In this document: piece after piece, positions 1-64,000 of the stretch
Layout of the letters: each line of letters begins with the position of its first letter
Position numbering within the stretch: position 1 is the stretch's first letter
DNA from: Harriotta raleighana
Lineage: Eukaryota
Direction of reading: 5' to 3'
DNA: 64,000 nucleotides
NCBI GenBank assembly: GCA_050575255.1
Contig: JBNZDD010013732.1
Coordinates: 10,322,801 to 10,386,800, forward strand
The notes under the pieces: generated by a model
The model's database searches: none
Seen by the model: only the letters and a program-made list of their open reading frames with translations
Told to the model about the DNA's origin: nothing
Made by a program: the position numbers and the translations under genes

Positions 1-1449
1 AAGAAGCACCTATATTGTTGTACAAATGATAAAAACACTACTTTACACGAACAGACTCTCGAATGTCTTAAATAATAGGCAAAGATAATAAAATTCGACA
101 AAATAACACCTCATTTAGAAAGTGTGAAAACATAAGATTGCCTAAAAAAAAATCCCTTAAGATTTCTGCAGTATTTCACTTTGTATTGGATTTTACATGA
201 AGCAAAATGCTTTTATTTACTATATATTTTAATGTGAAGTGTCAAGTGGGTTCATCAATTTTTGGAAAATCTGTTGAAATTCCCACGAGGAATCACTTCT
301 TGGGACACAATAAAAAGTAATTTTAAGATACAGTGTTTCTGTTTGTTTATGTACAAAGACCATATGATATTGATAAGTAATATTGACCACCGATGCTAGA
401 AATCCTAAGCCCCCGCATGGAAGCAATTTCAGTCCAATACATTTCAGTTTGTTCAAAGTCATTTCAGTCACTTTCTTTTATTGAAAATGTTCAGAATATT
501 GAATGGAACCATGAAGTTTGCCTAATTAGGCTTAATTACAAGCAAATTGTTTTTTATGTCGGGTAGCACTGAAAAAACACCAAAGGCAGAAAGTGAAAAG
601 CAGATCAACGGTCATCTGCTGCTTATCAGCTCTCACCCTTGGGATGTAATCATCCGATTTTCAAAGGCCTTAATTTTACTTAACTATTTGGAGAAACGCC
701 AAAGAAAGACCGGCGTGAACAGAGTATCATTATCGTAAATGCCACGTGGTATCAAGGATCACTAACAACATTGCGAGTTGCGTGCTAATTAGAATATCTC
801 AAATGAAGTTTCCCCTCCCTGAAAAGCCATTCACATTGCTTCAGTTCAGGAGCTGCAAAAGCATAGACTGAGCTCGGTGATGCCAGCTCATTTTCCCAAC
901 ACACAAAACTATGGGGGTGTGGGAACTGTGAGAGAGAGATAAAGATGCCAGAAGCTTGCAACTGGAGCCGCTCACAGTCATCCACTGATGGGAATCTGAC
1001 GGTTACAAGCAGTACATCAGCAGGATTGTGGAATTCCCATTTCTAAAAGTAGTACTGTAGTAACACAATCAGTATATTTGATATTGTGCATTTCATATCA
1101 GGAGGATGTTTCAAAGTGCTTTACAGGATATATTGTAAAGTGGAATGNTCCCTGAAAAGCCATTCACATTGCTTCAGTTCAGGAGGATGTTTCAAAGTGC
1201 TTTACAGGATATATTGTAAAGTGGAATGTATGTATTTTGTGGGCAATACTGTAGTAGAATGTGGGGATCCTATAAGAAGCCTGTGAGGTGCTGCCAATAA
1301 CTAACAGGATTCTTTGTTGGTAAAACTTGATAGAAAATAGTCAAAAAATAATAGAAAATAATAACATTTTCAACCTCATTTTCATAGTTGGAATAATTGT
1401 TGATAGATTAGCATCTGTGTTAATGTCTGATCTGTTGTTGTGAACCGGA

Positions 1450-2450
1450 TCCTTATGAAGGTACAAAACATTGGCTTGAAATGTTTGATATATACACTGA
1501 GAAGGAGTGGGTCACGGGCAGTAACAGAATAACTTCAAGAGAATACCACATTGGGCAGACAAGTCCATGGTGGAAGGTCATAATCTTCAGAAGGTGGTTG
1601 AGTGAATCCTGAATGGAAAATATTAGGATGTGGAGGGTCCAGCTGGCTTTTTGTATGATAGCACTCAGTCCACTCATAGCAAAATGGCTGCAAATCTTCA
1701 GTACCTGTAGACTGCATCAAGAATGTTCACTTAGATGAGGTATTGGGTTGCACTTTGGAAAATAAAAAAGGCAGCAAAAAAAACCCCCTGGATTTCCAGT
1801 CTGAACTTTTAATTCCTTAAATGAGATCTCAAATATCCATACAAGGGGGTCATTCAGTATGATGCTCACCTCAGTGATACTATTTTTTCTTTTACTTTCT
1901 CCTTTTAATTTCTGTCCATCTGGTAGTAGCCCCACAATCCCAAAGACCAAAGATCACATGATCTGCTGAAATGCTTGTTTCAGTAACTACAAGATCCCAG
2001 TTGAAAGACCCAGTATTCTCATTTGAACTGCCTTGGGTTGTCCTCCTGACATGAAAGGCGCTACACAAGTGTAATTTTGTTGTTGTTGTTGAAGACAGTT
2101 GTGGGCAGGGGCTTTGAATGTTTTTTATTCACAGTAATATTCAGTGATGAGAAATCATCGGCTTTGGAATGATAAATTTGAAAGCCAAGCAAAATTTTTC
2201 AAAGTCTCTTGCACCTGTTTACACTAATACAACATATGCTTCTTTACTTTATTGTCATAGAAACAGCTGTTTTGTTGTCTATTTGATTTCCTCCAACATT
2301 TATTTATTTTTTGTAAGTTGTTTAGAGTTTTCCTGTGACAAGGTACCATCTTTGCCTGAGGTGATCCCAGGACACTGTTGTTTAGGGAGGCACTTGAGAG
2401 GTACCTGTCCCTTTTCGACTGAATCACAATCTCTGCTTTCCCACAAGGTA
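1450..2450 (-). mobile_element. Highly decayed L1/Tx1-like LINE ORF2 remnants
   Basis: Minus-strand peptides occur in the expected order: GITSGKDG (cf. GKTPGxDG), then GIVGLLP...VSIILND...IFEISFKELK (cf. VITLLPK..PVSLL.D.KIF...LK), then a C-terminal-like segment. Very degenerate. Confidence 0.3.
2028..2091 (+). mobile_element. L2 LINE 3'-terminal stub with (TTG)n tail
   Basis: ccttgggttgtcctcctgacatgaaaggcgctacacaagtgtaattttgttgttg matches the 3' end of the RT-bearing L2 at 10538-11716. Confidence 0.85.
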
Positions 2451-2575
2451 GTTTGCTGAATAAACAAAGTAAAAATCACAGATAAAAATGCCACCATCCC
2501 ATTCTTAGCAGAACAGTGCTACCTCTCTCTGATTCTCCATCTTGTCTTGCATTATTTATTTATTTATTATCATCA

Positions 2576-3035
2576 GGTGCCAGTCTGGCTCAGCTGTTAG
2601 CACGCTTACCTCTGAGTCAGAAGCTTGTGGGTTCAAGTCCCACGTTCAGATTTCAAGCTCATAGACTTGGCTGAAACTCCAGTGAAGTGCTGATGGAGCA
2701 CCATATTGTCGGTGGCAGTGTCCTTTGGATGAGACATTAAATTGAGGTCCCATCTACCTGTTTAGCTGCACATGCATGATCCCTTGCTACTATTCAATAT
2801 GAGAAGGGAGTGTCTTGGCTAACAAACAATAAAATTGGTCATTCACTCTTGGCTGTTTGTGGAACATTGCTTTGTGGAAATTGGCAGTTGATCTAAATAC
2901 AACAATAACAACAAAATTACACTTGTATAGCACCTTTCACGTCGGGAGGATGTCACAAAGCACTGTAGCATGCAAATACATGCTCTTTGCGTGCTACAGT
3001 AAATCTATGAGACCTTTTGAAGATGCAATAAGATA
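2576..3035 (+). mobile_element. SacSINE1-like tRNA-derived Deu-domain SINE
   Basis: A box tggctcagctgttag, B box ggttcaagtcc, body ctttggatgagacattaaattgaggtccc and Deu-type gctgtttgtggaacattgctttgtggaaattggc. Interrupted by an L2 stub. Confidence 0.8.
2899..2965 (-). mobile_element. L2 3' stub inserted into SINE
   Basis: acaacaaaattacacttgtatagcacctttcacgtcgggaggatgtcacaaagcactg is the reverse complement of the L2 tail. Confidence 0.85.
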
Positions 3036-4199
3036 TCCTTGGGCCTGCACATGTGTGGATTTCCACCAGCCACTCACTTAGTGTGTGCTCACATCTCACT
3101 GTCTTTCAATGGCCAGGCAGATCGACTTTTCTCAGGGTGAATCCTATGAGCAAAATATAGTTTATTCGCTACCTTCTACTCACATGGTACAAACAATTAT
3201 AAAGGTGGTATTGGTATTTACAGGTATTTTTCAACATTGAAGAAACCTGGTGCTGAAAAATACTGTCCAGCATGGCAATTACATTTAGCTGGAAATTCCA
3301 GCTCACCAGATCGGACTCTGCCACCAATGGTCCAGCTAGTCAGGGTATTAGTGTATATACATACAATTTATTGTGGTAACATTACCTGTTCATTTTTGTT
3401 GCTTACATTTTATTCTACACCTCAAAAGATTTCACAAGCTTTTAAGTTCCAAATGTTATAGTTCTTCAGTGGTAAATATCGCCACTTACCACGAGTAAGT
3501 CTTTAAGATCAGGATGAACACAAAATAAAATTCAGTGTCCAAGTATTTTGTTTAAACTAGACTGTGCTTATTGATCTTATTATTGGCATTAACCTTACTG
3601 GAGATCTTGATTGCACTACAAAAATACAGTGAATGGGAATCAAGTCTGGTTCCAATACCAAGTTATCAATTCTAAATTGAATCCAACAAACGTCCCAAGT
3701 TTTTTCAAAAAATCTTTTAAAAAATTGCTTTTATTAATATTAAAAACACCGATAGAACTGATTGAGCAAGTCACATAGGCTAGTGAAGATATTTCAGAAA
3801 CAGCATAAGCTCTGACTAACTGCTCTCACACACAGGAAGATTTATGCAAAAGAACCAAGTAGGATTCTACAAGGTAAATCTTGATTAATTTTTTAACCAC
3901 CTTCTTTTAGTGAAACTCCCAACAGAATAATAGAAAGCTAATTCAAAACACTTGTGCTAGTATTGTAAGTAGATTCCTCAAAATGAATTAATAGCAAAAA
4001 TCTTTTTTTAAGATTTGTGGATTTTCCTTTTCTAGTATGGATGTCATCTGAACTGTGCTTATTTTACCATTTTATAATTTACTTAAACAATCCATATGTT
4101 TTGGACACTGAACAGAGAAGAAAACACAGGAAAATTTATATTGTCCATCCTCCATTATTCATATTTATCTTAACGTTGAGTGTTGGTAGGTTATTCGAA

Positions 4200-4440
4200 T
4201 GGCCATGATCCTGTCCTCAGCTAATGTCCATATTTATGCAACTTTAGCAGGGGCCATTGGATAGCAATCAGAACCGTGAATGCTGTGTGATTTTCTCCTT
4301 AACTCATAGCATTGAAGCCAAATGTAATGATCCTTGGGTCTCTCTGGCTGAGATCAGGAAACTTGGCACAGACCCACCAGAATTTTTCCTTACCTATGGC
4401 TCAGTTGCTCAGTGAATTAACTCGATGAGTTGTCAGGAAC
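4200..4440 (-). mobile_element. Ancient tRNA-headed SINE-like repeat, unnamed (family X)
   Basis: Reverse complement contains tgatctcagcc, tgattgctatccaatggcccctgct and ggacattagctgaggacagg, shared with copies at 27.1, 39.4, 46.6 and 54.6 kb. Confidence 0.55.
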
Positions 4441-4959
4441 TTTATATTTGGTCACGAGTAAAAAAGTATGCTCACAGTGAAAATATAATTTATCCTTCGG
4501 TGCAATATGGATTCCTCTTCTTTGCAAGAATACAGATACTTAACCAAGCAACACTCAATATCTTTCCTCATCTACTTTGTAACATCACAGTTCACACACT
4601 AGCAGTTTGTAGATTTTATGAAACTGAAGTTCCATGCATATTATGAAAGCTCCTCTGACAGAAATTACAGTCTATTAGTTTGAAATTGAAATAATCCTGC
4701 TCAGAAAATATACATAAACTGCAGATGCATGTACAGGAACTATAATAGGAAAAGTGTATCATAGAAAATCTCTCAAATGTATCTCTGTGCAACTATTCCA
4801 CAAACAAAAAAAAACCTTCCACATTCTTTGCAGTCACAAGCACATATGTCCCAAACTACCTATACAGTATATCCTATAATGTTATTTCCTTAAAGAAAAC
4901 TACCTAATCTGTGTTTGATTATTACTCCTGCTTTAACTATCTCCCCGGGGTGTTTGCTT

Positions 4960-5165
4960 AGATACATTCAGAATTTACAGATCCTTTTCATTTTCCATAT
5001 ATATTATTTTCCTTCTGTTCAAATAATAGTCCCTTCCAGTATTTTTTAATCCACATGTTCTTTATATTTCTCTACATTGAATTTCATCTGCCGCCGATCT
5101 GCCCAATTCCCAAGTTTGTTCCAATTCTCCTGTAACCTATCTTATTCAGCTTCTCAATTTACCAT
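4960..5165 (-). mobile_element. CR1 LINE RT fragment
   Basis: Minus strand translates RLQENWNKLGNWADRRQMKFNVEK, the CR1 WAxxWQMxFNxxKC motif. Confidence 0.75.
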
Positions 5166-5289
5166 TTTCATTTTAACCAGTTAAAAATAGATAGCAAAAC
5201 ATGGAACAATAGTCTGTAACTGAGAAGACCTGGACCATGGACCTGAGGCACGTTAATTTACACTTTTTATCTGTAGAAGGCGCACTGTG

Positions 5290-5630
5290 GTCAGGGATTC
5301 TTCCAACTCAGCTCCTGTTAACCCTCACAAGCCAAAGCCCTCACTGGTTCGGTGGTCCAAACTGGAAGCAGATGCTTTAATGAGCAAGCTATGCAGTTTT
5401 AGCTGGTTTAATTTTAGCACTAACCCAGTCCAGTTCTGGGTCCCCAAGCCTTGTCTCTTGCAAACTTGGGCTTAATACTCTCAGTATGCAACCAGTAGTA
5501 TGTGCCCTTTGGGAAGAGAATGTATATTCTATTTCAAACATGTGTAGGTAGCACCATGGAACTCTTTGTCTGGTTGGGATATTCTTAAACATGGTGATGG
5601 GTTTCCACATGTGTCAGATTATAGGCTGAT
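5290..5630 (+). repeat. Unnamed ancient interspersed repeat (family Y), copy 1
   Basis: Colinear with the reverse complement of 59300-59700, e.g. cagggattcttccaactcagctcctgttaaccct and ggatattcttaaacatggtgatgggtttcca. Confidence 0.75.
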
Positions 5631-6819
5631 AAAAAACAAAACCTGTAGGGAAGAGGAGTATGTGCTTAAATTGCTGTGACACATGAAGCTGATACACCAG
5701 GCACTGAATGCCTCTGTGAAAGCTGCTTCTATTTGTGTAACCTATGTGCGTCCGACAAAGACCTGTCAAAAAGAAGCCACTATACTCACTGCGTGATCAC
5801 AAGCTGTCATGATGGACGAGAGCTACGAGTCTTTCTGTAGACAGTCCGTCTGGATTGTATAGATCATTATGTGAAAAACCTGCAGGAATTCAGTGCCCAG
5901 ATGTGGAACAGCATGATTCTCTGCTCCTTATGCTTGTTACTTAGCAGACGACTGCTATCCTTTCTTGTCTGCTCGTTATGTGGATTATTTTATGTAAATC
6001 TCAGAAGTTGTACGCCTTTTGCCTTTGAAAAATTCATCTTCCCTGCTGATGCTTTTAGTGTCTTGTTATTGACCTATTGTACAAGTGTGAATGTACAAAG
6101 GCAAATTCAAAATATGCAGTAAGTACTGTAGTTGGATTAACTCTTTTGATATTGTCTCATAATTAGTGATTTGAGGTTTCCTGTTTGGATCTATGCTCAT
6201 TTGTACAGGTTTTGGAAAATTAATTCCTCAAAGAAAACACAAGTGACACACAATTCTTTATGAGACCTTGCTAACACAAATCGAGGCTGTATTTTCCTTT
6301 AAGAATAGTTGTTAATCTGACGAGAGTTACCTGTGAAGCATTTAGGAGATACTTTAATGCCATAACGTGGTACAAAAAACAAAACGCATTATTTATTGGT
6401 GAAGATACAAGTTTGATTCAGGTAAGGTATAGCCTTCATACTATGTTGTTGCAGAACATAATAACCTACTTTGTGTGGCCACAACCACACAGCAACTCGT
6501 TATAATAGCCTACCCCCAACTACAGCAAATATTTGTCATGCGTCAAGCTTGTCAGTTTTCATCTCATTCAGTGTTACCTCCATACATCGATGGAAGAAAC
6601 CATTTAAAAGATGCATGATGATTCAGAGTCAAATAATTTCAAGAAAGCTGTTCTTGCTATCTCATTCAATCCATCAATCTACAATCTATCAGAGTGAAGC
6701 ATTTCATTTATACAACCAGTAAATTGGTGTTCAAATGAACACATGGTAATGTAAGAGAGCTAATCTTACAAATAATTCACTCCAATAAGGTGGTTTAGTG
6801 GAATATGAGCCGCCCCGGG

Positions 6820-7395
6820 TAAGGTTCCAGTGTCAAGACATTTCTGTCTATCTGAAGACAGGTGGAATGGTGTATAGAGAAGAAGCTACTGGGCCAAAGT
6901 ACAGAAAAGAAAAATGATGTCACCCAACAACCAAAGTAGGAGTAGCATTCAATATGGCACAAAGATGCCATTTACAGTTCACCTGTAAATACACAGTCGC
7001 TACACTTTACAGAAAACTCTTGAGGTGTTTCGATGTTATAGATGCTATATCAAATGAAAGATCTTCATTAGCATTAATACTAGCATGCTCCACAAACATT
7101 TAACAGTAATAATCCTTGTATTTGATTCAGCGCCATTTGTGTCGGGAGGATGCCTCAAACTTTTCGCAGGATTCACTGAAAAGTGTTGTTACTGTATTTT
7201 TTTTGTAGGTGAATGGAGATAATATATCAAATACAAAAAAAAAAGAATTGTTATTTCTATGTTGCATACTGCAATATATGTTTTCTTTTGTAACAGATTT
7301 TCTAGTAAGAAATATGGGATTTCTGTATAAAGCGGTTTGAGACATTGTTAAGATGTGGAAAGCATTATATAAATGTAAGGAATATTATATTATTA
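6820..7395. mobile_element. Cluster of decayed Deu-SINE body and tail fragments
   Basis: Plus-strand body/tail at ~6820-7065, minus-strand tail at ~7108-7190, plus-strand tail at ~7320-7395 (agcggtttgagacattgttaagatgtggaaagcattatataaatgtaagg). Confidence 0.5.
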
Positions 7396-8682
7396 TAAAG
7401 AATGTGCATTCAATAAGTTTAGAAATTTGATAATTACATATGTTGTATTTGGAAATCTGTAAGAAATACCATGGATTAGACCCCAATGAAACTAAAGAAG
7501 TATCAAAGCTGGAACTTGTAAGTGGAACTATTCTATTCTCAAAATATAGAAACATAGAGATGCACATGGGATGGGATTGATGCTACTTAGCAAGTCTTTG
7601 TTCCCGTTGTAACAAATTACAAGTAGCAGCAGCATTTTAACATCAGTCACTTGGTTTTCCACATGTTGAAAATAAAGTTGAACTCAAGATATTGATCTGC
7701 TGACCCTCTATTGAGCTTTTAGTAATGCCAAGTACGAGCCCACCTGCTTTCAAACAGACTGTCAGGTAAACATCATAATAGCCTCCGGCTTGCCTGCCTT
7801 TGGTTTCCTTACCTTCTGTGGTTTTGCAGAAAAACTAATGTGATTAGATTGGACTTTAGTTCACGACTGGCTGCTATCAAGTTGCTGTGCCAGCTGTCTA
7901 AGAGACACTCAGATCTGCTTGATGCTGACCCTACCCATTGTTCTTGCAAAGACTAAGTCCTAACATCCTGCACTATCAGAGTGACTAGAGCTTGAACCAG
8001 CTGTTAACATTATTGCACAGATATTTAAAAGATTACGCTAAAATAATGCACGAGATTGGCACTGATTACTGCACAATTGACCCACTGAAATTTAACAGCA
8101 AGAGACAGGAATTTAATTCTGGAACTTAAATAAAATTAATTTTATACTATCAATGAAACTGACAGGACTATACTTATGATTTATGGTTGTTTGGCATTGT
8201 TAGGGGATTCCAAATGTAAATGAGTGCAGGAAATGCAGCTTTACCTCACTTGCTTTTGAAGGGATTTTTGCTCAGTATTACACGTCCTTAATCTTAATCT
8301 TGTCTTTATTTTCAATGTCTGAAAACAAAAGATGATGCAGAAGAGCATGTTGGTCTACGGAACAGGATTTGTCACAGCTGATCTGCTCTGTCTTTTCCAC
8401 TCTCTGACTGGCTTTCTTTGGAGACTTGACCTGAAAGCGCTTGCTTCTGAGCTGCAAATGACACTCATCCTGCCTTCAGCTCAAATGGATGGTCATTGTT
8501 GGTCATTTACACCCAGCAAATTTCCAGTCAAGCCTGTCTGCCCTTCTACTTGTCAGGGCTCTGGCGGCACATCCTGGATTTGTAATACGACGTAGTTCCA
8601 GTGGAACCAGCTCTGGAGAAACCTTAATTTCACCACGCTGCATTCATGACACTCGGAGCTCACAATTCACCCATCTTACTTT

Positions 8683-8750
8683 CAGCACCATGGGACGTCC
8701 TCCTCACGTGAAAGGCACTGTACAAGTATAATTTTGTAGTAGTAGTTGTT
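8683..8750 (+). mobile_element. L2 3' stub
   Basis: cagcaccatgggacgtcctcctcacgtgaaaggcactgtacaagtataattttgtagtagtagttg. Confidence 0.85.
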
Positions 8751-9580
8751 ATTTGTTTTACACGTGAGGAATAACACCATACAATTTATAAACTTTTGTG
8801 TGCCCAATTCCTTGAGGTGATAAACTGGAGTAGTTACCACAACAGGATGTTTTTGGCAGACAAAGCTCCTGGAAGTACTCACTTGCAGGCTCCACTATGT
8901 TGACCCTAACACCTGTCCACCACCCCCAGGGAAAGCTGACATTGTTGGAGGAAATTTGTTTGGAACTGTGTTCCAGACTTTTATGCTGGTTTCAATGAGA
9001 ACAATGATGCACTTCTTTGGGAAATGTACCCATTCTCTCCCCCCAACCACATTCCCCCTCCCTCCACCACCCTCCCCAGCATTTGTAACTAACTCTAACC
9101 TAGTTTTATCGCAAGATGAAACAAAACCGTACACACATAGCATCCGATAATCTAATTTTATTCAGAAATGTATTGTTTGAATAGAGATTCAGTTGTGGGA
9201 TACAAATAATGTATTCATTCTGTCTCCCATGGTAGCAATAACAGTTTGTATTTCCTCAAAGAAAAGCAATTTCCATTTAAAATATATTGCAGTGTTAGAT
9301 TTTTTTTCACTTTGATAGCTACCTTTAATATAGTCTGCAGTTTGTCTGTGGATTTGAAAGCATGGCACTAAAGGTAAACCTCATGTGTACGCGGGGAGAA
9401 GAATGGACTGCAGCAAAAGGTGAATAGAAACCTTCTTGTGGGAGCGTGTACAATGATGAGATTTCTCTTGGATAATAGGGAAATTCTCACAACTTTTTGA
9501 TCACCCTGTAAATAATGATTCTACGTAAAAATGTCCGAAGGTTTACCCCTCAACAAAAGTAAAACAAAACAAAATAGAAT

Positions 9581-10030
9581 GGAGCTCCCTAATGTCTCAG
9601 CTGGTTGAACTACTCACTGTCTAGTATGCAGTCAAGTCATACAGGGCACGAGATCTCAGTTTGGATCCCAGGATCAGTACTCTGGGACATTGCCTTGCAT
9701 GAGGGCCCTATATAAATGCATGTTGTTGTTGTTGTTAAATCATAGAATCTTACGGCACAAAAGGAGGCCAAGCGGCCCATCGAGTCTGTGCCAGTTCATT
9801 AAAAAGAGCTGTTCAATCCCACTCCCCAGCTCTCTCCTCATAACCACGCAAACCTGTCCTCCCCAAATCCTCTCTTTTAAAAGTTGTTATCGAATTGTTG
9901 TTGTTGTTGGACATTGCTCAGCTTGTTGCTCTCAATTAGGGAAGTGCATGGCAATTGATGTCAAAGTCCCCTGAGCTAAACAGAAGAAAATAATCCTTCT
10001 GGGGTTGCAGTTCCTGATGTCTCCAGTCTG
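9581..10030 (+). mobile_element. Family X SINE with nested L2 stub and CR1 tail
   Basis: tRNA-like head ggagctccctaatgtctcagctggttgaa. The insert at 9694-9908 is flanked by GGACATTGC repeats, and the body resumes at ~9918. Confidence 0.55.
9738..9892 (-). mobile_element. CR1 3' UTR tail
   Basis: aatcatagaatcttacggcacaaaaggaggccaagcggcccatcgagtctgtgcc is the reverse complement of the CR1 terminal hairpin plus ATTCTATG repeat. Confidence 0.8.
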
Positions 10031-10381
10031 ATACTGGTATTATTGGAGGTGCAGTCTTTAGGATGAGACACTAAAACAAGGTCCCATCTGCAGTTTCAGG
10101 TTGATGTTAAAGATCCCATGACAATATTCAAAAGGACAAGGCATTGAGGACAAGGGGATGGGACATGGAGCAGGCCAGAGCCTGCTGAATGGAGGGGACA
10201 ATGCCTACTGATGTCCAAGCCAACAATCCCTCAACAAAATGAGCATTCACTTTGGGGCTGTTGTGGGACATTGTTGTGTGCAAATTGGTATCCACATTCA
10301 TCTATAAATAGTCACTGCACTTTACAGAAAACTCTGTGAAGCGTTTGGAGATATTTCAAAGCAAAATTTAAATGCAAGATT
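10030..10381 (+). mobile_element. SacSINE1-like SINE, 5'-truncated
   Basis: ggaggtgcagtctttaggatgagacactaaaacaaggtccc, aaagatcccatg, tgtgggacattgttgtgtgcaaattgg and ctgtgaagcgtttggag. Confidence 0.75.
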
Positions 10382-10537
10382 ATATGTGATCCTTGCTAGA
10401 AGTGCACTTGTCTGAGCTTTGGACAAAAGAACTCTCAAGACCTCTTTGTATTTTAAATATTTCCAAATTCCTTAAAAAGTCCTTTCTATCTGGTACTGTT
10501 ATAATTCCATATTACAGTATTTTTCCAGCAAGAATTC

Positions 10538-11716
10538 AACAACAATAAAATGACATTTATAGAGCGCCTTTCACTTTGGAAGGACGTCCTAAGGTGCTTA
10601 ACAGTTAGGTCAGGACCTGAGCGGGGGGGGGGGGGGGGGGAGGNAGGACCTGAGCGGGGGGGGGGGGGAAGAGTAGGGGCAGGGGGAAAGAAAATAGGAA
10701 AAGCTGGAGAGTTAGGAGGGGAACAGAAGGCACGGACGAAGAAGAAGGTCTTGAGACTGGCCTTGAAGGAGGAAAGGGAGGAAGCGAGACAAAGGGATTG
10801 CAGGATGGAGTTCCGGAGTGTGGGGGCAGAGAGGCTGAAAACCCGGCCACAGATGGTAGGGCGGTTCAGGGGGATGCGACATGGAGCAGGCCAGAGCCTG
10901 CTGAATGGAGGGGACAGGCAGGGTGATAAGGAGACAGCAGGTCAGAGATAGGCGGGGTCAGTCAAGGCCATGAATGGCCTTGAAAGTGAGGACGAGGATC
11001 TTGAATTCGATCCTCTGGTGGGATGGGGAGCCAGTGTAGAGGGCGAGGGTGGGAATGATGTGGTCGCGGAGCCCAGAGCGGGAGATTACGCGAGCTGCAG
11101 AGTTCTGAATAATCTGATCTTGTGAAGGGAGGAGCTGGGAAGGCCGACGAGGAGAGAGTTCCCGTAGTCGAGCCTAGATGTGATGTTCCCGTAGTAGAGC
11201 CTCCTGACGTAAAAGGCGCTCTATAAATGTAATTTTGATTGATTGAATGCGTGGATTAGTGTTTTGGCAGCATGGGGGGTGAGGTAGTGGCGGAATCTGG
11301 CAATGTTGCGGAGATGGTGGAAGGCATGGATTTGGGGGAAGAAGGACAGTTGAGGGTTGAACAAGACGGCCTAGATTCCTGACTGACTCTGAGGGGTGGA
11401 GAGTACAGCCTTGATTGCTGATGTTGCCAGCGCCCGAGGTGTGGAGGCGCTAACGTGAGCCAATCAGGAGGGCCTCTGTCTTGTTGACATTTAGTTGGAG
11501 GAAGTTGTCCCTTATCAGGAATCAATGTCGAACAGACACACATTCAAGAAAGTCAGTAGTCCTGAAATCGAGGGTGAAAGGAGAAAGGTAAAGTTGGGTG
11601 TCATCTGCATACATGTGGAAATTTACCCCATTTCTGCAGATGATGTCACCAAGGGGGAGCATGTAGAGGGTGAAGAGGAGGGGGCCAAGGACAGAGCCCT
11701 GGGGATCGCCGCATGA
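10538..11716 (-). mobile_element. L2 LINE, 5'-truncated, with RT catalytic region
   Basis: Minus strand from ~11713 reads [44 protein letters not shown], then NFLQLNVNKTEALLIG and the C-terminal region, 3' UTR and (TTG)n tail. Stops, frameshifts and a deletion are present. Confidence 0.93.
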
Positions 11717-12014
11717 GGTTCAGAGATTCATTGGGTTGCAGTGAATTCATTTTCTTTTTCCTGTATCCTGAGAGGTCAGAACAAACATATATGTATGGTA
11801 TACTGTTCATGTATGTTTTCAGACATCTTTCATAATGACAGAATTCTCATTATGGATTGAATGATGTATTTTGCAGGCATGAAATTACATCAGCGATGCA
11901 CAACCAGGGATGCTGTGCATTTATCCCACTGTGAGGCACCTTTTGTAGTTTAAGTACACTCTGGAATCAGCTGAGCAATTGCACTGTTATTGCCCTGAAT
12001 TAGAATCTGTCCTT

Positions 12015-12364
12015 AATAATAATACTAATAATAATAATAATCTTTGCATTTGATACAGCACTTTTCACATCTTCTCAACGTCTCAAAGCACTTCACAGAA
12101 TATACTGTAAAGTGAATTGACTGTATATTTGTGGGCAAAATGGACAGTATCCAGTGGGATACTGCTTGCACACAGCAGTATCCCACAAACAGTCTTGGAT
12201 TAAAATGATCAATTTTTATTATTGTGTTTTTTTTTTTGTATGGATTATTATTAGACGTGTGGAGTAAAGAAACTTGCTCAAGGTTTTGTCCTGATCTGCC
12301 TGGATTTGAACACGGTTCTCACGCTTGTAACGCGAGTGTTCTAACCACTGAACTACAGGAGTCC
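12015..12364 (-). mobile_element. Full-length tRNA-derived Deu SINE (young family)
   Basis: Head ggactcctgtagttcagtggttagaacactcgcgttacaagcgtgagaaccgtgttcaaatcc, Deu body and (ATT)n tail. Aligns with copies at 25233 and 62024. Confidence 0.9.
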
Positions 12365-13579
12365 TTTCACTGCCACAAAATACCAAAGTAAGGGACAACA
12401 AAATTGTCATTCATGCTTAGGGTCTATTTCACCCAAGATTTAGAATTTGTTGGATTTACTTCTGTTTTCCTTCTGTTACAAAATTAGAACCAACTTGTGC
12501 ATAAGGGAGCTGCTACTTACATTTTGAAGTTCAAATAAATTATACATACAGGATTATGCACAATTTTATCCTGGAGTGAAGAAGCTCAATGATCGCTTAT
12601 TTCTCATAAAAAAATATTAGATGTGCCTTTCTCATGGTTTGCTGAGATACTGCTGAAAGATAATTGCGAGAAATGGGGTCAGCGAACACGAGGTCATAAC
12701 TACTGGTGAGGCAAAGGCTGCATTTTAAACCTTCCAACCTCCTGTGGCAAAAGCTGCGAACTTTCGTTTTGCACTCTTTAGAAAATTCTTGCTTTCTCTG
12801 TTTCCATGGATTGAGCATGAACACAGCTAAATAAAAACTCTTCCCAGCACATACTGAGATACCACAAGGAGAAACATCAACCTTTTCTCATTCTCAAGGT
12901 TCTGAGTGATCCCAGCCGATGACCTGACATTTGTTCCTTATCCGTTGTGTGAAATGTTTCTAACTTTCTGTACTTTTTGCAAATGTGAATTATTACTTTG
13001 ATATCTCAACACAGGCTCTAAATTATTATTTGAGGTTGGTCATGGGATGTTTAGTAAGGAACTGTTTTGACAGGGTTAACACCATGTGCTAGCATAGCTC
13101 TGTATTTTGTGCTTGAATAAGTATTTGGTTGAATGCTGTGCATGATCTGTCTTAATATATACAAGAACACTATATATTTATATACCTGTAAATATATATA
13201 CACATTTCACCCATAAAATATACCTTCAATTCACTTTACAATATATTCTGTGAAGCACTTTGAAACATCTGAAAGAAGTGATAAGACCCTATGTGAAATA
13301 CAAGGATTATTATTCTTATTATTGTAACTTCAAACCCCAACAACAACAAAATCACACTTTTAAACAAACAATGTTGCCCCTGAGGATATTGTTAGACATG
13401 GTTCTCCTCAAAAGGGTGAAGGACTGAGTGGATCTGGCCGGATTTGAACCTAAACCTTGTTTGAGTCTAGTCACCGTACATCTTGTAATGGTAGCTGCAG
13501 TGCCTACATTTATGCTATGCTCCTCTTCCAATAGCTATCTCTGATGCAAAACTGTTGAATATATTTCAGTTTCATAAAT

Positions 13580-14300
13580 TTTTGATGAAAGGCAAATGAA
13601 CTGCAGACGCTGGCCCTGAAATAATGGAAGTAAATCCCTACAAAATGATCCCCCTTACTTCTGGCACTAATCTGTCAAATTTCAAATTGTCAAACATAAT
13701 GAATTGATGGCAAAACCTGACATAGACCGCATGTATTTGCATGGCAAATCAGCATGTCGTTCAATTGATAGACATAGTGAAACTGGATGTTGTGGTTGCT
13801 ATGGCGGGCAATTTCTTAATACAGCTTACAAAGCCTTGTCTAAAAACAATTCACTCATTGTCAGCACAATTGATTTTTTTTAGTCCAAAGCACCAATATA
13901 GGCTGTGATGGACACAAATCCACATCCTGACAGATTGTTTCGTAAATTAATTAGTTATTAGTGGCAGGAGCGTCATGCTATGGTAGCCTGCCATGCAGCC
14001 GTCAATCCAGCAAACAAGCTGTGATTCTCTGCTAGATTCCTGGGGTGACACTTAAGCAGTTAGAGCTTTAAACAGAAAAACACATGCTTTAGTACAAGGG
14101 TAGCTTTTAAGTTTGCAAGCCCTCGATTGAAGCTTAATTGATTGTGCCATGCGCCCTGCTGCGAATACTCAATCTGATCAATGCTAATACAGCTTGAAAA
14201 CTGGGCCAACCAGTTAAACATCCACCACCCACAATCAAACCACTTCTATTAACTCCTGGCAATCAAACGTTTCTGTGGACCTGGAAATGTCAATGTGCTA
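13580..14300. promoter_or_regulatory. Candidate conserved non-coding element / developmental enhancer
   Basis: Repeat-free, with clustered TGACA/TGTCA (TALE) sites, TAAT/ATTA, octamer ATTTGCAT (13735-13742) and an X-box-like GTTGCTATGGC (13795). Conservation cannot be seen from one sequence. Confidence 0.4.
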
Positions 14301-14804
14301 TTATGGATTCAAATTTTAACTTGAATTGAAATTCACTCTTATCAGCCAAGGGGACAACACAACGCCAAGCAATCAAACAACATTTTCTTGTCTCTTGTTA
14401 CAATGTGGTCGTCAAGATGAGGGATGACAGCTCTGGAAAAAGGAATTGTTTTACTCCTACGGACCAACTGCTTGTGTCACATGGGCTACAACGCAACCGG
14501 GGGACTCTGAACATGTTAGAAACAATGAGAGTGATACACTTACCAGAAACCAGGGAATTATAGTACAATCCACCATCATAGCTACTTTACAAAGTTAGTT
14601 TAGCATTATAATTAAAAACAATGCGATGCCTGGCTTCTGAGTGATCTGTAGTAAGATTCCAAGGCTACAGTGTATTGTTTAAAGCATAAATACTTTCTCC
14701 TGCTAAGGTATTTGTGCAAACTACACTTTTGCTGTTTTAAAATATATTTTGTCGTATTTTATGCCACTGGATCCCCTTTTGTACAGAGCTATGTGGTTCA
14801 GAAC

Positions 14805-15095
14805 AAAACAATAATAAAAGTGGTCACTTCAATCCATGACTGTTTGTGGGATACTGCTATGCGCAATTGGCGTCGCGTTTCGCCCACAAATCAATTCACT
14901 CATTGTCACTTTACAGCATATTCTGTGAAGCTTTTTGAGACGTTTAGAAGCTGTGAAAAGCACTATGTTTTCACCATAGATGCTACATGACCTGCAGAAT
15001 GTTCTTAGTGATTTCTGTTTTTGTTTCAGATTTCCAGCACCTGTAGTATTTTGCGTTTTTGCATGGATTATTAAAATTATTATTACTGTTATTAT
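14805..15095 (+). mobile_element. 3' half of Deu SINE interrupted by a Penelope-like terminal fragment (~14968-15060)
   Basis: aataataaaagtggtcacttcaatccatgactgtttgtgggatactgctatgcgcaattgg, then catagatgctacatgacctgc...tcagatttccagcacctgtagtattttgc. Confidence 0.8.
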
Positions 15096-15469
15096 TGGAG
15101 ATGCCAGACATTTAACATGACATGAAGAAGACCTTAAACATGAGAATAAAATTCTGCAGATGCCTGAATGGGTATTTCTTATTGTGAAAACAATTCTACT
15201 GGTATCAGTGACCAGGAATAATTTATGGAAGCATGTTTCATCATTTGATTAGTTTACAATCAAATGTAAATCAAATGTCCTTCTTCTTAATCCCATTTTT
15301 GTGACTTTTCTCTATCTCACTGGATATGTATGTGCATAAACGTATCAAGACTTAAAATGTATTAAGGCACTTAATATGTTTATTTCTCAGGAGAAATAAT
15401 TAAGTGTCTTAATACATAATCAAGAGAGAAATATGTATAAATCTCTCTCTTTCTCTCTCTCAATTTCAA

Positions 15470-15635
15470 ACATCTCAATTGGTTCCCTATTGGAGGAGTG
15501 AATTCCAAATTCTCACAACCCTTCAATCAAACATATATTTTCTGGAGTTACTTTTAACATGATTAGCCTTCATTTTAAAATAATCTCCTCACTCTAGAAA
15601 TCTTTTTTTTTTCTCAATTGGAAACGAGTTTCAAA
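15470..15635 (-). mobile_element. CR1 ORF2 C-terminal fragment
   Basis: ggagtgaattccaaattctcacaaccct translates on the minus strand as RVVRIWNSL. Confidence 0.65.
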
Positions 15636-15722
15636 AACAACAACAAAATTACACTTGTATGGCACCTTTCACGTCAGGAGGACGTCCCAAAGTGCTGAAC
15701 AGTCAAGTCGGGGCCCGAGCAG
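15636..15722 (-). mobile_element. L2 3' stub
   Basis: aacaacaacaaaattacacttgtatggcacctttcacgtcaggaggacgtcccaaagtgctgaacagtc. Confidence 0.88.
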
Positions 15723-15803
15723 CTGCATTTCAAATATTAGCCTGTCATTATTACATGATACAACCATGAAATTACCCCGCCAAGAGTTCTTCAACTATAA
15801 ACG

Positions 15804-16378
15804 GGAAGTACTGTAGCGTAATGGTTAGTGCACTCGCCTCACAAGTGAGATGACCTGGGCTCAATTCACAGGCAGTGTGGAACTTTAGAAAAGTTTCCTT
15901 ACTCCACTCCTTGCTCCCTCCCTTGCCTTCTTCAAGGCAAGAATCAAGACCCTAGTTTTTGAATGTGCCTTCAGCCACCCCCCTACCTGTCTGCCCTCCC
16001 TCATTCCAACCCTGCCCCCACACGCTGATCCCTGACTGTCCAGTGCCCTGGGTTGTCCTCCCAATGTGAAAGGCACTTTCCAAATGTAATTTGGTTGTTC
16101 TTGTAACTTCAATCACCAGGGGTAATAATCTCTTCAGGTTTATTTTAAATATAATAAACCAGTCACTTAATCCACAAATGTTTATGGGACGCTGCTGTAC
16201 ACAATTGGCTGACGCACTTTGCCCACAAAATGTAGGCAATTCAACTCAAAGTTGTTTTGAGCCTTAATTTTAAAATGATATCCTCACTCTAGAAATCATT
16301 TTTTTCCTCAATTGAAAGTGAGTTTCAACAAGATGTGACAAGGGGCAATATAGGATGCAAGGATTATTTATTATTATA
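15804..16378 (+). mobile_element. Deu SINE disrupted by an L2 3' fragment (~15909-16105) and a 70-bp copied segment
   Basis: tRNA head at 15804-15908, L2 3' UTR and tail, Deu body at ~16175-16235, SINE tail at 16330-16378. Confidence 0.75.
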
Positions 16379-16490
16379 ATTCAATCCTGGGTTCTTAATT
16401 CAGTGCACAATCACTAAGACAAATGCTCAGAACTAACAGAATTAATCAGTACTTCGAAGGTTTTGTCAAATCTCTCCAAATTGAGGAAAT

Positions 16491-16591
16491 TTAAGCTGTA
16501 TTAGCATTGATTTTTCTAGTTCAGACAACAAATTTATGCATAATTTTTGTTGTCTATCTAAATTAGAAAAATCAACGCTAATACAGCTTGA
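16491..16591. repeat. ~100 bp near-perfect inverted repeat (hairpin)
   Basis: AAGCTGTATTAGCATTGATTTTTCTAGTT pairs with AATTAGAAAAATCAACGCTAATACAGCTT. Inner AGACAACAAA pairs with TTTGTTGTCT around the palindromic centre TTATGCATAA. Confidence 0.92.
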
Positions 16592-17243
16592 AAACTGGGC
16601 CAAGCCGTTAAATGTCCAACAATCAAAATCAAACTACTTCATTAATTTCTGGCAATGAAACATTTGTACGTATGTTCCCCATGTAAGTTGTCACAAAAAA
16701 GACTGTCATTTGGTTGTAAGTTCGCCATGGACATTACTTCCCACGTGCATGAGTATAATGCACAGGTAGTACCACTAACATTGTTTCCTATGCAATGCAA
16801 TACAATTCAATGAACCAATCCTATCAGTGTTGATTTCAATCTAAAGCACGCATAATACTGTACACTTCGCTAAATTAGCAATAGAAATTGAAAGGCGATG
16901 CTTTTAACATTAATCACTTAAAAAGAAGTCTGACAAAGATTTCCACAACCTCATTTGCAGCAAAATTTGTTTTATTTTCAATCCTGAAATAGTTCCTGGC
17001 ATCTGCTCAGTCCAATGCATGGCATTGCTGTTTCAAGCCCAATATACCAATGGAGCCAGCTGGTATTCTTTGTGCGTGCACAGTGAGGCTAATGATAATG
17101 TAACCGATGATACCACAATGCAGAAGTACTGACCGGTACTGTTTATGGTCATAATGAGTTTCCCGATGTGAGTGGGTTGAATTTTACGGGCTGAGCACTC
17201 CCTTATAAGGTGATTCCAATATATTTACCAACATTCATGGTGA

Positions 17244-17310
17244 GAACAAAAAACAAATTACATTTATAGAACGTCCTTCACATCGGGAAGATGTCCCAAG
17301 GCGCTGGACA
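17244..17310 (-). mobile_element. L2 3' stub
   Basis: aacaaattacatttatagaacgtccttcacatcgggaagatgtcccaaggcgctggaca. Confidence 0.8.
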
Positions 17311-19000
17311 TAATAAGGCGACATAAGGCGAGAACATAATTTGTTTCAATGAACCATTGCAAGAATAGGACCAGTTGACCCTACTGCAGGCCTGGATAGC
17401 TTCTGAAAAAAGATCAGCGATGGTTCATACATTACTTTTTCAGTTTCTGTTATGCTTGGGCACCTTGGTATGTTTTTGATAACTGCACAGCAATGACAAT
17501 TGATTACCAAAGAGCGGTGATTTCTCTGTTTCTGATCCAACCATACAGTGCTTCTGGATTCATCACTACAAACCCTTTATGGCTTTCAATGGATAACTAA
17601 ATAAAGTATTGAGCTCGCTCTGTGAGGTGCATCACCTGCTTAAAAAAGAACTCCAAAAATCTTCAGAACACAAAAAGATAAAAGAGAATGGAAAATGAGC
17701 AGGGAATTGGGATAAGAGCTGTTAGCTACAATGGAGAAACTAGCTGGCACCAGTGAAGCCCTGAACACCAGTTAACTAGCTGAAAATATTAGATTTATTT
17801 TGCCCTCCAGAATATTGTCATTATAGTCATTACTTGGGTTGCTGTGTTGGACATAAAATTACCCAATTTATCAGCGGATTGTCAATGAGTAGATCCCAGC
17901 AGTATTGATTTAAGTCTATATCGCCCACTTTGCACTTCACTATATCACCAATAGACACAGAAAGGCAATGCTTTTAACATTGATCACCACTTAAAATGAA
18001 GACTGATAAACATTTCCAAAACCACATTTGTGGTAAAATATTGTTTGTTTCTTCCCCTGAAAGTTTCTACTGAAATGCTTATAGATATGTATCACTCAAA
18101 GAGAATTTTGAAGAGAACCATAGCCATACAGCATGGACATTGAAGAGTTAGATGTCTCATGTTGAAGCAATGGAATAATATTGCTTGGATGATAAAGAAC
18201 ACAAGGCGATGAATCCCCAAACAGCTTCAATTTGACCTCAGATTTAAGGGCAACAGGGGTCGAATGACCACCACATTTCATATGCTAATTTTCTCTGTCC
18301 TCAGCCCACAGAAAGTCCACAAAGAGAATATCTATTTCTCATTTAAAAAAAGAGATCTTTTTTTTTACATACATCAGAAATAATTTCTTTATTTCACTTA
18401 TTATTTCATAAATATTTACAAGTAGCTCAGTGAGCTGAGGTGCTATCGACTGCATTCAATGGACAATGAATCATATCCAGAATAGGGATCAGAAATCTCG
18501 AAGGCAACAGTTGGAAATCTGTCTGAGAGCTTCTAAATCTATTCCTGTGATAAGCTTTTTTTTAAACTGATTCTATAAAATTTGATGAATGCTCCTATAC
18601 TGCATTTTATTGACCAATTTATGAAATGTTCCTGCATAAATTCAACTTAGTATAATAAAACTCATTTAAGATAAGCAGTGGTACTCTCATTAGGTTACAG
18701 CCATGAATTTGGTCTTCTAAAGTTGTTAGAAGCACAACTGTGTTAAAAACAGAAAACTGTTCCTATTCATTGAGCCATTCTGAACCAAGTAGTGAGCGCT
18801 TTCTGGTATAAGCACTTTATATTGGAACAAATTACAATCAGTGGATGTACTGCACTGCTAGGAGGCTGCCTGACTCTCACACAACTGTCTCGGAGGACAG
18901 CCATTGATTTTCTAGTTATTATGAACACAAAATTATTGAATGACAGATGATAGAGTGTTAGTTCTACAAGTATTTCCCCAAAAGGGCCAGCTACTCCTGT

Positions 19001-19014
19001 GTTGCCATAGCAAC
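19001..19014. promoter_or_regulatory. RFX X-box motif
   Basis: GTTGCCATAGCAAC fits the canonical X-box GTNRCCATRGYAAC and lies in repeat-free sequence. Confidence 0.5.
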
Positions 19015-19232
19015 CGGTGCTGTTTGACAGAGCTTATAACAAAAGAACTGCTTGCACTGATCAACGACAATACAGCACTCTTCGTGCTGGAACCACAAAA
19101 CAAAACATAACAACGCAAGAGTTTGCTAGCCGGGCAAGTAGATGAATGTGCTTATTTAACTCTATTTGGTCAACTCTATTCAGCCTGCATTTGCAAAATG
19201 TGTTTCTGACCTAGTGGTTAATAATGGTTGCA

Positions 19233-19378
19233 CTCCTTCAAGGCCTGTCTCTAACTGTACCTTCAGTCACCCTTCCACCTCCGCCTCCACCCCAACCCTT
19301 ATGTGACTTGACTGTCCAGTCACTGGAAGCTATTTCCGACATAAAAGGCGCTATATAAATGCAAAACATTGTTGTTGT
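19233..19378 (+). mobile_element. L2 3' fragment
   Basis: ctccttcaaggcc...tgactgtccagcactggaagctatttccgacataaaaggcgctatataaatgc...ttgttgttg. Confidence 0.75.
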
Positions 19379-22300
19379 AACGTTGTTGCTATACAGCTAA
19401 CAGCACAGTGCCTTCTTGGAAATGGAGGTACTGCATCGTAGCTCACAACTGCTTAAACCAATTGGGGGAAAACAACATTAAGATTGACCAAAACTGTCAC
19501 ACATCAAAAGGCAACATGAGTGGGAATTCAAGCACAAGCAAACCACAAAGCGGTCAGGATCTTGCAAATGGACCGCACAAAGGCAAACTGTTCCTGCAAA
19601 TGGACCGCACAAAGGCAAATCCACGCTTCTATCACCTGAGTTCATACTAAAATGTCGGGATGATTTGGTTTTTAAAAGAATTACAACTTTGTTGGGGCAT
19701 TTGTGGAATGTTCTTCCCTATAAATGGCCCTCGTTGATTTTTGGTTAGAATTTATTTTTTAAATGTTGAGGCAATTTAGGTGATGGGCTCAGAACAGACC
19801 AGCATTCTTTAGGCTAAAATATGGCAGAAATGCTGGAGCCCGTGGTAGCCCACAGACAAATACCAAATTCTTGAAAGTAACCTTTTTTAAAAAACAGCAG
19901 ACAATTTTCCAAAGGCATTTTCTTGATTTGTAACTGATGGGGAAAAAACAGAATCTGAACATGGATTTCATTACCTTACCTTTGAATACTCTGGTGTTTA
20001 AGCCATCTGTCCCAGTTCATTTTGTAATATTTCTTAAGTCGGCAAGTTCTAACTTATGTCCATAATGGGTATTATGTGAGTGAAGTAGTTTGAAAAGCAA
20101 GAGAGAATCTAAGGTGCTTTGAAAATATCAAGGAAAATAATTTATGTCAAAAAACAGATCATATGAAAACCTTATGTTAGCATCATGAGCTTGGAATATG
20201 TTTGAAAATCAGTACCCCACCAACCAGACAAACCAGAGTTTCCACACTTACAACATGAACGTTGGACATATCCTACACCATGCATATAATTCAATAAGGT
20301 CATTAGATCCTCACCTGTATGGAAGCAAACCCAGAAAGAAACGGATGAGGCACACAGAGACACTCTATCCAGCATCTCCACTCAAGGATTGCTCTCCAAG
20401 CAGCGTAACATACATCTTTAAATTATAAGAGATCTGCAATGCCAAATAATTAGAAAGAGCAGTTCAATTTACATCTCATAGGAGACCACATGGGTGGCAG
20501 CAGATTTAGTAATTAGTACAGGAGATCATAATATGGTTGCGTTTAGTAAGGGGGAGGGATCCAGGATATCTAACTTAATTAATGAAAGCTAAATTATACT
20601 GAAGCAATGGCGAAGCATTTTAAGAGCGGAAATGATATGGAATGGATAAGTTGTATTGCCCTGTATACTTACTGTGTACTTGCAATTACCCTCCACCCCT
20701 TCGATGTATCACTGCTCTTTATACCTTCAAACAAGGCAGTAAGCCCTCCTCTAAACTCATATGTGACTTGCTGGGTAGTACTGGACAAAATCTATCCATA
20801 TCAGGTTGTCACGAGTCTAGCATGGGGCTACATGAGCGACATACATCATTTCCTTTATCAAAACTGCTTGACTCAACAGGCCCTGTGGAGAACTGATGTC
20901 CTTAAGTGATCCCTTTGCTGTTTTTTATGTAACTCTAGAGGCAGATTCAGTACATCTTTAAACCAATTTTCCCAGATGCCCAGTATAACCATGGAATCAG
21001 TCACCAACATAGGCGTAAACCACAAAATAAATATTGGTATTGAAAATGTGCATATTTCTGTTAATAATAATTTTAAACACCTTGCAAATATGCGAAAAAG
21101 AAAATCAGCATTTTTACATTGCAAACTACCCAAATGATGTAACCATTGACACACTCTGAACAAGTTAATACATTCAGACATATTCTGCAGTATGCTGAGT
21201 ATAGGCATCAACAGCTTCTGTTTTGACAAATGAAATTGTGTTGAAGATCCCGAGATCTGCTAAGAGTTTAATGGTAAACAATCTTGGAGCATATATGGAG
21301 ATGAATACAGGTGTATCACTGCTTGTAGGAAACTGTGTTTCCACTGACTGCATTGTCCCATACTTGTCAAACTATGCCTCAAGTTTAATGTGCACTATTT
21401 ATTTCCATTTGTATTTTAATGAGGGAACAGTCATTTGTAGATATGCAAACAAGAACAAATGATATAGGGAGCATCTCAAGGTTAAGTGTCATTCTTTCCG
21501 TCATTTTTAAGATTCTGGTAACATAAATGCATTCGTAATTTGCGAGTTAATTCCCATGCTGGCAGGAGTCTGAATGGGGGGAAAAAAATCTAAACTTAAT
21601 TAAAAACTAAAAGAGTTTTGCAGACACTGTATCTGAAACTTTTTTGTTTTATCTTGCTTACATTCAGAACTATTCAATTGAAGAGAAATGGATGGTGGAT
21701 AATGGATGCAGATCTTTTCTGTACTTAGGTGTATGCAGCATGAGGACAAATGAATAAACTTACTACATTGGAGGGAGAAAAATGGGAATAGAACTCTCAC
21801 CTGTGAAGCCAGAAAGATGAATGTTCAAACCTTAAATATAACAAAAGCTTAATTTCATAATTGTACCCCATCTTCTACAGCAATACAGATGACAATATTA
21901 ATGCACAAGGCACTACTGTATTAAGATCTCACCAGCCCAATCTGGTGGTTGCAGTGAATGGTATGGTACATGTATGGCAAGCAGGTAAACCTCACATAGG
22001 TCATATCATTTGGGATCATTTTTGCTTTTTGCTTGGAAGTTTTTTGCTTTTTGCTTGCATAAATCATATTAAATATGACTTATGCAAAGAATGAGTTATG
22101 TCAAACTTGCATAGAATATAAACTCTTGAACAGGAATGGGCATACAATTGATGTTCGATGTACGATTTAGGTGATTATACAATTTTATACAGATCAAACT
22201 TATGAGTTTTACTGTATTTTGAAGATGAACAGGGAGTTTTCACATTGGCCTGGCCAATGATAAGAATCCTTGCATTTATTACATCTTTGAGTCATCTCAA

Positions 22301-23042
22301 AGCACTTCACAGAATATACAGCGAACTATATTTTGTGGGAGAAAAGGGAACCGTACCCAGAAGATGTCCTTATAGCCTGTTAGTATCCAGAACAATGGTT
22401 CATGCCTTGGGAGACCCAGTTTTGTGGAAAAGCGTAAAATGTCTGGCAATAGAGGTCAACCATAGACATTGTGGAATCAGCCAGTATTTTTTTTTAGTGA
22501 CATACACAGCAAGAATAAGCACCATTACATGTTTCTGATTATAAATTTTTAGATCCTGGAAAACAGGAACCTGGATAGTAGAAAGCTGTGTTCTGCACCT
22601 CCCTGTTGCTGTACCTTCAGTGAGTTGTGTGTGAATTGCAGGAATCATTCAACTACTGCAGCATGTTCTCAGGAGTAGATGGAAGACCACAGGAGGAGAG
22701 GCTGCAAACCAGTGAAAGGTTACCAGTTGAATAATGTCTAATCACTCATTCTTCATTTGAATAAGAGCTCACTGAGGTGTTAAGATTGAAAAAAGAATTC
22801 TGTTTACACAGAGTAAACAGTGCATATTCAGCTCAAGTCTATTGATCTGTTCAGATCTGTAAATCCAAACTGTTCATTCTCCCTGGTGTATGCACTAACC
22901 TCCGGCCTTAGCTAGAATAATGAAGTGAGCAAGCAAAAAGTCTCAGATTATAGTCTGACATAAGCACTCATGGATCAGGCAGGACTGGAGGCTTCTTACA
23001 GCAGCCTAATTGAATCCCATTTCCTTCAGATATAGCTTACAA

Positions 23043-23152
23043 GAGGCTCCTCCAATGGCTCAGTGGTTAAAGACACCACTCAGTGCGGCACTTAGTCAAA
23101 TAGACTTGGCTCAATTTCTGCTATGTGCTGATTTTGTTATTCACATCAGGGA
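23043..23152 (+). mobile_element. Family X SINE head
   Basis: gaggctcctccaatggctcagtggttaaag (A box) followed by sequence like the head at 9581. Confidence 0.5.
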
Positions 23153-23183
23153 AATGGGAGCCATTCTGTTCAGATATAAAATA

Positions 23184-23415
23184 ATAATCCTTGGATTTGA
23201 TATAATAACAACAACTTTGATTTTTATAGCCCTCCACGCCGGACGGGTCTCAGAGCGTTTAAAATATAACGCTTTATCAAATCATATCATCTAGACGTAT
23301 CAGAGTATCTCACCGAATATACTGTAATGTAAATTGACTGTTTTGTGGGCAAAATTCTGCAGCAAACTGCACACAGTAGTGTCCCACAAACAGCCATGGA
23401 TTGTGTGACCAAATG
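23184..23415 (-). mobile_element. Deu SINE 3' part interrupted by a second-family L2 stub (23207-23260)
   Basis: SINE tail ataatccttggatttgata, then acaactttgatttttatagccctccacgccggacgggtctcagagcg, then Deu body tgcacacagtagtgtcccacaaacagcc. Confidence 0.75.
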
Positions 23416-23879
23416 ATTACTGTATTTAGAAAAAATGATATACCCCCGGAAAAGCAAACTAACTAACAAGCGGGTTCCTATTTCATGCTAGATAAACAGA
23501 TGCAAGTGGAGTAAGTAAACATGCCCAACCTCTGCTTGAATGTATCCCTCTGTAATTCTAAATAACTGAAGCACATTTTAAAAATTTTGCCTCATAGGAG
23601 ATTGGTCCATAAGGTTTGAAGATAAATTAAAGGGGTAGCTTCCCAATGGATTTGTAATTCATGAGATCATTTAAAGCATGAAGTGTGAAAAAATGTTTAG
23701 ACTTGCTGAAGATAGCAAGGTGTGATGATATGCAAATATAGCCCAGCCCCATTGTAACAAGGGAGTTCAGAAGAATGGTAAGAGGAGGGTTTTAAGAAAC
23801 AATACTCTGAATAAAAAAAACACAGAAGTTTCTGGGGAAACTCAGCAAGTCAGGTAGCATCGATGGAGAAAGGAAAGTG

Positions 23880-23916
23880 AGTCAACATTTCGGATCCATG
23901 ACTCTTCGTCAGAACT
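23880..23916 (-). ncRNA. Minimal type I hammerhead ribozyme motif (Penelope-associated), copy 1
   Basis: Minus strand reads AGTT-CTGACGA-AGAGTCATGGATCC-GAAA-TG-TT-GACT. The core boxes are intact; stem II and stem III each carry a substitution. Confidence 0.7.
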
Positions 23917-24293
23917 GGGGAGTGTTCTAGAGGGAGACGTTTTTAAGGACATTAGAGGGGGTGGGTGGGGGGGTGGGGGGGGGAGAAGGCAGGACATGGA
24001 AGACAAAGAAAAAGGAGTGTGAAAACTGACGGGTTGAAAAAGTGATAACGATGTATAGAAACAAAAAGGGGTGGGGGTAAATTTCAACGAAACTGGGGAG
24101 AAGAGGTGTTTAGTGGTGACAGAACAGACAGAAGGCAGAGGGTATCTGGAGTTATGATTGTGACGGGGGAGGGGTTGCTCTTATGGTCTGAAGTGGCTGA
24201 AATCGATGTTGAGGCCAGAGGGCTGCAAGGTCTCCAGCGGATAGATGAGGTGCTGTTACCTGAGGAAAAACCTCTCTCTCTAAAACACTCCCC

Positions 24294-24330
24294 GGTTCTG
24301 ACGAAGGGCCGTGGACCCGAAACGTTGACT
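24294..24330 (+). ncRNA. Minimal type I hammerhead ribozyme motif (Penelope-associated), copy 2
   Basis: GGTT-CTGACGA-AGGGCCGTGGACCC-GAAA-CG-TT-GACT has CUGANGA and GAAA cores, a GGG/CCC stem II and palindromic AACGTT stem III. Confidence 0.8.
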
Positions 24331-24515
24331 CACTTTCCTTTCTCCATGGATGCTGCCTGACTTGCTGAGCTTCCCCAGCAACTTCTGTGTTTTTTTTCAG
24401 ATTCTCAGCATCTGCAGTATTTTGTGTTTTGTTAATACTCTGAATGACCCAGGGTGCATAAACAAGTAGCCACTCACACTCATCTCTAAACTTGCCACTG
24501 ATGTCACTTGCATGA

Positions 24516-24685
24516 ACAACAACAAAATTACATTTACAGAGAGCCCTTCACTTCGGGAGGATGCCTAAGACGCTGAACAGTCAGGGATTGGAACCTGAGC
24601 AAGGGGGATGGGTGGGGTAGGGGTGAGGGGAGGCAGAGAGGTGGGAGGGCAGCTGAAGGCACGGTCGAAAAGGGAGGAACTCGGG
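24516..24685 (-). mobile_element. L2 3' fragment
   Basis: aacaacaacaaaattacatttacagagagcccttcacttcgggaggatgcctaagacgctgaacagtc...gctgaaggcacggtcgaaaagg. Confidence 0.88.
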
Positions 24686-25232
24686 ATAGGACACGAGCTG
24701 CAGAAGCTGGCCAGGGATCGGTGAATCCACTCATGATTATTTTTGCGGTTCCCACACTCCTGGCTGAAGTCACTGAGCATTTTGAAGTACAATGCAAGAG
24801 AAGGCAATTTGGAAATTGCTTCTTCTTTTATTTATGATCTATTAAACTTTAGATAATATGTGACTTCTATTCAATTGGCAAGGAGCAGTTTAACTTGTGC
24901 TGGGCAGACAAAATGTGGCAAAGCAATGTCAATTTGCTTAATCCAATTAAAGAGAATAGAATAAACACGGACTAGCTTTGGAAGGTAGAACCCATCTCCT
25001 GCTTACTAATAATAAGTGGATGGAAAAGAGCACACAACGCCTTTTTAAAAAATCATTCCAGTTCAAGGGGAGGAAATCTAATATTGTCAAGTATCATTCA
25101 CTGAATGATGGCAATCAAATGCTGGTGCATATTGTTTGCAACAAATCCTTGGTGACAGCCTTTCATTTGTTTTTGGAGTCTAATGTTTCGTTCAAAGTGA
25201 TTTACTTTTGCTTTAATATATGTGCATACTAT

Positions 25233-25538
25233 GGAACCTGTAGCTCAGTGGTTAGAACACTTGCCTTACAAGCAAGAGACCTGGGTTCAATTCCAGGTAG
25301 GTCAGGGTGAAACCCTGGGCAAGTTTCCTTACTCCACACGCCAAACAATAATCTTTCAAAAAATATATATATATTGGTCATTTTAATCCACGACTGTTTG
25401 TGGGACACTGCTGTGCGCAATTAGCTGCCATATTTCGGCCACAAATATAGTCAACTCATTTTGCAGTATATTTAGTGAAGCTCTTTGAGACGTCTAGAAG
25501 ATGTGAAAAGCGTTATATCAAATGCAAGGATTATTATT
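25233..25538 (+). mobile_element. Full-length tRNA-derived Deu SINE
   Basis: cctgtagctcagtggttagaacac (A box), gggttcaattcc (B box), Deu body and tail aaatgcaaggattattatt. Confidence 0.92.
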
Positions 25539-25595
25539 AATAAATACTGACATATAATATATGCATAAGTAACATAAATACATGTTACAAATATA

Positions 25596-25905
25596 TGCAT
25601 AGCAGTTTCCCACAAAAAGCCATGAAGTAAGTGAATAACCAATTGTATCTGGGGTTTCTAGGCCAGGTTGTTGGGAGAAACTCCCTTCTCCTTTGGAATG
25701 GAGGCATAGAATCTATAACATCGACCTGAACAGGTGGACAGAACTTTGATTTAATGTTTCATCCAATTATTGGCATCTCCAATAATTCATAATTTCCCCA
25801 ACATTGCACTGACATATCATACAGAGTATCAACTCAAAACCCTGACAGAGGACATAAACTCATGACTTAGAAGCAAGAAAGCTACCAACTGAGCCAGGCT
25901 GACAC
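25596..25905 (-). mobile_element. SacSINE1-like SINE
   Basis: gctaccaactgagccaggctgac is the reverse complement of the head. Also tttaatgtttcatccaa and cccacaaaaagc. Confidence 0.7.
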
Positions 25906-27134
25906 CAAATAATACTAATCATCTTTGCAGTTGATAGAGCTGCTTATCACATCTTCGAGATGTCTCGAAGTGCTTCAAATGTTCTGAATGGTTTGACTTT
26001 TCTGAGAGCGCACTTTCTGACTGTCTCTTTGCACACTCAAAGCTTTCTGTTTTGCTATCCTCAAAGTAGAATGAATGTCTGATGAATTATATCTTTATAT
26101 TTGGCTCAGTTGTACTCTTTTCAAAAAATAATTTGAACTCCATTTCACATACTCACTCAACTGGATTTAAAACATTTACCAAGAGCACCAGGTGGAGTTT
26201 CAACATCAGGGATATATTTTAAACAAAATAAGCGTTTTTATTGTTTGACTTCAAACTTCTTTTGTCAAAAAGTTACTGCTATAGATTCATTTAATCTCTT
26301 CAGCGTGTGTGCGTAGTGGAACAAATCCATTTTATTCAGGATTATTATAAAATTCCAGTGCACACAGAAACTCAGAATAGATAAAAGCCAAGGGTAACCA
26401 ATGTATTTTATGCTTTGAAGCGTGCAGGATATCCCATTAAGCATAGAGATAAGTAAATGATTCTGGTTTGATTGACCCTATGCAGTGCATTAATTTCTGT
26501 TTATCAGTTTAAGGCTATTGTCAATGATACGGAAGTTTCAAACCTCAGTGACCTACACCCTCATCTCTCCTTCTTGACAGTTTCATGTAAATGCAATATT
26601 AAGAGAATACTACTCAGTGTATATTATTTAGCTGTTATGGGTCAAAGATTGACAAAAAGATTTGGTTGGGAATTAATAGGATCTTGATCTTCCGAATGTC
26701 TCCTACCTCTCAACATAGGCTTGAAGCAGAATTATTTTTATAACACAGTGATGCTATGGGGCATTTATTATGATTTGTTTGTTAGCAGAACATACTGAGG
26801 TGCAGCTGTCTATGTTTTTAATGCTGTGTTTGAAAATGCCACTGATGTTTGTACTGCCTAACCAGTGTGGATAGGTTGCAGTAAAATGTTGCATTAATCA
26901 AATCTGGAATTTGAGTCTGAATTTTATTTTAACTGTGAAAAGACCAAATATAAAGTTCAACAATGATATAAAGGGTTATACTGGCAAATTCCCAAGGGAT
27001 GTCTTTACGGCACCATTCCTTGAGTATGCATCATCATCTTTACATGAATAGCTTATTCTTTTTACAAAATGACTCTGGCCAATACTCAATGAGTTGATTC
27101 AATAAACAACTGAGTCATGAAGAAAGGGGAGATA

Positions 27135-27300
27135 CTGGGCTTCCTCCGACTTGGTTAATCTCAGTTGAGTAACAGTTGGGACTACAATTAGTTCTCATGA
27201 CCCTTAGTTAACAAGGGAAATATGTATCAGCAATTTTTCCTCTCCTGCTTTCAAGATTGAAAGATGTGTATCTGTGTATATTGGAAGAAGACGGAAATAA
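27135..27300 (+). mobile_element. Family X SINE fragment
   Basis: taatctcagttg, ggactacaattagttctc and tcagcaatttttcctctcctg. Confidence 0.45.
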
Positions 27301-27337
27301 TATTTGCTGCAAGCCGAGATAGTTGGTATACATAAAA

Positions 27338-27755
27338 TAAATTCTTGCATTAGATATAATACCTTATTACATTATTAAAACCTCTTAAAATGCTTCACAG
27401 AATTTACTGTAAAGTGAAAATACTATATATTTGTGGGTGAACATGGCAGCCAATTTGCATACAACAATGTCCAACAAATAACCATAAAGCGAATGACCAA
27501 TTTAATTTGATTGATTGCCAGGGTTCCATCAGAAACTCATCTTTTGAATTGTGTGCGGGATTTTTAACATCCATCTGAACAGGCACATGACTATTGGTTT
27601 AAAGGCTCATCTGAAGGTCGGCATCTCCAACAATACAACATTCTTCCATCACAGTATTGGAATGGCAGTCTAGACTACAAATTCAAGTGCCATTAATTGC
27701 TTTGAACTCATAATTTCTGACAAAGAATAAACAGTACTACCAACTGCGCCAGGCC
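27338..27755 (-). mobile_element. SacSINE1-like SINE
   Basis: tactaccaactgcgccagg head, gggatttttaacatccatctgaacagg, ggcagccaatttgcatacaacaatgtcc and tail. Confidence 0.78.
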
Positions 27756-29340
27756 TTTACATCTTTGTTGCCTGCCTAAAATCAATGAATACGAACAGAA
27801 ATATATAATTTGACCCACCACAGGTTAACTGGTATTTTTCTCTGCATGAGTCTACTCATCTAATCCATAGTGCATGTTACCTTACAGTGATACCCATCGA
27901 TATCTTCATAGACACGATTCAAAATGTATTTGGTCCAGGACAAAATATGCTTTAGAACATCACTGATGGCTCAAGCTAAGTAGCCATCCTCGAATAAAAC
28001 ACTTGCTCCAAATATCTGGAGGTAAATGCTGAAATAGTGCAGATAAAATCTTACCCTTGATTGCTTTCTGCCATAAATCGTAGCAACATTAGCAAAGAAT
28101 GTCCGCAATACACAGAATAAAAATATCATCAAAATGCTCATTCATTTGTTCATTGGTTCAATAATTTGTTCATTCATTCTCTACACTTTCTACATGATAC
28201 ACTACCTAATGCTGTCAACCATTTTGTAGCAGTTCGAATAGTTATATTACAATTTTTTCAGTATATTTTGTTGGAATACAGAACCATATTCCTTCTTAAA
28301 TGAATAAAAAACACAGGTACTGCCTGTTCCATTCAAACTCCTGGGCAGGGAAGCCTTGTTGTCATGTAACTGTGAGCCAGTGCACAGGGTTATGTAGCTC
28401 CTTGAAAAACATTAGCATCTCAAACTAGAATGTTCAGAAATTCAGGATAGCTGTGTGATGTTGCCTTTTCTTATTAATAGTAAAAGGTTAGTGACCTATA
28501 TAGTATTTGTAGAGCACATTTAGTGAACAGCGAGAAAGTACAGTGTTAAGGCTAAAAGCACATTGCATTGAGGGCCTTTGGCAACATGCTTAAATTCACC
28601 AGTAAACTGCACAGAAGGTCAGTGATCTTCTTCCATCACACATTGTTTGCATGCATGCCTTTGGTGCACTAAAGGGCCAATAAACCACATTTTAGACAAG
28701 GTTTAAAGCAAAGTACATGCACATAAAACATTGGCAGGTCAATACATTCTTATTTATACATTCTTTCAGCTAGGGAAACAATAATCTAGTCATTTAAATG
28801 TGTGAATGACATATTCTGGATACGACTGCAAGAAAGAACATTCTTAAACATTTAGGATTATGAAAGTTTATTTTATTCAGTTTTCTTCCACATTTCATAA
28901 TCCACATTAAAATAAAAGGCAAAATAATACCAGCGTAATTAAGGAAATGAGATGACAACATTCAAACTTGCTATCACAGCAAGGTGAACAATTCCAGTGT
29001 CCAATGTAATTCCTAACATAAACATCCCAATGACGCAAAGCATTCGCTGAGTGCATATAATCATCAAGGACTGAAAATGTATTCCTCACAAGTGTAGGAG
29101 GTTGGAAATAGCATCCAGACCATGCATGAGATCTATTGTATATTTCTTCAAACCTGCCATCGTAATATCTCTATTGATACAACCTTTTGAGGCAACTAGC
29201 ATTCAGGAGGCAAATTATAACATGAAATGACCAGTTTATGAATTTTGGAAAACCCTTCTTGTATCAGATATAACTGTTGTGTCAGGTTGCAAGCAATTCC
29301 ATAATAAAGTCAAATAACTGAGGGCAATGTAAAAGAGACA

Positions 29341-29535
29341 TAATAATAAACTTTGCACATGATATAGTGCCTGATTACGTCTTCTGGATGTTTCAAAGTG
29401 CTTCACAGAATATACCATGAAGTATATTGTGAAGTGAACTACTGTACATTTTGTGGAGAAAACGTAGCAGCCGGTTGCACACAGAAATGTCCACAAACCA
29501 TCGTGGATTGAAGTGACCATTTATTGTTATTATTT
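29341..29535 (-). mobile_element. Deu SINE 3' half
   Basis: taataataaactttgcac...tttcaaagtgcttcacagaatatac...tcgtggattgaagtgacca. Confidence 0.8.
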
Positions 29536-29722
29536 TGAAGGAATTATCGCCATGCAATGTGACAATGCTTCCAAACTGGTGCACATTTTGTGTTTCTGGA
29601 GCCGCAATGTAAAAGTGAGATATAATCATGCCTTGAAAAGCAAGATATAGTTCTCTGGAAGGGCGAAAAAGAAGTGCAATACAACACATTCAAATATTAT
29701 GATGGTAACAAACACACTTTGA

Positions 29723-29990
29723 CAACAGCAACAACAACATTAAAATTACATTTGTATAGCGTCTTTCATGTCAGGAGGATGCCCCAACATGCTGGACAAT
29801 CAGGTGTTTTAGACCCGAGCTAGGGTTCGGGATCAGGGAGGGTAGGTGGACAAGGAGGGTGACCAAAGGTATTGTCTTGAGACAGGCCTTGAAGGAGGCA
29901 AGGGAAGGGGCTAGGCTGAAGGACTGCTGGATGGAGTTCCATTGGATGGTGGCAGGTCCATCGGATGGTGGCAAAAGCCCGTCCGCCAAG
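29723..29990 (-). mobile_element. L2 3' fragment
   Basis: L2 tail plus the C-terminal peptide WNSIQQSFSLAPSLASFKACLKT. Confidence 0.88.
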
Positions 29991-32900
29991 GATCTGAACC
30001 ATTCAAGGATAGAACCATAAAGGTTGAGGTGAGAAGAGAGATGGTGAAAGAGGATAATTCACTTTAGTAATTTATCAAACATAAAAGCAGAAGTGTGGTA
30101 ATTATAAAATGTCCACATTTACAACATTCTTACAATCTCACAGCGAACATGACACTAGGGAGAGTAATGGGATAGATCGTTCTTGTGTTTACCCTGGCAG
30201 TTTCATGTATTTGTACCAGTGTCTATAAAACCCTGGCACTGGCTATTTGCTCACAAAGCAAAAATTCCTGGCTACAATTAGAACTTTGGAGACAAAAATA
30301 AATGTATCTTAAATATCAGCTGCTTTGCTGTTACAAAAGTCCTGTTTTTCTCATTGATTTTTGCCATATTGATTACTTTTCTGAGTTGCATATAATTGGC
30401 TTGTTTCATCTTTCCATTTGCTGCAATTTATTAGTCCTGTTGATTCCTTAATACCCTTAAATATCCGCAGAGCCTTACAAACAAAAAAAAGCTGTGTGCA
30501 AAAGCAATATTGGATTACAGATAACATTTTAAAAATCTTTTATAAAAATAGGTTTCCCGATTATATTTTTAATGCTCAATTTGCCTGTTGTCCATCGTGT
30601 TTGTATTATCTGTAAAATCACCAGAAATCACTCTGCTGTGTCCATTCTGCACTTTGTATTTATATTCAGTCATATATTACTGCTGATAATGCAATGTCTG
30701 AGAATAGATTGGAATTTTTCAGTGTCCTTTATCAAGATAAATTGACCTGTCAATGGCAAATGGCTTGCAAGTATTAACATGATGCTTTTATGTGCGTGTT
30801 TTTTTCCTACCATTCAAAGTTTAGCATTTTATTTAACCATAAAATCAGAAATCTGCAGAATGATTATTCCTTTGCCCATTGGCAAGCTTTTAAAAAGAGA
30901 TTTCATTTCCAGAAATTAGTCACTAGGCAACAATAGTATCATGGGTCATAAACTTTTCATCAATACAAATCAGGAAGCTCTCCGTTGAATGGGAAAAATA
31001 CCTTGCTATCATCTCTAAGTCATCCAATAGTATTATCTGATAACCTGGGGAGCAGCTGTTTGAAGCAGAACTTTATCTTGGCCTCCTTCCATCCCCAGTA
31101 GCACAGTGTCCCACAGTAGCAATTTGCTCATTGGTCTATTACTTTCAATAGCTATTCCAGTAATTGGCTATTTCACACTTGTAAGGGTTGAACTGGCAGA
31201 GTCCAAAGGCCATGAAACCATCCTGTCAGGGCCTGACAATCTGGTCATTCATCAATTATTATCAGCTTCAGTGAGACCAAGTGAATCTTGAGCATGCCTT
31301 GTTTGTCAAGCTTTGTTACATTTCCTGTGTAGTCTATTAAAATGCAAGCAAAAAATGGTTTGCTTAACACCTCAAAAGGCCGTCTGTAAAGTTTGTAGCT
31401 TGGCACGGGGAGAATATGCTATCCATGATTCTCTTGGGTGTTTAGCTGCTGTGAATATTGTGTGGGTACCAGCTGTCTGTCACACACTTCAGTTTGTACT
31501 GCCAGCAAAACCCAGTCCTGTCTTTACAACTGTGACTGCATTATGGACTAAACATATTCCTCTATTTTGAGCATGAACATATAAAGTTTCCATCTGTATC
31601 AAGATGTTACCAGAAACCTCTTTACTGATAAGGCTATATTGAAATGTATTATTTATCTTTTAACACTATTAAAGAGGGAGAGGAAATACTGAATGCTGCA
31701 TTACAAACCAATGAATTTGATATTAAAAGTGAGAGTGTGTGCCCTTTGATTTTATTGTTGAAATTATTAAATCATTTTTAAAAGTTGTTTTTAAATCTTT
31801 TTTTCTGGAATGGTTTGGAAGACCTCTTGTCTGTTTAGTCGAATCTATTGAAGAGTGATCTTGTGTGTACTATAACACTGATGATTTAGCAAGATTGAGA
31901 TGGCCCCCAGCCCTTTTGTTATTGACATAAGATTAAGAAAAAAATAACCAAACTCCTTTAAGAAAAAAATGTGCACTTAAAAACATTTTGACTCCAAGCT
32001 GAATTACAGCTGGGAGGTTTGATCGTCTATGCAGATGTTCTGGATGTTGAAATCTGTACTTCTGCCAAATATTATTTTCCTCATTCTCCTATCATCACCA
32101 TGCAGCCAACTTTCACTGCTTTTTCCTGGCAGCTCATTTGGGGCTGTTGACAAGCTAAGCGACATGGCAATTTATCATCTGGTAACTGGCCTTAGGGCAT
32201 AGACAGACTCAGCACCATACCCACTGTTTAGCCTTAAAAACAGCAACCATTCCACGTTCAAGTATCAGAAAATAAAGAACTACAGTATATTGTCGATCAA
32301 GCCTCAATCCCCAAAGAAAACACATTGAGGAAAATACTCCAAAGAGATACAATGCAGTTGACAATAATGACCCTTCATAAAACCCTCCCACTTGTAACAA
32401 ACGCAAGAGATATTCATTCACTAGTTGAATAAATTAAGTGACACTGGAGGCATATCTAATTGTAATACATCACTAAGTAATCTGTCAAGCTCCAAGTGTT
32501 GAAGCACTGCCTGTCTTCTTCATCCATTATTTATGTGCTGCCCTCATTGGCAATAGATTGTAATTAGTTTAGAGTAAAGAGATAAACCCAAGTCAGTGCA
32601 GCTATGACACACTGACTTATATTTACAAACTTATCATTCCAAATAGGCAATATCAACAAGCTCCCGCACCACCACANAATTTGACCTCATTCCAAATAGG
32701 CAATATCAACAAGCTCCCGCACCACCACAGGCAAGAAATTACACTTTTCATTCTTTTCCAGTTAACTCCAGACAGATATCACTTGCAGCAGTCGTAGTTC
32801 AATAGGCCCAGAGTAACAAGAATAAGATAATGGACCAATGTATTAAATCTAATCTGAAATTATCGGAGGAGTATGAAGGGCAATCAAAGATTTTGACTTC

Positions 32901-33194
32901 AGCCCTACATGTGTTAATGTTCCAGCAAGTCTTGGTTTAGCTGCTGGTATATAAAAAAAATCTTTTTCTGTCAGTGCATGTCACATCCACAGTTTTATCT
33001 TCTTCCTAATACTTTTTTAAATAGCTAGAGTAGGAGAAAATTACATTTGTGGAATGAAATTCACAGATTAGAGATTGCTAAAATGTATTTGACGTAAAAT
33101 CTAATTTGGGCTGCAAACAAACTGTTCAGCTCACATAAATGCAGCATCAGATGCAAATGAGTTGAGATAGCTTCAATTAAGCCATATTTTTCTT

Positions 33195-33290
33195 TTTCCT
33201 TGATAGTTCAGTTGGTAAAGGCATTGACCAAGGGCATACTGGGTGATACAGCAAGGTCCCAAGTACAATGTCTAGTGTTTGCTAGGTTTT
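33195..33290 (+). mobile_element. Family X SINE head
   Basis: tccttgatagttcagttggtaaaggcattgacc...catactgggtgatacagcaaggtcccaag. Confidence 0.4.
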
Positions 33291-35074
33291 GCACAAGAAA
33301 CAGTGAAACAAATGATTTAATTTGTTTTAAATGTACATTTTTCCTGAACAAATTGATTTTTTTTACACTGCAATTATATTGTATTTTTGCTCCAAACAGC
33401 AATCCAACAGAGTAAATGAGTGAATCGAACAACTCCAAGACACTGACAAACCCTTACAGAACTGAGAATTGATTTGTCACTGCTTCAAGGTAAATTGTGG
33501 TAGAGATGGCAACAAGCCTGGCTCCAGGCACCGGATATCTTTGACCCGAGGTACATGACAGCAACATGGTTAAAGTAAAATTAGCAGGAAAATAACACGG
33601 CAGATGAAGAAGAAAAGGAAGATTTTGAAAGCTTATAGGGAGAAAGGAATGGGTGACCATTAAGACTGAACCTGTACAGAGAGAGGTTAAAAAAGAAATT
33701 AAAGAGCCAAGAGAGAATTAGAAAGAGACTTAGCAGCAAATGGAAGAATAATCTGGATTTTTTTTTCAATATACAGTATTTTACATTTGTAAGAGGGTAG
33801 TCAGGGAAGGCTGTAACATTCTAAGGGATTGAAAGTGGACTGAAATAGAGAATGACCAGGGGACAGTAAACATATGAAATGACTACTTCCTGCAGGTTTT
33901 CTACCAAGGAGAAGCTAAAAACTTGATCCCAATATCCAGCAAACATTGTTTGAGCTCCCACAACAAATTGCATTTATATAGCACCAGATGACATCTCAGG
34001 GTGCTTATCAATTTAAGTGAGGCTAAGATTCTCAATAGGCTCAAAGGGATTAAACTAACAAATCCTCTGGGAAGGATGAACTATACCCCAGATACTTAGG
34101 CTGGAAATTTGTTCAACATTAACAGTACGTTATGAGGGTGTCAATTCGGACTGGAGAGGTTTCAACAGACTGGAAGCAAGCAGATGTTGCCCACATATTC
34201 AAGAAAGGTGACCAAACTAAACCAGCAATGTTAGACCCATTAGCCTGGCCTCAATAGTTGGGGAATAATGGAGTTAATCATCAGAAAGGAAGTGGCTAAT
34301 TACCTATATAAAAATTATCTGATAAATGACAGTTAACACAATTTCAGAAAGAATATGTCTTATCAAACCTCAGACTTTCTGATGAGGTGGAGGTCCAAAT
34401 TGATTGTGTAAACCAATAACACAGTAGTATATAGTATCCTACTGTACCAGTCTCAAACCTACTTTTTGACTGTGCTTTTGGTCACCTTTCCCATCCCCAC
34501 ACATCGACTCACACCTTAAGCACTTTGGAACATCCTCCCGACATGACAGACCGAATCGTTATATTTTATAACCAGACTTCAAAAATTTTTTGCGACAAAG
34601 TACCACATGAAAGCCTCAAAGATTACAAAGGTGTACAAAAATTTATAAAGAACGTACAACACAGAAACAGGCCACTCGGCCCAACCAGTGTTTACCAGTA
34701 TTTATAATCCACACAAGTCTTCACTCATTGCTTACTTCATCCAATACCTTTTCTCAAGGGACTTGGATTCAGAAATTGCTGAAGGAGAGGAAATAGTGTC
34801 TTTCTTATGGCAGGCAGGTCAAAATGTTATTTAGTGGAACACCTCAAGGGTCCGTTTCTTGTATATAATGACCTGGATTGGCAGACCCAGTATAAATTTG
34901 CAATTACAACATTTTGGGAAACTGTGGAATTAGAGGAGGCAGCAAAGGTCATAAAAGAAGAGCTTGATAGGGTATGCACATGGGCTGATAATCGACAAAT
35001 GAAGTTTAACACTGATGAATGCAAGATACATTGCGGCAGAAGCCGCAAAGAGCTACACCCCGAGGCTACACTGT

Positions 35075-35338
35075 TGTGATTGTCTGCGTGTCTCTACGTG
35101 AGTGTGTCTGTGTCTTTTCTATCCATGTATATGTTTACGAGTGTTTCTGTGTAAATGTATGTCTCACTGTCTATGTGTGTGTCTTTCTGTCTCTTAATAT
35201 AAGTCTCTCTCTGATAATATGTTTATCTGGGCCTGTGCCTGCATGTGTCTCTCTTTATCTGTGTGTCTTTCTATTTCTGTGAGTGTATGTGTCTTTCTCT
35301 GGATCTATGAGTATGTGTCTCTCTGGATTTCTGTGTGG
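35075..35338. repeat. Degenerate (TG/TC)n low-complexity tract
   Basis: Runs of tgtgtc, tctctc and gtgtat. Confidence 0.8.
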
Positions 35339-35566
35339 TGTTGAGCCTTACCCCCAAAAAAATGGACACCCAGTTTTCATTCAGGAAGCAATTAATAATT
35401 TTTTTTGCAACAATCCAATATGTATTATTTCCTAGTGTTTAGGTTTTATTTATTAAAGTGAAAAAATGTAGTTAAAATTTACCTCAATAGCACCAATCAA
35501 CCCACTGCAATTTCTCTGCAAAATTCAGCAAATACTGCCGCAATTTCCCACAAGACTTGCAAAATA

Positions 35567-36159
35567 CAGTAAAAGCCCAATTATCTGTGACTCAATGAAC
35601 TGGAACTTCCATTTAACCGGCACACACAAAAAAAGGCTTCATCCGGAAGTTATCCAGCAGAATAGCGCATTTAATGAATCGATTGTTGCACAAGAGTACT
35701 GTACAGATATTTCGGCTGGCAGCTTGTAGACACTGAAAGTCGTGCTACTGTTTTTTTTCCTCCCGTGGTGGCCGCCATTGCAAAAGTTAAGTATAAATAA
35801 TAAAGTACTAATACAATATTCTGTTATTATAGTATTTGTTATTAATGTATTTAGTCTATTATTGTATTTATATGGTAGTGTTCAATATTTACAATAAATT
35901 ATCCATACAATATTCTGTTATTACAGTATCTGTTATTACTGTATTTAGTGTATTATTTATATAGTAGTGTACAACATTTACAATAAAGTACCCATACAAT
36001 ATTCTGTTAGTATGTTATTATTTAGTCTATTATTAATATGGTATGTGTTAAAATAAGTCTTTTTTTGTGTTGGGTTTTCAGTGTCGGATTCGACCGTTTA
36101 ACCGGCATTAACTGGCATTAGCCAGGTTCCGCGGATGCCGGATAAACAGGCTTTTACTA
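35567..36159. mobile_element. Non-autonomous pogo/Tigger-type (Tc1-mariner) DNA transposon (MITE)
   Basis: TA|CAGTAAAAGCCCAATTATCTG ... CGGATAAACAGGCTTTTACTA|TA gives imperfect ~21-bp TIRs with TA target duplication. No transposase ORF. Confidence 0.8.
35799..36048. repeat. ~90 bp AT-rich tandem repeat (about 2.7 units) inside the MITE
   Basis: aataaa..a...atacaatattctgtta recurs at ~35799, ~35893 and ~35982. Confidence 0.85.
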
Positions 36160-36934
36160 TACTCTGCAATTTTGTGCAAATATGTCTGCACTTTTCTATG
36201 TGTAACAATTTGGCAACTTAGGGCTCTTCAATCTCAAGTGAAGACGATTCAGAGGGGACCTCACAAAGGTGTATAAAATTTTAAATGGGATCGAAAAAGT
36301 AAACCCAAATTAATACCACAAAATAGAACAAGAGGATGTCGATTTACAGTTGCAAAGGGTAACTTCAAGAAAGATATATTTAAAAAATTCTTTACTCACA
36401 GGGCGATCAATGACTGGAATAGATTGCCTGTAACAATGGTTGAGGCGATAACATGAGATTCATTTAAAAAGCACCTTAAGTCTGCGACAGGAGTTGGTAG
36501 GTGATGTTCTAGAGGCATGGGGTTGGATGGGCCAGAGTGCCTTCTTCATCCAAACCAATTGTGTGATCTTGTGAGCATAGACCTCCTCCAAAACACCTTG
36601 TTTTTGCAGGGCTTCTCACCCATGCAGATCATTTCTGTTTTGCATTCCATAAGCACTGAGAGTTCTGAAGTATTGCATAATAACCTCAGCAACTAGAAAC
36701 TACCAGCTAGCAATCCAACACCAAAGCTAAGATTGGAATTAATCACTCAAAAGAGCAAAGATTGATTCTCTTTTGTTATTTAATTACAATATTATTTATG
36801 ATGTGAAACGATTATTTTGGAGGATGTAAAATACTTCCTTCACTATGTTGAAAATCTGTATTCAGTCAAATTCTTTGATAATGTTTTTTTTTGGATACAT
36901 TGCCCAAGCCCTCAGCAGGAATAATAAGAATATA

Positions 36935-37050
36935 ATAAGAATTTGAATCCTTACATTTGATATAGCGCCTATCATGTCTTCGAGACGGCTCAAAGTATAT
37001 GCAGTAATGTAAAGTGAATAGACAGTATATTTTGTGGGAGAATTGTGGCA
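36935..37050 (-). mobile_element. Deu SINE tail
   Basis: aatccttacatttgatatagcgcctatcatgtcttcgagacggctcaaag...tattttgtggg. Confidence 0.7.
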
Positions 37051-37449
37051 TGTTTGGGTTTGGAGAAACTCAGTGACCTTTGTTTTCTCAAGTGTTTCCA
37101 ATTAACTTTGGACAATGGATGATAGAAATATATTGTCTAGCAGATATGATAAAATTAGGAACAATATACAGTACAGTACAAACAGAAGCATTACTCCATG
37201 TATCAAATCCTTAAAATATTGCAAGCATGCATTTTGTGTCTGGTTATGTATATGCCTGTATTCTCTGCTAAAGAATACATCTTTATTACTTGCCTAAAAA
37301 ATAATAGTTTTTAAAAATAATTTAGACTCAGTCTACACACCATTTTAAAACTCCCAAAATGTTAAATCAATTACCATAACCTATCTTTTGGGCTTAATTT
37401 CCACAACCTTTAGATTCAAAAGCCTGTTTTATGATCGTAAAATTATTTG

Positions 37450-38400
37450 CCATATGGTTCAGCTGCCTGTGATCCTCTTACAATTAGAGGATTAGGCTGG
37501 AGATATAATATACTGGAGATAGAGCCAGGCTCGCAGCTGGTCCAGATAATGCCAACAAATGGCTTCATATATCTCCTTGTCATGCAGGAGCTGGTGCGAT
37601 GAGAATCAGCCTGGAGTACAATTAAAATTGACATCATCTCTGATCAAGGTGATATAGGTTCCGACACAAGTACTGTGCTGGTTTCACCTTCTTTAAAATG
37701 TAACAGAAGGAACAAGCTGTTCCTTTAACCTCATCACACTTCAAGTATACTTTCCAAAGCAAAACCGTGCAAACATCAAGGCAGTAAATCAAAAAGTGGC
37801 TGTTTGATGTGACTCACTTGAGAATGCTTTCAGGAAAGGAGCTATATTCTTGCTCGATGTGGTTCCTCAGGTGCCTGTTATATACTTTACCCAAATGCTC
37901 ATTATTTATAAGAGGGGTCAAGGCAATGGTNTCTTCATTGTGGGTCACAAAAAGCTTTAATCTAAGATGTGCTGGAGTTAAGCCTCTGGATCTACGTTCA
38001 GACTTCCAGTTTGCAAAAGTGGAAACTGACATCATCAGGCTAAGTGGAATTTCTGTGCATTGAGCACGGAATATTTGAGATTCATGAGTTACAAATCCTT
38101 TTGCAACTTCTGCAATTTAGACTTAAGGAGTGCCAAGCAGGCTATTCGATCTTGTTAGACATCTCAGGCAGGACCTTCCTCACCCAAAGCACAATTTCCA
38201 GGAGAATCGCTAGAAATGAATCAGAAACCTTGCCTACTGTGTCTCCTTAATCCAGAAGGGATATAGTTAAGCTTCTGCGATCATTTCCATCAGCACAAAC
38301 CAGAATTCAAACCTCACTCTATGTGATCCAAATTTGTTGCAGGAGTGACTTTATTAATCAAATCAACAGAAGAACTTTTAATCTCTTTTCTACGAGATCC
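37450..38400 (-). mobile_element. Decayed L1/Tx1-like LINE ORF2 fragment
   Basis: Frameshifted minus-strand peptides in the correct order: SQIFRAQCTEI..DDVSFHFCKLE (cf. IIFRSR...D..S.FFF.LE), LKEQLVPSV and TCVGTYITLIRDD (cf. TC.VPGR.I.DN..LIRD). Confidence 0.45.
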
Positions 38401-38487
38401 CATTTTTTAGATGTGAACTTCCTGTGAACAAACATTTTTAAAAAAGGATAAAGTTGCTCAAGTCAATGCTGTATTAAGCTTTCCCTA

Positions 38488-38692
38488 AACACAAGGTAAA
38501 CTACTGCAGATGCTGGAAATCTGACATAAAAACAGAAGTCGCTCAGAACACTCAGCAGGTCAGGCAGCCTCTATGGAGAGAGAAAAGTGAGTGTTGACAA
38601 AAGATCATCGACCTGTAACTTTAACTCACATTCCTCTCTCCACAGATGCTGACTGACCTGCTGATTGTTTCCAGTGACATTTGTTTTTATTT
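38488..38692. mobile_element. Short palindromic Penelope-like derivative with a decayed hammerhead
   Basis: Inverted arms cagcaggtcaggcagcctctatggagagag and ctctctccacagatgctgactgacctgctg. The centre TTGACAAAAGATCATCGACCTGTAACTTTAACT resembles CTGACGAAAGGTCATCGACCTGAAACGTTAACT. Confidence 0.8.
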
Positions 38693-39399
38693 TATTTAAG
38701 TATTCCTTAATCATGCACTGCAGGTTTAAATTTTGGGCAAATCTCTCACATAACCTCTGCAACAATGTACATCAATTTGAAATTCAAAAGAGCATTTCCT
38801 TTACAATTATAGTAACATTCCCATCTCTCAGTTAAATTCTGTTGCACTACCAATGGAGTTGAGACTGGCCAAAATTCTTCTTCAGACTTGTATCGTCATC
38901 AGCAATAGGCATTTGATATAGGAGGAATAACTATTCATCCTTCTGAGCAACTTCGTGCTTGAGATCAAATGTGAAAGATAACTGTTCCATCTCAACACCA
39001 ATATCTCTATGGTTTTACAAAAGGTTTTGAATAGATGAAAGATCCAGGGATGGTACAATGAGACTACACTGAAGATGTATATCTACACTGAAGATCTACA
39101 CGGCTGCATTCTTACCTAATCTATCTCATAGATTGACATTCAATCAAAGAGGTTCTTTTATCGTTCACTTCATGCCCCAGTTAAAAAAGACAGCATGCAT
39201 TTAAAAAATAAATTGCTGCAACGAATAACAAGAACCAGACATAATAGCTGATGCAGCTTCATATAATGTTGTTATACATAGTGTATAATGCTGCTGTGGA
39301 AGTTTTAAGCACTTCTCCCCCAATTTTACTTTTCATTTACCCCTTTGAAATTACTCACACCCTTGTGAGTTAAGACATGGCCTGGTAATACACAAAGAC

Positions 39400-39645
39400 A
39401 TCTAAACCAGAGGGCTATATTAGTTGGTCTCAGCATGGTAGTTCTCTGGGCAATTCATTTGGGTTGAGGATGCCTTAGTCTGATGAGGGGATAACAAACC
39501 AGGATTCCCAGATGTAATCATATTTCAGTAGCCCCTTCTGGAAGTGGATACCTTGCTAAGGTGGAAATCAGATTTGAATCCACACATATTTTCCAAAAGG
39601 ATTTACTGAATGACAATCATGGAAGGGACCTTGGATGTTTCTTCC
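39400..39645 (+). mobile_element. Family X SINE fragment
   Basis: ttagttggtctcagc, aaccaggattcccagatgtaatc and cagtagccccttctggaag. Confidence 0.45.
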
Positions 39646-40859
39646 CCACCTCCTTGGTTTGAGTCATGAATGGTCTTAAGATTCCTTTGTGGTTGGGATG
39701 GGGGAGGCAGAACATTCCCGTGAAGGAGTTTCTTTGACTCCTTCATGATTATTGCACCAATGAATGGTGTTCACAAATTTCCACAATTTGGAGATGTCTC
39801 TATCAATTATGTGATATGAGAAGATAATCTTTATACATGTGTGTTCTCTGATTAAGCAGGCAATACTCAATCGTCCACTCTACAATAATCCCACCATTTT
39901 CCTTGGAGAAACGCACCAGGATGCTCTAATTAACAGCTTCCTATATTTATGCTTAAAAACCTTGTCTCATTTAAATTAACATGAAATTATATTCCAGTCC
40001 CAATATGTAACTGGAAATCTTAACTTATTTACAGGTTTTTTAAAGTCATGATAATTTGAACTGAAAGCAGCATGTTGTGCAGTTAATCATGTTGAACAGT
40101 CAGTTAGTGAAATAAAGTTAATTGGTTTCTCTGGCCTTAGTTATACCGCGATGTGAGCTCATTTAACGCAGAAGATGTTCAAATTTTGCAGTTAAATGGA
40201 AAGCTTCCAAAAACACAAATTGTCAAGAAGGATTTCAATTACAGCTAAACATCTGCTTGAATGGAAAATTGAAAAGTATTAAGGAATGAAATTTTACCCT
40301 CATTTGTAGCAGGAGATTTAAACATAATTTACTGCTGTTAGAGTAAAACTAAATACAAACCAGGTCTATCTAATTACAATACAAATAAACACAGTCACAC
40401 CCAGAAGTGAGCCAATGGACTCTTGAAAGACAGCAAAACGTTTCCCTGCTGAGAGAACACCAGACTGTTCTTTTGATGCCAAATGGTTAATGATGTTCAA
40501 AAACCCAGATGAATGCAATTATTAATCCTATCTTTCATGATGGTAAAATCAAGTAGTTAGTTACAGACCAGCATGCATGCTGCCTGATAAATATCTACAG
40601 GCTATTTTCATTTGCATTTTCATAGGCACTGCAAGCTTGTGGCTGATTTGCATTTGATTTTAGTAAGAACTTGCAATATTAAAAAAAAGGATCAATTTTA
40701 CAGCAGCATCTTTTTTGTTAGCCAAATTGAGCTGAATTTTCTAAACGAGTCTTGAAACGGAAAAATGTTGGCTATCAAATTGTAGGAAACAGCAATCTCA
40801 TCCATTAACCTTATCCGTCAGAAAATCCACCTGGCAAACGTATTATAGATGCAAAAGGC

Positions 40860-41168
40860 ATAATAATAAGCATCCTTTCATTTGATAAGGTGCTTTTCAA
40901 GTCTTCTAGACATCACAAAGACTTCTGCTTCACAGAATATACTGTAAAATGAGTTGACTGTATATATGTGGGCGAAACGCGGCAGCCAATTGCGCACAGC
41001 AGTGTCCCCCAAAACGTTGTGGATTGAAGTTGCAAATTTTTAATTCTTTTTGGAGGAATCATTATCAGGCATGTGGAGTAAGGAAACTTGCTCAAAGTTT
41101 CACCCTGCCTGGAATCAAACCCAGGTCTCTCGCTTGTAAAGCGAGTGCTCTAACCACTGAGCTACAGA
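40860..41168 (-). mobile_element. Full-length Deu SINE (first unit of a tandem pair)
   Basis: Head ctgtagctcagtggttagagcactcgctttacaagcgagagacctgggtttgattcc, Deu body and tail. Confidence 0.92.
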
Positions 41169-41173
41169 ACAGA

Positions 41174-41480
41174 ACATAATAATCCTTGAATTTAATATAA
41201 TACTTTTCACGTCTTCTTGAAGTCTCAAAGTGCTTCACAGAATATACTGTAAAATGATTTGACTGTATATATGTGGGCAAAATGCGGCAGCTAATCGTGC
41301 ACAGCAGTGTCCAACAAACAATCGTGGATTGAAATGACCAATTTTATTATTGTGGTTTTTTTTTAGGGCTTATTATTAGGCATGTGGAGCAAGGAAACAC
41401 CCTCAAGATTTTGTCCTGACCTGCCTGGATTCAGACACAGGTCTCACGCTTGTCAGGCGACCATTGAGCTACAAGACTCC
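41174..41480 (-). mobile_element. Full-length Deu SINE (second unit of a tandem pair)
   Basis: Head ggagtcttgtagctcaatgg, Deu body, and a tail abutting the neighbouring head. Confidence 0.9.
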
Positions 41481-41864
41481 ACTAGAAACTGACACTTTAA
41501 GGAAAAGCTGGATGCTTTTGGTGCGAGGGGAATTGCTTCAGCAGAATTATCATGAGCAAGGACTGAATGATATGCATCCACTGTTCTGGAAGAATTCAAA
41601 AAGTGTGACTGCATTTCCGGTGAAACAATTTAAAAATGCTTAATTCGGTTAGGTTCCGTGAAAACTTTTATAAATCCTTCTGGAAAGATATTGAATAATC
41701 TTACACCACACGCGTTGGTCAAAAGCATATTTCTGCCAAACATGAAAACAAATTGACCTTGTCCAAATGTTCATCATAATTGCCAATAGTCATCTTCTCC
41801 ACATGCTCACTTTGATCTGCATCAGTACATGAGGCATATCAGTACTATGCCACTACCTCACTCT

Positions 41865-42472
41865 TCAGGCCACTGAAACTCTCATTCATGCCTTCATCAC
41901 ATCCAGGCTCGACTATGCTAATGTTGGTTGGCCTTCCCAATTCTTCCCTCCATTGGCTGCAGATAATCCAGAACTCTGCGGCCCCTGTCCTGTACATCTC
42001 CAAGCTCTGTAACCCCATCACCCCGACTCCATTGACCCCCATCATCCAGAGGATTCAATTCAATATCTTGGTCCTCACCTTCAAAGCCCTCCATGGCCTC
42101 ACCCTACCCTAACTCCGCGACCTCCTAATACCCTAGCAATCCTTCTGGTCAGCAGGCTCTGGCTTGTTCCATGTCCCCTGACCCACCTGCCCCACCACTG
42201 GCGGACAAGCCTTCAAATACTCTTCCTGCATCTTCTGGAACTCCATTCTGTAGACTTCTGTCTTGTCCCCTCTCTTGCATCCTTCAAGACCCATTTCAAA
42301 ACCCCCTCTACGACAGTGATCTTGGTCACCCACCTTCCACACCTCCCTATACCCTCCCGGATCCTGATTCCAAGCTTGAGTCTGAAACATTGAATTGTTC
42401 GGTGCCCTGGGATGTCCACCCGACATGAAAGGCACTATACAAGTGTAATTTTGTTGTTATTGTTGTTGTTGA
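41865..42472 (+). mobile_element. L2 3' fragment
   Basis: ETLIHAFITSRLDYAN and GLPNSSLHWLQIIQNSAA...IQRIQFNILVLTFKALHGL, then 3' UTR and TTG tail. Confidence 0.92.
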
Positions 42473-42740
42473 TGTTATCATTGTTGAACTCCCTTCCGTA
42501 ACTCCTAAATATCATTCTAATCTTTTGGTTAACTCTACAATTAAATAAATGTGGACATCTGAATCTTAAGAAAATGACCGAAGCATTTTCAATAGTACCA
42601 GAATAGACATGGGTTTGAATAAAGACTTTTCAAAAACAACACAAACCTGATGTTTTTGTAAACCATTTTTTTTTAAGTAACTTTTTCCTGTTCTGAATTA
42701 ATGTCACAGGAAAAAGTACAGATGCAGGTCCATTTCGTGG

Positions 42741-42900
42741 AATCATAGAATTATACAGCACAGAAGGAGAACATTTGGCCTATCGTGTCTGTGCCGGCTC
42801 TTTGAAAAGAACCATCCAAATCAATCCCATTCTCTCTTCTCATAGTCCTACAAACCTGCCCTTCCCAAACAACTATCTACTCTCTTACAAGTTGTTATCA
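42741..42900 (-). mobile_element. CR1 3' UTR tail
   Basis: aatcatagaattatacagcacagaaggagaacatttggcctatcgtgtctgtgccggctc. Confidence 0.8.
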
Positions 42901-43044
42901 AATCAGTCTAAAGCATTGTTATCAAATTTGATCCTATCCTTCAAGAATACCTTCACTAACATTTTCCCACAACATAAATATATGAATATTCAGAACAACT
43001 TCACTACAAACTATAGGCATGCTGAGATCCTATTAATAATTATC

Positions 43045-43280
43045 CTCACATTTAGTATAGCACCATTCAGAGAGGACATCCCATATCATTTCCTAGAATA
43101 TACAGGACTACTGTATAAAGTGGAATAATTTTGTGGGCGAACACAGCAGAGAATTTGTGCACACCAATGTCCCACAAACAGCCATGGAGTGAATGGCCAA
43201 GTTTATTTCAGGGATTGTTGGCCAGGACACTGGGAGAAACTGGTACATCCCCAGCACTGCATCAGTGTCATCTTAGACAA
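43045..43280 (-). mobile_element. SacSINE1-like remnant
   Basis: aatttgtgcacaccaatgtcccacaaacagcc, ttggccaggacactgggagaaact and cccagcactgca. Confidence 0.7.
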
Positions 43281-44022
43281 TGTTAGTTCCATGTCCTGTG
43301 ACAAAATAATTGGAGCTGGAGATAAGATCATATATTAGCAAGGTATAATCTAACTATGCATGACACTAAATAGCTAACAACAATACACAAAGACACCATT
43401 TGAACTTTCTATGACCTCTTTCCATTTTGAGCCAAGCACCCGAGATCTGGATAAACACAATGTTCTAAAAACAATTTATTCATAATATTCCCTCTTAGTT
43501 TCAACAATATGCTTTATGCAACCACATAATGCACAATAATGGTTTATCTGGAGGATAGCCAATCAGAAGTGAAACGATTCAAAATTGTAATACCAATGAA
43601 GATTGATGTTGTGATTCTGAACTGGAAAGTACTGCATACTTCCCCATGTTTTTTCACCTTCATAACTGATACCCTGCAACACTCTGGGGCTAAAAAAAAA
43701 TGTGTTGGATTACATTTGCTAGAGAATTATCCTTGGATGATTAAAAAATACTTCATTCACTGGATTATTTTTTCCAACGTTTCCAACAGTACATCCTTAC
43801 AGTTATCCATGTCTGGTGAGAATTACACACAAATATATCTTCAGAGATACACTGACTCACTATCCTCATTCTTCTAATTTAAGATATGGAAATATCCATT
43901 GTTTGAATAAACAATTGTCTAGTGTACCAAATCAACTAGTGATTTATTTAATGTTCGTTTATGGTGTGTAGTACAGAGGAGTTCCCATTAACTGAAAATT
44001 GTTTTGGGAGTCAGTTGTGCCT

Positions 44023-44120
44023 AGAAACCCATCACCATCCTTAAGAGTATACAACCCAAACTGAGAAGCTCATGTATCCCACCTCACATGGAAATTCCAA
44101 ATATGGATTGTTGGAATGGA
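44023..44120 (-). repeat. Family Y repeat, partial copy
   Basis: gaaacccatcaccatccttaagagtatacaacccaaactgagaagctcatgtatcccacctcacatggaaattcca aligns with 59329-59405. Confidence 0.7.
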
Positions 44121-44989
44121 ATAATTACTTTTATTCAACATCTAAGGTACAATTCTTCCATTTCTGGGTTTTTATTTGTTTTCAGACACTTGAGCCTATC
44201 TGAAACCTCAGTTGAAGTCCTGAAGCTCAAATACCATTTACTGGATGTTGAGCAGCAAGTCTTTAGTGTTCTACAGGTTAAAATATCATAAAATGTTGTT
44301 TAATATATTCAGTATTTCATGTTCTATTTTTAAATTTTCTTTGGATCTCTTAAGAGTTTTAACATTTTCCCTAACTGCCCTCTTATTCATAGAATATTGA
44401 ATAGGATTGGCACTATGTTTTCCATTTGCTGCTATGTCCCTTTCCGGTTCTCTCTCAGCACATCTTATCTGTACAGACATATTCGGCCAAATGGTCCCTT
44501 CTCCCTGCAATCTTCATTTTATCTTAATCTCCACTTTTATTTTCTTGCTTTATCATTTTGGAGCATTTTTGATTAATTTGCTCCTGCTGAACTTGGTTAC
44601 GTGCTTGTCTTTGAAGCTGCATATTGTTCTGAAGGATACCCATCCTCAGCTGATTTGTCCTTGAATAATGCTCTCCATCTACATCACGTCACTCAGCCTT
44701 CAAATCTTGAAAGTTTATTTGTCTAGATTCTAAGATTACATTTTTAAAATAATGCACAATATAATATTATTCCTGTCACTAGCAGTTTACAAGCTAACTC
44801 TGGGTTTACAACAAATCACTGAGATCAATTGGTTTATGTGTTCCTCATGTTCCATATTAACTAACACAGTAGGAAACAACAGGTGATGTAGAGTTCTTGA
44901 CTTACTCTGTAACAATGTGTGCAATTTGTTTTTCAAATATTTGAGAATATTCCTGCAATTGATGTAGATTGGTAAAAAAAAGAAGTTTA

Positions 44990-45122
44990 ATAAGTGCGCA
45001 TACTCGCACATTGCATGCATGCGCAAAGTGAGCAAACTCACGATTGCTGGAATGGGGAATTGCCCCAGAAGGGGGTTGAGCAATCCGGTTGATCGGATCA
45101 GGATAAACGGGATTTTATTGTA
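44990..45122. mobile_element. Possible end of a pogo/Tigger-type element
   Basis: ggataaacgggattttattg|ta resembles the right TIR at 36140-36161, with CpG-richer subterminal sequence. No matching left TIR was found. Confidence 0.4.
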
Positions 45123-45333
45123 TATATCTCAACCTAAAATTGCAACTGTTCCACTGCACCGGCATGACATTTGGGATGTTGCATACTGTTATTGAATTGG
45201 TCTCATATCCACAAAATCATTATTTTACCCTATTGCTTTAACAAAATACTGTACACACATTCTTTACACAAAGAATTGTGACATGCATGGTACCAGGGAG
45301 TTGAAGCAGAAAATTGTTACCAGAACTACTACT

Positions 45334-45912
45334 ACAACAACAAAATTACATTTGTATAATCAGGGATCATGGAGGGTAGACGGGGGGAGGGGGGCGAATG
45401 GAGGAGGGTGAATATAGGCAAAGTCGAAGAGGAGGGTGTTGAGACAGTTCTTGAAGGAGGCAATGGACAGGACGAAGCAGAGGGACTGCCAAGTGGAGTT
45501 CTGAAGGGTAGGGCCAGAGTGGTTGTAGGCCTGCCTGCCAAGAATGGAGTGGGCGAGGCGGGATGTGATGCAGGCCGGAGTCCGCTGAACAGAGGAAGCG
45601 GGCAGGTTGGTAAGGGGGTAGAAGATTACAGAGGTTGCAGAGATTACAGAGGAACACTAGGATCTTGAACTGTAATCTTTATGTCATTTCAGCGCCTTGG
45701 GACGTTCTCCCGACGTGAAAGGCACTCTGTAAATGTAATTTGGTTGTTGTTGTCATTGAAAGCCAGTGGAGTCAGGTGAGGATGAGGGTCACAGAGCCTG
45801 TTGGGGGAGTGGACACTCGTAGCAGAATTCTGCATGGCCTGTAGCCTATGGAGGGAAGAGTTGGGGAGGCCAACAAACAGAGAATTTGCGTAGTCAAGCC
45901 TGGATGTTATGA
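45334..45912 (-). mobile_element. L2 3' fragment with an antisense L2 stub (45689-45750) nested inside
   Basis: ITSRLDYANSLFVGLPNSSLHRLQAMQNSA. The stub is flanked by TGTCATT repeats at 45682-45688 and 45751-45757. Confidence 0.88.
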
Positions 45913-46587
45913 TTCTTGGCGCACAGTCTGGGCAGCCTGCAATGTAAGACAGTGGCAGTGTGAGACAGAAATCTAACTTTCCAATTGATCTGCCTTTCCT
46001 CAATGCTCTAGTGAAGCACATATTGGCAGTCTTTTATGATCCATTTCAAACTCTTTCTAAAGCAGTTTTGAAACTCTTACAAAGTGTGCAAAAAACATTG
46101 GGCTTTATAAACCATTTGATTAGATCATAGCAGATATTTTAACTCGATTTACCCAGCTTTCCTCCAATTCTCTTGAAACTCTTACATCTGAATTATCTAT
46201 ATGGCTGCCTTTTAAATATCTGAATGGGATGTAATGCCATTGTGAATGTGTACCATTTCCTAACATAATGAAGTACTTTCACTTATCAACTGGCCAAAAC
46301 CTGGCCAAAGTTTTGATTGTTTCTGATTTTGTTACTTTGATTCTTATATCCACTGAATTCTTTCGGGCCATTATACAATGTTTGCTTTTAATTCAAATCA
46401 CCAATTTCACCCAAAAATAATAAAACAATGAATTCATTTGCAACATTCACACTGGCATTTCTTAAGACTGTAAAGAGAATATGTGACTTCCCAAATACTC
46501 AATTGTTTACTGCAACATCCAGTGTGAAATTGAGCCAGGAAATATTTGGATGAAATGAATTTCAGTTTCTTGTATTGTTGAAAATTC

Positions 46588-46860
46588 CCAGTCTGCATTG
46601 AGTTAGCTGACCTCGATCTTTAGAGGAATTGGGGCGTAACAATTGGCTATGATTACACTGGGGCTTATTCATTGATCCCACCTGCGAGAATGTGCATTTG
46701 TGTTTGTCAGGTGAACTCAGACAGAGGCAAGGCTATGATACCTCTCCCCCCACCCCACTCTCAATAGTCAAAGACTATTCCAACTCTCATCATCTGAGCT
46801 TGCACATAAAGAATGTTCATTTGGGAATGTGGTTGGCATGATTGGAACTGTGTCCAAGCA
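46588..46860 (+). mobile_element. Family X SINE body
   Basis: tgagttagctgacctc, ggggcgtaacaattggc, gtcaggtgaactcagac and gcacataaagaatgttcatttggg. Confidence 0.5.
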
Positions 46861-47789
46861 AAACAATACCAATAACAAAATTACATTTAAAAAGTCAGTG
46901 CATTCCGAGGAGGAGAGAGGAGCAGGTAGTAGGAGACAACTGGATTGGGATGAACTTCAACAAAAGTGAAAATATCCCTCTTTTCTTCTTCCAAACTGGT
47001 TTCTAAACCATCTAAATTGTTTAATTATTATCTAAACAGTTAATAATCATGATCAACAGCACATTGGCACAAAGAGACAGCCTTTTAATAAGGCAAGGCA
47101 GAATTATATTTACAGTATAAATATTATTCACATAACATGATGCATGAACTGTAATTGTTATTCATTCCTCTCTGCTGATGGAGGAACTTCTCTTCAGCCA
47201 ATCAAAGTCATGCTCTGTGAGAGAACAGAATTGGGGGCAGTGATGTTAGCAGTAATAATCTGGTCAGGTAAGATTATTAATATTAACAGTGCCATTTAAA
47301 CAAAGAGAAACTAGTAGATATTGTCATGACATAAATAACATAATCTCTTTTCATTGCTACCTTTAACACTGTTGAAACACACAGACATGAAAGAAATGAT
47401 GTTTTAGAATAAAATATTTCAAAATTTGTTAGTCCTACATTCAAGTGATAATATTGAACCTTCACTCATTCAATAAAGCATAATTGACAATAGCAGATTG
47501 AAGGTTCGGCCTGTGGTCTCATTTACCTTAAGTCAATCTACCTGTCACGAGGTGCAACCTCTTGCACTCCCACTGGTTAATTACTGAGTCATTAGTATTT
47601 ATTTACACATTATGCATCCAAATAGCTTCTTGTTGTACACAATGAACATATATTTTGAGTACTATCATGTTGTTGGACAATTACCCACTGAAACTATTTG
47701 CCTCAGAGGCCCTCATGTGAAAATTGCAGACTCCTTTCATCTTAAATACTTGAAAGGAGCTAATATCAATAACTATTCATTACGCGCCC

Positions 47790-48122
47790 CCTTACCTCTG
47801 CTCCCTCCCTCTGCTCAGCTGGCCCAGCCTGCTTCATGTCCCCACCTCGCCCACCCCATCTTTGTCAGGGGAGTTTTCAGCCATTCTGCCCCCACTCTCT
47901 GGAATTCCATCTCGCAAGAACATACCTCGCCCTCCCTTGCCTCATTTAAGACCCATGTCAAGACCCTCCACTTCAACTGTGCCTCAAATCACCCTCCTTG
48001 CTCCCCCGCCCTCCAACTTTCCCGAGCCCAAGCCCTAGCTTGGGTCTAAAACACTGACTGTCCAGTGCCTTGGAAAATCCTCCCGACATGAAATGTGCTA
48101 TACAAATGTAATTTTGTTGTTG
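47790..48122 (+). mobile_element. L2 3' fragment
   Basis: FSHSAPTLWNSISQ..SPSLASFKTHVKTLHF followed by the tail. Confidence 0.9.
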
Positions 48123-48607
48123 TAGTAGGAATGGGAGGAAGCAAAACAGTCAAGGATTAAGATTTTCTAGGTGAACTATTAATCTGTCTGAATCTGTCTC
48201 TGTAAACTTCAGAATTGAGTTCTTTCTTTCTGAGTATAAAAACTTGGATGAGGTCTCCAAATTCCAAAGCTTTCTTGTTCTCCAAAGCTCAAGAGAGAGA
48301 AACTATTTAGAAATGTGCAATGAGAGAGTTGTGCAATGAAAACCATTTCAAATTTTCTCATCTCTCCTTCCAGGAGAAACAAATGAGTGGGAAAAAAAAT
48401 TAAAGTTGTGGCAACATCTCTGTAGCATCCTCATTGCCACAGCTTCACACTTTCTTTACGCAACCAATCATTCAGTGTACAATCAACCATGACGATCTCT
48501 CCCTGTACATGCTCAAACCTTGGAGAAATTGGCGAGTGCTGCAAAATAAAGAAGTCGCTTGGAATACCTTCAGTTAAGTCAGATAAACAGGATAAAATGT
48601 AGGGAAT

Positions 48608-48983
48608 GAACAACAGCAGCAGCAACAACAAAAACAACAAAATTACAATTATATAGTGCCTTTCACGTTGGGAGGACATCTCAAAGCGCTGAACAGTCAG
48701 GTCGGGATGAGTTAAGGGGGAGCCGAAGGCACGGTGGAAGAGGAAGGTCTTGAGACCAGCCGTGAACAAGGAAAGGGAGGAAGCAAGGCTGAGGGACTGC
48801 AGGATGGAGTTCCATAATGTGGGGGCAGAGAAGCTGAAAGCCCAGACAGCAGTGGTTAAGGCGGTGGACATGGAACAGGCCTGAGTCTGCTGAACGGAGG
48901 GTTCGGGCAGGCTGATAGGGAGACAGCAGGTCAGAGAGATAGGCAGAGGCAAGGCCATGAATGGCTTTGAAAGTTAGGACGAG
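48608..48983 (-). mobile_element. L2 3' fragment
   Basis: AFSFSAPTLWNSILQSLSLASSLSLFTAGLKTFLFHRAF followed by the tail. Confidence 0.92.
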
Positions 48984-51900
48984 AAAGAAGTCTTTCTGAT
49001 TCAGCTGAGATAGTCACTCAATCAATTTTACACTAACAAATATGAAAAAGGCCCTTCACCAGACATCTTTCAGAAATCAGAGGAAGAAACAAGCAAGCAT
49101 ATGACATCTTTACATGACTTTAATTTTCCATACTAAAGAAGGTTACAGCTATTCAAGACAGTAATAGAATTGTGACACTGATCCATTCTGTCCTGACTTC
49201 ACACCTGTCATTCATAACAATGCAAATATAAGTCTTAAAAGAAACTAACTGCTCCAAATATTTTTGATCTGAAACTGCTCAAACATCTTTTTTATCCACC
49301 TACTAATTAAATAAATAAATAACAAAACATGACCTTCAGTTATAGCTGGTTAGAATTTTCCTACATTTACAAATATATGTTTGAATCAAATCATTTTATC
49401 ATCTATTTTCTTGTTTCTATCAGAGATAAAGGAAAACACAATGTAATTGGCAAGATGAATGGAGTCAGATTAAATGTGGCCAAGAAATTAATTGGTGGGG
49501 GGTGGGGTGGATTGGAACTAACAATGAAAAGATCATTTGTCATTTGTGTGCTGAAGCGCAGTGGAAAATGGCTGCTGCATAGTGATATATTGTTATACAT
49601 CATCGATAGGGTCCCTAGTGCCAGCCCCTTCCTTTAGCAAGCCTCCCTCCCCTTGTGCTTCAATTCACTTCAAATGAAGGTTATTAGTGATATTAACCAG
49701 CCAGAGTGCCCAAACTTCGCCTAGGGGTAGGGGTGGGACAGGAATTTGTAAGGCCTAATTTGTCTAATGCTCGGTAACAAAAGGAATGGGGCTTGTGCTG
49801 TGCATTAATACAGCATCAATCAAGGACTAACTGCCCTGACATATGTGATGAGGATAGGCTTAACTCAGCTCCAGTCTGCAGAGACAGCTGTGGTGATAAT
49901 AACCTCTATGAGGCTTATCTCTGTGCTGAAGTGAGAACCTCTTCTTCCCCACTGTATTCATTTTTCCCATATTGAGATTACACAGACACCAGTTTAATAA
50001 TATCAACCATTTTGGTAATTTTGTAACATTGTTGAAAGATATCCAAATTATAACCAGGATTGGATTTTCTAGTTTATTCAAAGAACAGTATTCACAATGT
50101 GGTATTTTTCCAATACAATACTAGATGTTTACTCCTCAGTAATATAGCACTCCAAGTGCCAAGTGCTTAAACAATTTCATACAAAGCCCTTTGATTGCCA
50201 TAACAAGAACTTTATAAGAATCAAAACAAAATTTACTCCGTTTATTTAAAAAAAACTGTCAATATGAGGTGGGATTCTTTCTGTTGCATTTTTTATCTTT
50301 TATATAATAAAATTTAAAAACCAAATGATAAAAGGGCCTTTTTTCAGGGAGATGGTGGTACTTCAACATGATGTTCTGAATAAGTGCTGTTTTGCAAATC
50401 AACAAGAGTTTTGATCATCTTAATTCAGCTTCTTTATTTTCTGTGAACAAGAACTCAAATTCCTTATTACAGTACTATCTTTTCATTATTTTCTTTTGAA
50501 AAGCTCCAGTCCTATTTTTTGAACAATCCAAACAAATTTTCCTTAAAATTCCAGGTTCTCAATTAATTATGTAGATCATTTCTGTGAATCTGTCAACTTC
50601 TCTTAAAATACCGTGACCTTTACATGTATAATGGGACGTGGACTAAGGATGCTGGTTTGGCTCAAATTTGCTAAGTTATTACATCCAGTTTATTTGTAGG
50701 CATACCCATCATTACATAGTCATAAAAGAAGTTATCTGGTGTGTTGGTGAGACACATAAACATAATTTATTATAATGTTATTTATGGCTTGTTTCAGCTT
50801 CTGAATAATATAATGAGACTCAGCAGCTGAAAAGGTAATCCTTTCATACACCAGTGTTGCCGTGTTTCCACAAGGGGAGAAGTGCAAATTTTTTCGGACA
50901 ATTGTGAAGGCTTTTAGTCCTTTCCCCACAGTAAGAGTTAATAATGCAGAGGAACGGGTATTCATTTCCACCTTGTTACCAATGGCAGAACTCAATGCTT
51001 AAAAGGTCAATTCTTATACATTTCACAGAAGCTGTCTTTCCAGGATGGCTTTCTGACATTGCTGTCATAAAGTGGTCTAATTTGAAATATTCTTGAAATA
51101 GGATTTGAAGCGATAAATGCAAGATTTGTTTGTAAATTCACAAAAGTCGGCCAAGTGCAAATAAGGCTGAAGAGTAAAAAAAATTGGTGAGCAATTAACC
51201 ATTTTGGAAAATGACAAATAAAATTGATTTCCATGTTAATAAAGAGAAGTGCCATTTAGTCCTCTCAATTATGAATGAGGAAAATCCAATTCCTATGTGG
51301 TTTTACCTTAGCTCCCCAAATGCTACCTCTGTCTCATCACACTTTAACAGGTCATTAAGAAGTCATTTTAGTTCAAAGTATAGTGAAGGTAGTATGGTTC
51401 CATTCACTTTTCTTCAATCATATTTTAATCAGACAAATGATGAATGAGTGTTCTTTTTAAGAAGCTTTGAATTTTTGAGCCATTGAAAATCAGGAATATC
51501 ACTCGTAGAAAATGTTAAATTCTGTCTTATTACTACTATAATTACTTCATAGAATTTAATTCCTTATGCACTCCACCCAGCAATTTATCTTAACTACAGA
51601 TACGTTAAAGGCAATTCCTATTTAGGAGTCCATTTTCCATTTTATTATTTGCTTTCTGAATGAGAATTCCAGTTTTATGCTGGCTTGTGGGTAGTGTATT
51701 TTGCACCTGCCCCACAAGGAACTGCAATGACTGAGAGCATTCACACATACAATATAAGACTCTCCAACTGGAAAAGGCAGACATTTATTGGTGATGTGAC
51801 ATATGTGTTTTCCTTGAAATTAAATTTATGGTTATCATCAACATTTGCCCTTCACTGCAAATTAAAATCAAATTACAAAATTACTCCACTCTGGGGCAAA

Positions 51901-52822
51901 AAATAACCTTTACCATCACGCTGGTATCAACACAAACAATGAATAGCAACAGGATCCAATATCTCATCATCCAGTTTATCTTTCAAACAATTTTTTTTAT
52001 ATAAAAGCCTTACTCTGACATTGGATTGAGAGTTATCAGTGTGTTCCATGGCTGAAACCATTCATTATGCACAGTGAGTGAATGATTGGCTGAGCAGGAG
52101 GCATTGGCAGCCAAAGTTGTGATAAGGAGCAGGCCTGTGGGACTATGTCTTGCTCTGGAGCTATCTATTTTGCTCTAGCCTTCAATTCAGTTTTGGCAGT
52201 AGGAAAGAAGGCAGATCTTCTGATTACTGAACTGGCTGAGCTGCACGTTTCAAACAAGTAGACATCTGACCCGAGTTCCTATCAGTTCATCAGTATTTAG
52301 TGTGATGTGAATCAATGCAGCCTCTGTCGTTTTTATAACTCTTAAAGAATTGCCATTTGTGCCCAAAGCATCAGCCAAAATTCATGGATATTCAGCGTTA
52401 AATGAGCTTGGAGCTTTACAAGGTGTAATTAAATGCTATATAAAAATATATTGCAACAAGATTACAGTATCAAAATTTGTGAGCTGCAATTTAAAGATGC
52501 AAATAATTATGGGTTGTAATCATCTTAAACCACACAAAATTAATGTTTAGCCTCTTTTCCACTCTATTTTTTAAATAAGTAATAAAGAGCAATCGAACCC
52601 ACAGCACGTTTGCAACAGGGCTTGATTGGAATGTCTGGTAAACTTCCCACTAATCTTCTTTCCAATTATTGCCAGGAAAAACATAGGTATTGCTAATACA
52701 TAATTATTGTTATTGTAACATTCAGTGATGTCTGTTAGAAGGTTGGAGTGTTAAAGAAGGATCACCTTCAAACGTTATGGCTAACAGAATAATGGTTAAT
52801 TTGCAGAGATACCAGCGGAGAA

Positions 52823-53375
52823 TAACAAAAACAGCAACTTGTATTTATGTAGCACCCTCCAAGATTCATATTTGAAATAGTGCTTTCGCTTCTGAGAATT
52901 TATGCATTTGCATAATTCTAGAAAACCTTTAGAGGTGAAGGGGGTTGATGGAGGGAGTTCCAAAGTTTCAGGGCGCAATGGTTGAAAGCATGGCAGGCAA
53001 TGATGGAGCGGAGGTTTCGGGGGATATGGAGGAGGCTGGACCCAGTAGAGCGGAGGCAGTGGGTACTGTTGTAAGGGGAGAGGTTAGAAAGTTAACGGGG
53101 GTGGGGTGCGTGGGGGCTGAGGTGTGGAGGGATTTCAATACAAGAGTGAGGATATTGAAGTCGATCCTCTCTGTGACAGGGAGCCAGTGGAGTTTGGCAA
53201 GGACTTGGGTAATCGGGGTACAAAGTTTGGTGCTAGTGAGAATGTGGGCGGCGGAGTTTTGAATGAGTTGCATTTTGTGAATGGTGGAGTAGAGGAGGCC
53301 TGCGAGGAGGGCATTGCAGTATTACAGCTGAAAGAAGACAAAGGCATGGACCAGGGTTTGGGTAGCTGTTGGGAT
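52823..53375 (-). mobile_element. L2 3' fragment (second subfamily)
   Basis: QLIQNSAAHILT...ITQVLAKLHWLPVTERIDFNILTLVLKSLH. The tail is at 52823-52860 and the 3' UTR is replaced by a 54-bp foreign segment. Confidence 0.88.
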
Positions 53376-53566
53376 GAGTTATTGACAGAGAAACTAGCCA
53401 GAGAATAGGAATAGAAGAGAAAATTGTTATTTCATCATGACAATGTCTTCTTTCTCAGGAAACAAAAGAGTCCGTAGAGCCTCTAAACATCTGGTGCCAC
53501 GTGCAGCCACTTCCTCTTTGATGCACAGTTATTACTTGGGTATGAGATAGAAATTCATATCTGAAA

Positions 53567-53760
53567 CACATAGACTTAGAGAAATGTACAGCAAAGGAGG
53601 TCTTTTGGCTGACTTGAGTCTGCATGGGCTCTCAGAGCAAGGTTTTCACTCAAACCCACTGCTAATCCCCATATCTCCCGCAAGCCTCTATTCTTCATAT
53701 ACTCTGCCTCCCTCTTGAAAACCACAATAGACTCTGCCTCTATCTTGCTTGGCAGGGCAA
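53567..53760 (-). mobile_element. CR1 3' UTR tail
   Basis: acatagacttagagaaatgtacagcaaaggaggtcttttggc...gcctccctcttgaaa. Confidence 0.65.
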
Positions 53761-54589
53761 ATAATGCAAACAGTCATTTATATTCAAATAAAATTGTATA
53801 CTCGCAAGCCAAAGAGTTCTGACCATCTGAGAAGCAAGTTACCAAAATCCGCCAGGAAAAACAAATGCTTATGAGAGCATCAAAGAGAGGAAACTGATCA
53901 AAGTGAAAGAATTCCACAATCACCTCAACAAGATGTAAAAAGAAGATTCCTCTGGATATATTTTTTTTGTCAGCTGACAACCTGTAGCTTCTTTGTAATG
54001 GAGAGCCACTCTATGTCAATGGTCAGATATTGACATTTACTATCCAGCCACAAGACAATCATTTTGCTGCCACAGCAGAGCTTTACCTCTGCTTTTGCAT
54101 CCTGTTTTGAAATGCAGAGCTAATAGAGTTACTCTGACAGCAGTAGTATAACATGGCAAAAGCCACACTTCGGAATCGCTCAGGTGTTAATTACTTCAGC
54201 TACTTCCAGTCACCAACACTCATCAGTGAAGCTGCTGGAATGTAAAGTAGGTGTACATGACACCTTATGTGGTGTTTCAAATTGAGCTGAATAGAAATTT
54301 AGAGAACCAAACAGATAATATTCAGCACATACCAATGTGATGGAATATAACAAATTGTCCGATGTTGCAATTTGAGGATTGAATAAAAATGTGACTGGGT
54401 TTTGAGAAAGAAGATTTTCAAGCTGTATCAAATTAAACTTGTAACTTTTTCTTTGTGCTAATAGTCAAATCTTTCAAGTTTCCCAAAGATTATCATGGTT
54501 CTTTGAGCAAGCAGTTGAGTGCAAATATGTCATTTTTTAAATATGCAGTACAGTATTATTTTGTGGATGAATACCAGATACTGTATTAA

Positions 54590-54730
54590 GTTCCCTGCTC
54601 TCAGATATTATAATTTGTTCCTGTGGTGGAGTTAGGAGCCAAACAAATTTGGTCAAGATTCCTGCTTCTAATTGTCATCCAGTAACTCACTGCTGGAAAA
54701 ATCTCATGGACATTGGGCCTGTGTCATTGT
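54590..54730 (+). mobile_element. Family X SINE fragment
   Basis: gattcctgcttctaattgtcatccagtaactcactgctggaaaa...tggacattggg. Confidence 0.5.
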
Positions 54731-54964
54731 GCACCTTGGAAACTGAGCCTGCTTCACAGTCTGTTTGCCAAAGCCCCTTATATGTGGTCATGCATTCAGC
54801 AGCTGAATAAGCCTGGTATGCCTTGACAACATCAGATGGCTGGCATGTCACAAGCTGAAGGGCCTCCCACCGCAATGAAGACAGATATTCATCAGATTTC
54901 TGATGGGGGAAATACTGAGACTTGGAACGACTGCTCTGGAAGGTGTTACCTCTAATATGAGTTT

Positions 54965-55028
54965 GTGAAGCGCTCTGAGATGCCGTCCGGTGTGGAGGGC
55001 GCTATATAAATTGAAGTTGTTGTTGTTG
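54965..55028 (+). mobile_element. Second-family L2 3' stub
   Basis: gaagcgctctgagatgccgtccggtgtggagggcgctatataaattgaagttgttgttg matches 23207-23260. Confidence 0.8.
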
Positions 55029-56589
55029 AACCCGTGTTTATATATCCAGGTCTTGGAATCTACCTTGATTGGTTTGCAGTGAGGGAAGCGACTGCTGCTT
55101 AAGGTCTGCACCTCCAAATGGTGGAACGATTACTCCATGGCAAGGGATGTGAATCCGAGGCAAGAAAAAGTTAAATGCTCTCATGCATTTCATGCTGAAC
55201 TGTATTGCCCACCAGGAAGCTCGCAGGTAGTACCTGGTACTTGTCATACAATGAATGATGGCTCAAACCTGTCAAATGACAAATTCGTAACTAGTTGGGG
55301 GGAGATAATCTGGGTATCATTAGACCTAAACTGGAGGCCATATTTACATTCCAAGGAGAGTTTATGCTCCTGCAAAAGCAATGTGTTGAACGCACATTAT
55401 TAAGTATTGGAACAATGCCTGCCACCAGTCAACTTGTTTATTTTGCCAGCAAGTGGTTGAAATATTATTATTATATTAAATGCAGGAATTATGATTATTA
55501 TTATTATTAAGACTTGCATTTGACACAGAGCCTTGTCAGATCTAAATATCTCAAAAGTCCTTCATTGAGTAACGGCTTTAAAATTATAATTTATATAAGA
55601 TCCTCCTTTTCTTCTGTTTCTCTAATGAATCTGAAGGCTTTCTGGACATAATAAGAATTTCCAGTACAAAATATGTGTGTCTTTCTGTAACTCAGTCTTT
55701 CATTCATGCAAATTCATAAATTCTCAAAGGGGAAAGCACTGTTTCAAATATAAGTCTTGCAATTATTTATTAATTGTTTATGTGAGATTTAAAAATTGTA
55801 TAATTCAAATATTTAAATTATGCTCTTCTATGTTATTTGTTAGAAGACTGAATTGTATTGTGATCACAACCATTACAAGCTGGGCTCACCACTCCCACCA
55901 CACCTGCTGTTGCTGAGTTTAGTTCGGATCAACATAATTCAAATTACTTAATTTTCCTAATGTAAATGCGGCTTAGAGTATTTGTTTACACAAGCAATTT
56001 TACTGTTATTTCAAGTCAGATTGCCTTGAGCTTCTCCCAGTGCAAACAAAGTAAGCTGAAAATATAGTTCAGATGAAGAGCTAGAGGCACTTGAGACTCA
56101 AGAGCAGTGCTTGTATTACCCTCACATGTGACTTTTAACAGTCTTCTGTAAGTGAGGTTGTAATTAGCTCAGCTTCATAGCACAGCCTTGAATTATTGGT
56201 GGAACTGTAATTACCTGCCATATTAAGTTATCTGTGGGTATATATATAAAAATAAAGCTGATACCTTAACACATGCCACTGCAACTAAACTCCTGCAGAA
56301 CCCTCCAGCCTCAATTAACTGATCCAAAATGAGCTACTGTACAGTAACTGCAATTGACAGTCAAATCCTTTTAATTATTTTGCATTTAACAGCATCTGCA
56401 ACTCCAGCAGGGAAGAATACCATGAAAATAGAAGTGAAGCACAATGTGATGCCACTTCGGAAAATCTCTCCCCTCCTCCAGACTTACCAGAACAATACTT
56501 TGACCATTTACGCAAACCAAAGGCTGCGGAAATGGAAATCTTTATCAAAATGAAAGCTCATGAAATGGGATTGAAAAATAATTTTTTTC

Positions 56590-57012
56590 GGTCAGCTTGG
56601 TTCAGTGATAGCATTCTTGCCTCAAAGTCAGAAGGTTGTAGGTTCAAATGTCACATCGGGACATCAACTCATAGTCAATACAGGCTTGGGGTTGCGTTGC
56701 ATTGTTGGAGTTGCTGTTTTTTAGATAAAATGTTAAACTGAGGTCCTGTCTGCCTGTTCAGGTCAATGTTAAAGATCCCATGGCAAGTATTTGAAAAGAG
56801 AATGGAGTTCTCCCGATGTCCTAGAAACAATATCCCAAATAAAATTCTCCATTTGTTTAACATAACTTTCAGCAAGTTGTTTGGAGGACATTCTAGTGCA
56901 CAATTGTACTGACGCGTTTGCCTACAAATACACAGTCATTCCATTTCACAGTAAAAGCTGTGAAGCTCTTCGAGACATCCTTCTGATATGATAAGACACA
57001 ATACAAATACTG
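56590..57012 (+). mobile_element. SacSINE1-like SINE
   Basis: ggtcagcttggttcagtgatagcattcttgcctcaaagtcagaaggttgtaggttcaaat, taaactgaggtcctgtctgcc, aaagatcccatggca and tail. Confidence 0.85.
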
Positions 57013-57066
57013 TACAAGCATTATAATTAGAATGAATAGGAGATAGCAAACATAAAAACCCTGGAG

Positions 57067-57770
57067 AACAAACAAACAAATTACACTTATATAGCGCATT
57101 TCTTGTCAGGAGGACATCCCAAGGCACTGGACATCAGGGATCTGAGCTGCTGGTTGGGGTCTGGAGGGTTAGAGGGTAGGAGGAGGCATGATCAAAGAAG
57201 AGTGGTCTTAAGAAGGATCTTGAAGGAGGCAAGNGACATCAGGGATCTGAGCTGCTGGTTGGGGTCTGGAGGGTTAGAGGGTAGGAGGGTAGGGGTAGGC
57301 ATGATCAAAGAAGAGTGGTCTTAAGAAGGATCTTGAAGGAGGCAAGGGACGGATGGAGTTCCAGAGGGTGGGGACAGAGTGGTTGAAGCTCACCTGCCAA
57401 CGGTGGGGTGGGAGAGCCAGAGGATTGAAGCAGGACAGAGCCCACTGAGTGAAGGGAGCAGGCAGGTTTGTGGGGGATTAGGAGGTCGCAGAGGTAGAGG
57501 GGAGCAATCATGGAGGGCTTTGAAAGTGAGAAACTGTATCCTCTGTGTGATGGGAAGCCAGTTGAGTTGGCCAAGGATCGGTGTGATAGACTCACAGAGC
57601 CTGGTGCAGGAGAGGACACAGGCTGCAGAGTTCTGGATGATCTGCAGCCTATGGAGGAAGGAATTGGGGAGGCTGACAAGCAGGGAGTTTCCACAATGGA
57701 GCCTGGATGTTATGAATGCATGTCTAAGGGTCTCAGCGGCCTGCATTGTGAGACTGTGAGGCTGTGGGCA
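57067..57770 (-). mobile_element. L2 3' fragment (contains an assembly duplication at N57234)
   Basis: AAETLRHAFITSRLHCGNSLLVSLPNSFLHRLQIIQNSAACVL...LNWLPITQRIQF. Confidence 0.92.
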
Positions 57771-57789
57771 GCACGGAAAACCGAAGGGA

Positions 57790-58185
57790 GAGGTTCAGAG
57801 AGGGACACTAAAAGCTTGCCTCCCAACAGCCAGCAAACATTGTTTGGGCTCCAGGACTTTAACATAAGTGAGATTCTGGACAGGCTCAAGGGGTTTAAAA
57901 CTAACAATTCCCCTGGATGAAATGTACCCCTCAATATAGTACTTAGGGAGATAAGGCTACAGTTTGATTCTGTATCTATAATGTCTGTCTGTTGGTGCAG
58001 CACATATCAAACTAGCAAATATCAGCCTGACCTCAAAAATTGGAAAACACATGGAGTCAATCATCAGTGAGGAAGTGGAAGATTACCTATTTAAAAATAA
58101 TAAAGAAATTGGCACCCAACATAGGTTCAAAAATGTAAGTGTTGTCTGACCAACCTCATAGACTTTTCTGGAGGCAGTGAAAACC
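57790..58185 (+). mobile_element. CR1 ORF2 fragment (same family as the 33.6-36.6 kb copy)
   Basis: ccagcaaacattgtttgggctcc...gattctggacaggctcaaggggtttaaaactaacaa matches 33937-34062; peptide EILDRLKGFKTNNSPG. Confidence 0.75.
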
Positions 58186-59299
58186 ACAATAATGCACACC
58201 TGAACAAGTATAAACCAGTCAACCCACAAAACCAAAACAAGATACCACATAACTTTCAGCAAGTTAGTGTTTAATTCATCAACTTCAATCAAAATTTTAT
58301 CAGTTTCATCAGAAACAATTATTACATTTTTATTTCCTTTTTATTGGTACATTCGCATTCAGAAAAATGCAAAGCAAAAAAGACACAAAAGGACAGAGAA
58401 GGGAAGAAGGGACTGTTATATTATATGTGAGGGTCTTTCATTTGATTTCCCCAATTTAATTCAGCAGAAACCTGGAATCCCACTAACCAGCTGTTGAGCA
58501 GAAGTGCAAGTATGTCATTATCAAAAAAAACATTGGTAGGCCCACCGCCTACACATCTAAGACTGTTTGCTGTGATAAGTATAGAATATATTGATAAATT
58601 GAGCCAATAATAGTTTAATACACAGTTCTAAATTCAACATGATTCCACTATGAGGAAGGGAAGGGATGCTGGAGCAATAAAAATAACTATTAGTGTCAGT
58701 ACATAAAGATGCATCAGATGTGAATGCTTTATAGAAGCCAAAGTGATAAAGTGGAGCTATGCTTGTGCACCCACACTTGTGAGATAAATTGCTCAGAAAG
58801 AGTGTGAACTGAAAATGTTTGAAAACATTTTGTTTTATTATGTTGAAACGCTAACCTCAAATAGCATAAATATTATTTCATCACTATAGCAGACTAACTA
58901 TCCCTTCTGCCATGTACAATATCAGCCTAGCTCGCTCTCTCTGCTGTCCTAGAAGACTTTCTGTCAATGTTACATGGGCTCAATTTCCCACCTGGTTGAT
59001 TTTACCGAGCCTATTTAATAAAAATGGCTGCTTCTTACTGACACAGACTTTCTCATGTCATCTATCACCTTGTTATAAAATACCTGCCTGTCCATGCTGT
59101 GATATATATATTTTTTAGAAGAAGCTGCAAACGGAGAAAACAGCAGCTGAAATACAGTGCATGACTGCGTGGCAAAACAGCTTCAGGAATTTGCTAATCT
59201 GCCATTTATACACTTGAAGTGCCATATTTTCCAATTTGCTATCTCTCTCTGCTGTCTTCAATGAAAACCGTGTCCCATTTTGTTTTCAAGGGGGCGGGG

Positions 59300-59700
59300 G
59301 CTGGTCAGCCAGGTGTCTGACACATTTGGAAACCCATCACTATGCTTAAGAATATCCAAATCAAACTGAGAGTTCCATGCATCCCACCTATACATGGAAA
59401 TTCCAGAGATATTCGTGGAATTCAATGCACACTCTATCCCTGGAGAGACATAACCTACGTATCTAATACTAGAGAGTATTGGGCACAGGTTGGCAAGAGC
59501 CAAGATTTGGGCACCTGGAATGTGAGGTACTGCGAATCCAACTACTTAGTTATAACTACACAGATAGTCATTGAATGTAGTGTCTGGCAAGCTTTTCAGC
59601 TGTTTATCCAGCTCAGACTACCTTACCTCGTTAGGACTTTGGCTTGCAGGGTTAGCAGGAGATGAGTGGGAAGAATCCCTGTTCCATGACTCATCTGCCC
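59300..59700 (-). repeat. Family Y repeat, copy 2
   Basis: Reverse complement is colinear with 5290-5630 over about 350 bp. Confidence 0.75.
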
Positions 59701-60205
59701 TTCCAAGTCCTGGCTGGGCTGTCTTCAGCAGTGCCCTGAAATAGTGTTGTCCCACTGGCTCAAGGAACTGGACAACTGAACCATTACAGAGGATTGGCTC
59801 GATTCTAATATTCCATTGCCAATTCAGCCCCAGGAAGTTCTGTTTATCTTTACACCCCTCCCCTCACCCGGAGGATAGTCATTAGCTAGTACAGTATTTG
59901 AATCTGACAAGCATGGGTTTGAGCCTCACTGGGTGGATGGTAGCTACCAGGAACTCTCTACGAGCATGAGAGCATTCTTTTGAAGAGACACTGACGTTAG
60001 TGAGATCCCTCTATAGTTCTGTCTCACAAGGGACAGCCTTGTGGATAGATTTCTTGTGGATAGATACCACAATTGCACTAGGAAGGCTAAAAGAGAGCAT
60101 AGCTCACAGAAAGTCCTATTGATCAGTGCTTGGAGAGCAGCTCCAAAGCGAGTTTAGGTAGGCAAAATGTGTCCCTCAGAGAAAAGAGTGTGCATTCCAC
60201 TCTAT

Positions 60206-60275
60206 AACAACAACAACAAAATTACATTTGTATAGTGCCTTTCACATCAGGAGGATGTACCAAGGCACTGGACAG
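60206..60275 (-). mobile_element. L2 3' stub
   Basis: aacaacaacaacaaaattacatttgtatagtgcctttcacatcaggaggatgtaccaaggcactggacagt. Confidence 0.88.
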
Positions 60276-62023
60276 TTTACATTTGTAATTGGCATGACTG
60301 TATTTCTTACTTTAGTTTGGATGCTCTTAAGAATGGTGAACACCCAGCTGAAAAAAAAACTTACATCTTCCAGAAAAAGGTATTTGGATAGTTATTAGAA
60401 GTGATGAGAAGCTATCAGAAGCGCTCTAGCTCATTTCCTTCCTACCTAGCCTGCTTTTTAATAAATAGAATGCCTCCCCACACATATCATGAAGAAACGG
60501 TCATAAAAGTCACTGAGCATCTTCTCTTCAGAATTAGGGATTAATTTTGTCTTCATCAGCTCGTGACAATGTTATTTACCTGAGAGCACTGCTCATATGT
60601 TTATGGTTCTTTTGGTAAGAGTGCCCAGTGAAAATAATCCCACTTGTTGAAAAACATACTGAAAGAGACTTTCAATTTGTTGCACAAAATTAGTTAATGT
60701 GAGGAATGCATTATCATAATGTATGACTCAAGCCAAATTGGGAAGTGGAATGTTGTGTGCAAGTGAAAAACACCAAATCGGCGTTCCATTCCCTTAATCT
60801 GACATTATCCAGCAGCAGCAACAACAACTTGAATTTATCCCTTCACATAAAGTAACTTTCCAGGGGGCTTTGAAGACGTCCTCTTTTGTCTCATTGCAAA
60901 GCCAGTGATGATGACAGAAATGGTCATAACAATCCAAATTCAGCCGTGCTTCAACTAGGAGATATAGCCTCTGCAGTCCTCCACTACAGTGTCTGTAGGT
61001 AGGTTCCTTTGAGATCTCATCCTAGATTAAAATTTTCAATCTACTTCATTTCTGACACTAAAGAATTAATAGAGTTTGGCGCTGACAGATACTGCTGCCA
61101 GCTACTCTGGAGACCAAATCTCCCAGTGTCAGTCAGATGCCTTCGAAGCCGCAGCTCCTGCAGTGACTTCAATTCAGAGAGACAAAAAGTGAATCTGCCG
61201 TCTGAACTCTTCTAAATGTCAAACTTCAACTAAGGTTTCCTTATTATCACAGTAATTCTCAGCTGCTACTGTTAGAAGTGTCTGCAAGCAAGATATTGTC
61301 TGACAGGTAGGAGAGGCACAGCAACCCATTACAAGCAACTACCTCACCTCACATGCATGTTTGTCTTTCTGCACTTGTTAAGCATGTAGATGTCAACCAA
61401 AATATGAATCTTATGTTGGTTTATAAGGCCATTCAAAGCTGCTCAGTTTCTATGCTGTATTGTTATCTTATGTACCCTCTCCAAAAATGTTGCATCACTT
61501 TCTCAGATAAACAAAACAGGAATTTGAGACGGTTGTATCACCCTTACATGCAGTCCCACAATATGGCTCGCTTTCCCTTGCAGTGTAATGGACTGTGTTC
61601 AATCCTCAATAATGAATGCAAGTCCCTATAACTAGGTGTAACTTGACTAATGGGTTCTTCCACAATGACAGCTACTACCAATTGCTATTTAAATCAACAC
61701 AAATAGGGAAGCTTCAGTCAATCAGAGGGTTATTTTACACCTCTGTGACCTAGGCTGAACCTGTTTGTGTATTCCCTCCTTCTTTGATTTACACAGAAAG
61801 CTCAAGTTAAACATGGTTAAGTTAGTTGAATGGAATTTTATTGTATCTTCGATGAAATCCACAAGCCTCGGCATTAAATCTTAAACAGCACGATAAATAT
61901 CAACAAACACAACAGTGAGATAACAAACATTAATCACACTTAAACTACACATGTTAGCAGCCACTTGTAATTAAGTTAATGTAAAGTGCACGAAAAACCA
62001 ACCACTGAATACTACTCATCAAT

Positions 62024-62343
62024 AGGAGTCCTGTAGCTCAGTGATTAGAGTACTCGCCTTACAAGCATGAGACCCTTGTTTGAATCTAGGCAGGTGAACA
62101 GAAAACTTTGGGCAAGTTTCCTTACTCCACATGCCTAATAATAATCCCTCCAAAAAAAAACACAATAATAAAATTGGTCATTTCAATCCACGACTGTTTG
62201 TGGGACACTGCTGTGCGCAATTGGCTGCTGCGTTTTGTCCACAAATATACAGTCAATTCACTTTACAGTACATTCTGTGAAGCGCTTTGGGACGTATAGA
62301 AGATGTGAAAAAGCGTTATATCAAATACAAGGATTATTATTAT
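62024..62343 (+). mobile_element. Full-length tRNA-derived Deu SINE
   Basis: ggagtcctgtagctcagtgattagagtactcgccttacaagc...tgtttgtgggacactgctgtgcgcaattggctgc...aaatacaaggattattatt. Confidence 0.92.
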
Positions 62344-62538
62344 AGTTTTAGAGCACATAGCTTTGTTGGCATCAGGTAGAGAAATGACACACGGAACTTG
62401 TTCTTTTATGACATTAAGCCCATCTCTGAATTAGAGTACCCAATGGTAATTGTATTTCATCAATTACTTGATGTAATTAGAGGCTTTCTTATGGTCCAAT
62501 CAAAATCTTCCTTTAAGTGACTCAAGAGGGAAACAATG

Positions 62539-62668
62539 AACAAAACACAAAATACTGCAGATGCTGGAAATCTGAAACAAAGATAAACAGAGTTGGGAAA
62601 ACTCAGCGGGTCAGGCAGCATCTATGAAGAAAGGAAAGTGAGTCAACATTTCGGGTCCACGCCCCTTG
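62539..62668 (-). mobile_element. Penelope-like terminal fragment truncated within the hammerhead
   Basis: aacaaaacacaaaatactgcagatgctggaaatctgaa...gtgagtcaacatttcgggtccacgcccctt aligns with the reverse complement of 24304-24433. The CUGANGA box is missing. Confidence 0.85.
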
Positions 62669-63389
62669 CACCTTCCTATACATTCAAGCAAAATATAGCC
62701 AGTCAGTTACACGCCAATTTGTTGCAATCGACATTAGATTCAGACTCGATGGCACAGGAAGTATCAAAAATATTAAATACACCAAAAAAAAATTAAGCAC
62801 TAATCAATATATTTATAACGTGTATGTGCCAATTCTACCAACTTTGGCACTCTTCAAATTTTCCAAGCACAATCCATGATTACTAACCACACTTACACTG
62901 GCTAATGTGTTTAGAAAACACATAAGCTTTACAGGCATCGAAAACAAAAAGGAGTAACCATGACATATCTCAAGAGATTAATACATTTCCTTTCCATTCT
63001 AAGCAGTTAGTAAGAAATTGCTTTTCATTGGGTGAGGAGTGGGGATGGGGGGAGGGGTGGGTGGAGGAATTAGGAACCGAGATTGAATGACTTCGAAAGA
63101 ACAAATCAAACTGGTCTGTCCATAAGGTTAGTCAAAGTTATGTATTCACTTTAAAGTGAAGCGAAATGCAGACACCATGATTGGAGTGGTGGCTACACCA
63201 CTTTCTTAGGACCATAAGATGAGAAAGGTCACACCTTAATTTCTTGGTCTATGCTCAACTCCTGAACTGCCTCATATTCCTATAAATGCCCCTGGTACAC
63301 CAGTCATCTCCAATCCCTCAAGACACAAGTGCGCATCACTGAACGCACTTGGACCAAATGAAACCTAAAGATCCATTGCAGATTTAGCG

Positions 63390-63857
63390 TGACCACTCCA
63401 CCACCACCTCCGCCAAATCATCCTTCCCATGCCTCAACCATCTTCTCCTCCCATTCCAACTGCAAAGATACGTTGAACTACCTCGAATCCAAAATTGAGC
63501 GGATTCATTTGGCTGTCTCTCCCCCTTCCACTGCTAGCCTCCTGACACCTCCCCTTTGCACCTTAGTCTGCACCCATCCCTCCCTATATACCTTTGACTC
63601 TGTCTCTCCCTCTTCCCTCACCTCATCATCTCAAAAATGAAGTCACTCCATAAAACAGACACTGCACCTCGCCCCCTCTGTTGCCTCCTTCAAGACCTGA
63701 CCTATTTGACTCTGCCTTCGATCATCCTCATTCCCCCTACCATCCACCCTCCTCGATACCTTCCATCAGCTCTGGTTCGAAACATTGATTGTCCAGCGCA
63801 TTGGGATTTCCCCCTGATGTGAAAGGCACTGTACAAATATAATTTTGTTGTTGTTGT
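63390..63857 (+). mobile_element. L2 internal ORF2 fragment followed by an L2 3' end
   Basis: CKDTLNYLESKIERIH...FDSVSPSSL is the pre-RT region of L2. It is followed by gcctccttcaagacc...cagcgcattgggatttcccctgatgtgaaaggcactgtacaaatataattttgttgttg. Confidence 0.75.
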
Positions 63858-64000
63858 CACTGGTTTCAGTGTACTGTATTACATTCTCCATGGCTTGAAT
63901 TCAATTGCCTCTTCACTCCATGAGTTTGTTTTCTTCAGGCTTTAAAGTGACCAATTCAGCTTGATTTCAATCTTATTTATCATGCATGCATGTGTGATCA

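What the first reader, a model, noticed from the sequence alone, without database searches (positions are those of the whole stretch)
23801..24445. Penelope-like insertion carrying two oppositely oriented minimal hammerhead ribozymes
Seen: a 12-bp direct repeat (AATACTCTGAAT) flanks an element made of a GIY-YIG C-terminus and 3' UTR on the minus strand plus an inverted copy of its own terminus. The inverted copy extends about 36 nt further. Each arm has CTGACGA-stem II-GAAA-YG-TT closed by a short stem I. Established: Penelope-like elements carry minimal hammerheads whose palindromic stem III implies dimeric folding, and they insert with inverted truncated pseudo-LTRs and a 30-40 nt tail. Inference: a host transcript crossing in either direction would contain one hammerhead motif, and the ~130 bp arms could fold into dsRNA that masks it. 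The predicted cleavage triplet is GUU (after 24326), less common than GUC.
Basis: partly seen in the sequence, partly recalled or inferred. Interest (0 to 1): 0.72.

Follow-up and report, generated by a model that had tools for sequence, protein, structure and literature searches.

The report
Decaying back-to-back Penelope retrotransposon stub
This is an ordinary, broken, mirror-image insertion of a common jumping gene whose two small self-cutting RNA motifs are predicted to misfold, although its thousands of sister copies start at one fixed spot and so likely record how this kind of element copies its uncut RNA.

Summary
A 621-bp insert (23813-24433) lies between two exact 12-bp repeats, and a related organism has the empty site with one copy. 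It is a 5'-truncated Penelope-like element (RT plus GIY-YIG family, Neptune/Nematis-type linker) joined head-to-head to an inverted terminus with a 36-nt tail. That is the published anatomy. Both arms keep the minimal-hammerhead core, but each has a broken stem II pair and is predicted not to fold, unlike majority-type sister copies. Across copies the core decays at the background rate (9/337 vs 53/1609) with no covariation. GUU is the family norm, not an oddity. No host gene or RNA run was identified, so the host-regulation idea is untested and unlikely. The family-level footprint is more useful. All 27 classifiable inverted pairs have one short and one tailed end. 1272 vs 962 copies begin at the hammerhead's 5' edge, with a surplus non-family G. 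Only 120 vs 4417 begin near the cleavage site. This fits copying of uncleaved, probably capped RNA from two internal start sites. Verdict: new member of a known kind; interest 0.27.

The parts
23801..23812 (+). Left copy of the 12-bp target-site duplication
   Evidence: single copy at the empty site in run X10
23813..23944 (-). Left pLTR arm, ending at the family's short 3' end (no tail)
   Evidence: 9 of 132 differences from the family majority
23880..23916 (-). Minimal type I hammerhead motif, core intact, stem II pair 2 broken, stem III palindrome decayed; predicted cut between 23884 and 23883
23945..24183 (-). Stop codon and 3' untranslated region of the element
   Evidence: 88-89% identity over 23813-24257 to L047 and L057
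24184..24257 (-). Last 24 codons of the RT/GIY-YIG ORF; 5' truncation point at 24257
24258..24265 (.). 8-nt junction between the two head-to-head halves, origin not resolved
24266..24397 (+). Right pLTR arm (inverted, 5'-truncated copy)
   Evidence: 4 of 132 differences from the family majority
24293..24297 (+). Position equivalent to the family's 5' boundary hot spot (inferred RNA 5' end); this copy extends past it
24294..24330 (+). Minimal type I hammerhead motif, core intact, stem II pair 4 broken (24309); predicted cut after 24326 (GUU)
24398..24433 (+). 36-nt tail; in longer copies it runs on into the ORF 5' region
24434..24445 (+). Right copy of the 12-bp target-site duplication

Best explanation
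This is a 621-bp, 5'-truncated, head-to-head insertion of a high-copy Penelope-like retrotransposon between a 12-bp target duplication, and its two hammerhead motifs are likely inert passengers that are predicted to misfold. Inferred mechanism of origin: the element's GIY-YIG nuclease cut both strands 12 nt apart. Its RT then primed one DNA end at the inner start site (short end, 23813) and the other at the outer start site 36 nt further on (tail end, 24433), both on uncleaved RNA. The two cDNAs stopped after 445 and 168 nt and were joined at 24258-24265. Shown here: anatomy, family membership, empty site, and independent decay of the arms. Predicted: misfolding of both motifs and the long hairpin. 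Inferred: the two-site priming, the use of uncleaved RNA, and the lack of function.
For: Family size: 1758 first-look candidates; 2421 hammerhead-pattern matches vs 14 for the reversed control. Longer copies carry RT motifs, a C-X4-C-X2-C linker and the YIG motif, with weak Pfam RVT_1 (E 0.0028) and GIY-YIG (E 0.097) hits. Empty site in organism C. All 13 arm-arm differences are private to one arm (4 right, 9 left) relative to the family majority. 27 of 27 inverted pairs with both ends classifiable are short+tail, of 39 rows examined; 15 of the 27 have a 10-16 bp duplication. Core non-CpG positions change at 9/337 vs background 53/1609 (Fisher p=0.73), core CpG positions at 16/75; 19 of 38 unselected arms keep the core, 11 keep core plus stem II. 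Stem II probability is about 0 for both window arms vs 0.75-0.99 for three majority-type copies (also L061). Copies starting near the cut site are rare, 120 vs 4417. PMC11167929 reports two internal RT start sites bounding the tail, cleavage and extension of both strands, and uncleaved RNA as the dominant substrate in vitro.
Against: Both window arms keep all 11 core positions; each arm alone has about even odds of that (19 of 38 do). Folding is a thermodynamic prediction, and PMC11167929 shows the anole motif cuts only with the element's protein, which could rescue imperfect folds. Pfam hits are below curated cut-offs and no PDB relative was found. The empty site rests on one contig in one run. 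9 of the 27 pairs came from loci picked for having a tail, one row is a cross-pair of a local duplication, and about three lack a flush duplication. PMC3846280 proposes self-priming on an antisense template as another route to head-to-head repeats.
Confidence: 0.9

Rival explanations
1. The insertion has been co-opted: a host transcript crossing it is cut by one hammerhead, or protected when the arms pair.
For: Both cores are intact; the 124-bp hairpin is predicted on either strand.
Against: Both motifs have a broken stem II pair and are predicted to misfold on their own. The arms diverge from the family majority by 3-7%, like unselected copies (mean 5.5%). The insert is absent in organism C. 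No Pfam-recognisable exon among 436 frames of 42 aa or more (weak test). Minimal hammerheads were inactive as monomers in PMC4209133.
Confidence: 0.03
2. The mirror half was made by fold-back or self-priming of one nascent strand (or an antisense template), not by priming both cut DNA ends.
For: Proposed for head-to-head Penelope repeats in PMC3846280 (passage read). In several inverted pairs of divergent subfamilies the two arms share derived letters, which fits one template.
Against: A fold-back copy of the short-ended arm could not supply the 36-nt tail. In different loci either arm can be the long one. There is no palindrome at this junction. Shared letters equally fit two cDNAs from one master element.
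Confidence: 0.12
3. The fixed 5' boundary of sister copies is a splice acceptor or a structure-caused RT stop rather than a transcription start.
For: The site follows a pyrimidine tract and an AG. In Drosophila virilis Penelope the intron ends at the 5' end of helix I (PMC4209133).
Against: Sequence upstream of the boundary is heterogeneous (agreement 0.35-0.38) or is the target duplication itself. In 13 tandem junctions into the boundary region, the ORF-side breakpoints vary and 12 are not followed by GT. There is a surplus of G just 5' of the boundary A, 187 vs 104 A/T, about 70 expected.
Confidence: 0.2
4. The 621-bp unit is itself a self-propagating non-autonomous element (retrozyme- or MITE-like).
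For: It has long terminal inverted repeats and a target duplication. Non-LTR retrozymes derive from pLTRs (10.64898/2026.07.22.740005).
Against: No other locus among 58 examined shares this junction. Spans of inverted pairs range from 132 to 1744 bp with different junctions. It is not a tandem array.
Confidence: 0.02

Closest known systems
Endonuclease-positive Penelope-like elements with an inverted 5'-truncated copy, one-sided 30-40 bp tail and target duplication (PMC8557442 Fig. 2 legend; Adineta Pen2a, PMC3846280)
   Same: Head-to-head arms, tail on one end only (36 nt), 12-bp duplication with a verified empty site, RT followed by C-terminal GIY-YIG in longer copies.
   Different: Nothing structural; this copy keeps only 24 codons of the ORF.
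Neptune/Nematis clades (PMC8557442)
   Same: C-X4-C-X2-C linker motif upstream of the YIG motif in L047, L048 and partly L057.
   Different: Neptune vs Nematis was not separated; no tree was built.
Minimal type I hammerheads of metazoan PLE pLTRs (PMC4209133)
   Same: Core boxes, extra base between positions 9 and 10.1, G10.1-C11.1 pair, palindromic 15.2-16.2, short stem I; opposite-strand pairs 100-700 bp apart are already described there.
   Different: Stem II is 5 bp (7-8 bp in the Schistosoma families); the triplet is GUU; both copies here have a broken stem II pair.
Poseidon element of the green anole, PAc (PMC11167929)
   Same: Tail bounded by two fixed ends; tail runs on into the ORF 5' region; no sign of RNA or copies ending at the cut site.
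   Different: Different clade. The pile-up of copy 5' ends at the hammerhead's 5' edge with a surplus G is not mentioned in the parts I read (their Fig. S2 was not visible).
Non-LTR retrozymes (10.64898/2026.07.22.740005; PMC7229834 seen as listing only)
   Same: Type I hammerhead related to pLTRs.
   Different: Retrozymes are tandem direct arrays; this is a single inverted pair with ORF remnant.

Membership tests
EN+ Penelope-like element | Single ORF with RT followed by C-terminal GIY-YIG endonuclease | tested here: met
   Motifs in broken longer copies L047, L051, L057, L156; Pfam RVT_1 E 0.0028 and GIY-YIG E 0.097, both below cut-off; window peptide 75-87% identical to their C-termini.
EN+ Penelope-like element | pLTR in direct or inverted arrangement, with hammerhead | tested here: met
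   tandem forms in L191, L192, L203.
EN+ Penelope-like element | 30-40 bp tail at one end, overlapping the 5' region of the ORF unit | tested here: met
   36 nt; continues into ORF-proximal sequence in L156 and 29 further loci.
EN+ Penelope-like element | Target-site duplication made on insertion | tested here: met
   12 bp; empty site in run X10.
EN+ Penelope-like element | RT groups with PLE/telomerase RTs in a phylogeny | not tested
   No reference RT set was at hand; no tree built.
Neptune/Nematis clade | CX2-5CxxC linker between RT and endonuclease | tested here: met
   Read by eye in translations of L047 and L048, decayed in L057; definition from PMC8557442.
Minimal type I hammerhead | Conserved core C3 U4 G5 A6 G8 A9 G12 A13 A14 A15.1 U16.1 and NUH triplet | tested here: met
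   All 11 positions intact in both arms; H17 = U.
Minimal type I hammerhead | Stems I and II form | tested here: not met
   Met for majority-type copies (stem II probability 0.75-0.99) but about 0 for both window arms; prediction only.
Minimal type I hammerhead | Palindromic 15.2-16.2 allowing a dimer helix III | tested here: inconclusive
   Right arm perfect (duplex -3.5 kcal/mol), left arm decayed (+0.8); the two motifs are on opposite strands.
Minimal type I hammerhead | Compensatory changes in stems | tested here: not met
   Stem II over 147 arms: 7 cells with a change on both sides vs 64 broken pairs. Expected for dead copies of few masters, so weak evidence against the fold itself.
Rfam hammerhead families | Covariance-model hit | tested here: not met
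   No hammerhead among 5 matches at E<=10 in 23000-25500.
Minimal type I hammerhead | Site-specific self-cleavage | not testable with these tools
   Needs an in vitro assay or RNA ends.
Non-LTR retrozyme | Tandem direct repeats each with a hammerhead | tested here: not met
   Single inverted pair.

The most novel reading that the evidence does not exclude
The family is an in vivo record of the Penelope cycle. The element's capped RNA starts at the first base of the hammerhead. RT primes at two fixed sites about 105 and 140 nt downstream, one per cut DNA strand, on uncleaved RNA. When it primes on the upstream pLTR it runs off the cap (leaving a surplus G), like a strong-stop product. Most of the thousands of 'solo' minimal hammerheads in this genome would then be run-off copies, and cleavage 33 nt from the cap would act as a decapping or off-switch step rather than a step needed for insertion.
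Probability: 0.45. Interest if true: 0.55.

Novelty: new member of a known kind. Interest (0 to 1): 0.27.

Why it matters
The locus itself matters little: it is one of thousands of dead copies with a published anatomy. The family statistics would matter to people working on Penelope-like elements, whose insertion mechanism and hammerhead role are still open. They give genome-scale support for the in vitro finding that uncleaved RNA and two internal start sites are used. They also name one base position at which a capped 5' end should be found, which a single RACE or CAGE experiment can test.

Tried and rejected
Rfam at E<=10: no hammerhead. Sequencing runs: no RNA holder listed, which is no evidence on expression, so RNA ends and A-to-I editing could not be examined. 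Laying contigs on 22800-25200 was swamped by repeat copies and did not show the empty site; a narrower lay did, for X10 only. X5 and X2 gave no contig on the left flank, and the 2% sample of X11 reads gave none bridging the left boundary, so presence or polymorphism in other individuals and in organism B is unknown. Host gene search: 436 of 436 repeat-poor frames of 42 aa or more scanned against Pfam gave one sub-cut-off bacterial hit, treated as chance; short exons and a large intron would be missed. Idea that GUU arose by CpG decay of GUC in this copy: rejected, GUU is the majority; a GUC pattern gave 51 matches vs 41 control. Idea that copies pile up at the cleavage site: rejected; no third control position was counted. 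Idea that ORF-to-pLTR junctions are spliced: rejected. PDB sequence search with the endonuclease piece found nothing; no atlas look-alikes were obtained. The bacterial promoter/terminator scan is not applicable and was ignored. Literature searches and findings look-ups turned up no description of the 5'-edge pile-up with surplus G; the library lacks most subscription papers and repeat-database entries, and one search shows earlier AI notes on a shared stop point.

Full report
Observation. The sequence holds an exact 12-bp direct repeat at 23801-23812 and 24434-24445 and an inverted repeat of 132 nt at 23813-23944 and 24266-24397, matching at 119 positions. The 12-mer occurs twice in the window; the chance of an exact match at one given place is about 2e-7. 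One contig of run X10 (organism C, depth 25) follows the left flank over 23696-23812 with 12 other letters and then continues with 30 letters that match 24446-24475 at 28 positions. That is an empty site with a single copy of the repeat, so the repeat was made by the insertion and the insertion is likely younger than the split from that organism. A scan for CTGANGA...GAAA finds the two motifs at 24298-24322 (+) and 23912-23888 (-), plus three unrelated loose matches elsewhere in the window. Rfam has no hammerhead match at E<=10.

Identity. The right arm has 1758 first-look candidates in the 1.1-Gb genome, the body 1367, and a hammerhead pattern 2421 matches against 14 for its reversed control. 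The minus strand of the window matches L047 and L057 at 88-89% from 23813 to 24257, where it is truncated; the last 24 codons match their ORF ends at 75% and 87%. Upstream these broken copies read as RT, a C-X4-C-X2-C linker and a YIG/CCHH-type endonuclease (read by eye). Pfam gives RVT_1 E 0.0028 and GIY-YIG E 0.097, both under the curated cut-offs; 5 of 9 pieces had any hit, one of them unrelated. By the definition in PMC8557442 (passages) the linker marks the Neptune/Nematis clades; no tree was built. In L156 the tail continues into ORF-proximal sequence and on to the RT, so the tail end is internal to the element's RNA, as in PMC11167929 and PMC3846280. The anatomy (inverted truncated copy, one-sided 30-40 bp tail, target duplication, hammerhead in the pLTR) is the published one (PMC8557442 Fig. 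2 legend; PMC3846280 passages). PMC4209133 (parts 1-2 of 4 read) already notes opposite-strand minimal hammerheads 100-700 bp apart. A word look-up returns 674 earlier AI notes on this theme in at least 42 genomes; these are leads, not support.

State of the two hammerheads. Against the per-column majority of 147 other arms, the right arm differs at 5 of 168 positions and the left at 9 of 132. The 13 arm-arm differences are all private to one arm, which fits identical arms at insertion and independent decay since. Both keep all 11 core positions and GUU. Each has one broken pair in the 5-bp stem II, and the left arm has lost the stem III palindrome. Predicted stem II probability is about 0 for both, at three context lengths, against 0.75-0.99 for L003, L008 and L026 and about 1 for L061. 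The two motifs lie on opposite strands, so one transcript carries one motif and cannot make the dimer in cis. PMC4209133 found no cleavage for a single minimal motif and low cleavage for multimers; PMC11167929 (parts 1-2 of 4 read; supplement text searched without hits, figures not visible) found cleavage only with protein.

Selection. In 38 arms not picked by the hammerhead (still found by BLAST, so biased towards similarity), non-CpG core positions change at 9 of 337, background at 53 of 1609 (p=0.73), non-CpG stem positions at 31 of 590 (slightly above background, p=0.04), and core CpG positions at 16 of 75. 19 of 38 keep the core, 11 keep core and stem II, 4 keep everything. Over all 147 arms stem II shows 7 cells changed on both sides against 64 broken pairs. 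So the motif is conserved in the family majority but is not maintained after insertion. GUU is the norm: 98 of the first 100 listed matches and 37 of 38 unselected arms.

Host context. 436 repeat-poor reading frames of 42 aa or more gave no credible Pfam hit. The window may be intergenic or inside a large intron; I cannot tell.

Family footprint, 3' ends. Of 39 inverted-pair rows, 27 have both ends classifiable and all 27 are short plus tail; none is tail/tail or short/short; 15 have a 10-16 bp duplication. Nine of the 27 come from loci picked for a tail, one is a cross-pair of a local duplication and a few are doubtful, but the other 18 show the same rule. Either arm can be the long one. This fits the two RT start sites and two-strand cleavage seen in vitro in PMC11167929; the assignment of one site to each cut strand is my inference.

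Family footprint, 5' ends. In fetched loci 35 of 170 arms begin at the equivalent of 24294-24297, the 5' edge of stem I (many of these loci were picked by the motif). Loose ends pile up before 24295 in all four runs laid, with unrelated upstream sequence (89, 67, 235, 200 contigs). Genome-wide, 1272 motif copies lack all three family C's just upstream and 962 have them. The same test at the predicted cut site gives 120 vs 4417. No third position was counted. Among 28 distinct loci with the ORF-proximal region, 6 of 18 upstream pLTR pieces and 7 of 19 downstream ones start at 24294-24297. The ORF-side breakpoints of such junctions vary and are mostly not splice donors. Just 5' of the boundary A, G is found 187 times and A or T 104 times, with about 70 G expected; most listed cases read TG or TTG there, which I cannot fully explain. 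The boundary context fits the initiator consensus (recalled, not from a call), and an extra G from copying the cap is recalled from LINE work. The simplest reading is that the RNA begins there, capped, and RT runs off it; a splice acceptor or an RT stop are rivals. D. virilis Penelope has an internal promoter with a start 46 bp before its intron (PMC2377424, passages), so the arrangement there differs. I did not find this pile-up described in searches; earlier AI notes in other genomes mention a shared stop point. The preprint 10.64898/2026.07.22.740005 (part 1 of 5 and passages; supplements not seen) treats tandem retrozymes, which this is not.

Verdict. An ordinary dead copy of a known kind of element. 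The regulatory reading has little support. The family-level end statistics are a modest, testable addition. Interest 0.27.

Noticed in passing
window 23877-23882 and 24381-24400 (+): The antisense of the left arm reads as a consensus-like splice donor and the right arm ends in a pyrimidine tract plus AG, so a + strand transcript could in principle splice out 23877-24400 with both motifs.
   Followed up: no
window 25234-25304, with 23342-23529 and 25307-25445: tRNA-like SINE head (Rfam tRNA 45 bits) and an inverted pair of an abundant repeat about 2 kb apart that brackets the element.
   Followed up: no
L184, L189, L194, L195, L208, L210: Tandem inserts in which 125-600 nt of the ORF-proximal region is joined straight to the hammerhead's 5' edge, as if RT ran off the RNA end and jumped to a new internal point.
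   Followed up: partly
matches: Most of the 100 listed copies with a surplus G carry T or TT before it; cap copying plus untemplated A's, or a distinct master, are possible.
   Followed up: partly
L156 (G000:C13615), oriented 96-3331: Near full-length, broken copy showing tail, ORF-proximal region and RT in one piece, with a short inverted arm.
   Followed up: partly
L064, L094, L099, L103, L109, L111, L112: Very short fold-back inserts (about 180-300 bp) of divergent subfamilies; the two arms share derived letters.
   Followed up: partly
L152 822-5644; L186-L188; L076: Near-identical local duplications (2411 bp at 99.9% in L152; a triplicate in L186-L188), either recent tandem duplications or assembly artefacts.
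   Followed up: no
window 10526-11704, 41832-42480, 52932-53391, 56676-57758: Repeated, broken reading frames that look like LINE RT C-terminal fragments (family resemblance recalled, not tested).
   Followed up: no
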